DNA of 64,000 bases from the NCBI GenBank assembly GCA_963745035.1, contig CAVUVW010000014.1, forward strand, positions 448,001-512,000. The letters are read 5' to 3'. Origin of the DNA: an uncultured delta proteobacterium (GTDB lineage Bacteria > Desulfobacterota > Binatia > UBA9968). Made by a program: the position numbers and the translations under genes. The notes beneath the pieces are model-generated. The model did not search any database. It saw nothing but the letters and a program-made list of their open reading frames with translations, and had not been told where the DNA came from. Shown here piece after piece: positions 1 to 64,000 of the stretch; position 1 is the stretch's first letter, and every line of letters begins with the position of its first letter.

Positions 1-1
1 C

Positions 2-463
2 AATCGCTTCAGCGTACTGCCATCGTTGTATGCGCTGCCGCCGCAGAGCACCGCGGTAAAGCTCAATCCTTTTTCTTGGCAATCGAACTTTGTGTTCGAT
101 CCAAAGTTGAGCTCGGAGCGTTGGTCGATCGTCAATGATCTACTCGGCGCTTTGGTGATCGACCAAAAGCATCTGCTGACCAGAGCGTGGAAAGAGGCCT
201 TGGCGGCCGGTTCGAGCGAACAGGAATTTCAGAGATTGGCGGCTATGCCGGTGTCGGCGGATGAGGCTCTGGCCCTGGCGAAAACGAAATGGAAAGATCC
301 CGCCTTTCGTAATCAAAAACTCAATGACTGGATTCATTTTGCCCGCAGTAAGTATCTGCTGGGGGTCAAGCCGCCGATCATACGCTATGAATGGTATAGC
401 TTGATCGCCTTTGCTTTTCTCTCACTCGGTTTAGTCGCGTACAGTTGGAAGAGAAAAGCTTGA
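2..463 (+). CDS. ABC transporter substrate-binding protein, C-terminal part (5' end outside the window)
   Basis: Frame open from the window edge; directly upstream of the ABC ATPase and permease; ends in a hydrophobic helix plus KRK. Confidence 0.6.
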   Translation, partial: NRFSVLPSLYALPPQSTAVKLNPFSWQSNFVFDPKLSSERWSIVNDLLGALVIDQKHLLTRAWKEALAAGSSEQEFQRLAAMPVSADEALALAKTKWKDPAFRNQKLNDWIHFARSKYLLGVKPPIIRYEWYSLIAFAFLSLGLVAYSWKRKA

Positions 464-479
464 ACACACGGCGGTAAGC

Positions 480-1583
480 ATGACGGTCAGCGTAAAATTC
501 GACTCCATCACAAAGATTCTCGGCCAGTCCCGGGCAGTCGACAACCTGACTTTGGAGATCGGCGCGGGGGAACTGTTTTTTCTTTTGGGGCCGTCCGGAT
601 GCGGCAAAACCACTGCGCTCCGTACCGTCGCCGGATTTTACACTCCCGACGAAGGCCGAATACTTTTTAATGGCCAAGACGAAAGCCGGGTACCGCCTCA
701 CAAGCGGAATACCGGCATGGTTTTTCAAAACTACGCGCTGTGGCCGCACATGGACGTGCAAACCAACGTCGCGTACGGCCTCAAAATGCGCCGTGTACCA
801 TCGGCCGACAAACAGAAGCGGGTCAGTCGCGCTCTGGAAATCGTCCACATGCAGGCCTATGCCGAGCGCATGCCGAATCAACTTTCAGGCGGACAGCAAC
901 AACGAATCGCTCTCGCCCGAGCGTTGGTCGTCGAGCCGGACGTCGTCTTACTGGACGAACCGTTGTCCAATCTCGACGCCAAACTGAGAATCGAAATGCG
1001 CGCGCAGATCAAAGACATCCACCTGAAGATCGGCCGCACGATGATCTATGTAACCCACGATCAGGCCGAAGCGTTATCGATGGCGGATCGCATTGCGGTG
1101 ATGCGCCGTGGTCGGCTCGTTCAGGTCGGCACTCCCCACGAGCTGTACACCCGGCCCGAGTCAGCATTCGTCGCCCAGTTCATCGGCGGGACCAATCTTA
1201 TCGACGGAACGTTGGAAGAGATCGGCGATTTGTTAACCGTCAAGACTCAGGCTGGCGTCGTGCACGCGAAAAACGGTGTCAAAGGCATAAAGCGAGGAGA
1301 CACGGTTTTTTGTTCGGTGCGGCCGGAATCCTTGGAAATCAGACCCGCGGCCGAGTCAAGCGATAATCGGTCTCGGACGACCAACCACCTGCTCGCCGAG
1401 GTAAAAACCATCATGTATCTCGGCGATAGTGAACAATACTCCTTGCGGCTCGCCGACAGCGTCACGATGCATGCCGTGGAGTACAATCCGACCGCGAGGA
1501 AAGCTCAAGTCGGCGAACGAGTCGCGCTGCAGTTTGATCCCCAAGCCGTGGTCGTGTTGCCCCAGGAGGAGCTGGATGAGTAG
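480..1583 (+). CDS. ABC transporter ATP-binding protein (FbpC/PotA-like)
   Basis: Walker A GPSGCGKT, LSGGQQQR signature, LLDEP Walker B, VTHDQ H-loop, C-terminal TOBE-like region. Confidence 0.95.
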   Translation: MTVSVKFDSITKILGQSRAVDNLTLEIGAGELFFLLGPSGCGKTTALRTVAGFYTPDEGRILFNGQDESRVPPHKRNTGMVFQNYALWPHMDVQTNVAYGLKMRRVPSADKQKRVSRALEIVHMQAYAERMPNQLSGGQQQRIALARALVVEPDVVLLDEPLSNLDAKLRIEMRAQIKDIHLKIGRTMIYVTHDQAEALSMADRIAVMRRGRLVQVGTPHELYTRPESAFVAQFIGGTNLIDGTLEEIGDLLTVKTQAGVVHAKNGVKGIKRGDTVFCSVRPESLEIRPAAESSDNRSRTTNHLLAEVKTIMYLGDSEQYSLRLADSVTMHAVEYNPTARKAQVGERVALQFDPQAVVVLPQEELDE

Positions 1584-3274
1584 CTGGCTACGTCGCTACG
1601 ACCTCAACACCGCCAATGCCGCGGTGCTCATCAGTCTTTGGGTTTTTTTCATTGTTTTCCTGCTGTATCCGCCTGGGCTACGTTTTCTCCAATGCTTTTT
1701 TCACGTCGGAAGGTTTTTCCCTGGTTTTCATGAAACTCCTGTTTTCCAGCCCCAATTATACGATCATCCTCGCCAACAGCGTCAATCTGGGATTGGCGGT
1801 TACATTATTCACTACTCTGCTCGCTCTTCCCTTGGCCCTATTGCTTGTACGTTACAATTTTCCGGGCAAAGGATTGTTGAACGGTCTGATATTGATTCCG
1901 ATGGTGCTCCCACCGTTCGTCGGAGCAATCGGCATGCGCCAACTGCTGGCGCGATTTGGATCGATCAATCTACTGCTGCTGGAGATGGGTGTTATCAGTC
2001 AGCCCATAGACTGGCTGGGTGGCGGGAGTTTTTGGGGCGTGGTGATCCTGGAGGCGCTGCATCTTTACCCGATCATGTATCTGAATTTGGCAGCAGCCCT
2101 AGCCAATGTCGATCCCAGCCTTGAAGAAGCGGCGAAAAACATGGGGGCGAACGGCTTCAAGCTTTTCAGTACGGTCACTTTTCCTTTGATGCTGCCCGGT
2201 TATTTCGCCGGGGCGATTATCGTCTTCATCTGGGCATTCACCGATCTCGGCACCCCACTGGTTTTTGAATATCGTGAAGTCGTCGCCGTGCAGATTTTCA
2301 ACATGGTGACCGATCTGCATCAAAATCCCATGGGTTACGCGTTCGTCGTAGCCGTGATTGCGCTCACCCTATTTTTCTTTTACCTGTCCAAACGCATCCT
2401 CGGCGGCGGAAGTTATGAGATGCTCGGCCGCGGCCATGTAGTTTCCGCCGCGCGTCCCGCCTCGCCATCCATGACCATCGTCGCCTATGCGGTGGTCCTG
2501 AGTATTTCAGCGCTGGCGCTTATTCCGCACCTGGGCGTGTTGCTCACATCGGTCACTAGCCGGTGGTTCTTGAGCGTGCTGCCGAGTGAATACACCGGAC
2601 AATTTTATGCCAGTATATTTAGTCATGACCTCGCGCTCCTCAGTATCAAAAACAGTCTACTGCTTAGCAGTCTAAGCACGGTCATCGACGTAGTCCTGGG
2701 GGTCACCATCGCTTACCTTCTGGCGCGCAAGCGAGTACCCGGTCGAGGTGTGCTGGACGCGCTCGCGATGCTCCCTTTGGCTCTTCCTGGTCTTGTCTTG
2801 GCGTTTGGCTACGTCGCAGCGTTCTCCGCAACACCGCTCGACGCCCGCACCAATCCGGTTCCACTGCTGGTGATCGCCTACGCCGTGCGCCGACTACCCT
2901 ATATGGTACGCGCGGCGTACGCCGGCTTCCAGCAAACCAGCGTCGTCCTCGAAGAAGCGGCCATAAACCTTGGCGCCAGCCCGATGAAAGCTCTCTATCA
3001 AATCACTATGCCGCTCATCTTCGCCAATCTCGTAGCCGGGGCAGTGTTGTCATTTTCATTCGCCATGCTGGAGGTAAGCGACAGTCTCATCCTCGCCTCG
3101 AAAGAACAGTATTATCCTATAACCAAGGCGATCTATGCGCTTCTCGGGCGAATTTCGGATGGTCCGTATATCGCGAGCGCGATGGGTATGCTCGGCCTGT
3201 TGCTGTTGGCTGCGAGCATCTTCATCGCCGGCCGTTTCTTTGGTCGGCGTATGGGCGAGCTTTTCCGTGCTTGA
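1576..3274 (+). CDS. ABC transporter permease with duplicated domain (FbpB-like); apparent 1-nt frameshift near 1670
   Basis: ATG 1576 gives MSSWLRRYD...FLLYP, continuing in ORF 1616..3274 (LGYVFSNAF); two EAA loops (LEEAAKNMGA, LEEAAINLGA). Confidence 0.9.
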
Positions 3275-3380
3275 CTTGAGGGCACAAGGCAAAGGTGCGT
3301 GGCCGAATCGCAAGTGGCCATGATTTTCCGAGCCGTCGCTATCGTCAGATTGCACGCCGGCTCCGCCGGGGTTTATCTTC

Positions 3381-4728
<1,348 letters not shown>

Positions 4729-4938
4729 CGCGAAATCGGCTCTGGCGAAACAAGAATCAAGGTTGTTCTGCTCCTGAGAGCGGCCGGCGCGGGCGCGGGA
4801 TGAGCTTGCAGTGAATAAAACACGCTGTCGTTGTAAGCACGCTTCAGTTCACCGTCATTGCTTCTATTATGCCGGCAGGCGTGTTCAACAAAATTCGACC
4901 ATGCGAGTCGAAATATTTTCTAAAATGATATTTTTTTC

Positions 4939-4968
4939 TTGACATACAAGTTGTTGTGCCTTAATAAT
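4939..4968 (+). promoter_or_regulatory. Sigma70-type promoter for the Lys-rich micropeptide
   Basis: TTGACA at 4939-4944, TAATAAT 17 nt downstream, AT-rich UP-like tract upstream. Confidence 0.65.
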
Positions 4969-5085
4969 CGAAGCACCTACAAAATATGGGAGGGTTTTTG
5001 GTACGAGATTTGTCTTCGCCTGAGTTACGCTTTAACGCCTGTCAACTGAAAAGCCCACCCGCGGAATCCTAATAAGGAGGTGCTT

Positions 5086-5136
5086 ATGGCTGCTAAGAAG
5101 AAAGCCAAAAAGAAAGCCAAAAAGAAAAAGAAGTAA
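5086..5136 (+). CDS. 16-aa Lys/Ala-rich basic micropeptide MAAKKKAKKKAKKKKK
   Basis: TAAGGAGG SD (5073-5080) 5 nt before ATG; TAA stop; flanked by promoter and terminator; too short for the ORF track. Confidence 0.7.
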   Translation: MAAKKKAKKKAKKKKK

Positions 5137-5219
5137 GCACGAATTTGTGAGGTGGTTGTGGTTGTGGTTTAAACCCTCCTTACTCTCAGGCGACAAGGTA
5201 ACCGTTCTGGTTGCCTAAT

Positions 5220-5261
5220 ACACAGCGCCCTCCGACACCCAATCGGAGGGCCTTGTGTTTT
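5220..5261 (+). terminator. Intrinsic terminator
   Basis: GCCCTCCGA (5227-5235) / TCGGAGGGC (5243-5251) stem followed by CTTGTGTTTT. Confidence 0.75.
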
Positions 5262-5423
5262 CAGTGGTCCGCGCGCGTTTCCATTCTCCAAAATTAATCT
5301 TGCCGCTGTGCGGCTTTGACAAGCCGCCGAGATGTAACTCGCCCAAAACTTCACGCGGCGGCTAGACATCCGCTGAGTCCGTCGGTATTGCGCCGCTCGG
5401 AGCAGTTGGTTAGAGTGCTCTCC

Positions 5424-5990
5424 ATGAAACTCGTGGCTTTTGATTGCAGCCTCAGGATCGCGCTTGCTCTCGCGGCGAGCCTGATCGCGCTGAGCCGCGC
5501 GCCGGCGTGGAGTCAAGCGAAAGTCGACTATAAAGTCGTGCCGATTCTGCAACCGATGAAGGACAACGCGCCGACGCCGGATTTTAATTTGGCCACTCCG
5601 GACGGAAAGAAGCTCTCGCTCAAGGATTTTCGCGGCAAAGTCGTGTTGCTGAATTTCTGGGCGAGCTGGTGCGTGCCCTGCCGCGAAGAGATGCCGGCGA
5701 TGGAGAAGCTCTACCAGGAATACAAGCAGAAGAATTTCGTCGTGCTCGCGGTCGCCGTCAAAGACCGCAAGCAAGACGCCATCGATTTCGTCAAGGAGCT
5801 GAAACTGACCTATCCGATTGCGCTCGATCCCGAAGCGCAAGTCGGCACGCTCTACGGCGCCTGGGGATTGCCGGCGACGTATCTGATCGGCCCGAAGGGT
5901 GAAGGCTTGGCGCGCGGTTGGGGTCCGGCGGATTGGTACAATCAAGCCACGCGCAAGCTGATCCAAGATCTCGTCGACGGCAAGAGATGA
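5424..5990 (+). CDS. TlpA/ResA-family thiol-disulfide oxidoreductase
   Basis: Signal-like N-terminus, [12 protein letters not shown] CxxC motif, GLPATYLI cis-Pro loop; upstream of ccdA. Confidence 0.9.
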
Positions 5991-6724
5991 CCGAAGTCAA
6001 CGTCTTCGTGGCCTTCGCCGCGGGTGTCTTCTCCTTTCTCTCTCCCTGTGTTCTGCCGCTGATCCCATCCTATCTCTCGTTCGTTTCCGGCGTCTCCCTC
6101 GATGAGATGCGCGGCGAGCAGGGGCGCCTGCGGGTGCGCTCGCGGGTGGTGCTCAACTCGCTGGCGTTTATCGTCGGTTTTTCCTTGGTGTTCGTCTCCC
6201 TCGGCGCATCGGCAAGTTTTCTCGGTGGCCTTTTTTTAAATTATCGAAATGCCATCCGCATTCTCGGCGGCGTATTCGTGCTGCTGGTAGGACTTTATCT
6301 TGTCGGTGTTTTCAAAATCGCCGCCCTCGAGCGCTACCTGCAGTTCGATTTGAAAGACAAGCCGGCCGGCTATCTCGGCTCGGTGCTGGTCGGCATCACC
6401 TTCGCCGTGGCCTGGACGCCCTGCGTCGGACCGATCCTCGGCGCGACCCTGGCGCTTGCCAGCACCGCCGGCGAAGTGAGCCGAGGCACGGTGCTGCTGA
6501 GCAGCTACGCCGCAGGCTTGGCGCTGCCGTTTTTTCTGAGCGCCTTGGCCATCAACTCGTTTTTACGATTCTCGCAGCAGCTTCGGCCGTACATCCAAGC
6601 CATCCATATCGGCGGCGGGCTGCTCTTGATTATCGTCGGCATTCTGCTGATCACGGACTATATGACCTTGCTCAACGCCTACGCGCTGCGTTTTACTCCG
6701 CAATGGCTGCTCCAGCGCCTTTAA
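5987..6724 (+). CDS. ccdA: Cytochrome c biogenesis protein CcdA
   Basis: SFLSPCVLPLIP and WTPCVGP motifs; about 6 TM; ATGA overlap with the redoxin gene. Confidence 0.93.
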   Translation: MTEVNVFVAFAAGVFSFLSPCVLPLIPSYLSFVSGVSLDEMRGEQGRLRVRSRVVLNSLAFIVGFSLVFVSLGASASFLGGLFLNYRNAIRILGGVFVLLVGLYLVGVFKIAALERYLQFDLKDKPAGYLGSVLVGITFAVAWTPCVGPILGATLALASTAGEVSRGTVLLSSYAAGLALPFFLSALAINSFLRFSQQLRPYIQAIHIGGGLLLIIVGILLITDYMTLLNAYALRFTPQWLLQRL

Positions 6725-6849
6725 GCGCCGCTTCATCGCGACGCTGGTTTGACCCGCTTTCGGCCAAATGATACTTTTTTTAGACTTTTCTGTGACGCGG
6801 GCGATCTTTACACTGGTCAAGGCGTCGACATCTCGCCGGAGCAACCACG

Positions 6850-7398
6850 ATGGAAGAACACATTCGCGAGATTCTTAAGGCGATGGGCGAAGATCCCGAC
6901 CGCGAGGGGCTTTTGAAAACCCCGCAGCGGGTCGCCGAGGCTTTTACTTTTTTGACCCGCGGCTACGAGATGGATCCTGCCAAGGTCATCAACGACGCGC
7001 TGTTTACCGAAGATTACGAAGAAATGATCGTGCAGAAAGACATCGACTTCTACTCGCTCTGCGAGCACCACCTGTTGCCTTTTTTCGGCAAGGCCCACGT
7101 CGCCTACATCCCGCACCATAAGATCGTCGGCATCTCCAAGCTCGCGCGCCTAGTCGATGTCTATGCGCGCCGCCTGCAGGTGCAGGAACGCATGACTAAT
7201 CAGATCGCCACCATCATCATGGAAAAGCTCGACGCGCTCGGGGTGGCCGTGGTGATTGAAGCGGAGCATCTGTGCATGCGCATGCGCGGCGTCGAGAAAC
7301 AAAACTCCTACGTGATCACCAGCAGCCTGTTGGGCGCCTTTCGCACCCGCCAGGATACCCGCAGTGAATTCATGAACTTGATCCGCCACAAGCTTTAA
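6850..7398 (+). CDS. folE: GTP cyclohydrolase I
   Basis: [42 protein letters not shown]. Confidence 0.97.
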
Positions 7399-7408
7399 CG
7401 AGGACTGG

Positions 7409-8884
7409 ATGGAAATACGATTTCGCGACGCCAGCGCCGAGCGCATCAAGACCGGACTGCTCGTCATCCCGGTGCGCGAGAAAAAGCTCGATGCGCCGGA
7501 AATCCGCGCGCTGGACCGCGCTCTCGGCGGCAACCTGCGCGGGCGCATTCAGAAGAGCGGGTTTACCGGCGCCGAAAACAGCACTCTGCTTTACCCCACG
7601 GCCGGCTCTCTGCCCGCGGCGCAACTCTTGTTGGTCGGCATGGGCGGCGGAGCAGAGAGCGCTGAAACGTGGAGAAAGGCCGGCGCGCGCGCGCGCCGAG
7701 AAGCGGCGGCCGTCGGCGCCGATGACCCGGCGCTTTTTTTTGCGCCGGAGAAAAGTTCCGAGAGCGCCGCCGCGGCGGCGGCCGAAGGCGCGCTACTCGC
7801 GGCTTACCAATTCAATAAATATCGCTCCAACGCCAAGCCGGCAGTGGAGATCAAGTCTTTCACACTCTTCAAGCCGGGACTGAAATCCACCGCGGGTTTG
7901 CAAAAAGCGGTAGACACGGCGCAGGCGGTGATCCCCGCCGTGTTCCTGGCGCGCGATCTGGTCAACGAACCGCCGTCGGTGGCGACCGCGCGTTTTTTGG
8001 GCGACGAGGCTGCGCGCCTGTGCCGCGGCCGGGGTTTAAACGTCGAGGTCTGGGGCAAAAACAAGATCACTTCGATGAAGCTTGCCGGGCTCTTGGCGGT
8101 CAACCGCGGCAGCCAGGAAGAACCGCGGTTTATTAAAATTCATTACCGACCAGGCGGCAAAGCCAAAAAGAAAGTCGCGCTCATCGGCAAAGGCATCACC
8201 TTCGATTCCGGCGGCTTGTCGCTCAAGCCGTCCAAGTCGATGGAAACCATGAAGCTCGACATGGCGGGCGGCGCGGCGGTGATCGCCGCGATGAGCTGCC
8301 TGCCGAAGCTCGGGCTCGACGTGGAGGTGACGGGCTACGTTCCGACGACCGACAATCTGCCCGGCCACAACGCGCAAAAGCCGGGTGACGTGATCCGCTA
8401 TTTAAACGGCAAGACCATCGAGGTGTTGAATACCGACGCCGAGGGACGATTGATTTTGGCCGACGCCCTCGCGCTCGCCGCGCAGCAAAAGCCCGACTAC
8501 ATGATCAATCTCGCGACCCTGACCGGCGCCTGCGTGGTGGCTTTGGGCACGCAAGTCGCCGGACTGTTCAGCAATCATCAACCGCTAACGGATGCGCTTT
8601 TGCGCGGCGCAGCCGAAACCGGCGAAAAACTCTGGCCGTTGCCGCTGGTCAAGGAATATAAGGATGCGATCAAGAGCGGCGTGGCCGACATGAAGAACAT
8701 CGGTGGCGCGCACGGCGGCGCCATCATCGCCGCGTTGATCCTGCAAGAATTCGTCGCCGACGTACCCTGGGCGCATCTCGATATCGCCGGGCCGGCGTTC
8801 GCTGAAAGCGATCACTTAACCTGCCCCAAGGGCGGGACCGGCTTCGGCGTGCGCACGTTGATCCATTTTCTTTCGAACTTGTAA
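7409..8884 (+). CDS. pepA: Leucyl aminopeptidase (M17)
   Basis: GKGITFDSGG, MKLDMAG, NTDAEGRL, HLDIAG. Confidence 0.96.
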   Translation: MEIRFRDASAERIKTGLLVIPVREKKLDAPEIRALDRALGGNLRGRIQKSGFTGAENSTLLYPTAGSLPAAQLLLVGMGGGAESAETWRKAGARARREAAAVGADDPALFFAPEKSSESAAAAAAEGALLAAYQFNKYRSNAKPAVEIKSFTLFKPGLKSTAGLQKAVDTAQAVIPAVFLARDLVNEPPSVATARFLGDEAARLCRGRGLNVEVWGKNKITSMKLAGLLAVNRGSQEEPRFIKIHYRPGGKAKKKVALIGKGITFDSGGLSLKPSKSMETMKLDMAGGAAVIAAMSCLPKLGLDVEVTGYVPTTDNLPGHNAQKPGDVIRYLNGKTIEVLNTDAEGRLILADALALAAQQKPDYMINLATLTGACVVALGTQVAGLFSNHQPLTDALLRGAAETGEKLWPLPLVKEYKDAIKSGVADMKNIGGAHGGAIIAALILQEFVADVPWAHLDIAGPAFAESDHLTCPKGGTGFGVRTLIHFLSNL

Positions 8885-8894
8885 GGAGGAATCT

Positions 8895-9221
8895 ATGGGA
8901 AAGATCACCGAGGTAGGAGACAGTAACTTCGAGGCCGAGGTCTTGAACTCGGCAGTGCCGGTCTTGGTCGATTTCTGGGCGCCCTGGTGCGGCCCGTGCA
9001 AGTCGATCGCGCCGATCGTCGAAGAGATCGCCGGCGAGTACGAAGGCAAGCTCAAAGTGGCCAAGCTGAACGTCGACGACCACCCCGGCACCGCGTCGCG
9101 CTACAACATCCGCGGCATTCCGAACCTGATTATTCTGAAGGGCGGCGCCGTCAAGGAGCAGATCATCGGCGCCGTGCCGAAAGCAAAGCTGGTGAGCGCC
9201 ATCGAAAAAGCGCTTCAGTAG
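8895..9221 (+). CDS. trxA: Thioredoxin
   Basis: WCGPC motif, 108 aa, AGGAGG SD. Confidence 0.97.
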   Translation: MGKITEVGDSNFEAEVLNSAVPVLVDFWAPWCGPCKSIAPIVEEIAGEYEGKLKVAKLNVDDHPGTASRYNIRGIPNLIILKGGAVKEQIIGAVPKAKLVSAIEKALQ

Positions 9222-9246
9222 ATTCCAAGGCGATCAGACAAAAGGC

Positions 9247-9305
9247 AACGGCCGCCTGCAGCGATCACCGGGAGAACTCGGGCTCGTGGCAGGCGGCCGT
9301 TTTTT
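9247..9305. terminator. Terminator hairpin between convergent trxA and rodA
   Basis: 13-bp inverted repeat AACGGCCGCCTGC/GCAGGCGGCCGTT followed by a T run. Confidence 0.65.
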
Positions 9306-9361
9306 CGAAGCGGCTGCAAACGAGAATTCGCACATGAGAACGTGGCGCTGCTAACCACGAG

Positions 9362-10465
9362 TCAAAAAACATAGCGCCGCATGCTGACGTTCATGATCAC
9401 GCCCATGGCGAACATCATCGAAGCGAGCGCCGAGCCGCCGTAGCTCACCAGCGGCAAAGGCACCCCGACCACGGGCATGACGCCCGCGACCATCGCGACG
9501 TTGATCGCAACGTGCCAGAAAACGATCGTGATCATGCCGAAGACCAACAGCGCGCCGAAGCGGTCCTTGGCGCGCTGCACCAGGCCGATGCAATACGCGA
9601 TCATGATGAAGTAGAGCAGCAGCAGAATGGCGCATCCCAAAAAGCCCCATTCCTCCGAGAATACGGCGAAGATGAAGTCGGTGTGCTGGGCGGGCAGAAA
9701 ATCGAGCCGGTTCTGCGTGCCGTGCAAAAAACCTTTGCCGAACAGCCGTCCCGAGCCGATGGCGATCTGCGACTGGATGACATGATAGCCGGCGCCGAGC
9801 GGATCGCGGTTGGGGTCGAGAAAGGTCAGGATGCGACCTTGCTGATAGGGCCGGAGAAAATTCCAGAATATCGGCAAGAAAGCCAAGCCGGCGCCGACCA
9901 ACCAAGCAAAGGAGCGGATTCTTAGACCGCCCATCAAGACCATGCTGATAAAAACGATGCCGAGAATGATCGCCGTTCCCAAGTCGGGTTGGATCAGAGT
10001 CAAAAAAATCAGCGGCGCCACCGTGAGAGCGGGTATCCACAGGTCGCGCAGATAATAACCGCGTCCCGGCTCGTCGGCTTGAAAGTATTTGGCCATCATC
10101 AGCACGATAGCGAGCTTGGCGGGCTCTGAGGGCTGCAGGCGGAAAAATCCTAAATTGATCCAGCGCTGCGAGCCGCCGCTCGAATGGCCGACGATCATCA
10201 CCAGGACGAGAAGCACGAGCATGATGCCGAAGAACGGGTACGCCAGCCGATCAATATAATGATAGTCGAAGCTGATCGCCACCAGCATCGCGACCAGGCC
10301 CAGCCCGAACCAGGTCAGTTGCCGCGCCGGCAGGCCGCCGGCATGGCCCTTGTCGAGGTCGAAGTTGGCGCTGTAAATCGTCATGACGCCGACGGCGACA
10401 AACACCAGGCAGAGCAGAAATAACGGCCAATCGAAGTGCGAAATCAAGCGCCTGTCAATTTGCAC
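9362..10465 (-). CDS. rodA: Rod shape-determining protein RodA
   Basis: QPSEPAK, QPDLGT, GYHVIQSQIAIGSG, HTDFIF, LPLVSYGGS; GTG start overlapping the mrdA stop. Confidence 0.95.
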   Translation of the reverse strand: MQIDRRLISHFDWPLFLLCLVFVAVGVMTIYSANFDLDKGHAGGLPARQLTWFGLGLVAMLVAISFDYHYIDRLAYPFFGIMLVLLVLVMIVGHSSGGSQRWINLGFFRLQPSEPAKLAIVLMMAKYFQADEPGRGYYLRDLWIPALTVAPLIFLTLIQPDLGTAIILGIVFISMVLMGGLRIRSFAWLVGAGLAFLPIFWNFLRPYQQGRILTFLDPNRDPLGAGYHVIQSQIAIGSGRLFGKGFLHGTQNRLDFLPAQHTDFIFAVFSEEWGFLGCAILLLLYFIMIAYCIGLVQRAKDRFGALLVFGMITIVFWHVAINVAMVAGVMPVVGVPLPLVSYGGSALASMMFAMGVIMNVSMRRYVF

Positions 10466-12335
10466 GGGTTTCGCCCTCGGCGCGGACCTCGCGCTTTTCC
10501 ACCGGCGGATTGTGCCGCGCGATGAATTTTTCGAAAACCTGCTTCGCCATCGGCGCGGCGGCTTCGCCGCCATGCCCGCCGTGCTCGACCAGAACGGCGA
10601 CCGCGACCTGCGGATTTTCTACCGGCGCGTAGGAGACGAACCAGGCGTGATCGCGATTGAAGTAACTTAATTGTTCGCTTTTGAGGTAGGCGCCCTTCAT
10701 TTCGATGACCTGGGCCGTGCCGGTCTTGCCGGCGACCTGAATGACGGGCGATCGCGCGGCGCCGCCGGTGCCGCCGGGTCCATGGACCACGTCGGCCAGA
10801 GCTTTTTGCACGCGGTTGATGGTATCCGGTTTCAGCGCGATCGTGCGAATCAAGTGCGGCCCGTATTCGCGTACCGCGGCGCCGTCCAACGACTCCACTT
10901 TGCGCACCAGATAAGGACGGAAGAGCTTGCCGCCGTTGCCCACCGCGGCCATCATGTTGGCAAGCTGCAGCGGTGTCACCGTCACGTAGCCCTGGCCGAT
11001 GGCGACCGAAATAGTTTCTCCGGGGAACCACGGTTGGCGAAATCGCTTCCGCTTCCACTCGGTATCGGGGATGATCCCGCTCTTTTCATCGTCGAGGGCA
11101 ACGCCGGTTTTCTCTCCCAGGCCGAAAGCGCGCGCCCATTTGGCGATCCGATCGACGCCGAGCTTCGCTCCGAGCTGATAAAAATACGTGTCGCAAGAGA
11201 CGACGATCGCTTTGTGCAAATTGACCGCGCCATGGCCGCCCTTTTTCCAGTCGCGAAAATTGCGGTTGCCGAAGGGAAAAAAGCCGGGGTCCTGAATCGA
11301 GCTTTCCGGATTGACCGCGCCTTCCTCGAGCGCGGCGATCGCCATGATAACCTTGAACGTCGAGCCCGGCGGGTACTGTCCCTGGGTGGCGCGATTGCTG
11401 AGCGGGCGGAGCTGATCTTTGATCAGACCGCTCCACTCCTCCGACTTGATGCCGCGCGCGAAGACGTTGGGATCAAACGCCGGCGTGCTGGCGAGCGCGA
11501 GGATCGCGCCGTCTTTGATATCGAGCGCGACGATGGTGCCTTGCTTGCCTTTGAGCGCCTCGTAAGCGGCGGCCTGAAGCTCCCGGTCCAAAGTGAGATG
11601 AACGGTGTAGCCGGGAACATCGGTGACTTCATGGAGCACGCGTACGCGCCGGCCGAGCGCGTCGACCTCGACTTGCTGGCCGCCGCTCTGGCCGCGCAGC
11701 AACTCTTCCCAGCGCCGCTCCAAACCGTACTGGCCGATCTCGTCGCCGACGACATAGCCCTTTTCCCTAAGAACGCTCAACTGCTTCTGATTGATCTCTC
11801 CCAGATAGCCGAGAACATGCGCCGCCATGGGCCCGTCGGCATAGCTGCGCCGCGGGCGCACGCGCAGGCTTACGCCCGGCAGCTCGAGTTGGTGCGTCTC
11901 CACCCCGACCACCGTCGGCCAGTCGACGTCGCGCCCCAGCACCATCTCGTCGAAAGCCGCGCGCGTTTTGCCTTCTTCAAAGATGGTGAGAAGCTCTTTC
12001 TCGTCGCGGTTGAGATAGCGCGCCAACAAGCGCAGCGTGGTGCGCGGGTCCTTGGAATCTTCCGGAACAAAAATGAGATCGAAGGAAGGCCGGCTGTCGA
12101 CGAGAAGCTCGCCGTGGCGGTCGTAAATCATGCCGCGCGTCCCGGCCACGCGCTTGATGCGCACCCGGTTGTTCTCCGAGAGAAACGTGTAGCGCTCGCC
12201 GGCGAGCACTTGCAGAAACGCCAGGCGCGTCACCAGCCCGAGGAACGCGACGGCGAGAATAACGTACACCCACCGGGCGCGCCGGCGCAGCTCCGGAGCG
12301 CCGTCTTGTTTATTGATTTCCGCCAGTGCAGCCAT
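10455..12335 (-). CDS. mrdA: Penicillin-binding protein 2
   Basis: PGSTFK (SxxK), SCD, KTGT; lies between mreD and rodA. Confidence 0.96.
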   Translation of the reverse strand: MAALAEINKQDGAPELRRRARWVYVILAVAFLGLVTRLAFLQVLAGERYTFLSENNRVRIKRVAGTRGMIYDRHGELLVDSRPSFDLIFVPEDSKDPRTTLRLLARYLNRDEKELLTIFEEGKTRAAFDEMVLGRDVDWPTVVGVETHQLELPGVSLRVRPRRSYADGPMAAHVLGYLGEINQKQLSVLREKGYVVGDEIGQYGLERRWEELLRGQSGGQQVEVDALGRRVRVLHEVTDVPGYTVHLTLDRELQAAAYEALKGKQGTIVALDIKDGAILALASTPAFDPNVFARGIKSEEWSGLIKDQLRPLSNRATQGQYPPGSTFKVIMAIAALEEGAVNPESSIQDPGFFPFGNRNFRDWKKGGHGAVNLHKAIVVSCDTYFYQLGAKLGVDRIAKWARAFGLGEKTGVALDDEKSGIIPDTEWKRKRFRQPWFPGETISVAIGQGYVTVTPLQLANMMAAVGNGGKLFRPYLVRKVESLDGAAVREYGPHLIRTIALKPDTINRVQKALADVVHGPGGTGGAARSPVIQVAGKTGTAQVIEMKGAYLKSEQLSYFNRDHAWFVSYAPVENPQVAVAVLVEHGGHGGEAAAPMAKQVFEKFIARHNPPVEKREVRAEGETRAN

Positions 12336-12340
12336 CGTGT

Positions 12341-12844
12341 TCAGGTCACGGCGCCAAATTTCTTGAAATAGCTTTCACTGCGCCGCAGCAGGGCAAATAC
12401 CACGGGCGCCAGCGCCGCCGCCGTCAACGCTTCCAAGATTATAGTCCGCGCCGCGCCGAACCAAAAGCCTTCCGCGTTGAGAAACACCGTCCAGAGCAGC
12501 GCCAGGGCAGCGCCTTTCACCAGCGCGGCGAACAGCACGATCAGCGAGCTCACCACCGGATGGTGCAGCCAGATCGAGCGCGAGCTGAAATAGACCGCCA
12601 AAAACACCAGGGTCATGGCGAAGGCGTTGAGCCCCAACAGGCGACTCGAGACCACGTCGATCGAATAGCCGAGCACGAAGGAACCGAGCGCGGCGCCCAC
12701 CGTCGGATGGTGCAGGCCGAGATAGACGCAGAGCACCAAAACGAGATCCGGTACAACCGGGCTGAACGGCAGCACGTGCAGAAGCGTCGATTGCAGCAGG
12801 ATGAGAAAGATCCCGACCACAAAATACAAGAGGAAAAGCCTCAT
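12341..12844 (-). CDS. mreD: Rod shape-determining protein MreD
   Basis: Hydrophobic, PDLVLV motif, operon position. Confidence 0.88.
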   Translation of the reverse strand: MRLFLLYFVVGIFLILLQSTLLHVLPFSPVVPDLVLVLCVYLGLHHPTVGAALGSFVLGYSIDVVSSRLLGLNAFAMTLVFLAVYFSSRSIWLHHPVVSSLIVLFAALVKGAALALLWTVFLNAEGFWFGAARTIILEALTAAALAPVVFALLRRSESYFKKFGAVT

Positions 12845-12872
12845 GGGAAAAATCGCCGGTGGCCGCTTGAGC

Positions 12873-13707
12873 TCACTTCTTTTCCGCGTCCCCGCCGACG
12901 GCGACAATCTGCACTTCTTCGACGCGCGCCGGTTGCACCGCGGGAAGAACTTCGACGAATTGAAACAGGCCGATGTGCTGCTTCATGACCTTGATCACCG
13001 TGCCGACCATCATGCCTTTGGGAAACACGCCGTCGGTGCCGGAGGTGAGCAGACGATCGCCCTCTTGAATGTCTTCGCTGCGCTTGACGTACTTGAGCAC
13101 CGTGCCGTTCTCCAGCGAGCCGGAAACGATGCCGCGCGCGCGGGTGCGCTGCACCAGCACGTCGATGCCGCTGTTAGGATCGGTCAGCAGCAAGACCTTC
13201 GCTGTGCGCGGTGTTACCGCGACCACCTGCCCGACTACACCCAGCGGCGTCACCACGGCCATGCCTTTGCGCACGCCGTCGGCGCTGCCCTTGTCGAGCA
13301 GACAGCTTTGAAACCAGCTGGTCGCGCTGTTGCGCGATGATCGACGCGGTGACCGCTTTGCCGGGCAGCGCGGCGCGAAAATCGAGCAGCTGCTTCAGCC
13401 GGTCGTTGGTCGCCTGGGCCTCCAGCAGCTTCTGCCTTTCGACTTCGAGATCTTCGATGCGCCTTCTCAGCCGCTCGTTTTCGGCGCGGAATCCGGCCAG
13501 GGTGTCGTAGTTTTCCCGCAGTCCGCCGATCCAGTTGACGGTTCCCTGCGCGGCGATTTGCAGCGGGCGGAGAATCCACATGAGCACCGCGCTCAAAGGC
13601 TCGTTTTTGAGCTGGCCGCGCGAGGCCGCCGTGAGAATATAGACCGACAGGAAAAGAAAGAAGCAGCAGCTTAGCGGAACTTGATTCTTGCGCAGAAAAG
13701 CGAGCAT
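12873..13707 (-). CDS. mreC: Rod shape-determining protein MreC; apparent 1-nt frameshift near 13333
   Basis: N-terminal TM and coiled coil (ORF 13174..13707) joins DKGSADGVRKGMAVV...TSGTDGVFPKG (ORF 12873..13274). Confidence 0.92.
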
Positions 13708-13755
13708 GGAAGGCTCGATGGCCGCCAGCCACCGGGATAAATGCGGACTGCCGGC

Positions 13756-14826
<1,071 letters not shown>

Positions 14827-14986
14827 TTAAGCAACGAGAAAGTAACAGATTTGGGTAAAGCAAGCAAGAAAACGAATTTTTTCGCGAAAATCCGTTCTAA
14901 TATGTCAACCTCAGTTGCATTGGCGGCGGTCATTTTCTATCATATCTGCGACTTTTTGACCGCGTTTTTCCGCGAGGTGGCGTTCA

Positions 14987-16895
14987 ATGCTCGATTTTTT
15001 GCGCAAGCGTAAGAGAAATTGGGTCATCATTCTATTTCTTGGCGCGATTATCGTCAGTTTTTCCTTGTTTGTCGGCACCGGCGACTTCGGTGAACGCTCG
15101 GGCGCGGCGGTAGCCGAAGTCAACGGCGAACCGATCAGCCAACGCGAGTTCGCTTTACAATACGACCGCGAGGTGCAGCGCTATCGCGAGCTCCTGAAGG
15201 GCTCGTTGACCCCGGACATGGTCAAGGGCCTCAACATCAAAGGCAATTTGGTCGAAACGCTGATCCAGAAGCAACTCGTGCTGCAGGAAGCGCGCAACCT
15301 GGGGCTTGTGGCGACCGACGACGAGCTCGCCGACTTCATCGCCAAAGTGCCGGAGTTTCAAATCGCCGGCCGCTTCAGTAAAGAGCGCTATCTCCAGGTT
15401 CTCCAGGCCAATCGCCTGGCGCCCGCTCAATTCGAAGAAGAACAGCGCGAACAGTTGACGATTCAGCGCCTCTACAGCGTCATTCTCGATGCGGTTCATG
15501 TGACCGACGCCGAGGCGCGCGAACGCTACCGGATCGAGCAGGAAAGGATCAATTTGCATTTCATCAAGCTGCCGATCGGCGATTTTACCGCCCAGGTAAA
15601 GCTCACCGAAGACGATATCAAAAAGCACTACGAGCGGAACAAGGAAGCACTCAAAGAACCTTTGAAGATTCAGGTCGAGTATCTTTCCTACCCCTACGAT
15701 CAGTTCGCTTCGTCGGCGGAGGTGAGCGAAAAGGAAATCGAGGAGTATTACAAAACCAACTCGGCGCAGTTTCATCGACCCAAAGAAGCCAAGGTGCGCT
15801 ATATCTCGATCGGCGTGGCGCCGGGCGCGAGCGCGGAGCAGAAAAACCGAGAGAGAGCGCGCGCCGAGACCATCGTCAAGGACGCGCGGGCGGGCAAAGA
15901 TTTCGCGCAGCTGGCGAAGCGAGAATCCAACGACTCGAGCGCCGCCAAAGGCGGCGATATCGGTTGGATCGCGGCCGGCCAAATGCCGCCGCCCATCGAA
16001 ACGGCAATTTTCAGTTTGGCGAAGGGAGCGGTCAGTGACCCGGTGGAAACACCGGCCGGCTTTCAAATCTTCAAAGTCGAGGACCTGAAAGAGGAAAAAA
16101 CCCTGAGCCTCAAGGAAGCGCACGCCGAGATCGTAAAAATCCTGCGGACCGACAAAGCAAAGCGGGAAGCGGCCAAGATCGCCGACGCCGATCGCGAAAA
16201 GGCTCTTTCCGGCGCCGATTTTGCCAAACTCTCCGGCGACCGACGCGTCAATTTAAAAGTAACCGACTGGTTTGCCCAAGGGGAAATCCTCCCCGAGATC
16301 GGCGAGAATCAGGAGTTTTACAAGAACGCCTTTGCGCTCGGCCGCCAACGCCACGAGTCCCATCGTCGAAGGAAGGGAAGCCTATTATCTTTTACGGCTT
16401 AAGCAACGCAGGGAAGCCGCGGTTCCGCCGCTGGACGGCGTAAAGAGCAGGATCGAGAGCGGGCTCCGTGAGTCCAAGGCTTATGAGTTGGCGCTGCAGC
16501 GCGGCAATAGCCTTCTCGACCAACTCAAAAAGGGCAAAGACGTCGAAAAAGTGGCCCAGGCCAACAGCGTGAAACTCGAAGAGACCGGCTGGTTTGCGCG
16601 CAGCGCGCCGCAGTTGCCGAAAATCGGCGAACTCGCGGAGATCAAGGGAGGACCGCTCACGCTCTCGGAACAAAAACCCTTTCCCGACAGGCTCTACACG
16701 CAGAAAGACGCTCTCTACGTGCTCGCGTTCAAGGGAAGCCAGGGCGCTGACATGGAGCAGTTCGAAAAGGAGAAAGAAATCATCAAGAAACAGGCGCTCG
16801 CCGAGAGCCGCCAGCGCGCGTTGATCAAATTCATGGAGGGACTGAAAACCAAAGCCAAGATCGAGCTGAACACCGCCTTCATCGAGGAAGGATAA
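14987..16895 (+). CDS. ppiD: PpiD/SurA-like periplasmic peptidyl-prolyl isomerase; apparent frameshift near 16343
   Basis: N-terminal TM, SurA_N-like region, parvulin motif FAQLAKRESND..GGDIGW; continues in ORF 16272..16895. Confidence 0.85.
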
Positions 16896-16977
16896 AGCGA
16901 GACGAATGAAACCGCCGCGCTGACCGAGCGTGGCGCCGCCTGACGACCTTCTTGATCCTGCCACCGGGAATTTGATC

Positions 16978-17604
16978 GTGCAAATCGTTTTAGTGCGCCA
17001 CGGCGCCACCGACTGGAACCTGCAGGGCCGCTGCCAGGGCTCGTCGGATCGCGAGCTGAGCGAAGCCGGCATGCGCCAGGCCGAGCAAATCTCGGCGCTC
17101 TTGAGCGCGGAACAATTTCACGCCGTCTATTCCAGCACTCTCCGCCGCGCGCGCCAGACCGCCGAGCTCATCAGCCGGCCGCACGATCTGCCGGTGCTGA
17201 TCGAAGAAGGCCTGCGCGAGCTCGACCATGGCGAGCTCGAAGGACTCACTTTCAATGAAATAAAAACCCGGTACGGCGAATTTCTCACCCGCTGGCGCAG
17301 CGAACCGGCCGATATTTGTGTGCCCGGCGGGGAGCGGCTGGCCGACGTGGCCGCGCGTGCGTGGAACAGCTTGAACGAGATCATGCGGCGCCATCCGGAC
17401 GCGCAACGCGTTCTGGTCGTGAGCCACAACTTTCCGATCCTCGGCATCGTTTGCCGAATCAGTGGAACTCATCTGAACGATTACCGGACTTTTCACCTCG
17501 ACCCCTGCGGCGTCACGCGCCTCGGCTACGACCGGGAGCAAGGTTGGCGCATCACCCAGGTCAACGGCCGGGAATATGCTTGCGCACCGGCCATCTCAAG
17601 TTAA
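16978..17604 (+). CDS. Histidine phosphatase family protein (CobC/GpmB-like)
   Basis: LVRHGAT, SSTLRRARQTA, LRELDHG, VVSH. Confidence 0.9.
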   Translation: MQIVLVRHGATDWNLQGRCQGSSDRELSEAGMRQAEQISALLSAEQFHAVYSSTLRRARQTAELISRPHDLPVLIEEGLRELDHGELEGLTFNEIKTRYGEFLTRWRSEPADICVPGGERLADVAARAWNSLNEIMRRHPDAQRVLVVSHNFPILGIVCRISGTHLNDYRTFHLDPCGVTRLGYDREQGWRITQVNGREYACAPAISS

Positions 17605-19163
17605 GATTTTCCCGGAGGACCGCCCGGGTGATTTCTCGCCGCCAGCGCGATTCCCATAAACAGCATCGTTAAAAGCAAATAGCCGAGAAAAAACTCCGGC
17701 GCCGCCATCACGCCGAAGCGGCTGGCAATGCCTCCCGGTGTGAGCTCGTAGGCGTGAATGATGCCGAAAGTCGAGAGCAGCGCGGCCGCCAGCGCCCAAG
17801 CGGCGGCGCGAGCAAATTTCTTCTCGATCAACGCGACGCCGATGGCGGCTAGAATCATCGAGGTGAAAATGAAGCCGCGCTCCAGGGAGATCATACCGTG
17901 CATCGCCAGGCTTTCTTGATTGAACTTCGCCAGGCCGACTTGATAGAGCGATGTTCCGGCGGCGCGTAGTCCGGTCTCGACCATCAGCAATCCCCACCCT
18001 GCGAGCGCCGGCACGATGCCCAACGCCACTGCGGGCGCGTGCTCTTTCGGCGTTTCCTGAAACGACTGGGCGACAATGATAATGCCGATGTAAAGCAGTA
18101 TTCCTACCCCTGCTTCCAGCGGGATAATACCCAGCACCGACTGAATCGTGCCGGTCAGGCAAAGGAAGCTGATGAAGATCCCGTTCAAAGCGGAGTAGCC
18201 GGAGCGCGCGCCGAGCCTTTTCCAGCCGGGATGGCCGATGTAGATCGTCGTCGGAAATACGCTGCCGAACAACGCCGCGACCACCGAACCGATGCCGTTG
18301 GCCATGAGCGAGGGAAAAGTCTTGAAGCGGTCGCCTGCGGCCTCCGCGCTCTCGATGTTTTGCAGCGAGCCGACGACGTTAAAAATCCCCATCGGTAAAA
18401 TCACCGAAAAATAATTCAGAAACCCCGGATGAGTCAACGCTTCCCAGAGCGACCCGCCCGTGAAGGCGGGCAGGGACAACTCAGCCTTCGTGACGACCGT
18501 TTTGCCGTCCATCGCGCCAAGCAGCCAGCCCAACAACGTGCCGATCGCGATGGCAACCATGCCGCCGGGCAAACCCAACGGCAATTTTTGCTGGGAGAAG
18601 TAGGCGACGAAAATCACCGCCATGGGCACCAAGGCGACCAGCGGCTGGGCGAAAATCTTGAACGTGAAATCCATGGAAATGAACGTGATCGCGATGCCAG
18701 CCAAAGCCGACAGGAGAGCCGCGCGCGGCGTTACGCGCCGCACCGCTTCGGCGATGAATGCTCCAACGATTTCGATGACGCCGTTCAAGAAACAAGCGAC
18801 CAGCCCGACCTTCCAAGCCCACACCGGATCTTTGGTCTCTTGCACGATCGGCAGCATGATAAAGAAAACAAAGGCGAAGAGGCTAACCGTATTGATACCG
18901 TAAGGCAGCGCGGTCACATCCTCGCGCCCGGTTTGCCGCGCCAATTGGCGCGCCTGCCAGGCATAAAAAAAATTGCCGACGAGAATCGACATCGCCGCGC
19001 CCGGCAGAATCTTGCCGAAGATAAGATCGTCCGGCAGGCGGATCAGATCACGGCACAAGGTCACGATCAGAATGAGCTGAATCAAGTTGTCGATCATCAG
19101 GCCGAAGAAGCCGTCGAGATCCTTACGCACAAACCAGGATGGACGAAATGCTGTTTGGCTCAT
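17601..19163 (-). CDS. NCS2/AzgA-like nucleobase permease
   Basis: Many TM; DLDGFFGL, TALPYGIN, ESAEAAGD, PTTIYIGHPGWK. Confidence 0.8.
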   Translation of the reverse strand: MSQTAFRPSWFVRKDLDGFFGLMIDNLIQLILIVTLCRDLIRLPDDLIFGKILPGAAMSILVGNFFYAWQARQLARQTGREDVTALPYGINTVSLFAFVFFIMLPIVQETKDPVWAWKVGLVACFLNGVIEIVGAFIAEAVRRVTPRAALLSALAGIAITFISMDFTFKIFAQPLVALVPMAVIFVAYFSQQKLPLGLPGGMVAIAIGTLLGWLLGAMDGKTVVTKAELSLPAFTGGSLWEALTHPGFLNYFSVILPMGIFNVVGSLQNIESAEAAGDRFKTFPSLMANGIGSVVAALFGSVFPTTIYIGHPGWKRLGARSGYSALNGIFISFLCLTGTIQSVLGIIPLEAGVGILLYIGIIIVAQSFQETPKEHAPAVALGIVPALAGWGLLMVETGLRAAGTSLYQVGLAKFNQESLAMHGMISLERGFIFTSMILAAIGVALIEKKFARAAAWALAAALLSTFGIIHAYELTPGGIASRFGVMAAPEFFLGYLLLTMLFMGIALAARNHPGGPPGKS

Positions 19164-19304
19164 GTACGGCGCCGCTCCCCAATAAAATTTTCGCGACTGT
19201 AGCCGCAGCCGCTCTTTTCTGTCAAATAACGCTGTTCCAGCCGAAACGTTGGTGGCCAGCCGGAGAGCACAGCGACAAGATGTCCCGGGGTAGACTCCGC
19301 TGAG

Positions 19305-19856
19305 TCACCGTCGCGGGATGCGCCACCGGTCGATCATCCGAGTAAGTCGCTCGATATTTCCGCCCGGCTCGGCGTGAAGAATGAGAACTTCATCCGACAT
19401 CGCGGCGATGAGCTCATTGCGCTGGCGTGAAGACTTTCGGGTTGGGCTGCGCGGGAGGTCATCGAACGGCGATATGAGCAGCAACCGCCCCTCTTTCAGC
19501 GGCGGCCGCCAGCTCGATGGAATTCGACTTGTTTTCAGGCTTCGCGCCAAGCCGATCACCGACGGCACGTGATCGCCCAGCAAGATTCTTAGACATTCTT
19601 TCTCTACCGGAGAATGAAAACCGCTGACGACAGCTGCGCCCTGATCACGCAGCGCGCGCATAGCGCTGTCCGCCTCGCCGAGAGTATGGCTGGGGCAATG
19701 AACAGAGCAAAATAAGCCGACTTTGTGAAGCGCAAGGATATCCTGGTTTCCAATCGCCCAAAGCTCAGCGGGAGCCGTTGCCTCGAGTCGCTCATTGAGA
19801 TGCCGCGGCCAAGATGCATGCGACGGGGTCAGCGTTACGACTTCGAGAGTTTCCAT
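19305..19856 (-). CDS. Short DprA/SMF-like (SLOG fold) protein
   Basis: LWAIGN..L, VVSGFHSPVEKE, RNELIAAMSD..LILHAEPGG. Confidence 0.65.
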   Translation of the reverse strand: METLEVVTLTPSHASWPRHLNERLEATAPAELWAIGNQDILALHKVGLFCSVHCPSHTLGEADSAMRALRDQGAAVVSGFHSPVEKECLRILLGDHVPSVIGLARSLKTSRIPSSWRPPLKEGRLLLISPFDDLPRSPTRKSSRQRNELIAAMSDEVLILHAEPGGNIERLTRMIDRWRIPRR

Positions 19857-19989
19857 TGCGGCAAGCTCGCGCCGGCGCGATTTGGCCGACTCTAGCGGCG
19901 GCCGATCTTTTCTGTCAAATCAGCTGCGCCGAATCATAACTTGCAACCGTCATGGCGGGACGATAAAACTTTAAGTGCGAAGGCTCCTC

Positions 19990-20676
19990 ATGCTGCTTTA
20001 CAAACGACTCGGCGGAATGAATTTCGCTGCGGCGCTCGCTGTCCAGGAAGAGTTGGTTGCACGCAAGCAACGCGAGCCTTCGTCCGATATCTTGCTCTTT
20101 GTCGAACATCCGCACGTCTATACGCTCGGCCGTGGCGGCGACGAAGCGAATGTTCTGGCGCCGCAAGGCGTACCGGTTTATCGCACCAGCCGCGGCGGCG
20201 ACGTGACGTATCACGGACCGGGACAACTGGTCGTCTATCCAATCATCGATTTGCGCTCCAAGCTGCGCAAAGACGTCCATCGGTATGTGAGGAATCTCGA
20301 ATTATCGGCGATTCGGACATTGAAGGACTTCGGCCTATTAGCAACCCGCCGCCCGCCATTCACTGGAATTTGGATCGGCGATAAAAAAATCGCCGCCATC
20401 GGCATCGCCGTGCGCCGCTGCATCACCTTTCACGGTCTGGCGCTGAACGTCAATCCGGATTTGAACTACTTCAAGCGTATCGTCCCCTGCGGCCTCAGCT
20501 GGGCCGACGTAACGTCGATGCAAAAAGAACTGGGCGGCGACCAGAATCTCGCCAAAGTGAGAAACCGATTTGTCCGCAATTTTGCCGACGCCTTCGGTTA
20601 TTATGATGTTAGAGAATGGACCGAGCGGACCGGCGACTTGAACGATTTGAACGGCTTGAACGATTTGAACCTGTGA
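19990..20676 (+). CDS. lipB: Octanoyltransferase LipB
   Basis: EHPHVYTLG, RGGDVTYHGPGQ, KIAAIG, HGLALN, IVPCG. Confidence 0.96.
   Translation: MLLYKRLGGMNFAAALAVQEELVARKQREPSSDILLFVEHPHVYTLGRGGDEANVLAPQGVPVYRTSRGGDVTYHGPGQLVVYPIIDLRSKLRKDVHRYVRNLELSAIRTLKDFGLLATRRPPFTGIWIGDKKIAAIGIAVRRCITFHGLALNVNPDLNYFKRIVPCGLSWADVTSMQKELGGDQNLAKVRNRFVRNFADAFGYYDVREWTERTGDLNDLNGLNDLNL
20638..20670 (+). repeat. 9-bp tandem repeat TTGAACGNN x4
   Basis: TTGAAC at 20638, 20647, 20656 and 20665. Confidence 0.85.
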
Positions 20677-20681
20677 GTTTT

Positions 20682-21530
20682 ATGGGCCGAAGGCATCCCG
20701 ATTGGATCAAAGTCAAAGCGCCGGGAAATCCCAACTACCTGCGCCTCAAGCGCCTCATGCGCGAGAAAAACCTGCACACGGTTTGCGAGGAGGCGCGCTG
20801 CCCGAACATCGGCGAGTGCTGGGGCAACAAGACGGCGACGTTCTTGATTCTCGGCGACACCTGCACGCGCGGCTGTCGGTTCTGCGCCATCGACAAAGGC
20901 AAGCCGCTGGCCCTCGATCCCGAAGAACCGCGCAACGTCGCGCTGGTGGTCAAAGACCTCGGTCTGGACCACATCGTCGTTACCTCGGTGAACCGAGATG
21001 ACTTGCCCGACGGCGGCGCGGCGCATTTCGCCAAGACCGTTTTCTGGATCAAGACTCTCAATCCGCAAATCCGGGTAGAGCTTTTGATTCCGGACTTCGA
21101 AGGCAATCTTCACGCGCTCAAGACCGTGGTCGAATCCGGAATCGAAATTCTCAATCACAACATCGAGACCGTGCCGCGGCTCTACGGCAAAGTGCGTCCA
21201 GGACACACTTATGAATGCTCGTTGAGTATCTTGAAAGAAGCAAAAAAAGTCCGGGCAGAAGTGCTCACCAAGTCGGGCTTCATGCTCGGAGTCGGGGAAA
21301 CTTCCGACGAAGTCATGTCTACACTCCGTGATTTACGCGCGCACGATGTCGATATCGTCACCATCGGCCAGTATCTGCAACCATCCAATCGCCAACTCAA
21401 AGTCGAACGCTACGTCACGCCGGAAGAATTTCAGGAATTCAAGGCAGAAGCCGACAAACTCGGCTTCCGCCACGTCGAGTCCGGCCCGTTAGTGCGCAGT
21501 TCCTACCACGCCTGGAGCCATGTGAAGTAA
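20682..21530 (+). CDS. lipA: Lipoyl synthase
   Basis: CEEARCPNIGEC, CTRGCRFC radical SAM motif, RSSY. Confidence 0.97.
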   Translation: MGRRHPDWIKVKAPGNPNYLRLKRLMREKNLHTVCEEARCPNIGECWGNKTATFLILGDTCTRGCRFCAIDKGKPLALDPEEPRNVALVVKDLGLDHIVVTSVNRDDLPDGGAAHFAKTVFWIKTLNPQIRVELLIPDFEGNLHALKTVVESGIEILNHNIETVPRLYGKVRPGHTYECSLSILKEAKKVRAEVLTKSGFMLGVGETSDEVMSTLRDLRAHDVDIVTIGQYLQPSNRQLKVERYVTPEEFQEFKAEADKLGFRHVESGPLVRSSYHAWSHVK

Positions 21531-21675
21531 GAGACTGGAGTAGTCGGAATCGATGGAGTAATGGAGATGACGCATTGAGAACCTCAATACTCCCATACTC
21601 ACTGGATCAACTTGGTGACAAGGGTAATCGCCGCTTGACATCAGTGACACCGATTAGTTAGCGTTCGCGCAGCTT

Positions 21676-22860
21676 ATGTCGGGTCGCCCGTTTCTTCAGA
21701 TCCCTGGCCCGAGCATCGTGCCGGAGCGCGTTGTTCGGGCGATGTCCCAGCCGCTGATTGACCACCGCGGACCGCAATTTGCCGTGCTTCTCGGCGATGT
21801 GCTCGAAGGCCTCAAAAAGCTCTTCAAAACCGCTCAGGGCCAAATCCTCCTCTTCCCTGGCTCGGGCACCGGAGGTTGGGAGGCCTGCATCGTCAATACG
21901 CTTTCTCCCGGCGACCAAGTGCTGGGTTGTGTGAACGGCCACTTCAGCGATCTCTATTGCCGCACTGCCGCATCCCACGGCGTGAATGTTCAGAGGTTGG
22001 AAGTCGAATACGGCGCCGGTGTCCCGGCTGGCGCGATCGAGGAGCGTCTGCGTCTGGATAAAGAGCGCCAAATCAAGGCGGTGCTGATCGTTCAAACTGA
22101 AACATCGACGGGAGTTACGAGCAGCGTTGCAGCGGTTCGCCAGGCCATCGATGCGGCGGCCCACCCCGCCCTGCTGCTGGCCGACGTGGTTAGCTCGCTC
22201 GGATGCACGGAGTTGCGCTTCGATGAATGGCGACTTGACGTCGCCCTCACCGCGACGCAAAAAGGGCTCATGCTGCCGCCGGGCATGGCGCTTCTCGCCG
22301 TCAGCGAGAAAGCGCTTGTGGCGAACCGATCGGCCAAATGCGCGCGCTCGTTTTGGGACTGGCGAGCGGTTCTGGAAAGCAACACCAACGGCCACTTTCC
22401 ATACACCCCGGCAACCTCCTTGCTCCTCGGCTTAAGCGAAAGTCTCAAAATGCTCTTCGAAGAGGGGCTTGAAAACGTTTTCCGCCGCCACGCGCGGCTG
22501 GCCGAAGCCTGCCGCAGAGCCATCGAAGCGACGGGTCTTAAACTCTTCGCGCAAAATGCCGCGGAATATTCCAATACGTTGACCGCCGTCGCGATGCCTC
22601 AGGGGCTCGACTCCGATGCGTTCATCGATCACACGCTCAAACTCGTCGATCTTCCCCTCGGCAAGGGGCTCGGCAAAGTAAAGGGAAAACTTTTTCGCAT
22701 CGGCCATCTCGGCAGCCTCAATGAGCTTGAACTTTTGGGCATCCTGGCTGGCATTGAAATGGCGCTGAAGAGCTTCGGCGTGAAAATTCCGCTTGGGGCC
22801 GGACTCGCGGCAGCGGAGACCTACCTTCTGGAAAACGCAGTAAGACGATCGCCGTTATGA
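21676..22860 (+). CDS. Class V PLP aminotransferase (serine/alanine-glyoxylate type)
   Basis: IPGPS, SGTGGWEA, TETSTG, DVVSS, TQKGLMLPPG, FRIGHLG. Confidence 0.92.
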   Translation: MSGRPFLQIPGPSIVPERVVRAMSQPLIDHRGPQFAVLLGDVLEGLKKLFKTAQGQILLFPGSGTGGWEACIVNTLSPGDQVLGCVNGHFSDLYCRTAASHGVNVQRLEVEYGAGVPAGAIEERLRLDKERQIKAVLIVQTETSTGVTSSVAAVRQAIDAAAHPALLLADVVSSLGCTELRFDEWRLDVALTATQKGLMLPPGMALLAVSEKALVANRSAKCARSFWDWRAVLESNTNGHFPYTPATSLLLGLSESLKMLFEEGLENVFRRHARLAEACRRAIEATGLKLFAQNAAEYSNTLTAVAMPQGLDSDAFIDHTLKLVDLPLGKGLGKVKGKLFRIGHLGSLNELELLGILAGIEMALKSFGVKIPLGAGLAAAETYLLENAVRRSPL

Positions 22861-23675
22861 AGATCGATCCTGACAAGTGCGTTGCCTGCGGCAATTGCTT
22901 GCCGGTCTGCCCGATGGGCGCGATCTACATTGATCCGGCGCTGAGCCGCGCGCGCATCAACGCCGACGAGTGCGTCGAATGCTTTACTTGTTACCGCGGC
23001 ATGTCGAAGGAGCACCTGAACCCCGTGTTTGTGCGCGCGATCCGCAGGACGGCGCAACTTTTCCGTTTTCGCTTCGACCCGGAGCCGGACATCTGCCCGA
23101 CGGATGCAATCATCCCGGAGGAGTTGACCTGGCCAAGAGTCGTTCGGCGCGCCTTCTCCGATCCTCAGGTGCCGCACGAGTCCACCGGCATCCACGGGCG
23201 CGGCACCGCCGAGGTCAAGACCAACGACGTAACCAATCGGGTGAAAGCGGGTGACGCGGGATTTGTCATCGAATTCGGCCGGCCGGGAGTCGGCGCTCGT
23301 TTTCGCGACATCGAGCGAGTAACCCGCGCGCTCGCCGAGTTGGGCGTTGAATTCGAAAGCAATAATCCCGTTACCACGCTCATGACCGACCCGGCGCGCG
23401 GCGTCATCCGGCCGGAGATCCTCAACGAGAAGATTCTTTCGGCAATCGTGGAGATCAAAACGCACTTGGGCGACGTGCCTTCGGTCTTGAGAAAGGTCAA
23501 GGAGCTGTCCCGCGAAGTAGATACGGTGATCAGCGTCGGCGTCTCGACGCGCTGCGGCGCCGGAGGCGAAGAACCCTTGCGCGAGATTTTGGAACGCGAG
23601 GGTTATCCCACTTATCGGGGAAAAACCAATCTGGGACTGGGGCGAGTTACGACTCAAAGCCAAAACGCAGAATGA
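22857..23675 (+). CDS. Uncharacterised 4Fe-4S dicluster protein
   Basis: CVACGNCLPVCP and CVECFTC...CPTDAI; C-terminal domain with GRGTAEVKTNDVT and EFGRPGVG. Confidence 0.85.
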   Translation: MKIDPDKCVACGNCLPVCPMGAIYIDPALSRARINADECVECFTCYRGMSKEHLNPVFVRAIRRTAQLFRFRFDPEPDICPTDAIIPEELTWPRVVRRAFSDPQVPHESTGIHGRGTAEVKTNDVTNRVKAGDAGFVIEFGRPGVGARFRDIERVTRALAELGVEFESNNPVTTLMTDPARGVIRPEILNEKILSAIVEIKTHLGDVPSVLRKVKELSREVDTVISVGVSTRCGAGGEEPLREILEREGYPTYRGKTNLGLGRVTTQSQNAE

Positions 23676-23733
23676 AAACTGAAACATGCAAAATCAAATT
23701 GCGATCTGCACTTTTCTCTTTTGATGATTTGAA

Positions 23734-24438
23734 ATGACCAACACGCTGCATCGCTACAGCGAGCACTATGCGCTTGAGAGGCCGGCGAACCCCGCGCCGG
23801 TTGGCAACGACTTCATCGTCTTCGCCATGGCCAGCCGGGGCATCAACGACGACGGTTTGGTTGAAAAGTATCGCGCTTTCCTGCGCCTCGCATTGAAGCA
23901 TCATCCGGTGAACATCGGCGACGCTACCAAAGGCGGCATGCTCCGGCCAAGACAAGATCTGAATCCGAAAGCCCACTGGAGGCGCGATCATCAATCCAAC
24001 CCCGAAGCAGTGATCGCGGGTATCGAGGGCCACACGACGGCGGCAGCGGTCTTTGACAACTATCAGAACATGAAGGCTTTCGTCGACGACCTCCAGCGCG
24101 CTAACTTAGGCATCTCGGTGAACATCAGCGCGCCCATTGAAGATGCGGCCCGCTGTTGCCGTGACACCGGGATTACCCGTCATAGCGTGGAATACTCTCT
24201 GGGCTTTTGCGGGCGAGTGGACCGCTTGCCGGACGCCACCGTTCTTGAGCTCACGACCATGTGCGGTCACGGTATGGTATCGGCCAATTTCGCCAAAAAG
24301 ATGATCGATTGGGTCAAGGAAAATCGCCGCGGCCCGGCTGAAGTCGCGCGCACGATGGCGCGATTCTGTAGCTGCGGGGTGTTCAACATCAGCCGGGCTG
24401 AAAGCATTCTCAACGAGGCGCGGACAAAGAACCGCTAA
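23734..24438 (+). CDS. Hypothetical Cys/His-motif protein
   Basis: MTNTLHR, HSVEYSLG, TMCGHGMV, CSCGVFN; operon position. Confidence 0.8.
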   Translation: MTNTLHRYSEHYALERPANPAPVGNDFIVFAMASRGINDDGLVEKYRAFLRLALKHHPVNIGDATKGGMLRPRQDLNPKAHWRRDHQSNPEAVIAGIEGHTTAAAVFDNYQNMKAFVDDLQRANLGISVNISAPIEDAARCCRDTGITRHSVEYSLGFCGRVDRLPDATVLELTTMCGHGMVSANFAKKMIDWVKENRRGPAEVARTMARFCSCGVFNISRAESILNEARTKNR

Positions 24439-24491
24439 GACACAGAAACTCCAGTCGTAGTGCCGGTGCACGGCAGGAAAGGAGAAATGAG

Positions 24492-25469
24492 ATGAAGCGG
24501 ATCGGGATCACTATTCTTGTGATGACCTTGTTCAGCATATGGGGGCAAGCTCTGCTCGCGCAGTCAAGTACCCTGCGTCTAGGTCACGTCGGCTTTCCCG
24601 GCTCGCTCTTCGCCATCACGGCGGATGAGTATGCCCAGCGAGTCAACACTGCGCTCAAAGGTAAATTGGAGGTCAACGTCTTTCATTCGAGCCAGCTCGG
24701 CAGCGACGAGCAGATGATGCGCGGCATCAAGGTTGGCGCCCCCGAGATGGTGGCGCCGTCAACAGTCATGAGCACCGTGGAAGCAAAATTCGGCGTCTTT
24801 GAGATGCCTTACCTCATTGTCAGCCGCGCCCACATGAAGAAGGTGGCTGAGAACAAACAGGTGCAGGATCAGCTCTTCGGCGGCCTGCCGGCAAAAGGAA
24901 TCAGGGTTCTGGGAGTCTGGGAAAACGGCTTTCGCCATATCACAAGCAATGTGCGGCCGATCGTAAAGCCGGAGGATTTGAAAGGGATCAAGTTGAGAGT
25001 GCCCGGCGGAGTCTGGCGGGTGAAGATGTTCAAGGACTACGGGGCGAATCCGTCGCCCATGCCTCTGGCGGAAGTCTATTCGGCGCTGCAGTCCGGCGTC
25101 ATGGACGCGCAGGAAAATCCCTTCCCGCAAATTGCCTCAGCGAAATTTTACGAGGTGCAGAAATTTCTTTCGTTGAGCGGCCATGTCTATACGCCCGCTT
25201 ATCTGGTGATCGGCGAAGAGGCGTGGGCAAAGCTGCCTAAAGACGTCCAGGGCACGCTCTCCAAGATCGCCTGGGACATGGGGGACTTTGCCCGCTCCGA
25301 GGGCGAACGGCTGGATAAGGAACTGATGAAAAAACTTTCGCCGCCGATGAAGGTCAACGAAGTCGACAAAGAAGCTTTCATCAAGGGCTCGGCGTCGATC
25401 TACGAAGAATTCGGCAAGGAAGTCGCCGGGGGGAGAGATCTCATCAAGGTAGTTCAGTCGCTGCGCTGA
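24492..25469 (+). CDS. TRAP transporter substrate-binding protein DctP
   Basis: Signal peptide, SQLG, ENGFRHIT, DLKGIKLRV, DAQENP. Confidence 0.93.
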   Translation: MKRIGITILVMTLFSIWGQALLAQSSTLRLGHVGFPGSLFAITADEYAQRVNTALKGKLEVNVFHSSQLGSDEQMMRGIKVGAPEMVAPSTVMSTVEAKFGVFEMPYLIVSRAHMKKVAENKQVQDQLFGGLPAKGIRVLGVWENGFRHITSNVRPIVKPEDLKGIKLRVPGGVWRVKMFKDYGANPSPMPLAEVYSALQSGVMDAQENPFPQIASAKFYEVQKFLSLSGHVYTPAYLVIGEEAWAKLPKDVQGTLSKIAWDMGDFARSEGERLDKELMKKLSPPMKVNEVDKEAFIKGSASIYEEFGKEVAGGRDLIKVVQSLR

Positions 25470-25555
25470 GGCAGGAACCATCTTGAGTCTTGGGCTTCTA
25501 GAGGCTGGCATCGAAACCCTCGACACAAGACGCGAGACTCTAAACCGAAGAAACC

Positions 25556-26071
25556 ATGCAGCGAATCTTCGATCGAGTGATCAGAGTTATCGAGTGGTGG
25601 TCGATGCTGCTGCTCATCCTGATGGTCGTACTGGTTTTCCTGGGGGTTTTGTTCCGTTACGTCCTCGGCGCGTCTCTTGCCTGGTACGATGAGTTCGCTT
25701 CCTACCTGCTGGTCTGGCTGACTTTTTACGGAGCGGTGGCGGCTTCCTACCGTGGCCGCCATATCGGATTTGACCTGGTGGTAAACCGCTTCATGCCGCG
25801 CACGAGAAAGGTGGCCGAGGTTGTCGCCGAGCTCCTGGTTTTGGGATTCCAGGTTGTGCTTTTCTACTATGGATGGGTACTCACGCAGAGGATGGGCGAC
25901 GAGACGGCGGTTTCGCTGCCCTGGGTCAAAATGGGCTGGGTGTACAGCGTGCTGCCAATTGCCGGCGGGCTCATGCTCGTGATCAGTCTTGAGCGCCTGC
26001 GTCATCTTCTGTTCGGCAACGGGACTGGGAAAGGAGCTGAAGCGGCGTGGAGTGGCTCATCCTCGGAGTAA
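25556..26071 (+). CDS. TRAP small permease DctQ
   Basis: 4 TM, RYVLG..W.DE, HIGFD. Confidence 0.9.
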   Translation: MQRIFDRVIRVIEWWSMLLLILMVVLVFLGVLFRYVLGASLAWYDEFASYLLVWLTFYGAVAASYRGRHIGFDLVVNRFMPRTRKVAEVVAELLVLGFQVVLFYYGWVLTQRMGDETAVSLPWVKMGWVYSVLPIAGGLMLVISLERLRHLLFGNGTGKGAEAAWSGSSSE

Positions 26072-27324
26072 TCGTTCTCCTCACGGTCATCAACGTCCCG
26101 ATCGCGTTCGCCCTTTCGATCACCACCATCCTGTTTCTTCTCTGGAAGGGAACCGCCTCGCTCAGCGTGGTCCCGCTGAATCTTTTTTCCGGAGCGTCGA
26201 GTTTTCCGTTGCTCGCGATTCCGCTCTTCATCTTGGCCGGGGGTCTGATGGAGACTTCGGGCATCTCGCTGCGGCTGGTAAACCTGGCCAATAGTTTTGT
26301 CGGTTTTATCCGCGGCGGACTTGCGATGGTGACCGTGGTGGCGACGATGATTCAGAGCGAGATCTCCGGCTCGTCCGTCGCAGACGCGGCTGCGATCGGC
26401 AACGTCGTGATCCCAGCCATGGAGAAGCGGGGTTATCCGAGGGCACTGAGCGCGGCCATTGTTTCCAACGCGGCCTCGGCGGCCATTCTCATTCCTCCCT
26501 CCATCCCCATGATCATCTACGCCTGGATGGCCGAGGTCTCGGTGGCGAAGCTCTTTTTCGCCGGCTTTCTCCCCGGCTTTATCGCTTGCGTGAGCATGAT
26601 GGGGCTCAGCTACTATTACGCGCGCAAGCTAAATTTACCCGTGGAGCAGAAATTCTCGTTGAACGAGGTCGGAAAATCCTCCGTCCGAGCCTTCTGGGCG
26701 CTCTTCATTCCGATTGTGATCTGGGGCGGGATCTTTCTCGGCATCGCCACTGCCACCGAGGTCGCAGCGCTGGCCGTAATCGCAGCATTGATTATTGGCG
26801 CCTTTATCTACCGTGAGCTGCCCGCGCGCGAGATTACCCGCGTTCTACATGATTCGACGGGCCAGACCGCCGTGGTCATGGCGATCGTGGCCTCCTCTGC
26901 CGTGCTCGGGTGGTTTCTGACGAGTGAACAGATTCCCCAGAAGTTCGCTCGGATGATCCTGGAGACGACATCGAACAAATACTTGATCCTGCTCTTTTTG
27001 AATATCTTTTTTTTCATTGCCGGAATGTTTCTCCACTCGGCGGCGGCGATTATCCTGATCGTTCCCATCGTCATGCCGCTGATCCGCCAGATCGGCGTGG
27101 ACCCGATCCACTTCGGCATCATCGTAACGATCAACCTCGGCGTCGGCCAGCAAACCCCACCCGTGGCCACCGTGCTTTTCACCGTCGCCACTATCGCGCG
27201 TTTGCCCTTCTGGGAAGTCTTCAAAGCGGGGTGGCCATTCACGGCCGTTCTCGCTTTGGTTACTCTGCTAGTCACCTATGTTCCGTGGATCAGCCTCGGT
27301 TTGGTCAATCTGATTAACTGGTAG
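26047..27324 (+). CDS. TRAP large permease DctM
   Basis: LLAIPLFILAG, SGSSVADAAAIG, IPPSIPMI, TPPV. Confidence 0.93.
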   Translation: MEWLILGVIVLLTVINVPIAFALSITTILFLLWKGTASLSVVPLNLFSGASSFPLLAIPLFILAGGLMETSGISLRLVNLANSFVGFIRGGLAMVTVVATMIQSEISGSSVADAAAIGNVVIPAMEKRGYPRALSAAIVSNAASAAILIPPSIPMIIYAWMAEVSVAKLFFAGFLPGFIACVSMMGLSYYYARKLNLPVEQKFSLNEVGKSSVRAFWALFIPIVIWGGIFLGIATATEVAALAVIAALIIGAFIYRELPAREITRVLHDSTGQTAVVMAIVASSAVLGWFLTSEQIPQKFARMILETTSNKYLILLFLNIFFFIAGMFLHSAAAIILIVPIVMPLIRQIGVDPIHFGIIVTINLGVGQQTPPVATVLFTVATIARLPFWEVFKAGWPFTAVLALVTLLVTYVPWISLGLVNLINW

Positions 27325-27622
27325 CCTGCCATTTTGGATCATAGAATTCAATTTCCCTTTTTGCCTGACTACTCGATCTTCGCCCTGACCCCTGCTGCGC
27401 CGTCGTCGCCAATACTGAGACTCACGGTGACTGGGTTTGCCATCCCTTTGAAGTTGGCACGTTCGAGTTTCAATCTCGAACTCGAAAACGCCGGCGCGCA
27501 AAGACCGGATCGATGCGATTATTTTACGCCGTTGATCGTCCCAAGAAATGAGACTCGCTGTTTTTGCTCATCTTGAAGGACCCCGTCGATCCTCCATCTT
27601 CTATCTTCGTCCAAAATGTAGC

Positions 27623-28963
27623 TCAGCTCTCCGCCATCTTCGCCGCCAGCCAGCGCGCCGTCCGCAACAGGCGCGCATCGCCGTGACGCGGGCCGACGAG
27701 CTGCACACCGATCGGCAAACCGTTAACACTTTGCAACAGCGGCAAACTGATCGCGGGCATGCCGCACAAGGTCCAGAGCGTGCAGAAAACCGGATCGCCG
27801 GTGCTCGCCAGTCCTTTGGGCGCGGCGCTGGGCGCGGACGGCGTGAGAATCGCGTCGTAGCGCTGCTCGAAGAGCTCGAGGAAACTCGCATGGAGCGGCG
27901 CAATTTGGCTGAGCGCGCCCAGGTAATCCGACGCGCGCACTTCGCGGCCGCGCTCGATCTGCGCGCGCAATTGCTCGGAGAGAAGATCGCGGCCGTTCGT
28001 CCATTCACGCTCGAGGTTGTGCGCCATTTCCGCGCCCATGATGGTCTGGTGCCACTGCCATGCGTCCGCCGCCGAGGGAAACAGCTCGACTTCCTCGACC
28101 TGGCTACCGAGATGTTCGATGATTTCGGCAAATCCCTCTTTGGTCTCTTCGTCGGCGCGCTCCCAATCGGCGTTTTGATAAACGCAAACATCGGCGGCAA
28201 CGGCGGCTCTTCGGCGGCGATTTGACCGAATGGAATGTGCGCGCGCGGGCTCGTATCGGGATCCTGCTCATCGTAGCCGACGATTTGTTCGGCAAGCAAT
28301 GCAATATCGTCCACCGAATTGGCAAACAATCCGACATGGTCGAGCGTGCGCGACAAGCATCAGCGCGCGGTGGCGCGAGATCAGCCCGTGCGTCGGTTTG
28401 AAACCGACGACGCCACAATACGCAGCCGGGCGAATCGTGGAACCGTTGGTCTGGCTGCCAATCGCGAGCGGCACCATGTTCGCTCCGACGGCCGCCGCCG
28501 AACCGCTCGAAGAACCGCCCGGCGTATGCTCGGGATTGTGCGGATTACGCGTTTTACCCGGTGAAAAATAGGCAAACTCCGTGGTCACGGTTTTCCCCAT
28601 GATGACCGCGCCCGCTGCGCGCAGCATCGCGACCACGCTGGCGTCGCGCGACGGCGTGCGCCCGGCGTAAATCGCCGAACCATATTCAGTCGGCATGTCG
28701 GCGGTATCAAAAATATCCTTGATGGCAACCGGCACGCCATGGAGCGGGCCGATCGGCGCACCGCTCAAGCGTCGCTGGTCCGCCGCGCGCGCTTGCTGAA
28801 GAGCATAATCAGGATCGAGAAATGTCCAGGCTTGAACTCTCCCGTCCACCTCGGCAATCCGCGCCAGACACGCGTCAACGAACTGCTCCGAGCTGATCAC
28901 GCCGTCGCGGATCAAACGGACCGCTTCGGTCGCGGAAACAGAGTAAAGATTTGTCAGATCCAT
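27623..28963 (-). CDS. Amidase-signature family enzyme; two apparent frameshifts (near 28360 and 28165)
   Basis: PLHGVPVAIKD, GKTVTTEFA, PGGSSSGSAAAV, GSQTNGSTIRPA; C-terminal GLPIGVQLVG in ORF 27623..28039. Confidence 0.88.
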
Positions 28964-29029
28964 GATCTACGTTCCTAACAAAAATTTTTCGGTATCATCT
29001 TCCCGGGTGCCGCGAGGAGAAGCTAGCAG

Positions 29030-29112
29030 CCCAAGGCCCCGAAGGAGAAGGGCACCGGAAACGTACGCGGTCAGTACGTTGAGGATGCCCGACGACTGAG
29101 AACGCAGGGATG
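29030..29112. repeat. Intergenic palindromic element
   Basis: AACGTAC (29060-66) / GTACGTT (29074-80) core enclosed by GGGCA...TGCCC. Confidence 0.45.
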
Positions 29113-29132
29113 CGACGCTTATCGTCGCGGCA

Positions 29133-31199
29133 CTAATTCCCGTAGAGGAACTCCGGCAGCCACAACGTCATACCCGGCCAGACGTACATAAAGACCAGAC
29201 AGATGCACACGATAATCATATACGGCATCATGCCGGCGAAAATTTGATTGAGAGTGACATGGGGCGGCGCCACGCCCTTCAAGTAGAATGCCGACATCGC
29301 CACCGGCGGCGAAAGAAATGCCGCCTGGAGATTCACCGCTACCATGATGCCGAACAGGATCGGGTCCACCTGGAAGTGGCTCAATAGTGGAATGAAGATC
29401 GGACAGAAGATCACGATGATCTCGGTCCATTCGAGGGGCCAACCCAGCAAGAATATAATTAGCTGAGAAACGAAGAGAAATCCCAGCGGCGAGAGATTCA
29501 TGCTGAGTACCCAGCGCTCGATCAGTCCCTGGCCCCCGTGCAGCGCAAAGACGCTGGAAAACAGCGCCGAGCCGACGAAAAGCCAGCACACCATCGCCGT
29601 CGTTTTCGCCGTCAGGAATACCGATTCCTTGAGATTCTGTCGCAGCTCGGGCGACTTCGGCAAGGCCCACAGGAAAGGCACCGCGGTTCCCACAAATACA
29701 CCGCCGAGAGTTCCCGACACGAGCAAGGTCACGAAACCGCCGCGAGACCAGCCGAGTGCCACGCCGACGATCACCCCAACAAGGCTCGACCACCAGACAA
29801 GACCCGGGTATTTCATCATGACCGCCAAATACAAAGCCCCGAGCGCCCCGATCCCGGCCGACTCGGTGGCGGTCGTAATCCCGAACAGGATCACCGCGAG
29901 CACTACGACGGTGAGCACCCCCAGCGGCACTACAGAGACGACTAGCTCCTTCAGGATCTCAAGCTGCTCGCCGTCCATACGCCGGTAATAGAAGGCAAGC
30001 GGGATCGCACTCAGCACAGCTAATCCCCAGAACCAAACGTAGAAGTGTTCCGGGATTTTCCCGGCCGCCGCTGCGCCCCTCGGCTCGGGCAGCGAGCCCA
30101 TTTGCTCGGCCGGTGCGTCGGCAGGCTGAGACGGCTCCGTGGACTCACCAGTCGTCTCCGCGGCGCCGAGTTCCTGTGGTTTCTCTTCCGCCGACCCAAG
30201 CTCCTGCGCCGTTTCCGACTGAGCGGTGGCTGGCCCCGTTGTCGGCGGCGGGACAGCCGCGGCCTGAGGTGTCACGGCGACCGCGCCCGCCACTGCCGGC
30301 GCGTTGTAGATCGTGACATACCACCAGGCGGCACCGAACGTGCCAACCATCAGGGTCACCGGTACCATGAGCACGAGAAAATTCTTGACAATCCAACCGT
30401 AACCCAACGGTTTGCCGTCAGCCCCGCGCGCGCCCTGAAGCAGACCCGGGCGGAACAAGGCCGCGACGAGAACTCCGAACACCCGCTTCGATGACCCGCG
30501 TTCGAGCCGCCGCAGCCACTCCGGCGCCTCAATGCGATATTGATCCGGCGCCAGCTTGGGCGCGATCTTCGGGTTGAGGATTGCCCAGCCAAGGATGTAG
30601 ACGAGGTAAAGGAACGTGAGGAAAAAGCCTGGCAGCATTGCCGCCGCGTACAGTTTCACGATCGACTGTCCGGCTACGGCGGCATAGACAATGAGCATCA
30701 CCGAAGGCGGGATCAATATGCCGAGGGTGCCGCCTGCGGCAATCGCGCCGGAGGCGAGCCGCACGTCGTATCCGGCATTCAGCATCGGACGCAACGCAAT
30801 CACGCCCATCAGCACCACCACGGCGCCGACAATACCGGATGCGATCCCCCAGAACGCGCAGACTAGAAGCGTCGTCACGGCAAGCGACGCGGGCACCCGC
30901 CGAAACGCAAGCTGGACGCTATGGAACATCCGGTCGACCAGCGCCGCTCGTTCCATGATGTAACCCATGAAGACAAACAGCGGCACCGACAGCAGCGTGT
31001 CATTGACCATAACGCCGTAAGTCCGCTGGACCATTAGATCGAAAACCCGGTTATCGTACCAGTGTTGACCTGGAAGCCAGAAAGCCAAGAATCCAAACAC
31101 CATTCCCAGTCCCATGAGCGTAAACGCGGTCGGGAAACCCATCATGATCGCGATCACGATAAGCCCGAGCATGGTCAGGCCGAGGATCGGATCGCTCAT
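29133..31199 (-). CDS. TRAP large permease DctM with a large insertion
   Basis: GGTLGILIPPS, TATESA, PLEWTEI, FLSPP; 688 aa. Confidence 0.9.
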   Translation of the reverse strand: MSDPILGLTMLGLIVIAIMMGFPTAFTLMGLGMVFGFLAFWLPGQHWYDNRVFDLMVQRTYGVMVNDTLLSVPLFVFMGYIMERAALVDRMFHSVQLAFRRVPASLAVTTLLVCAFWGIASGIVGAVVVLMGVIALRPMLNAGYDVRLASGAIAAGGTLGILIPPSVMLIVYAAVAGQSIVKLYAAAMLPGFFLTFLYLVYILGWAILNPKIAPKLAPDQYRIEAPEWLRRLERGSSKRVFGVLVAALFRPGLLQGARGADGKPLGYGWIVKNFLVLMVPVTLMVGTFGAAWWYVTIYNAPAVAGAVAVTPQAAAVPPPTTGPATAQSETAQELGSAEEKPQELGAAETTGESTEPSQPADAPAEQMGSLPEPRGAAAAGKIPEHFYVWFWGLAVLSAIPLAFYYRRMDGEQLEILKELVVSVVPLGVLTVVVLAVILFGITTATESAGIGALGALYLAVMMKYPGLVWWSSLVGVIVGVALGWSRGGFVTLLVSGTLGGVFVGTAVPFLWALPKSPELRQNLKESVFLTAKTTAMVCWLFVGSALFSSVFALHGGQGLIERWVLSMNLSPLGFLFVSQLIIFLLGWPLEWTEIIVIFCPIFIPLLSHFQVDPILFGIMVAVNLQAAFLSPPVAMSAFYLKGVAPPHVTLNQIFAGMMPYMIIVCICLVFMYVWPGMTLWLPEFLYGN

Positions 31200-31873
31200 G
31201 ATTTTTTCTCTCCCTCGGTGTCCGTGGAGCTGCGATGACGCGCCGCTTCGTCAATGGCGTGGGCCGACCCCATGGCGGTACGGCGCGACTCTTCATCGAT
31301 GAACTCGCTATGGGAGAGTTGGGTTTCGATGACGTCGATTTCCTCGACGTCCTCGAGCCGCGCGGGCCAGGTGCCGGTGCGCAGACACTGGATGCAGCGT
31401 AAGATCTCGGCTACCCCCTGGAGCATCACGAGCGCTCCCGCGATGGGAATCACCGATTTGAAGTGATAAATGGGCGGCCCCTCCGCGGTCACCGTCGAGT
31501 GCTCCCCGATGAGCCACGATTCCTTGGCATAACCGTAACCGGCGTAGCTGAGCGCGAGGATTCCTGGAATGAAAAAAAGAAAATAGAGCGCCAGGTCGAG
31601 AGTCGCTTGCCGGCGCGGCGAGAGCCGCCCGTAGACGAAGTCGGCGCGCACATGCCCGCCGAGCGCGAGCGTGTATGCGCCGCACATCATGAACAGCGTA
31701 CCGTAAAGCATGTTGTTTAAATCGAAAATCCAGGCCGTCGGGGCGTTCAGGATGTAGCGCTTGAAGACCTCCACGGAAATCACGAGAGTAGCTGCGACGA
31801 TCAGCCAGGCAAAAGCTTTGCCCGACCAGTAACTGATCTGATCGATGGCATGGAGCAGGCGCTCGGCGTTCAT
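31196..31873 (-). CDS. TRAP small permease DctQ
   Basis: EVFKRYILNAPT, HVRAD, 4 TM. Confidence 0.88.
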   Translation of the reverse strand: MNAERLLHAIDQISYWSGKAFAWLIVAATLVISVEVFKRYILNAPTAWIFDLNNMLYGTLFMMCGAYTLALGGHVRADFVYGRLSPRRQATLDLALYFLFFIPGILALSYAGYGYAKESWLIGEHSTVTAEGPPIYHFKSVIPIAGALVMLQGVAEILRCIQCLRTGTWPARLEDVEEIDVIETQLSHSEFIDEESRRTAMGSAHAIDEAARHRSSTDTEGEKKS

Positions 31874-31949
31874 CGGTGTGCAAAACCAGCCAGCCACCTA
31901 CCTCGGGGGCAGATGGCTGGCAGGATGAATGGGATCTGTCGCGGAGTGG

Positions 31950-33140
31950 CTAGCTCTTCTTGGGCTCCTGCTTAGCGGCAGGTGCCGCGGGCTTGTCGGC
32001 CGCCTTGGCGAAGTAGTGATTATACGCCATGCGCGAGCTAATCTGAGTGTCGAGTTGCCACTTGACCGTCCGCTGGGCGAATTGGCGTTGGGAGGCTTCG
32101 ATCTCCTTGAACATCGGATTTTCGGCGGTCTTCTTTGCTGCGGCCTGATCGTAAACAACTAGCTGCCTCTGCAGCACCGAGTCGGGGGTCCGGTAGAACC
32201 TCACTTTGTCCTTGGTCTGCATTTCGACGTAATCCTTCGAGTAGCGGTCGATCGCCTTCCACGACATATCCTGCGAAGAGGCCTCCACGCCGTACTCGAT
32301 GAGCGCCTTCATCTTCGCCGGCAGGGCGTCGTACTTGGTCTTGTTGAACGTTATCTCGAACTGCTCGGCGGCCTGGTGGTAGCTCTGCAGCATGCAAACT
32401 TTAGAGACGTCGGGAAAGCCGAGTATGCGGTCAGAGGAGGCATTGTTGAATTCCGCCGCCTCGATGAGCCCACGATCCATCGCCGGCACGATCTCGCCGC
32501 CGGGAAGCGCATTCACCGCCGCGCCCATACCCGTGAACACGTCAATGGACAGACCCACGGTGCGGAACTTCATGCCCTTGAAGTCGTCGGCCCTGGTGAT
32601 CGGCTTCTTGAACCAGCCGAGCGGCTGGGTCGGCATCGGCCCATACAAGAAGGATACGACGTTAGCGCCGATCGATTTGTAAAGCTTCTCCAGCAAGTCC
32701 TTACCGCCGCCGTATTTATGCCAGGCGAGCATCGTGTTCGCATCCATTCCAAAGCTTGGACCTGAGCCCCAAAGCGCGAGCGCCGTCTGCTTGCCGTAGT
32801 GGTATACGACCACGCCGTGGCCGCCGTCGAGGGTACCCTTCGACACGGCGTCAAGAAGCTGGAAGGCCGGCACCACCGCGCCGGCGGGCAGCACCTCAAT
32901 TTTCAAGTCGCCGCCGGTCATGTCGTTGACCTTCTTGGCGAAGTCGAGGGCATACTCGTGGAAGATATCCTTTTGCGGCCAGGTGCTCTGAAAGCGCATC
33001 GAGATCGGCCCCGTTTGTCCCTTGGCGATCATCGGAAAGCCGAGCACCGCCGCGCCTCCGGCGGCAACCGCCGCCTTGAGAACGTTACGGCGAGACACTT
33101 TGCCTTTAGCTTGGTCTTGGACTTTAGCTTGCTCAGACAT
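31950..33140 (-). CDS. TRAP substrate-binding protein (TakP-like, Tat signal)
   Basis: SRRNVLK twin-Arg motif, PAGAVVP, GWFKK, EAAEFN. Confidence 0.9.
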   Translation of the reverse strand: MSEQAKVQDQAKGKVSRRNVLKAAVAAGGAAVLGFPMIAKGQTGPISMRFQSTWPQKDIFHEYALDFAKKVNDMTGGDLKIEVLPAGAVVPAFQLLDAVSKGTLDGGHGVVVYHYGKQTALALWGSGPSFGMDANTMLAWHKYGGGKDLLEKLYKSIGANVVSFLYGPMPTQPLGWFKKPITRADDFKGMKFRTVGLSIDVFTGMGAAVNALPGGEIVPAMDRGLIEAAEFNNASSDRILGFPDVSKVCMLQSYHQAAEQFEITFNKTKYDALPAKMKALIEYGVEASSQDMSWKAIDRYSKDYVEMQTKDKVRFYRTPDSVLQRQLVVYDQAAAKKTAENPMFKEIEASQRQFAQRTVKWQLDTQISSRMAYNHYFAKAADKPAAPAAKQEPKKS

Positions 33141-33285
33141 ATTGCCTCCTTGGCATCGTCGTTATGGCGCTTTTCGCGCTCCGGCGCTATGCGTCTTCCG
33201 CTTATATCCACTTCGATAATTTCCGTCAATGTCCATTATTTAGACCTTTTAGTCGCCTGATTTTGCGCCAAGCCCCGAGGCGGAA

Positions 33286-33693
33286 TCAATAATACGAACT
33301 TTTTGCGGAGCGTCGCTGCATGATGCGGGACAATAGCGCCTCGAAAAGGCCGGCGGCGATGAGTGACGCGAATACCAACGGCAGCCCGCCAACCTTGCCT
33401 GCCGAAATAGAAGCGGCAATGTACGCCGGCCCGCAGCTCAATGGCATAAATAACCGCAACCGACCGGGCCCTTCGTGCGCGCTTGGAGGATCGTGGCGAC
33501 TCCGGAGACGATCATCGAGATCTGGATCACGCTTTCCGCCTGTTCCGACGTCCCTCCCATCCCGGTAACGATGACAACAACGAAGATCCAACCGACCGAC
33601 ATCACCGAGACATGCTGAATTCCGAGCGCGCAGTGTGCTGAGCGGAGGCTTGTCATCGACGCTGTAGATTAAGTTGGCCGGCTTTTTGGCCAT
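33286..33693 (-). pseudogene. Truncated, frameshifted 5' fragment of a xanthine/uracil-type NCS2 permease
   Basis: LIYSVDDKPP, LGIQH, SGVATILQ..GP.G.GYL spread over two frames; only about 135 codons present. Confidence 0.65.
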
Positions 33694-33925
33694 GACCCCA
33701 GACCTTTCGGACGGGGAAGCCGATGCCGAGGCCCGATGAGATATCAGCCGGTGACGAATTTCAACTGCGATGACACCGACTAGAAGCTGCTTTCCTTGGC
33801 TATGTAGCTCTGCACCATTCGTTGGCGATTTACGGTATTGGTTGACACGGTGTTCACGGGCCAGTTAGGCTCTGACTACCAATCGCAATTGGAACGACTG
33901 AGCAAATGACAAAAGGTTTGCCGGG

Positions 33926-35362
33926 ATGAGCCGGAATCAACTGATCAAGAACCTACAGACAATCGTCGGCGATCGTTACGTGCTGGTCGAAAAAGAGGAC
34001 GTGATCGTCTACGAGCAGGACGGCTCGATCTTTCAGGTCATGCCGGAGATCGTCGTGCTGCCCGGCGACGTCGAGCAGGTCGCCGCGGTAGTGAAAGCCG
34101 CCGGGCAGGCGAATGTGCCGATCGTGCCGCGCGGCTCGGGTACCGGACTTGCCGGTGGCGCGGTGCCCGCCGAAGGCGGCATTATTCTGTCGCTTGCGCG
34201 GCTCAACCGAATTCTAAAGATCGATTTGGAAAATGCCCTCGCGATCGTCGAGCCCGGCGTAATCAACATCGACATCACCAAAGCCGTCGCGAAAGACGGA
34301 TTCTTTTACGCTCCCGATCCGAGCAGCCAGGCCGCCTGCTCCATCGGCGGCAATGTCGCCAATAATTCCGGCGGACCGCACACGCTTGCCTACGGCGTGA
34401 CCACCAACCACGTGCTCGGCCTGGAAGTCGTCCTCGATGACGGTAGGATTATCTGGCTCGGCGGCGAAGTGCCGGACACTCCCGGCTACGATCTCTGCGG
34501 CGTGTTCGTCGGCTCGGAAGGAACCATGGGGATCGTCACCAAAGTCGCCGTCCGGCTCATGCGCGCGCGCGAGTCGGTGCGCACGCTTTTGGCGATCTTC
34601 GACCAGATGGATTGCGCTACCCAAACGGTCGTCGATATCACTGCCGCGGGAATCATACCTGCGGCGCTGGAAATAATGGACCGAATGGCGATCGAGGCTG
34701 TGGAGCGCGGTGCGCCCGTAGGTTTACCACGCGACGCCGAGGCGGTGCTGATCGTCGAAATCGAGGGATTGGATGAGCACACCGAGCGCGCCATAAAACT
34801 CGCCCGCGAAATTTGCCAACGTGACGGCGCGCGCGAAGTCAAGCTCGCCGCCGATGAAGCCGAACGGCAGCGGCTTTGGAAAGGCCGCAAGGGAGCCTTC
34901 GGCGCCATGGGCGCCCTGGCGCCGAACTATTACGTCCAGGACGGGGTGGTGCCGCGCAGCAAGTTGCCGGAGATGATGAAGCGCATCGCCGCGATCAGCA
35001 AGCAATTCGATCTGCGCATTGCCAATGTGTTTCATGCCGGCGACGGCAACCTGCATCCGAATATCTTGTTCGATATGCGCAGCCCCGGCGAGCTCGATCG
35101 CGTGATCGAAGCCGGCGCGGCCACTTTGCGCGCCTGCATCGAGCTCGGCGGTAGCATCACCGGCGAGCACGGCGTGGGGTTGGAGAAAAAAGCTTACATC
35201 GGACTCCTTTTCAGTGAAGCGGACTTGGACGCCATGGCGCGGGTGCGCCGCGCGTTCGACCCGGACAACCGGTTTAATCCGGCAAAGCTCTTTCCCACGC
35301 CGGCGAGCTGTGGCGAAGTCCGCTTGCAGCCCGCGCAGATTCCGGCGGGGCTATGGATCTGA
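33926..35362 (+). CDS. glcD: Glycolate oxidase FAD subunit
   Basis: PRGSGTGLAGG, APDPSS, GSEGTMG, HAGDGNLHP, ITGEHGVG. Confidence 0.9.
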   Translation: MSRNQLIKNLQTIVGDRYVLVEKEDVIVYEQDGSIFQVMPEIVVLPGDVEQVAAVVKAAGQANVPIVPRGSGTGLAGGAVPAEGGIILSLARLNRILKIDLENALAIVEPGVINIDITKAVAKDGFFYAPDPSSQAACSIGGNVANNSGGPHTLAYGVTTNHVLGLEVVLDDGRIIWLGGEVPDTPGYDLCGVFVGSEGTMGIVTKVAVRLMRARESVRTLLAIFDQMDCATQTVVDITAAGIIPAALEIMDRMAIEAVERGAPVGLPRDAEAVLIVEIEGLDEHTERAIKLAREICQRDGAREVKLAADEAERQRLWKGRKGAFGAMGALAPNYYVQDGVVPRSKLPEMMKRIAAISKQFDLRIANVFHAGDGNLHPNILFDMRSPGELDRVIEAGAATLRACIELGGSITGEHGVGLEKKAYIGLLFSEADLDAMARVRRAFDPDNRFNPAKLFPTPASCGEVRLQPAQIPAGLWI

Positions 35363-35437
35363 TCGGAATCAGTCTCGGGTTTCGGGTCCCGCGTTTCAAG
35401 TTCTCAACGCGGGACGCGAGACGATCTTAATCTGCCA

Positions 35438-36740
35438 ATGGAACCAATGCACCACAAAGCAGCTATCGCAGGCGACGCCGGCATCGCTGCCCTCAACCTT
35501 CCCGAGCTTTACCAATGTGTTCATTGCGGGCTTTGTTTGAATCAATGCCCGACTTATCGCGCGTTACAGTTGGAACCGGAGTCGCCGCGCGGCCGAATTC
35601 ATCTGGTCAAGGCGGCCGCCGAAGGTCGGATCGAGCTCAGTGCGCGTTTCGCCGACCACCTCTATCTCTGTCTATTGTGCCGCGCCTGTGAAAGCGCCTG
35701 TCCCTCAGGCGTGCAGTACGGACGCATCGCCGAAGCTGCGCGCGAGCAACTCGGCCCGCCCGGGTCCGAGCTCGGCACGGCGGTTCTGAAATTTGTTTTC
35801 ACCCAGCTTCTGCCTTATCGCCGGCGGCTGCGCTTGGTCTTCGTTCTCCTGCGCCTCTATCAACGGAGCGGACTGCAGCGACGTGATACGCTTTTTCCTG
35901 CCGAAGAAGCTGCGCGATATGGACGCATTGTTGCCGCGGATCCCGTCGAAGTTTTTCAAACCGCACGAGGGGGTCGCGCCCGCTGATCGGCGCGCGCCGG
36001 GCGAAAGTAGCCATGCTCGACGGCTGCGTCATGCCGCTGTTGTTCGGCGACGTCAACGACGCCACCGTGCGCGTGCTCCGGCGCAACGGCTGCGACGTGA
36101 TTTTCCCCACCGGCCAAACCTGCTGCGGCGCGCTCAACGTGCACAACGGCGAGACGACTGCCGCCAAAGCGATGGCCCGGCGCAATATCGACGCTTTTCT
36201 CGACTGCCGATGTCGATGCGATTATCGTCAACGCCGCGGGCTGCGGCGCGGCGATGAAAGAATATGGTCACTTGTTGCGCGACGACCCCGACTATCGCGA
36301 GAAGGCCGAGCGCTTCAGCCTCCCTCGTCAAAGACGCCGGAGAGTTTCTCGCCGATCTCGGTTTGGTCGGCGAACTTCGCTCCGCTGGAAATGACCGTGA
36401 CCTACCAGGATCCCTGCCATCTCGCCCACGGCCAACGCGTTCGCAGCCAACCGCGAAAATTGCTGCAAGCGATTCCCGGTCTTGAAACTCGTCGAGATGG
36501 AGGGCGCCGACCGCTGCTGCGGCAGCGCCGGCATCTACAATGTCACTCACAGCGGCATGTCGCAGCATCTGCTCAAGGAAAAAATGCAGGCGATCGCCGC
36601 AACCGGCGGCGAAGCAGTCGTCGCGCCCAACCCCGGTTGCATGCTGCAACTCCGTGCCGGCGCCGCTCGATCCGGCACCGACCTCAAGGTCTATCATCTG
36701 TTCGATCTCCTCGACCGCGCGTACGAGCAAGACCGAATAG
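35438..36740 (+). CDS. glcF: Glycolate oxidase Fe-S subunit; multiple frameshifts, 3' end approximate
   Basis: CVHCGLCLNQCP, CLLCRACESACP, CCGAL, YQDPCHL, CCGSAG, NPGC distributed over several frames. Confidence 0.85.
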
Positions 36741-36750
36741 CAATTCCGCC

Positions 36751-38027
36751 ATGCTCACATCCGTCGATCAGCTCATGCAGCGCCTGGGATCGGCGCTGGG
36801 GCGCGACGGAGTCAGCGCCGGCGCCGACGTGCGCCGATCCTATCGCCTAGACGGCATAACGCCGACAACTGGTCGTTGCGCCGAAATCGCCAGAGCAAAT
36901 CGGCGCTGTGCTGCGGCTTTGCTCCGAGGTCGCGCGCGAGCGTCATCCCGTGGGGCGGCGGCACGGCGATGGTGCTCGGCAATCCGCCGCGTCGCGCGGA
37001 CGTGGTCATTAGACTGGAAGAACTCGACCACGTGATCGAGCACGACGCGGCCAATCTGACCGTCACCGTGCAGAGCGGCGTTACCTTGCAAGCCCTGCAG
37101 TCCGTGCTCGCGGCGCACAAGCAATTCCTGCCCATCGACGCGCCATTTCCGGCCCGCGCCACTTTGGGCGGCGTCGTCGCCGCGAATCTCAACGGTCCGC
37201 GGCGCGGCCTGTACGGCAGCGTGCGCGATCTGGTCATCGGCATGAAAGTGGTGCTCGCAAGCGGCGAGGTGATCAAAGCCGGGGGCAAAGTCGTCAAGAA
37301 CGTCGCCGGCTACGACATGAGCAAGCTCTTCGTCGGCTCGCTGGGAACGCTTGGGATCGTCACCGAAGCGACCCTTCGGGTGGCGCCGATCGCCGAAAGC
37401 GCGGCAACTTTGGTCGCCGACGGCGCTCTGGCTCAGGCGGCGACTATGATTCGCGAGATCTCGCGCTCCGCGCTTCTGCCCGTGGCGGCTTTTCTGCGTA
37501 GCGACAATTCAAAAGCATCTTGGCGGGTGGCGGTCTGGTGCGAAGGTTTTGCGGCCAGCATCGAGCGCCAGTTGCGCGAGCTCGAAGCCATGACGCTGTC
37601 GCTCGGCATGCGTTCGCAAGTGTTGCAAGCGCAAGCGCAGGTCGAGTTGTGGGACAAGCTGCGCGATTTCCCGCTTTCGCCGAACCGCGTGATGTACCGG
37701 GTCGCGCTGCCGCGGGCGGCGGTTTTTGCTTTTCTGGAGAACAGTAAAGAGCGGCATCCAGGGGAAATCGTCTGCGATGCTTTGATGGGAACGGTCTGGT
37801 TATCCTGGCCCCCGCGCGAGGCGGCGATCCAACGATTTTCCGCGCTCGAATCTCTGGCGCGCCAGGAGCGCGGTCACGCCGTGCTCTTCGCCGCGCCGGC
37901 GGCGCTGAAAGCCGCGGTCAATGTATGGGGGGCGTCGCCCGCGACCCTGTCGATCATGCGCGAGATCAAGCACCAGTTCGACCCCCATGAATTGCTCAAT
38001 CCTGGGCGGTTTTTGGGTGGCATTTAG
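36751..38027 (+). CDS. glcE: Glycolate oxidase FAD-binding subunit; frameshifts near the 5' end
   Basis: ATLGG, GGKVVKNVAGYD, GSLGTLG, FDP..LLNPGR. Confidence 0.85.
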
Positions 38028-38084
38028 GCGCGATCCGACTGCGCCGCGAAACCATCGGAGACTGGGGATCTACCTCCAACCCGG

Positions 38085-38589
38085 TTAAAAGAACCGGATC
38101 ACCCAGCCGCCGAGCCAGTTGTCGACCCCGAACGCGCCGCTGCCGCGGACCAAGAAATAAATCGCCGCCGCAACGAACACCAGATTATCGCGCAGTCCTA
38201 CCTCGTGCGCATGGTACGCTTGGCGGTCGAAAGAGCGAAAATGGCTTTGCGCCTTTTCGTCCGTGAGCGCGTTTTTCACTACCGGAGCCAGGACCGGCAG
38301 CACTTTGAGCCAGTGCGCCGTGAAGCGCGAAGGTCGGAATCAAAAAAATAATGATCATCGCCGCGCAGATCGGCGTCTGAATGCCCGCAGCCAGTCCGAA
38401 CCCGCCCACGACCATCAGAAACGTCGCGACAAAGCCGAAAAAGGCCGCGCCCCTGGGAAAGAGAATGCTCGCGGTGTTGACCGGATTGGGCCAGCGCCGG
38501 ACATTGCTGAGACCGCTGATCAGCATCCGCCAGCCAAGAATGACGCGCAACAGAGCCTCGGCGACCAATGCCAGCGTCGAATGCTCCAA
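38085..38589 (-). CDS. DoxX-family membrane protein; apparent frameshift near 38320
   Basis: LLRVILG..M..SG, TM helices, C-terminal GSGAFGVD. Confidence 0.75.
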
Positions 38590-38823
38590 AATTTTTCCCT
38601 TTCTTCGGCAGCCGAGCAAATTGCGCCGCACTATATCCAGCGCCGCCAGGCCGGTCAATTAGGCTGCCCTCGGACAATTATCGAAGCGGACGGGCACGGC
38701 AAAAGACAAACGGCGAATCGCTAGACCGAAATGGGGGTTAAATTCGCTTCTCTAAATGTCGAATTCGCGATTGTTTCTGCCAAGAAATTTCACTAGAATG
38801 CGGCATCCCGCGGGGCTGAGATG

Positions 38824-38840
38824 CTGGCACGGTGGTTGCT
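38824..38840 (+). promoter_or_regulatory. Sigma54 -24/-12 promoter
   Basis: CTGGCAC-GGTGG-TTGCT matches TGGCAC-N5-TTGCW; 30 nt upstream of the ATG, which has a GGAGG SD. Confidence 0.7.
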
Positions 38841-38870
38841 CTGCTTGGCGCCCGTAACACGGAGGTGGTA

Positions 38871-40140
38871 ATGCAACGCGCAAGGCGATCGCTAATCTCA
38901 CTTTGCTTTGGTTTTCTGCTATTCTCGTCGCCGAGGGTAGCCCTTGCCAGCGAAGTCACTACATTAAGCCCATCTCCTTTCCCGATGCCTGCCGGCCTCG
39001 AACCGGCGGTCGAGTTTTGGATAAAGGTCTTCAGCGAGATATGGCGCATCGCAGTTGGTCTATTTCGATCCGCTCGACATGAGCAAAATTTATGAAGTGA
39101 CCGACGTTGGCGAGGAAAGCCGCACCAACGACTATATCAAAGCGGAGCGAGAGCGTATCGCCACCGCACACGGCGTCGACATCGAGCGGGTGAAAGCACA
39201 GCGCGGCATCAAAGAGAGAACCGCGGCGGGCATCAAACGCTCGGGTCGCTATATTGCGCAGATCAGGCAGATTTTCCAAGACCGGGGTTTGCCACCGGAG
39301 CTTACATACCTGCCGATCGTGGAATCGTCCTACGAGATCACCGCTCGGTCTTCCGTCGGCGCCTTGGGCATCTGGCAATTCATGCCACGCACCGGACGCG
39401 AATATATGCGGGTTAACTCTTCGGTTGACGAAAGAAGAGATCCGATCGAAGCGTCCCGCGCAGCCGCGGCGTATCTCAAGCAGGCCTATGAATATTTAGG
39501 CAGTTGGCCATTGGCGATTACGTCCTACAATTACGGCCAAGCGGGCGTGGCCCGCGCGGTCGCCGAAGTCGGTTCGAACAACCTTGTCGACCTGATTGAA
39601 AAATACAACCATCCCTACTGGGGCTTTCCGCCGAAACAGTTCTACGCGGAGTTTCTCGCCGCCGTCGAAGTCGGCAGCAATCTACCTAAGTATTTTCCCG
39701 GCCTTGAGCTCGACGCCGCTGTGCAACTGAAGGAAGTGGAAGTCGAGCGTGGCACATCCTTGGCGTCACTGATCAAATCATCCAGTATGAGTCGCGATGA
39801 GTTTCTGGGCTGGAATCCCGCTCTCAATCCGTCGGCGCGCGTCGTGCCCGCCGGTTACCGCATGAAACTGCCGTCCGACAGAAGCGTTGAGCCGCTCGTG
39901 GTATTGGCGAAGCATGAAAGCATCGAGCCCAGATCGGCAATCAGACAATCGGCAAGCAAACCAAATGTTGAAGCGAACGGGCGAGTGCGCGTCGTGCATC
40001 ACAAGGTCAAGCATGGTGAGACGCTCTACGAGATCGCTCGCCGCTACGGCGCGTCGGTGCAGCGTATCATTCAAGTCAATGGACTCGGTCGATCACGCCT
40101 TTTGAGAGTCGGAAGCACGCTGCGCATTCCCCAGGCATAA
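38871..40140 (+). CDS. MltD-like lytic transglycosylase with LysM; apparent frameshift near 39040
   Basis: Signal peptide, LPIVESS, GIWQFMPRTG, AITSYNYG, C-terminal LysM HKVKHGETLYEIARRY. Confidence 0.9.
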
Positions 40141-40164
40141 GATCTTTCACACGCGGGTCTTTTT

Positions 40165-40199
40165 AAAGCCGGGGTGGTCAATGACACCCCGGCTTTTTT
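40165..40199 (+). terminator. Intrinsic terminator
   Basis: AAAGCCGGGGTG/CACCCCGGCTTT 12-bp stem followed by a T tract. Confidence 0.85.
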
Positions 40200-40237
40200 G
40201 TTTGCGCCTGTTCCCCAATCGCAAAGATACCGTTAAA

Positions 40238-40337
40238 TGTCATTCTGAGGCGGAGCCAAAGAATCTGCTTTTGGTTTGGAACAAGCAGATACTTCGCGGA
40301 GTTTATCCTGAGTCTCACCGAAGGACTCAGCGTGACA
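40238..40337. repeat. REP-like palindromic repeat (TGTCATTCTGAG...AGAATCT / AGAT...CTCAG..TGACA)
   Basis: Inverted arms; related half-copies at 43068-43094 and 43111-43137. Confidence 0.6.
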
Positions 40338-40450
40338 TCTATGTGATTTCTGCTCTTGCGATACCGTCGCGGCGGCGGGAGTCCTGGATACGTCGCAGAT
40401 CTGTTGCCCCGCGTTGACAACTTTTCCGCCAGCTGGATATAGTCGGCGGC

Positions 40451-41437
40451 ATGAAAAGCGAGCTGGGGGCGTCGTCAAAGTGGCGTCAACTGATTGCGTT
40501 GGTGCTCTTCGCTCTTCTGTCGCTTCAGCTATGTGCGCCTGCAAACGCGCAAGAGACCAAAAAGGTACGCATGGCCTACTCCGCTTTCAGCATCTCGTTC
40601 TTGAATATTTTTGTGGCGCGGGACGCTGGGCTGTTCAAGAAACACGGCCTCGACGTCGAGTTGATTCAGATGGCCGGTCCGCTGCCGGTGGCGGCACTCG
40701 CGGCCGGCGAGATCGATTACCTGACAGGCTACACAACCGGCATCGTCGCCACCGGCCAGGGCGCGCCACTCAAGGGCATCATGATCTCTCTCCGCAAGCC
40801 GCCGTTTTTTCTTGTGGCGGAATCGGCTGTGCAACGGCCCACCGATCTTGCCGGAAAGCGAATCGGCGTCGATCGCATCGGCAGCTTGCAGCATCTGGTT
40901 GCGCGGTTGATGCTGAAAAACAAAGGCGCCGATCCGGAGAAAGCGATTTTCACTCAGACCGGCTCGGTTTCTAATACGGTGACGAGTCTTGGGCAGGGCG
41001 CGATAGCCGCGGCGATCTTATCCGGCCCGCACAACGTGATCATGGCGCAAAAAGGTTTTCGGCAAATCGGCTCTGCGGATGAGCTGCCGACGCACTTTCC
41101 GACCAGCGGTCTGGTCGTGAGCGACGCCAAACTCAAGACCGATGTGCCGCGCATCAAGAGCGTGATCCGCGTGATGCTCGATGCCGCCGCATTTTGCCGC
41201 AAGGAAAGAACCTGGGTGGTGAGCTACATCAAAGATCGCTGGAAGCTCGAGCAAAAGACTGCTGAAACCGTCTATGATCAGTGGCTCTCGATTCTTACGC
41301 CCGACGGCAAAATCAGCATCAAGGATATGCAGGAATATTTCGATCTTGCCCACAGTCAGAAACAGATCTCGGCGCCGATCAACGTCGCCGCAGTAACGGA
41401 TTACTCGCTGCTCGATCAAGTGCTGGCGGGGAAATAG
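40451..41437 (+). CDS. SsuA/NMT1-type ABC substrate-binding protein
   Basis: Signal peptide, GLFKKHGLDVEL, ALAAGEID, DLAGKRIGV. Confidence 0.88.
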   Translation: MKSELGASSKWRQLIALVLFALLSLQLCAPANAQETKKVRMAYSAFSISFLNIFVARDAGLFKKHGLDVELIQMAGPLPVAALAAGEIDYLTGYTTGIVATGQGAPLKGIMISLRKPPFFLVAESAVQRPTDLAGKRIGVDRIGSLQHLVARLMLKNKGADPEKAIFTQTGSVSNTVTSLGQGAIAAAILSGPHNVIMAQKGFRQIGSADELPTHFPTSGLVVSDAKLKTDVPRIKSVIRVMLDAAAFCRKERTWVVSYIKDRWKLEQKTAETVYDQWLSILTPDGKISIKDMQEYFDLAHSQKQISAPINVAAVTDYSLLDQVLAGK

Positions 41438-41523
41438 CAGTTGTCAGTATTTAGTTATCAGTCAACTCGCACTTTATACTCGACTCTAAAGTCTAAACAC
41501 TTCAAGGAACGAAGGAGCGCAAA

Positions 41524-42192
41524 ATGGACGGCAAAGCGTTGGTGGAATCAGTAAAGAAGGAAATCATCGAACCGGGAATTCAGCGCCTAATGGACTCGCA
41601 ATATTTTTCCGAACTACGCCAGGGCAAGCTCTCGCGGAAACGCATGCAGGGCTGGTCGCTTCAGCACTACCTTCACAACAAGGCGATCCTGAAATCCTTC
41701 GCTCTAGGCATGGTGAAAAACGCCCATGAGCCGACGATGTTCGATTATTTCACCGATCAATTCACCGAAGAGCAGACCCATCCCGATCTGGCGAAACGCT
41801 TCGGCCTCGCCCTCGGCCTCAAGGAAGAAGACTTCACCGAGGCGACGCAGATTTTCGAATGCCAGATCCATTCGGCGCGCACCGTCTACAACACTTTGAT
41901 GGGCTATGCGCCGCAAAACCGCGCCTCGGCGCTCACCAGCGAGAGTATGGTCTGCCGCTACTCGGAAGAGTTCTTAAATGCCGGCCGCAAGCACTATGGC
42001 CTAGACGACCGCGATCTGACCTTTTTCACCGTCCACATGGTCGCCGATCAGGACCACACAGCGCGTTCGGCGGAGCTGATCGCCCGCATGGTCAAGACGC
42101 CGCGCGAAGAGCGCTTGGTGCGCGAGAGCGCCCAGTATATGGTGCGCATCAAGCTTGGCAAGTTCGACGGCATCTACCGCGAATATTCTTAA
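41524..42192 (+). CDS. Heme-oxygenase-like (TenA/PqqC/CADD) putative diiron protein
   Basis: EEQTH, SESM and FFTVHMVADQDH metal-ligand pattern. Confidence 0.75.
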   Translation: MDGKALVESVKKEIIEPGIQRLMDSQYFSELRQGKLSRKRMQGWSLQHYLHNKAILKSFALGMVKNAHEPTMFDYFTDQFTEEQTHPDLAKRFGLALGLKEEDFTEATQIFECQIHSARTVYNTLMGYAPQNRASALTSESMVCRYSEEFLNAGRKHYGLDDRDLTFFTVHMVADQDHTARSAELIARMVKTPREERLVRESAQYMVRIKLGKFDGIYREYS

Positions 42193-42273
42193 ACTTGTTC
42201 AAGGTTCAATGTTCCAGGTTCAACGGCTGATCGAAATACCTAATCCGGACTCATGAACTTCGAGCATTGAACC

Positions 42274-42961
42274 CTACGAATTGATCAACGCTGTCGCCTC
42301 GATCTCGAGCAAATACTTTTCGCCCGCAAAACCGTCGACGAAGCTGATCTCCACTTCGGGAACATTCACTTTAGAACCTTGGGTGAGAAGATTCCGGAGC
42401 ACTTCAAGTTTCTGAGTTCGATCAAGCAGAATCGAGAGCTTCACGACTTGGCTCCAGTTTGCGCCAGACACCGCAACGGCATTAGCGAGAGTCCGCAAAA
42501 CGTCCGGCACCTGCTCTTCCAGAGTCGGAGCATCCGAAGTGAACCCTGAGTAGAACAGCACCGAGTCGTAGCGTAAATAGCAGAGATAATTTCTCGCTGG
42601 CTCGAAATCGACCGGCCGCCGCTCGGCTGCCGGAGCGAGCGGGGCGCATCGCCAACAGCTCCAGTCCGGCGGTTCCATCAGAGTCAAACCATTCCCGCGA
42701 AATAAAGCTCGAGCTTGCCGCTTTGCGATTTCCAGTCAAAATTTTTGATCGCGCCGCAGTCGCCAATGTGCGCGCGTCTCTGTCTCTTCCCCACACGCGG
42801 ATACGCGCGATATTGTCGAGCGACAAGTCGTGCGATTTGAGCTCCGCCTCGAATTGCTGGAATAATTCGTTGGCCGCGTTGTCCGGCGATGCTCCGGCCC
42901 TGCCCTCGGCGGCGATCTCGACAAACTCCCTGCCAAGCCAACTGAATATTTTAGTTTTCAT
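42274..42961 (-). CDS. Tandem Rid/YjgF-like protein; apparent frameshift near 42635
   Basis: LDNIARIRVW and WSQVVKLSILL halves, C-terminal LLEIEATA. Confidence 0.65.
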
Positions 42962-43067
42962 GATGCGGCACTCTATCGCAATTGATATGAAAGTGAAAAG
43001 AGAGTTCCGCCACACGTGCGGCAACGGCGGTCCATTTGCAATCGCCATAACTCTTTCGATTAAGAAA

Positions 43068-43137
43068 AGATTCCTCGGTTCCCTCGGAATGACAACTCTA
43101 TTAAATGATCTGTCATCTCGAACAGAGTGAGAGATCT
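43068..43137. repeat. Two REP-like half elements
   Basis: AGATTCCTCGG..CTCGGAATGACA and TGTCATCTCGAAC..GAGAGATCT. Confidence 0.55.
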
Positions 43138-43230
43138 TTCCCCAACTGAACCCTACCTGAGAGCAGTAAACTTGCGCTTCTGACACTATTTAGTTTATCG
43201 TTGCAGTCTCGTGAAGGCTTACTTGCTGCC

Positions 43231-43632
43231 ATGTTCCGCCGTTTGCTCAGCGCCCAAGGGCAAAGCCGCTCAGCCAAAACCGTTGAGGTTTTCGGCTGGC
43301 TCATTCTGATCGAAGGAACCCTGGTACTGTTCGCGCCGCATTTCTCGGCATCGTTGATCCGCATACCTCCGCTCACCGAGCAGGCCACGAATTATTTCCG
43401 ACTTGTCGGGTTACTGGTAAGCGGCCTCGGTATGCTCTATATCGCCAGCGGCCGCTTGAACGCCGAAGGATTTGTTTTCGCTTCCCTGCTCGACCGCCCG
43501 CTCGTGCCCATCACAATGGCGATTCTTTGGTATCATGGAATCATTCCTGGACCGCTGGCGTTGATTTTTTCGATCCAAGACTTCGGCAGCTTTCTTTGGA
43601 CGTTGTTCGCCTGGCGCGCCGAATTCAAGTAA
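43231..43632 (+). CDS. Hypothetical 4-TM membrane protein
   Basis: Hydrophobic helices across a 133-aa ORF. Confidence 0.65.
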   Translation: MFRRLLSAQGQSRSAKTVEVFGWLILIEGTLVLFAPHFSASLIRIPPLTEQATNYFRLVGLLVSGLGMLYIASGRLNAEGFVFASLLDRPLVPITMAILWYHGIIPGPLALIFSIQDFGSFLWTLFAWRAEFK

Positions 43633-43660
43633 AGCTGAAACAAGTTAAACGAGCGATGAC

Positions 43661-44347
43661 TTGAGGCCAAACAATTTGACCGTGGCGGGATCCATACGAA
43701 AACGCATAGCAGCCCTTTTAGATCCAGACAAAGTTAGACTCTATCTGTTCCGGGGAGCGGATAAGAAAACTATATTTAACATTGTAGTGGGAACGGTTGC
43801 GTACAAAGCGGATCATCAGACAATTATCTTTGACAGAGTGGAAAAGGCTCTCCGTCTGATTCAATCATATGACGCCAAAAGATTCGCGCAGATACAGCGA
43901 TATATAAAGACTATTTTGATATTTGGCGACCCGACTGCTCGCGGTTATTGGCATCAGGATCTCCAAATGTGCGAATTGCAGGAAGATTTCGTCCGCGCAG
44001 AAGACACGTCCAGCGCAAAAATCGCCTCCGTCATCGTTCACGAGATGACTCATGCCCGATTAATGCGTCTCGGGTTCGGATACGAGGAGCCCAAACGTCT
44101 CCGCATTGAACACATCTGCTTCGGTGCACAGCAAGCCTTTGCTCGCCGGCTACCCGATGGCGAAGAACTTGTAAAGGAAGTAGAAGAAACACAAGCGTAC
44201 TACGGGGAGGCTCACTTCAGTGATGCTGGACGATGTGAAGCAGACCTAGAAGGCCTGCGTGTGCTTGGTGTCCCAAAATGGATCATATGGCTGCTGACGA
44301 AGCTTGTTTCGCATAGAACCAGGACTAATCCGAATCAAGATAATTAA
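43661..44347 (+). CDS. Hypothetical HExxH zincin-like protein (start uncertain)
   Basis: IVHEMTHARL plus downstream IEHIC; visibly lower GC than flanks. Confidence 0.65.
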   Translation: MRPNNLTVAGSIRKRIAALLDPDKVRLYLFRGADKKTIFNIVVGTVAYKADHQTIIFDRVEKALRLIQSYDAKRFAQIQRYIKTILIFGDPTARGYWHQDLQMCELQEDFVRAEDTSSAKIASVIVHEMTHARLMRLGFGYEEPKRLRIEHICFGAQQAFARRLPDGEELVKEVEETQAYYGEAHFSDAGRCEADLEGLRVLGVPKWIIWLLTKLVSHRTRTNPNQDN

Positions 44348-44441
44348 CTATTGATCCACCGAACTCGGTTTCTGTAAGTCAATTTGCACGATGATGTCAC
44401 CGCGTTGACCCAGTTTTGAGGCGACTCAGCAGGAGGAGTTT

Positions 44442-45335
44442 ATGAGCAATCCAACCATCGGTTTCATCGGTCTCGGCATCATGGGAAAACCCATGGCGCG
44501 GAATCTTCTCAAGGCGGGCTACTCAGTCGTTGCTCACAACAGGAGCCGTGGCTCAGTTGACGAATTGAGCAAAGAAGGCGCGCAAAGCGCGACCAGCTCG
44601 AAAGAAGTCGCCGAGCGGAGCGAAGTCGTCATCACCATGCTGCCCGATTCCCCGGACGTGGAACTTGTCTACACCGGCGAACAGGGAGTTTTCTCGGGTC
44701 TGAAATCGGGACAACTTCTCATCGACATGTCGAGCATCTCCCCGGTCGTCGCGCGCAAGATCGCTGGCGAGGCCGAAAAGCGCGGCTGTGACATGCTCGA
44801 CGCGCCGGTGAGCGGCGGCGAAGCGGGAGCTATCGGCGCGACGCTCTCGATCATGATCGGCGGTAAAGCGTCTGGCGTCGAAAGGGCGATGCCGATCTTC
44901 CACGCGCTCGGCAAGAATATTGTCCACGTCGGCGACGCCGGCGCGGGCCAGGTGACGAAGGCGGCCAATCAGATGGTCGTCGGCACAACCATCGCCATCG
45001 TCGGCGAAGCCCTCGTACTCGCCGCCAAAGCCGGCGTCGATCCGGCGAAAGTCCGCCAAGCTCTCCTCGGCGGCTTTGCGCAATCGAAAATTCTCGAAGC
45101 CCACGGGCAGAAAATGCTGGATCGAAATTTCAAGCCGGGCTTCCGTATTCGCCTGCACGAAAAGGACATGAAGATCGCGCTGGCGACCGGATCCGAATAC
45201 GGCGTGCCGCTGATGGTTACCGGCGTCGTCGGTCAGATAATGACCGCGATGAAGGGCATGGGCAACGGCGATTTGGATCACTCGGGACTGGTGAAGTTCG
45301 TGGAAGAATTGGCAAAAAAGCAGAGCAGTGATTAG
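44442..45335 (+). CDS. garR: 2-hydroxy-3-oxopropionate (tartronate semialdehyde) reductase
   Basis: FIGLGIMGKPMA, DAPVSGG, TKAANQ, FKPGFRI.LH.KD. Confidence 0.88.
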   Translation: MSNPTIGFIGLGIMGKPMARNLLKAGYSVVAHNRSRGSVDELSKEGAQSATSSKEVAERSEVVITMLPDSPDVELVYTGEQGVFSGLKSGQLLIDMSSISPVVARKIAGEAEKRGCDMLDAPVSGGEAGAIGATLSIMIGGKASGVERAMPIFHALGKNIVHVGDAGAGQVTKAANQMVVGTTIAIVGEALVLAAKAGVDPAKVRQALLGGFAQSKILEAHGQKMLDRNFKPGFRIRLHEKDMKIALATGSEYGVPLMVTGVVGQIMTAMKGMGNGDLDHSGLVKFVEELAKKQSSD

Positions 45336-45348
45336 TGAATTAGGGGCC

Positions 45349-45763
45349 TAGTGAGTTAGTGAAGACGCTTACTGAGCTGCTGAGAAATCATGCGGTTCAA
45401 CATTTTTAAAATTTCTTCCAACATGGCTCTCCGGCTCGCGAAAACGGCCAAATCGATCAGCTGCAAGTCTCGGCATTTTAGACACCAGTCCAGCGTTTCC
45501 GTCGTTGATCCTCGAGCGACGATCAAGTAGTGCGTGTACTCCTTTCCCGTTCTTCTGCCGAATCCTTCCGCAATATTCGCGCTGATCGAGCTCGCAGACC
45601 GCAACAACTGATTTGCTATCACGCGCGATGCGGTGTTTGGAGAAAAAGTATCGACGTCTTGAACAACGTCAAGAAAAAACTGATGAGCTTTTTGCCAGAC
45701 AATGAGATCTTCGAAACTCCGGATTTCCCCCACGAACTAGCTCACTTCCTCACTAACTCACTA
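45349..45763. repeat. 14-bp perfect inverted repeats bracketing the four-helix-bundle gene
   Basis: TAGTGAGTTAGTGA (45349-45362) and TCACTAACTCACTA (45750-45763). Confidence 0.75.
45356..45733 (-). CDS. Four helix bundle protein (23S rRNA IVS-like family)
   Basis: SFEDLIVWQKA, QLLRSASSISANIAEGFGR, ARGS..E. Confidence 0.93.
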   Translation of the reverse strand: MGEIRSFEDLIVWQKAHQFFLDVVQDVDTFSPNTASRVIANQLLRSASSISANIAEGFGRRTGKEYTHYLIVARGSTTETLDWCLKCRDLQLIDLAVFASRRAMLEEILKMLNRMISQQLSKRLH

Positions 45764-45767
45764 TTCC

Positions 45768-46781
45768 CTACGGCTTCCACCCCGCCTTAGTAAGCTGCTG
45801 ATCGGCCTCAAGCGCGAAGCTGAAATCATAGGCTCTGCTATTAGGCAAGGTCTCGTTGGCGTTGATCACCTGGCGCACGATGTTGAGGTCATTGCGCTGG
45901 GTTTCGTCGTCGACGGCGCCATTGCGCGTAAAGGTGCCGATGAGATCATCATACAAGCGGGTTGCCTGTTGGCGCGACACACCGGAGAATTTCAGCAACG
46001 CCGAGACCGTGCCTTCCTTGTCCTGGCGCATGTAACGTAACGCCTTCAAGGTTCCGCGAACAAAACCGCCGACCATCTTCGGGTTCTCTTTGATCAGCTT
46101 GTCCGTGGTCGCGAGCGTTCCCCAGGAATTTTTCACTTCGTTGCCCATGAAGAACATTTCTTTCATGCCCTTTTCGAGAGCGATGTAGCGCTGCTCCACG
46201 CTCAGGATCGCGGCGTCGAAGCCGCCGCCGAGCAGCGCCGTGAGCTGATTACCCTGCCCGACGTCGAGATAGATCGGGTCCTTGTTTCCGTCGATGCCGT
46301 GTTTGCTCAGCACCTGCTTGATCATGAATGTAGCGATCGCGGCGACTCCCGTCGTCGCGATCTTTTTGCCTTTGAGATCCTTGGGGCTGGTGATATCAGG
46401 GCGGGTAACGAACCATTGCAGTACCCGGTCGTTGGTCGCAACCACAACCTTAAGCGGCGTATTGCCCCGCGCGATGCTCACCAACGCGCTCGAGCCGGCT
46501 CCGGTGAAATGCGCATCGCCGCCGAGCATCGCTTGAATGCTGGTCGTCGGCGCGATGTAGATCACCCGCTGGTCGATGCCCTCTTCTTTCATGTAGCCTT
46601 TTTGCTGCGCGATCGGATAGATCGCCATCTGAAAACTTTTGGAGGGAATCGCCATGTTGACGACCTGGGACGATTGGGCGTCGGCAAAGCTGCAGATAGC
46701 AAGTAACAAGCAGAGCGCCGACGCGCGACTGATTAACCCGATGACCATTCGATGCGCGTTTATCCCATGCGAGGTTTTCAT
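45768..46781 (-). CDS. SsuA/NMT1-type ABC substrate-binding protein
   Basis: Signal peptide, KGYMKEEGID, DLKGKKIA, LIKENP. Confidence 0.87.
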   Translation of the reverse strand: MKTSHGINAHRMVIGLISRASALCLLLAICSFADAQSSQVVNMAIPSKSFQMAIYPIAQQKGYMKEEGIDQRVIYIAPTTSIQAMLGGDAHFTGAGSSALVSIARGNTPLKVVVATNDRVLQWFVTRPDITSPKDLKGKKIATTGVAAIATFMIKQVLSKHGIDGNKDPIYLDVGQGNQLTALLGGGFDAAILSVEQRYIALEKGMKEMFFMGNEVKNSWGTLATTDKLIKENPKMVGGFVRGTLKALRYMRQDKEGTVSALLKFSGVSRQQATRLYDDLIGTFTRNGAVDDETQRNDLNIVRQVINANETLPNSRAYDFSFALEADQQLTKAGWKP

Positions 46782-46805
46782 GAGTGACTCTCCTAAACGG
46801 CGCTT

Positions 46806-46846
46806 CACCCTCATCCTTCCCTCTCCCTCACGATGAGGGAGAGGGT
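46806..46846. repeat. CCCTCTCCC-type palindromic repeat
   Basis: 12-bp perfect stem CCCTCTCCCTCA/TGAGGGAGAGGG preceded by CACCCTCATCC. Confidence 0.6.
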
Positions 46847-46876
46847 TAAAGAGGGACGATGACGGTCGGGACTGCT

Positions 46877-47971
46877 TTAATTCAACGGATAGAGGAGCTT
46901 CGGATTGTCGAAGAAGATCTTGTCGGTGAGCGCGCGCGGGATGTCTTCCCTGGCCCGCATCGCGGCCACTAACTGGCGTTCCTCGGATGGATCCTGGTGA
47001 CCGTAGTCCGAGCCGATCAAGAGATGGTCTTCGCCGGTATAGCGCGCGATGTAGCTCACGTCCTCGTCGGCCTCGCAGGCGACAAAAATGCGATACTCTC
47101 GAAACATGTCCTGGTCAGATGAAAACTTCCATTTCTCCCGGAAGAGTCTTTTGAGAATATGCAGCATGAACGGCACCCAACCCGCCGACGCCTCGATGAA
47201 GCCGAACTTGAGCTTGGGAAACTGCTCGGGAATCTTGTTGGCGATCAGGTCGCGAAACGCGAACAAGGGCTGCACCCGGCTGTGGCCGAACGTGTGATTG
47301 CGCTCGACGTCGAACAAGCTCAAAAAGAGCGGGCAACCGGCGCCGGTATGAATCAAGATTGGCAGATCGGTGTCGCTCGCGGCCTGGTAGATCGGATTAA
47401 AGTAGGGGTTATCGAGGGTCCGCTGCCCCTCGATGCCGCGGAAGAAGACGCCCACCGCACCGTTGTCTTTGCCCCATTTGATCTCTTTCACCGATTCTTC
47501 AACGGAATGAAGCGGCGGCACGACCACCCAACTCATGCGCCCGCCTGACTTCGCGCAGGCCTGGGCGAGAAACCGGTTGTAGGCCCGCGCCATCGCCACA
47601 TCGAGTGCCACGTCGTCGGTGACATAAATGAGAAACAAGGTTGGAAAAACCACCTGCTTATCGACCCCGAGCTTATCCATGTCTCTCAAGCGGCCTGGGA
47701 TATCGGTCATTTCTCTGTAAGGCAGATGAATGTCGCCGCGCGAGGTTTCCAGCTTCGACGCAGACGGGGTGATCAGGCGAAAACTGCCTTTGCCGTTGGG
47801 CTTAGGAAAGATGTTGCCGTCAATCAGCCAAAACGCGTTGCGCGCGCCGTAAAGCGTGTCTTCCGGAGCTTTGAGCAACACGGGACGGCGGTGATACATG
47901 TCCTTGTCCATCATCGCCCACATCGCCTCGCCTTCCGAAATATGTGTATCGGCGTCGATTATGCCAAGCAT
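46877..47971 (-). CDS. Amidohydrolase_2 family protein
   Basis: IDADTH, LIHTG, FIEASAGW, GSDYGH. Confidence 0.9.
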   Translation of the reverse strand: MLGIIDADTHISEGEAMWAMMDKDMYHRRPVLLKAPEDTLYGARNAFWLIDGNIFPKPNGKGSFRLITPSASKLETSRGDIHLPYREMTDIPGRLRDMDKLGVDKQVVFPTLFLIYVTDDVALDVAMARAYNRFLAQACAKSGGRMSWVVVPPLHSVEESVKEIKWGKDNGAVGVFFRGIEGQRTLDNPYFNPIYQAASDTDLPILIHTGAGCPLFLSLFDVERNHTFGHSRVQPLFAFRDLIANKIPEQFPKLKFGFIEASAGWVPFMLHILKRLFREKWKFSSDQDMFREYRIFVACEADEDVSYIARYTGEDHLLIGSDYGHQDPSEERQLVAAMRAREDIPRALTDKIFFDNPKLLYPLN

Positions 47972-48052
47972 AGAAATCCTCCTTTGATCTGCTTCTTCCA
48001 GCAGCTATAGCAAAATCACCCCGCCCTGCGGAAGACTCCCTTTAAGACAAAG

Positions 48053-48952
48053 TCACCCTGTCAGCGCTCCGGCGGCAATCCACTCGGAGGCGACCTGACG
48101 GGCGTTCGCCGACTGTTCCGGCGCGACCTGCGACAGAAGCCTCTCGAAGAGTCGGTAATCCACCTTGAGGCCTTCGTTCATGCAAGTCACGTAATCATCC
48201 AGAGTTTTTTCCGCGAGTGCTTGTGAATGGCCGAATTGCTTGGTCAAAATCCGCAGCGCCTCGGCGCGATGAGATTTGAAGTGTCGGATTCCTTCACTGT
48301 GCGCCACCAGGAAAGCAGCAAAGTCCCTTTCTCGATCGTGAAAAAGGCTGACCGTGGTTTCAATCGTAATCGGCAGAGGATCGTCAACCACATCGGGCCA
48401 TTCGGCAATGCGTTTGAAGCCCTTTTCCTCGGCAATGAAGCCGAAGGGGCGCGGCACAAGCGCTCCCTGCGCCTTCCCGCTGACCAGTGAGTCAAAAGCA
48501 TCTTGATCGCCATTGACGAGTTGCAACTGCAGATCGGTTCCCACCCACAGTTGCGCCTTTTCGTCGAATGTTTCGGCGATCGGCGCGTTGCGCGAAGGTC
48601 CTTCGCGGCACACGACAGTTTTACCTCGAAGGTCCGCCAATCGGCTGATCGACGGTGACGCGATCAAATAGTAGGGGCAGCTATTCATCGCCGCGCCCAA
48701 AATGCGCGTCGTTTTTGAGGTGAGAAAGTGTTGCAGCGATGCCCGGCCCACCAGCAACGAAAGTTGTGCCGACCCGTTCTCGAGCCTTCGATAACGTTCC
48801 TCCGTGCCTTGAACATGCTGCCAGGATACCTCCAGGCCATGCTTGCGAAAGATTCCCGCTTCAATCGACAGATAGCCGGTCGGATCGCGCGCAAAGTCGC
48901 GTCCGGCGCCTTCAAGGTGGCCGTACATTACAGTGAGATTAGCCGCGCTCAT
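48053..48952 (-). CDS. SsuA/NMT1-type binding protein without an obvious signal peptide
   Basis: GIFRKHGLEV, DLRGKTV; polar N-terminus. Confidence 0.75.
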   Translation of the reverse strand: MSAANLTVMYGHLEGAGRDFARDPTGYLSIEAGIFRKHGLEVSWQHVQGTEERYRRLENGSAQLSLLVGRASLQHFLTSKTTRILGAAMNSCPYYLIASPSISRLADLRGKTVVCREGPSRNAPIAETFDEKAQLWVGTDLQLQLVNGDQDAFDSLVSGKAQGALVPRPFGFIAEEKGFKRIAEWPDVVDDPLPITIETTVSLFHDRERDFAAFLVAHSEGIRHFKSHRAEALRILTKQFGHSQALAEKTLDDYVTCMNEGLKVDYRLFERLLSQVAPEQSANARQVASEWIAAGALTG

Positions 48953-49127
48953 TTCTATTCTCCTTTTCGTGCGAATCGTCGATGCATTCCTATATTACGG
49001 CCCATCACGGCTGACAATGACCAATCAGTCAGGTGCGACGAACCAATCTTGACAGCCGTGTTCCCCCAGGAATAGAGTTCGGTAAAGCGCGATCATATTA
49101 TCGCTATCAAACTTAAAGGAGGTCATC

Positions 49128-49553
49128 ATGCAGCTATTGGATGTTTTGGAGAAGTCCAAAGAACGCAAAAAAGGCCAGCGCCGTATCGATCTGTTTCGGC
49201 GCGAGAACCTCGAGACCTGGATTCTCATTTTCCCTCCCGGCGACGTGCAGAGAATGCACAATCATCCGTCGGACCGCACCTACTATGTCCTCACGGGGAA
49301 GGGCATTATGAAGGGCCTCAACGAAACTCACGAGGTTTCAGCCGGCCAGATTATCAGCATCCCGGCTCACGAGTTCTACGAGGGTTCGAATCCGCACGAT
49401 GAGCCGATGATCTTGTTGGGCAACAGCCACAAGGCCACAGCTGAAGACGTTGTCAAGGCCGGCGGCCAGCGCAACGAGATCGACGAGAAGACCGGCAAAC
49501 GCATCATCTACCAGCACGGCGGCGGCCAGGACATGGGAGTGCTCGCGGACTGA
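49128..49553 (+). CDS. Cupin domain protein
   Basis: MHNHPSDRTYYVLTGKG, GQIISIPAHEFY. Confidence 0.85.
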   Translation: MQLLDVLEKSKERKKGQRRIDLFRRENLETWILIFPPGDVQRMHNHPSDRTYYVLTGKGIMKGLNETHEVSAGQIISIPAHEFYEGSNPHDEPMILLGNSHKATAEDVVKAGGQRNEIDEKTGKRIIYQHGGGQDMGVLAD

Positions 49554-49606
49554 ACTTGACTTATTGATCGTTCAAATCATCCTACCGCTAGATACGATAA
49601 AAAGCC

Positions 49607-49665
49607 GAAGATGGAGGATCGAGGATAGAAGATCGACGATCCTCCATCTTCGATCCTCGATTCTC
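49607..49665. repeat. Hairpin built from degenerate heptamers
   Basis: GAAGATG GAGGATC GAGGATA GAAGATC / GATCCTC CATCTTC GATCCTC GATTCTC. Confidence 0.8.
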
Positions 49666-49682
49666 GACCAGTCTGAGTCAGA

Positions 49683-50792
49683 TCACTGGTTCAAGTTTTG
49701 ACCGAGTCGGGTGTGAATGCGCCGGACGCGCTCCAGTTGCCCCTTCGCCGCGAAACGTTCGTAGAAACCTTCGGCGCGAAAATCGCGCGTCAACTCAGTC
49801 CAGGAGCCGATAACGTTCGTAAAAACTTTGGGGGAACGGTCGCTGTCCCAGGCCTGGACGATCTTACGATTACGAATAAGATCGCCGAACACTCGAAACA
49901 ACGCCTTCAGGGTGACGTCCCGGGTGAACGTAAATTTCTCGTTGTCGCCCCAGACGGCGTCCATGACGTCTCGCACCGCTTTCAAGTAATCGCGCAGGAG
50001 CGCGTAGGCGCGGTCCGCGCGCATCCCGAACTGGTCTTCGAAGAAACGGCGGTCCCGCTGCACGACTTTGAAGATCTCGTTGAACACTTCCGACTGTAAA
50101 ATCCATTTCTCCTGCCGGCTTCGCCCGCCCAGGCGATTGATGCGGTAGCGCAGCGGCGAGTCGGACTCTTCGTAGAGCAGGTTTACCAGTTTGGCGGCGA
50201 ACTTCTTTTCCGGTGTCTCCCAGGAAACCCGTTCATAGAGATCCACCAAGTGGGATTTATTAATCCGGGTGTGAGTCGAATTGATGATCACGAACATCTC
50301 GGTGGCGAAGTCGGCGCTCTTGCCGTCGAACAGCACACACGGAACTTCGATGCGGTCGATCTGTTCGGCATGCTTCTGGTGAAAAAAATGCAGCGCCGCG
50401 AGACGGTGCTGGCCGTCGATGATCAGGTAACGACCGTCCGGCTCGCTCAGGAAGCCGACGCTCTCCGATGAGTCCGAGCGCCGGAAGCGCAGCGTCTCGT
50501 CGGTAAAGAGCAGGATCGTGCCCGGGATCAGCGGCTGGCTGACCGCGGTCTCGTAGAAATTGACGATCTGGCGGATCTTGCGCCGGTTGAGCAAGCGTTG
50601 AAAGGATTTTTCACTCTTCTCAATGCCGGCGATAAACCTGGCGACTTCATCGTCGCCTGGTTCGTCAGGCTCGATCTGCTCGCCTTCAAAGTAATAGCGG
50701 CTCGAAAAGCTCACTCGGTCGAGCAGCTCCGCCGCCTTGTAGGCGATAAAGTAAAACGTGCCTTCCTTCTGCAGCACCCTTGTTGCCAACAT
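49683..50792 (-). CDS. DGQHR-domain (DndB/ParB-like) protein
   Basis: FQRLLNRRKIRQI, IPGTILL, IIDGQHRL, FVIINSTHTRIN; GAGGAGG SD. Confidence 0.9.
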   Translation of the reverse strand: MLATRVLQKEGTFYFIAYKAAELLDRVSFSSRYYFEGEQIEPDEPGDDEVARFIAGIEKSEKSFQRLLNRRKIRQIVNFYETAVSQPLIPGTILLFTDETLRFRRSDSSESVGFLSEPDGRYLIIDGQHRLAALHFFHQKHAEQIDRIEVPCVLFDGKSADFATEMFVIINSTHTRINKSHLVDLYERVSWETPEKKFAAKLVNLLYEESDSPLRYRINRLGGRSRQEKWILQSEVFNEIFKVVQRDRRFFEDQFGMRADRAYALLRDYLKAVRDVMDAVWGDNEKFTFTRDVTLKALFRVFGDLIRNRKIVQAWDSDRSPKVFTNVIGSWTELTRDFRAEGFYERFAAKGQLERVRRIHTRLGQNLNQ

Positions 50793-50892
50793 GAATCGTT
50801 CCTCCTCAATCAGCTACAGTTTGCCCGGGATGATTTTCGTCATCGTAAGGCGCATGCCACCAAACAGCATCGAGATCTCCCAAGCTCTCGTC

Positions 50893-51606
50893 TCACGGTT
50901 CGCCTTGCGCACCGCCCTTCCGACCATAGCCGGCCTGCAAAGTACGGCTCTTCACGAAGCCGGCAAGCTGATCGTCATCGCGAAACTTGGCCATATCGTA
51001 GGTTTCACGATGGGTAATCTCATCCAGTGATCGGCGTGGCGGCGGCGCCACCGGACCTTTGGCGTAGCCGATAGGCACTACGTGATAAATTCTGAGCGGC
51101 TCGGGGATCTTGAGCAGAACTTTGAGCATAGTTTCCATGTAAGGCGAGTTTGCGTCGCTGACGTACTGCGACGCAAGACCGAGCGCAGTCGCCGCCAGGT
51201 GTATGAGCAAAGTCGCATTCGCCAACCCGGTAACGAAGTGTGATTCCGCTTTTTCCAGCTGCGTGCGGATAGGATAAGAGAGTCTTACTCTCGGATCGCC
51301 CAGAATCACGATATGCACCGGCGCCCGGCGAAAACCGTCGCCGGTCATCTTGGCCGTGCCGCGCACGGCGAGATCCATTTCGCGCTTCTGCTCCATTTGT
51401 TTCAGGTAAATATCGGCAATTCGATGGCGCGTCGCCTGCTCGCGCACCACGACGAACTCCCAGGGCTGGCCGTTGCCACCGGACGGCGCCCAGCGGGCAC
51501 AGTCGAGAATCGACCACACCAGCTCATCCGACACGTCCCGCGCTTCGTCGTAGCCTCGGATGCTGCGCCGCCGCTCCACCAGGGTCTGCAAGTCGTGGAT
51601 ATCCAT
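50893..51606 (-). CDS. Nitroreductase family protein
   Basis: RRSIRGY, WAPSGGNGQPWEF, LAATALGLAS, PIGY. Confidence 0.9.
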   Translation of the reverse strand: MDIHDLQTLVERRRSIRGYDEARDVSDELVWSILDCARWAPSGGNGQPWEFVVVREQATRHRIADIYLKQMEQKREMDLAVRGTAKMTGDGFRRAPVHIVILGDPRVRLSYPIRTQLEKAESHFVTGLANATLLIHLAATALGLASQYVSDANSPYMETMLKVLLKIPEPLRIYHVVPIGYAKGPVAPPPRRSLDEITHRETYDMAKFRDDDQLAGFVKSRTLQAGYGRKGGAQGEP

Positions 51607-51785
51607 TCGGTACTCCCTCGGTTGCCGCATCAACGTATTCCCAGAAACGCCATGCGCCGTCAATCTCCAGGTCATCCGATTGAGCGCGACGAAAACGTGA
51701 ACCGAGGCGCGCTGGTAGGAAACTTTCCGTCTTTAGCTTTTCCCCGAAGTTATGGTATCCTTCCACTTACATTTAGTGCATTTAG

Positions 51786-54700
51786 ATGAACGGTAAATCC
51801 ATCCCGTCGCCGTCCGATTTTCCCCGGGTTCTTTCCGCGGCCTCTCGGTTCTTCTCGTTTATCAATCACCGGCGGATAAAGCTCTGGCTGTGCTGGCTCG
51901 GTGCTCTTTTGGTCGTTTTTCTGTGTGCTTTCATAGAGTTTCAGACCTCGGCCTTGCAGTCCTGGATCTTTACCAGCACCAACGAACGGCTGTATTTCAA
52001 GCTTGGCGATGGCCCGAGTCAGGAGATCGCTTTTCCACGGTCGGCGCCGTTCGATGATCGGCGCGGTTATTCGAAGCTGCCGCTCTTCCTCTCCCGCCTG
52101 GAAGGGCAAAAATACCGCATCACTCGGCAGGTGCGCCAGTCCGAAACCATGCGCACGCTCTTTGAGCAAGGCATCTCGCCGCCCTACTTGGAACAGCCGG
52201 CGACCGGCCTTGAAGTACGCGGCGCCGACGGCGCGCCGCTGTTTCGCTACGGCCAAGCAGAATTTCTGTTCGCCAAAACGGAAGCGATCCCGCCCCTGCT
52301 GGTAAAAACCCTGCTGTTTCTCGAGAACCGCGATCTCGATAACCCGGCAACGCCGTGGCAAAACCCGGTGATCGAGTGGGATCGCACTCTCAAGGCGGCG
52401 ATGCTGTACATCGGCGCCAAATTGAATCTGCCGGTGCCGGTCCAGGGCGGCAGCACCCTCGCCGTGCAGTTGGAAAAATTTCGGCATTCTCCTCACGGCC
52501 GCACCGACACGCCGCTCGAAAAACTGCGCCAGATCGTCGGCGCGAGCCTCAAGGCTTACAGTGAAGGCGCCAACACCCGCGTCTGGCGGGAAAAGATCAT
52601 CATCGATTATCTCAACACCGTGCCGCTGGCCGCCGCGCCCGGCTACGGCGAGATCCACGGACTGGGCGAGGGGCTTTATGCATGGTTCGGCATGCGCCTG
52701 GATGAGGCCGTCGCGGCGTTGAATGCCGCGGGGCAAACGCCCGCCAAGGTACGCGCCTTCAAACACATCCTGACCTTGCTAATTTCCGTGCGCGCGCCTT
52801 CGGAATATCTGGTCGTCGAGCGCGCTTCGCTCGAAGACAAAGTCGATCAGTTTACCCGCCTGATGGCGCGCGCCGGAATCATCGATTGGGAATTTGCCGC
52901 CGAGTTGCAGGAAACCTCGATCCACTTCCTGCCCGCCGCGCCGCTGCCGCCGCAGCCGTCGTCGAGCAGGAACAAGGCGGCCAACGCGATCCGCACCAAT
53001 ATGATGGAGGCGCTCGGCGTCGGCAACCTCTACGACCTCAACCGGCTCGACTTGCAGGTCGGCAGCACCTTCGATGTGCCGCTTCAGAAGCAAGTGACCG
53101 ATTTCTTGAACCGCTTGGCCGATCCGAAATTCGTCGAGGCGAATGGACTGAATGGCGAGCGGCTCTTGGAGAAGGCCGACCCATCGAAGTTGATCTACTC
53201 GTTTCTGCTGGTGGAGGCGACGCCGGCCGGCAACTTGATCCGCGTGCAGGCGGACAACTTTGCCGCGCCCTTCGATTTCAACAAAAGCGTCAAGCTCGAA
53301 CTGGGCAGTACGGCCAAGCTGCGCACCCTCACCCACTACCTGGAGCTGGCGGCCGAGCTCCATCGCGAGCTTTCCGGCTTGGACGTAAAACAATTGGCGC
53401 AGCGCATACACGCCGCCCGCGACCCGCTGACCCGCTGGGCGGCGGAGACCGTGCGGGGGGAAAAAGGCATCGCGCTCCAGCCGTTCCTCGACGCCGCCAT
53501 GGCGCGCCGGTACTCGGCCAGCCCGTACGAAGACTTCTTCACCGGCGGCGGCGTGCACCGCTTCGAGAACTTCGACAAGCAAGAAAACGGGCTTGTGCTC
53601 AGCCTGCAGGACGCGTTTCGCACCTCGAACAATTTGATTTTCATTCGCTTGATGCGCGACCTGGTGAGTTATCATCGGGCGCGGCTCGCTTATGACGCCC
53701 ACGACGTGCTCGCCAATCCGGCCAACCTCGCGCGCCGCGAGATGCTCGAGGAAATCGCCGAGGAAGAATCCCGCCACGCGCTGCGCCGGGCCTACCAGAA
53801 CTATGCCGGGCAGACGCCCGAGGAAATCCTGCGGCGCGTGCTCGGCAAGGGCAACACCGAGCGGCGCTTGACGATCTTGTTCTTCGCCTGGCGCATCGGC
53901 CAAAGCGAGAACGAGCTCAAGGCATGGCTGAAAAAGAACCGAGTCGTGTTGGTCGACGCGGAGCTGTACCGGCTCTACCGCGCGTATCAAAATCCCCGCC
54001 TCACTTTGGCCGACTACGGCTATTTGCTTGCGCTCCATCCGCTCGATCTCTGGAGCGCCGGCGAGCTGCGCAAGCAGCCGGAGCTTGCCTGGGAAAAATT
54101 CTACGCCGGCCAGCGCAGCGGCGCGCCGGAGTAGGCTCGGCATGGCTGCTCAACGAGCGTGCCCGCCGCGCCCAGGACCTGCGCCTGCGCATCCGCATGG
54201 AAAAAGACGCCTTCCAACGCATGACGCCGTACTGGCAAAAACTCGGATTTCCCTTCAAGACCATGGTGCCGACCTATGCCACCGCGATCGGCGGCTCGTC
54301 GGACCGGCCGGTGGCGCTCGCCGAGCTGGTCGGTATTCTGGTCAACGACGGCGTGCGCCGGCCGTCGGTAAGCCTGACCGAAGTCCATTTCGCCGCCGGA
54401 ACGCCGTATGAATCGATACTCGAACGGGACCGGGAGTCCGGCCAACGCGTCTTAGCGCCTGAGGTCGCCCGCACCATGCGCAAAGCGATGGCCGACGTCG
54501 TCGAGCAAGGCACCGCCCGGCGGCTCAACGGGGTTTTTAAACTATCCGACGGTCGGGTTTTGACCGTCGGCGGCAAGACCGGCTCTGGCGATAATCGCTT
54601 CGAAACCTTCAGCCGCTCCGGCGCCGTCATCACCTCGCGTGCGACCAACCGTACCGCAACTTTCGTTTTCTACATCGGCGAGCGCTACTTTGGCGTGATC

Positions 54701-54931
54701 ACCGCCTATGTGCAGGGGCGCGAGGCGGACAATTATCGGTTTACCAGCGGCTTGCCGGTGTCTCTATTGAAGCTCATGGCGCCGACCCTGCTCGCAAAGC
54801 TCGACAAAAATCCTCAACCGCAGGCGGCGGCGAGTTCGCCGGTCGCGGGCGCCGTTGCCGCCAAGCGGCCGGCCAAACCGATCGAATATTCGCGTTCGCA
54901 GACTCAACCAAGCTCACCGGCCGCGCGTTGA
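51786..54931 (+). CDS. Large atypical bifunctional penicillin-binding protein; apparent frameshift near 54120
   Basis: QGGSTLAVQLEK, DYLNTVP and EIHGL transglycosylase motifs; GSTAK, SNN and KTGS transpeptidase motifs, the last in ORF 53924..54931. Confidence 0.85.
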
Positions 54932-54999
54932 AACGATCTCACCGGACGCAATAACTCGCGCCGCCGCTTTCCTCTCTCGTCGCGCTTCGAAGAAATTTT

Positions 55000-55686
55000 C
55001 TACGTCCCGCGCCGGTTGCCGAACAGCTCGATATGCAGCCGCGGCGTGAAGCCGTAACCGTGATCGAGGCAGGCTTGAACGATCCAGGCGCGCTTTTCCT
55101 CAAGCTGCTTTCGCGTCGTTCCTTGCGCCATGATCAGCACCCGAGCGGTGTCGACGTTCTTTAACCGGTCAATGAGCCCGCGAATCTCGGCAAAGTCCGC
55201 TTGCGCATCGACGACGAATTTTAGCTGATAATCGTAGCGGTCGATATAACTTTGCAGCGCCGCAAAATTCAGCCGCCGCTGCTCGTGCATCGCGGCAAAC
55301 TTTCCCTTTGCTCGTTTCCACGGCGTCGAGCTGGCGAGCTTCGGACTGAGCGAGATTAGATCGCAGGCCACCGGCTTGAACAGGGTTCCCGCGGTCTCGA
55401 TGGTCACGTGCTTGCCTTTGCGCCGCAGCGCCGCCGTCAATTCTGCGATCTCCGCAGCGAGCATCGGCTCGCCGCCGGTAATCACGACGTGCCGCGCCGC
55501 ATGCTCGTCGACGCGGCGGAGAATCTTCGCCAGCGGCCAGGAAGATCCTTCGGGCCGCCACGAGGTGTAAGGCGTATCGCACCAGACGCAGCGCAGATTG
55601 CATCCCGAAGTGCGGATGAATAGCGACGGCGTGCCTATGAGGCGGCCTTCTCCTTGGATGGAGTAAAAGATTTCGCTGATGCGCAC
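55000..55686 (-). CDS. queE: 7-carboxy-7-deazaguanine synthase
   Basis: EIFYSIQGEG, GCNLRCVWCDT, TGGEP, IETAGT, SPK, RLH. Confidence 0.95.
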   Translation of the reverse strand: MRISEIFYSIQGEGRLIGTPSLFIRTSGCNLRCVWCDTPYTSWRPEGSSWPLAKILRRVDEHAARHVVITGGEPMLAAEIAELTAALRRKGKHVTIETAGTLFKPVACDLISLSPKLASSTPWKRAKGKFAAMHEQRRLNFAALQSYIDRYDYQLKFVVDAQADFAEIRGLIDRLKNVDTARVLIMAQGTTRKQLEEKRAWIVQACLDHGYGFTPRLHIELFGNRRGT

Positions 55687-55841
55687 GTTACCAATTTAGC
55701 AAACCCGGCAGCAGGCCGACAGCGTTCCGCCCTTCCGACCATCGAGTTAACTTGCAACCGCAACGCCGTGTGGTAGACGTTAAAGGTTGGTGCTTCTGGA
55801 AAAGTTGCCGTCCCTGCGGACGGCGCGAGTAAAACGGAAAA

Positions 55842-56084
55842 ATGGCGGCGGACAAGGAAGCTTTGGCGGCCGAAGAGCGCAAGATTCGCCGGCTGCGCCG
55901 CGCCATGGACGTCGCCGCCGCGCTGCTCTGGAAGGTGAATTTGACACTGGAAGAAGCGCAGGACGTGGTGCGCCACGCCAAGCACACGGCCCTGCAACTT
56001 TTTCCGGACAAGGAAGCAACTTTCGACTTGATCTACGGGGCGCGCTTTCGGCGCATCCTCGTGGAAAAATATCGCTTGCAGTAG
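55842..56084 (+). CDS. Small hypothetical helical protein
   Basis: 80 aa with LFPDKEATFDLIY; ends 11 nt before uvrA. Confidence 0.7.
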   Translation: MAADKEALAAEERKIRRLRRAMDVAAALLWKVNLTLEEAQDVVRHAKHTALQLFPDKEATFDLIYGARFRRILVEKYRLQ

Positions 56085-56095
56085 ACTGATTGCCA

Positions 56096-61813
<5,718 letters not shown>

Positions 61814-62194
61814 GTGGCGTCGCGGCTGCTCCAGATGCTCGGCTACGGGCTACGCCTGCGCTGCCCGCGCTGCGGCGCCGGCCGGCTCTTTCACAAGCCG
61901 TTTCGGATGTACGAGCAATGCGAGCATTGCGCTCTGAAGTTCGAGCGCGAGCAAGGCTATTTCATCGGCGCCATCTACATCAACTACGCCGCCACGGTCG
62001 CCATCGCCGTGCCGGGATTTTTCTTGTTGGACGCCTTCGCTGCCCTGACCATCGACCAGCAGCTGACCCTCTGGGTGCCGTTTGCCGTCGTCTTCCCGCT
62101 CGCCTTTTTCCACCACGCGCGCAGCCTGTGGCTCGTCCTGGATCACTTTTTTAATCCCGCCCAGCCGCTCTACAGTGTGCCGCCAAAGAAGTAG
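61814..62194 (+). CDS. DUF983-like Zn-ribbon membrane protein
   Basis: CPRCGAGRLF...CEHC followed by 2 TM. Confidence 0.8.
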   Translation: MASRLLQMLGYGLRLRCPRCGAGRLFHKPFRMYEQCEHCALKFEREQGYFIGAIYINYAATVAIAVPGFFLLDAFAALTIDQQLTLWVPFAVVFPLAFFHHARSLWLVLDHFFNPAQPLYSVPPKK

Positions 62195-62375
62195 CCGGCG
62201 CGAGCGCGAAGTGATGCCCTTGGTCGCAGGCGGCCTGCCGAACAAGGTGATCGCTTCTAAGCTCGGCACCATGGAGAAAACCATCAAAGTCGATCGCGCG
62301 CGAATCATGCAGAAAGTGAATGCCCAATCTCTGCCTGATTTGGCAAAGGCAGTGGAAAAGCTGCGGCTTTCATGA
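62193..62375 (+). pseudogene. Remnant LuxR-type HTH of a FixJ/NodW-like regulator
   Basis: SRREREVMPLV..GLPNKVIA.KLGT.EKTIKV.RARIMQK; no receiver domain or clear start. Confidence 0.65.
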
Positions 62376-62407
62376 AAGGCGGCAAGTCGGGTCCCGCTGT
62401 GAGTCAT

Positions 62408-62425
62408 ATTGGACCAAGGTCCAAT
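62408..62425. promoter_or_regulatory. Perfect palindrome, candidate regulator binding site
   Basis: ATTGGACC-AA-GGTCCAAT. Confidence 0.5.
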
Positions 62426-62484
62426 CGTTCCCGTAGTTCTTCAGTGATAACCTTTCATTCAGTCGGTTAAACGATCAATCCGAG

Positions 62485-62680
62485 ATGCAACTCGGTCGGA
62501 CTCGGCGTCGGCGGCAGCTCGGGAGAAGGCGTGCTCAGTTATCAAGGCACAGATTGCCCGTTCACGATCTCGGGTTTCAACGTAGCGGATGTCGGCGTGG
62601 CAAATTTCAGGGCGCCGGCAAAGTCTACGATCTTAAGATCTCCAGGATTTCTCCGGCAACTAAGCTGCCGCCCAGGCAAC
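62485..62680 (+). pseudogene. Degraded fragment of a Gly-rich beta-strand hypothetical protein
   Basis: SVGLGVGGSSGEGVLSYQG..PFTISG..VADVGV, then GAGKVYDLK in a shifted frame, then a stop. Confidence 0.4.
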
Positions 62681-62884
62681 ATTTTCGATTCGCGGCGGTC
62701 AGAGTGAGCTTTCCATGCGTAACGCCAAAGGCGTGACCCTGGTCGTGCTGGCGCGCGACGGCAAAGAGACGGGTACCCGCTTAAGCCTCGGTCCCCGCGG
62801 GCGTCACGTTGAGCTTGAATAATAATTTTCCGTCGCTGAAAGCGGCGTAAGAACATCGTCGCTGCAAACGTAATTGGGCCGATA

Positions 62885-64000
62885 ATGGCGGAAGGTACTC
62901 TCTCGTTCGCGCAAACAAATGACGCCCTGCTCCAAGTTCGTCTGGGAGGAGCATGGCGCTTGCGCGGCGGTTTGCCTTCGGTCGCTTTGCTCGAGCGCGA
63001 GCTGAATTCCGCTCCGCGCGTCAAAAATATCAGCTTCGATGCCGCCGAGCTGCAATCCTGGGACAGCAGCGTGCTCGCCTTTTTGGTCGAAGCCTCAGCT
63101 TTGTGCCGCACGCGCGGTATTCAATTGGACCGCGCCGGCTTGCCTTCCGGGCTGCAGCGGCTTTTGGACTTGGCCGAAGCGGTGCCGGAAAAGCAAGGGG
63201 CGCGCAAAGAAACCGTTCAGACACCTTTCCTCGAGCGGATCGGCAACAGCGCCATCGGCGCCGGCTCTTCGCTCGGGGAGATGCTCGCGTTTCTCGGCGA
63301 AATGTCGGTGACATTCGTCAGGCTTTTGCGCATGAACGTGCGCTTTCGCGCCGTCGATTTGGTTTTGCTGATCCAACAATCCGGCGCCCAGGCGCTGCCG
63401 ATCGTGACCCTGATCAGCTTTTTGGTCGGCGTGATCCTCGCCTTCGTCGGCGCCGTTCAGTTGCGACAATTCGGCGCGCAGATCTACGTCGCCGATCTGG
63501 TCGGCATCGCGATGATCCGCGAGATGGGCGCCATGATGACCGGCATCATCATGGCCGGACGCACCGGCGCCGCTTTCGCCGCTCAACTCGGCACGATGAA
63601 AGTCACTCAGGAAATCGACGCCTTCACCACCCTGGGATTTTCACCGCTGGAGTTCCTTGTGCTGCCGCGGGTCATCGCCTTGGTGTTGATGATGCCGCTG
63701 CTCTGTTTGTACGCGGACATCATCGGCGTGCTCGGCGGCGCGGCGATCGGCGTCGGCATGCTCGATCTTTCGTGGACGACCTATTTCCGCCAGACCTCCA
63801 ACGCCGTCGATCTGGTCGATGTCTTCGGCGGCGTGTTTAAAGCATCGGTCTATGGCGTACTGATTGCGCTCTCGGGCTGTCTGCGCGGGATCCAGTGCGG
63901 CAACAGCTCGTCGGCGGTCGGCGATGCGGCAACCTCGGCGGTGGTGACTGGAATCGTCGCCATCGTCGTCGCCTGCGGCATTTTTGCCGTAGTGTTTTAC
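62885..64000 (+). CDS. mlaE: MlaE-family ABC permease with N-terminal STAS-like domain (runs off the window)
   Basis: WDSSVLAFL, QLRQFGAQIY, REMGAMMT, AGRTGAAFAAQLGTMKV.QEIDA. Confidence 0.9.
   Translation, partial: MAEGTLSFAQTNDALLQVRLGGAWRLRGGLPSVALLERELNSAPRVKNISFDAAELQSWDSSVLAFLVEASALCRTRGIQLDRAGLPSGLQRLLDLAEAVPEKQGARKETVQTPFLERIGNSAIGAGSSLGEMLAFLGEMSVTFVRLLRMNVRFRAVDLVLLIQQSGAQALPIVTLISFLVGVILAFVGAVQLRQFGAQIYVADLVGIAMIREMGAMMTGIIMAGRTGAAFAAQLGTMKVTQEIDAFTTLGFSPLEFLVLPRVIALVLMMPLLCLYADIIGVLGGAAIGVGMLDLSWTTYFRQTSNAVDLVDVFGGVFKASVYGVLIALSGCLRGIQCGNSSSAVGDAATSAVVTGIVAIVVACGIFAVVFY

Follow-up and report, generated by a model that had tools for sequence, protein, structure and literature searches.

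Introduction

Genes of fewer than 30 codons escape standard annotation, and tiny ribosomal proteins are reportedly (in a preprint on bS22) overlooked by annotation as a matter of routine. Basic Lys/Ala-rich sequence is also found in AlgP of Pseudomonas, a bacterial histone H1-like DNA-binding protein. In attenuators, the micro-ORF of a leader peptide is followed by a terminator, and long-range pairing of the 5' and 3' regions is a hallmark of hok-type type I toxin mRNAs. Braun, Durand and Condon (2017; PMC5737220) describe the Bacillus subtilis hbs mRNA, encoding HBsu, as combining a strong Shine-Dalgarno (SD) sequence with a 14-bp interaction between its 5' and 3' untranslated regions (UTRs), and demonstrate effects on RNases and stability. 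In the Staphylococcus aureus icaR mRNA, an anti-SD motif in the 3' UTR is described as pairing with the SD (PMC3868564).

Here we describe an unannotated micro-gene of a soil Binatia bacterium, located in a 64,000-nucleotide stretch of DNA (the window, whose numbering is used throughout). A sequence-only reading of the window had claimed a stand-alone monocistronic micro-gene overlooked by gene callers, with a TTGACA promoter, an SD, a 16-codon Lys/Ala ORF and a terminator in a gap of ~700 bp. All of these elements could be located by sequence inspection and scans (Table 1), and the comparative data presented below strongly back a separate gene that gene callers overlook and whose frame is maintained in homologous loci.

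Results

A 16-codon reading frame and its expression signals

The reading frame extends on the + strand from the ATG at 5086 to the TAA at 5136 (ATG GCT GCT AAG AAG AAA GCC AAA AAG AAA GCC AAA AAG AAA AAG AAG TAA) and encodes MAAKKKAKKKAKKKKK, as script-made translations concurred; the interval 5073-5136, under which it had originally been entered, comprises SD and ORF together. Eleven of the 16 residues are Lys and four are Ala. The Lys codons are a mixture of 5 AAA and 6 AAG, which is unremarkable given that AAA accounts for 47% of the Lys codons in the long ORFs of this genome. The gap around the unit measures ~695 bp, from the preceding stop at 4728 to the probable redoxin start at 5424. 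The window contains a single copy of the string that encodes the Lys/Ala stretch together with its stop, and in the whole 7.43-Mb assembly this is the sole Lys-rich ORF of at least 12 codons that starts with ATG and is preceded by an SD.

Table 1. Features of the micro-gene unit, in window coordinates.
Feature	Position	Strand	Basis or remark
Promoter: conserved A/T-rich upstream block, -35 and -10	4918..4968	+	Motif scan, alignment
5' UTR, ~98 nt	4975..5072	+	Start near 4975 inferred from the -10 box, unmapped
5'-terminal box TACAAAATATGGGAGGGTTT, nearly invariant	4978..4997	+	Alignment
Helix P1, 5' strand TCGCCTGAG	5016..5024	+	RNAalifold consensus
C-rich leader box GCCCACCC	5053..5060	+	Paired with the SD by RNAalifold
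Shine-Dalgarno TAAGGAGGTG	5073..5082	+	Alignment, 16S complementarity
16-codon ORF MAAKKKAKKKAKKKKK plus TAA	5086..5136	+	Direct read, translation, homologue comparison, shuffle test
G/U-rich tract TGTGAGGTGGTTGTGGTTGTGGTTT	5146..5170	+	Composition kept, sequence variable
3'-UTR box AAACCCTCCTTA	5171..5182	+	Alignment, complementarity
Helix P1, 3' strand CTCAGGCGA	5185..5193	+	RNAalifold consensus, pairing check
3'-UTR hairpin AGGTAACC-GTTCT-GGTTGCCT	5196..5216	+	96.6% of cells paired
Intrinsic terminator: stem-loop 5227-5251, then T-rich tail	5227..5261	+	Scan; covariation in 4/9 pairs

The promoter consists of a TTGACA -35 box (4939-4944), an 18-nt spacer and a -10 region (TAATAA/AATAAT, 4962-4968, with AATAAT ending at 4968), and agrees with the consensus at 11 of 12 positions. 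It is the only sigma70-like site across 4600-5600, where shuffled sequences average 0.5. Within the promoter region, ATTTTTTTCTTGACATAC was unchanged in all 26 aligned units long enough to include it, and the A/T-rich block upstream of the -35 box may act as an UP element. Nine nucleotides of the SD (AAGGAGGTG) are complementary to the 3' end of the host's own 16S rRNA (...GGATCACCTCCTTT), and AAGGAGGT within the SD is invariant (26/26 units). At the other end of the unit, a 9-bp stem is followed by CTTGTGTTTT.

In soil RNA libraries, which consist of contigs without strand, with possible DNA admixture and with k-mers conserved across strains collapsed, parts of 4918-5215 were covered in all four runs, and one contig of 230 nt spanned 4986-5215 with 0 mismatches. 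Contigs started at 4986 and 4994 (two runs) and at 4918-4920, ~20 nt upstream of the -35 box (two runs). None lay over 4700-4917, although the lack of coverage there and at 5244-5379 is not proof of silence. The library data thus hint at transcription of the unit without proving it.

Conservation of the reading frame in Binatia

Synonymous-site variation in related genomes had been suggested as a check by the sequence-only reading. All 27 related Binatia loci that match most of the unit retain the SD and an ORF of 15-19 codons, and the changes fall mostly in third positions: variable sites at codon positions 1, 2 and 3 numbered 1, 0 and 13 among 11 distinct 16-codon DNA versions, and 1, 0 and 7 among eight distinct 15-codon versions. 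Over codons 9-16, a stretch left free by every search pattern, six of eight third positions varied and none of the 16 first and second positions did. The third position of the Lys codons changed between A and G only, and Asn codons (C/T) were never seen. Binatia-type ORFs have 13, 15, 16, 17, 19 and, in one case, 30 codons with the character of the peptide unchanged; beyond residue 8, relatives contain 79% K and 14% A. Mean pairwise identity at the genus level was 89.9% for the ORF, 93.2% for the SD, 71.7% for the 5' UTR and 84.3% for the 3'-UTR core, and between families 80.5% for the ORF vs. 56.4% for the 5' UTR, so that ORF and SD form the conservation maximum of the unit. This pattern of substitutions shows an ORF shaped by purifying selection at the protein level, and on such comparative grounds the micro-gene is confirmed as real and behaves as a protein-coding gene.

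The third positions of the + frame coincide with those of one antisense frame, and periodicity alone therefore leaves the strand unfixed. We considered it very improbable that the + strand carries no gene at all, i.e., that the ORF arose by chance in purine-rich, low-complexity DNA or that the locus encodes an antisense Phe/Leu-rich, hydrophobic type I toxin whose antisense RNA would be the + transcript. The reverse complement of the Lys tract always encodes Phe/Leu, an antisense ORF overlaps by at least 24 nt in 99 of 110 distinct units, and long-range pairing such as that predicted below would suit a hok-type mRNA. Yet of the 110 antisense ORFs, no more than 16 possess an SD-like box and no more than 30 an ATG, their lengths range from 9 to 116 codons, and two loci (L009, L011) have none. 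Promoter, SD, ATG and T-tail terminator are all oriented to the + strand, and together with the poor quality of the antisense ORFs this orientation is the basis of our strand assignment. Against a chance ORF, the Lys/Ala pattern was found in none of 100 shuffles of the window, and a reversed-pattern control gave 0 matches both in 401 genomes drawn across the phylum and in 86 genomes of the order.

Gene neighbourhood

Within the genus, the gene downstream of the unit encodes a TlpA-like redoxin (8/8 loci), which is adjoined by DsbD_TM/CcdA in all three genus loci scanned for the latter. The synteny with tlpA-ccdA that the sequence-only reading had put forward as a check was therefore found at every locus inside the genus and at none of the three in the sister family, where an alpha/beta hydrolase lies downstream (3/3 loci). 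Upstream, the genes differ from locus to locus. In other phyla, the gene that follows the unit encodes a PolB-type exonuclease or a MerR regulator, or else the unit runs towards a convergent gene on the opposite strand.

A short ORF with a terminator behind it, located upstream of genes in the same orientation that include a redoxin throughout the genus, could be taken for the leader peptide of a transcription attenuator governing tlpA-ccdA, an explanation that synteny largely refutes and to which we give next to no weight. Besides the different downstream genes in the sister family and in other phyla, the terminator is separated from the redoxin start by ~160 nt with a TTGACA of their own, and we know of no connection between cytochrome-maturation genes and lysine supply. 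Since the neighbours differ between families, the unit is no tlpA-ccdA leader; the comparison of loci shows a micro-gene that moves among gene neighbourhoods as an independent gene.

Distribution in the order and in other phyla

The exact SD+MAxKKKAK pattern occurred in 34 of the 86 genomes examined from the order (completeness at least 90%), with none in the 27 genomes of family f3; in the phylum-wide draw of 401 genomes, 2 contained it. This patchy occurrence implies that the micro-gene is either dispensable or replaced by variants that escaped detection. Weak DNA matches in f3, and a second one in genome G014, were discarded as N-termini of unrelated longer proteins. A search of the same 86 genomes with the 29-30-codon variant gave only short Lys-tract matches and no convincing variant, and the six loci of this variant thus lie outside those genomes.

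Retrieval by DNA similarity, independent of the peptide pattern, yielded versions of 12-17 codons in 15 of 41 Terriglobia genomes (in 10 of the 15, only the SD-ORF segment aligned), of 12-18(22) codons at 9 of 16 matched loci in Verrucomicrobia, and of 13-59 codons in 17 of 41 Patescibacteria genomes, which are ~1 Mb in size. Their UTRs are unrelated to those of Binatia. A terminator-like hairpin follows 50 of the 57 short ORFs that lack the Binatia boxes, and the composition of these short ORFs beyond residue 8 is 60% K, 16% A, 7% T, 5% R and 4.5% V, with no acidic or aromatic residues in this part. These alignments show comparable Lys-rich micro-genes of 12-59 codons, on unrelated UTRs, in at least three further phyla; convergence of low-complexity sequence, in place of homology, may account for the likeness. 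In addition, a scan of species genomes for a fixed MA[x]KKKAK start gave at least 119 matches. Among the matches listed, single ones came from MAGs labelled Planctomycetota and other groups, and ORF lengths formed a continuum from 11 to >140 residues. Long ORFs starting with MA[AT]KKKAK matched NF038053 ("histone H1-like DNA-binding protein") and PF07382 (HC2), in both cases below the cut-offs.

The claim that the system is undescribed is in keeping with the empty searches of families, structures, protein collections and literature. Six relatives of 22-37 residues, used because the 16-mer itself is shorter than the 20-residue minimum of the search tools, had no match in NCBIfam, and in Pfam they gave one chance SNARE match (E 7.5) and nothing else. 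A phmmer search of 177,635 distinct PDB sequences with a 30-residue relative found none at E <= 10, low complexity weakening this test. Exact look-up of 10 variants (22-38 residues) in a collection of 15 billion proteins returned none, and a protein search with a 46-residue Patescibacteria variant produced 147 candidates, none of which scored; composition correction probably removes such sequences, and the result therefore carries little weight. The ESM Atlas does contain the 30-residue variant; its nearest clusters hold 721, 105 and 86 "hypothetical protein" members without a Pfam family, and are no more than a lead. No description of such an oligolysine micro-ORF was found in CC-licensed PMC papers and bioRxiv.

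These results also bear on the idea of a small ribosome-associated protein, specific to its lineage and lodged in rRNA, with expression signals set by ribosome stoichiometry. The peptide is of very small size and highly basic, its strong promoter and 9-nt SD match resemble those of ribosomal protein genes, and the micro-gene has been retained in the small genomes of Patescibacteria. Nevertheless, we regard this explanation as unlikely: the 30-residue relative is unmatched among PDB chains, ribosomal ones included; lengths of 12-59 residues among close relatives are a poor fit to an rRNA pocket of fixed dimensions; the composition is Lys/Ala instead of the Arg and aromatic residues of tiny ribosomal proteins; no ribosomal or translation gene lies near the unit in the four lineages examined; and the pattern is missing from all f3 genomes and from more than half of those in the order. 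Fixed length and sequence together with presence in all members of a lineage, as in ribosomal proteins, were thus not observed.

Predicted structure of the mRNA

The fold of the unit has a z-score of -3.5, and 21 of 98 columns of the 5' UTR and 14 of 47 of the 3'-UTR core are invariant over two families. Consensus folding and pairing counts support two elements, a long-range helix between the UTRs (P1) and the 3'-UTR hairpin. Predicted P1 has nine pairs, of which seven are invariant and one shows a C-G/U-A/U-G exchange; 98.3% of cells are paired, compared with 36-58% in slid controls for the whole four-helix structure including P1, and its mean ensemble probability is 0.49. In the 29-30-codon variants we read P1 as roughly 12-15 bp. 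In the 3'-UTR hairpin, five of eight pairs show two-sided changes that keep the pair.

Other complementarities fared less well. CCTCCTT in the 3'-UTR box equals seven nucleotides of the 16S tail. The box has complementarity to the unit's own SD (7 bp; 97.3% of cells) and, alternatively, over 9 bp to the 5' box. The latter helix, between GGAGGGTTT (4989-4997) and 5171-5179, is paired in 93.1% of cells with no covariation and is not favoured in single-sequence ensembles (mean probability 0.12), while the SD/3'-box helix, in which both strands are invariant and covariation is likewise absent, has a mean ensemble probability of 0.00. The five pairs between GCCCACCC and the SD show one-sided changes only and are not favoured either (mean 0.05 in single-sequence ensembles). 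Duplexes of the G/U-rich tract with the C-rich leader box reach -15 to -22 kcal/mol, again without covariation. The SD is predicted to be mostly paired (mean unpaired probability 0.24), with inconsistent partners.

The invariant islands in the UTRs across two families, including the 5'-terminal box, the CCTCCTT box and P1, and the low fold z-score raise the question of whether the RNA is the main product, i.e., a dual-function or regulatory sRNA or a sponge, with translation of the Lys tract only controlling folding or stability or sensing the supply of Lys-tRNA or ribosomes. The AAR repeats of the ORF would presumably also suit an (A-R-N)n Hfq-type site. We consider this improbable. Conservation peaks in the ORF and not in the UTRs, and Terriglobia, Verrucomicrobia and Patescibacteria have kept the ORF between UTRs that are unrelated. 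The Lys codons never change to C or T at their third position, although a constraint on RNA only would permit this, and replacements by Arg, Thr and Val preserve a basic peptide and not a run of Lys codons. Lastly, Rfam has no matching family: 4600-5600 gave two sub-threshold chance matches only and nothing at E <= 10, and 20 loci from other phyla gave nothing overlapping the units, with one tRNA and hairpin noise elsewhere.

Discussion

The best explanation of the unit is a monocistronic mRNA of ~290 nt (4975-5262) whose sole product would be a 16-residue peptide with a net charge of about +11. Judging from its composition, MAAKKKAKKKAKKKKK is probably a tiny polycation that binds nucleic acids. 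Taken as a whole, our preferred reading, to which we assign a probability of roughly 0.45, is that the mRNA encodes an abundant H1-tail- or protamine-like polycation that neutralises polyanions. Large output of the peptide would be expected from the promoter with its A/T-rich block, the 9-nt SD:anti-SD match and the 5'/3'-UTR helix, and this helix could tie mRNA stability to translation in the manner of the hbs mRNA. Once made, the peptide would serve as a gene-encoded polycation, the minimal counterpart of a histone H1 tail or a protamine, neutralising and condensing polyanions, DNA foremost and possibly RNA or polyphosphate. More speculatively, the conserved G-rich and C-rich boxes flanking the SD may feed back on its own translation, an idea left without structural support by the lack of a consistent SD partner in the ensembles.

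The sequence-only reading had proposed either a protamine-like peptide that binds the nucleoid, RNA or polyphosphate, or a small ribosomal protein. The basis of the polyanion-binding function is composition and analogy; it is the composition and the continuum with long H1-like proteins that lead us to favour it over a ribosomal role. The source genome (G000) carries three HU/IHF-family genes, which count against a polycation of this kind, and a role as substitute for polyamines or HU was rejected in view of these genes and of spermidine-synthase-like domains in the same genome. No long Lys/Ala-rich protein was found in G000.

A wider and rather doubtful version of the polycation reading would be a "peptide polyamine" shared by several phyla, checked here in relatives from Binatia, Acidobacteriota, Verrucomicrobiota and Patescibacteria. 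In this version, a dedicated and structurally closed mRNA would yield a stand-alone bulk oligolysine of 11-30 residues, a general counter-ion and condenser of DNA, RNA or polyphosphate. In Binatia the system would be self-regulated, with the 16S-tail-like and G-rich boxes letting free peptide or ribosome supply set translation. If true, this would rank among the shortest known families of conserved protein-coding genes other than leaders. Recurrence of a selected 12-17-codon ORF with near-maximal expression signals in unrelated phyla, including Patescibacteria with their ~1-Mb genomes, points to a simple, overlooked physiology, that of an encoded polycation beside polyamines and HU-type proteins.

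Among known systems, the histone H1-like proteins (NF038053, PF07382 HC2, AlgP) share the nature of a Lys/Ala low-complexity polycation with MAAKKKAKKKAKKKKK. They have 100-200 residues in a long tandem-repeat array, whereas the peptide has 16 residues and no array, and the profile cut-off was reached neither by the 22-37-residue relatives nor by the long ORFs; in sequence of such low complexity, homology and convergence are indistinguishable. Tiny ribosomal proteins (bTHX, bS22, bL37, eL41) are likewise of minimal length, strongly basic and apt to escape annotation, but the peptide differs from them in its variable length, its Lys/Ala composition, and its lack of a PDB match and of ribosomal context. 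Attenuators have in common with the unit a micro-ORF and a terminator, but the conserved downstream regulated operon is absent here, and hok-type type I toxins share the 5'/3' pairing, but the peptide is hydrophilic and the hydrophobic antisense ORFs are not gene-like. The likeness to the icaR mRNA consists in the 3'-UTR CCTCCTT box and its 7-bp complementarity to the SD; in our case this pairing is unsupported by covariation or ensembles, and CCTCCTT may pair with the 5' end instead. Conserved complementarity of the 5' UTR to the 3' UTR, the trait common to the hbs and icaR types, is found here in P1. The hbs mRNA is likewise monocistronic, encodes a small basic product and combines a very strong SD with a helix that joins its two UTRs over a long range (9 bp for P1). 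There is no sequence relation between the two, and the hbs product is a folded HU dimer instead of a 16-mer. With P1 as predicted, the micro-gene mRNA would be a second natural example of 5'/3'-UTR pairing beside hbs.

The micro-gene and its expression signals

The sequence-only reading had proposed a 16-codon Lys-rich ORF with a TTGACA promoter, SD and terminator in a gap of about 700 bp. We confirmed this arrangement at 4939-5261, in a gap of ~695 bp that runs from the stop codon of a sigma-54 response regulator gene (4728) to genes for a TlpA-like redoxin and CcdA. Translation of the ORF gives MAAKKKAKKKAKKKKK, and the 16S rRNA 3' end of the window's own assembly (G000), ...GGATCACCTCCTTT, is complementary to nine SD bases. 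The one 16S rRNA gene found in that assembly (L221, G000:C14:330545-332102) lies on the same contig, ~120 kb from the window, with the 3' end CACCTCCTTT. The promoter was the sole sigma70-like site in 4600-5600 (shuffle mean 0.5), and the Lys/Ala-coding string occurred once in the window and in 0 of 100 shuffles. The micro-gene is present as a single copy in the 7.43-Mb assembly (GC 58.1%). Mixed AAA and AAG codons, to which attention had been drawn earlier, are indeed present, but this usage is ordinary, because AAA makes up 47% of the genome's Lys codons.

Features in and around the micro-gene unit (window coordinates)
Feature	Position	Strand	Description
Upstream hairpin	4894-4912		TTCGACCATGCGAGTCGAA; T-rich flanks on both strands
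Promoter	4939-4968	+	TTGACA-18-AATAAT; sigma70-like, 11/12 matches
5'-terminal box	4978-4997
P1 long-range helix	5016-5024 with 5185-5193		5' UTR TCGCCTGAG with 3' UTR CTCAGGCGA; RNAalifold, 26 units
SD	5073-5082	+	TAAGGAGGTG; nine bases complementary to the genome's own 16S 3' end
Micro-ORF	5086-5136	+	ATG GCT GCT AAG AAG AAA GCC AAA AAG AAA GCC AAA AAG AAA AAG AAG TAA
G/U-rich tract	5146-5170		GG runs split by U/G
3'-UTR box	5171-5182		contains CCTCCTT
3'-UTR hairpin	5196-5216		RNAalifold, 26 units
Terminator	5227-5261	+	9-bp hairpin, then T-rich tail
Rfam c4-a1b1 match	5294-5330		sub-threshold, 18.7 bits (gathering score 46.7), E 0.053

The upstream hairpin separates the micro-gene promoter from the sigma-54 regulator gene and is probably the latter's terminator. 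The c4-a1b1 match covers a small TTGACA-containing hairpin upstream of the redoxin gene, and most likely arose by chance or reflects the redoxin promoter.

Conservation as a coding gene

A DNA-similarity search of 41 related genomes with 4930-5280 (351 nt) matched 28, including 21/24 of the genus, 5/5 of the sister family f2 and 1/11 of family f3. The f3 match and one second weak match were rejected as micro-genes, both being N-termini of unrelated proteins. Frame retention and synonymous-site variation, which the sequence-only reading had named as marks of a real gene, were both found. An SD and a 15-19-codon ORF are kept in 27/27 loci whose match spans most of the unit. These were pooled with loci found in species-representative genomes with the pattern GGAGGT-N3-8-ATG GCN NCN AAR AAR AAR GCN AAR, which gave at least 119 loci, yielding at least 60 units with both UTR boxes, at least 39 of them distinct. 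Among the matches listed, box-carrying units contain 30 different ORF sequences, which encode 11 peptides such as MAAKKKAKKKAKKKK, MATKKKAKKKAKKKK, MAAKKKAKTKKKAKKKR and MAAKKKAKAKPKKKAKKKK. At codon positions 1/2/3, the 11 sequences of 16 codons have 1/0/13 variable sites and the 8 sequences of 15 codons have 1/0/7, codons 1-8 of pattern-found loci being free to vary only where the search pattern permits. Within codons 9-16, variation affects six of the eight third positions and none of the first or second positions; among Lys codons the changes are A<->G alone, none of them to Asn codons. The SD (93.2%) and the ORF (89.9%) are the most conserved segments by genus-level mean pairwise identity, the 3'-UTR core, 5' UTR and G/U tract reaching 84.3%, 71.7% and 70.7%; between families the ORF retains 80.5% and the 5' UTR 56.4%. 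No result rests on locus L002, whose genome (G005) is flagged as unpublished. We put the probability that the micro-ORF is a genuine translated micro-gene at roughly 0.9.

We also examined an antisense gene, because the reverse complement of the Lys tract encodes Phe/Leu and the third positions of the plus strand are also those of one antisense frame. Some overlapping antisense ORF exists in 99 of 110 distinct units, but only 16 show an SD-like box and no more than 30 an ATG; lengths span 9-116 codons, and in two units there is none. The antisense Phe/Leu gene was rejected on these grounds, and the idea that the locus is not a plus-strand gene is nearly excluded.

A leader peptide acting as an attenuator of tlpA-ccdA would agree with the genus, where the redoxin gene lies downstream in 8/8 loci checked and CcdA follows in all three that were scanned for it. 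Over the eight loci the upstream gene is variable (sigma-54 activator in four, Na/sulfate symporter in two, response-regulator cyclase and ABC binding protein in one each). In f2, however, the unit has a divergent MotA/ExbB gene on one side and an alpha/beta hydrolase gene on the other (3/3 loci). The expected synteny with tlpA-ccdA thus holds in the genus and breaks down in f2, and since the neighbours differ the micro-gene is an independent one; the f2 context rules out the leader peptide of tlpA-ccdA, and an attenuator role is so improbable as to be nearly excluded.

Distribution and similar micro-genes in other lineages

The exact pattern, whose counts are blind to variants with other starts, was found in 34 of 86 genomes of the window's order (>=90% completeness, G000 counted): besides G000, in 29/54 of family f1, 4/4 of f2 and 0/27 of f3. 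It occurred in 2 of 401 genomes of a phylum-wide draw; the reversed pattern gave no match in either set.

Among the matches listed, 93 of 104 ORFs that end within their locus have at most 45 codons, and the Binatia UTR boxes are present in 36 of these and absent from 57. The box-less ORFs come from MAGs labelled Terriglobia, Verrucomicrobiota, Planctomycetes, Patescibacteria, Chloroflexota, WOR-3 and Alpha- or Gammaproteobacteria; a terminator-like hairpin follows 50/57, and past residue 8 they contain K 60%, A 16%, T 7%, R 5% and V 4.5%. The other 26 of the 119 listed loci have longer or open-ended ORFs, some histone-H1-like (NF038053 and PF07382, below cut-off), others with a Lys-rich start and then a different domain.

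Because the pattern forces the N-terminus, we searched by DNA similarity around three pattern matches, each in 41 genomes. Of the 16 Terriglobia genomes that matched, 15 have an ORF of 12-17 codons (for example MATKKKAKKAATKKKK, MAAKKKAAKKPAKKKK, MATKKKAKKKKH), the alignment being restricted to the SD-ORF segment in 10 of the 15. Verrucomicrobia gave 16 matches, 9 with 12-18(22)-codon ORFs, and Patescibacteria 19, 17 with ORFs of 13-59 codons whose SD context is conserved. The ORFs at these Patescibacteria loci (L198-L220), from related ~1-Mb genomes, contain VAKK/PAKK repeat units, and their range of lengths suggests that repeats expand and contract rapidly. Immediately downstream of the micro-ORF lies a PolB-type exonuclease-like gene (PF10108) in 3/3 Verrucomicrobia loci (L182, L186, L189) and near MerR with hydantoinase B in 2/3 Terriglobia loci; neighbours had no Pfam match in the Patescibacteria loci examined. 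An SD-complementary box, CTTCCTCC, immediately follows the stop codon in L053 and L085, and in L036, L037 and L104 a U/C-rich run after the stop is, by reading, complementary to the last Lys codons, which would place the ORF end in a hairpin. The likeness among phyla may reflect convergence.

Structure and transcription of the mRNA

RNAalifold on 26 units predicted P1, the 3'-UTR hairpin and the terminator. P1 is paired in 98.3% of alignment cells, with seven of nine pairs invariant and one C-G/U-A/U-G exchange; pairs changed on both sides number 5/8 in the hairpin and 4/9 in the terminator. Slid controls for the whole four-helix structure, P1 included, were 36-58% paired. By reading rather than computation, the six variant loci of 29-30 codons retain P1 in a lengthened form. 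Two further complementarities are near-invariant, one between the 5' box GGAGGGTTT and AAACCCTCC and one between the SD and CCTCCTT, a string identical to 7 nt of the 16S tail; they lie outside the reach of covariation because both strands are invariant, and single-sequence ensembles favoured neither. In these ensembles P1 had a mean probability of 0.49 and the SD was mostly paired with inconsistent partners (mean unpaired probability 0.24). The full transcript folded better than shuffles (z = -3.5). The G/U-rich tract, variable in sequence, lies 3' of the stop in 26/26 Binatia-type units, and a similar tract occupies the leader 5' end in the 29-30-codon variants L066, L089 and L133. A search for its partner strand found none; it might form a two-tier G-quadruplex or serve as a site for a peptide or protein.

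An index search showed that six RNA-library runs contain part of the stretch. In each of four runs, one from each of four studies, contigs map to parts of 4918-5215, including mismatch-free contigs of 230 nt (4986-5215) and 191 nt (4918-5108), and none maps to 4700-4917. Contigs start at 4918-4920, ~20 nt upstream of the -35 box, in two runs, and at 4986 and 4994 in the others; 4918-4920 coincides exactly with the onset of between-genome conservation. The contigs hint at abundant transcription and are no proof, because DNA carry-over and collapse of strain-conserved k-mers are possible and two starts precede the -35 box.

Possible function and comparison with known systems

With a little less than even confidence, we favour a product that would be an abundant, putative polycation binding DNA or other polyanions, because of its Lys/Ala composition in a 58% GC genome, its plastic length among close relatives, the continuum of lengths up to long H1-like proteins, and an mRNA design resembling that of hbs. 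A further reason is a gene context without translation-related genes, and a ribosome-associated peptide seems unlikely. We likewise consider an RNA-centred role of the unit improbable.

The locus had been put forward as a candidate for an undescribed system, and our searches agree: Rfam gave no family match, 22-37-residue relatives had no match in Pfam, NCBIfam or PDB, 0 of 10 variants was present letter for letter in a 15-billion-protein collection, only unnamed clusters lay nearby in the ESM Atlas, and we found no description of such an ORF in CC-licensed PMC papers or bioRxiv. The closest kinds to the peptide are the bacterial histone-H1-like Lys/Ala proteins (NF038053, HC2 and AlgP), but in both length and profile match it falls outside these families; the likeness left is in how the peptide may work. 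For the mRNA, the closest kinds are B. subtilis hbs, which combines a strong SD with a 14-bp interaction between its 5' and 3' UTRs (PMC5737220), and S. aureus icaR, whose 3' UTR pairs with the SD (PMC3868564).
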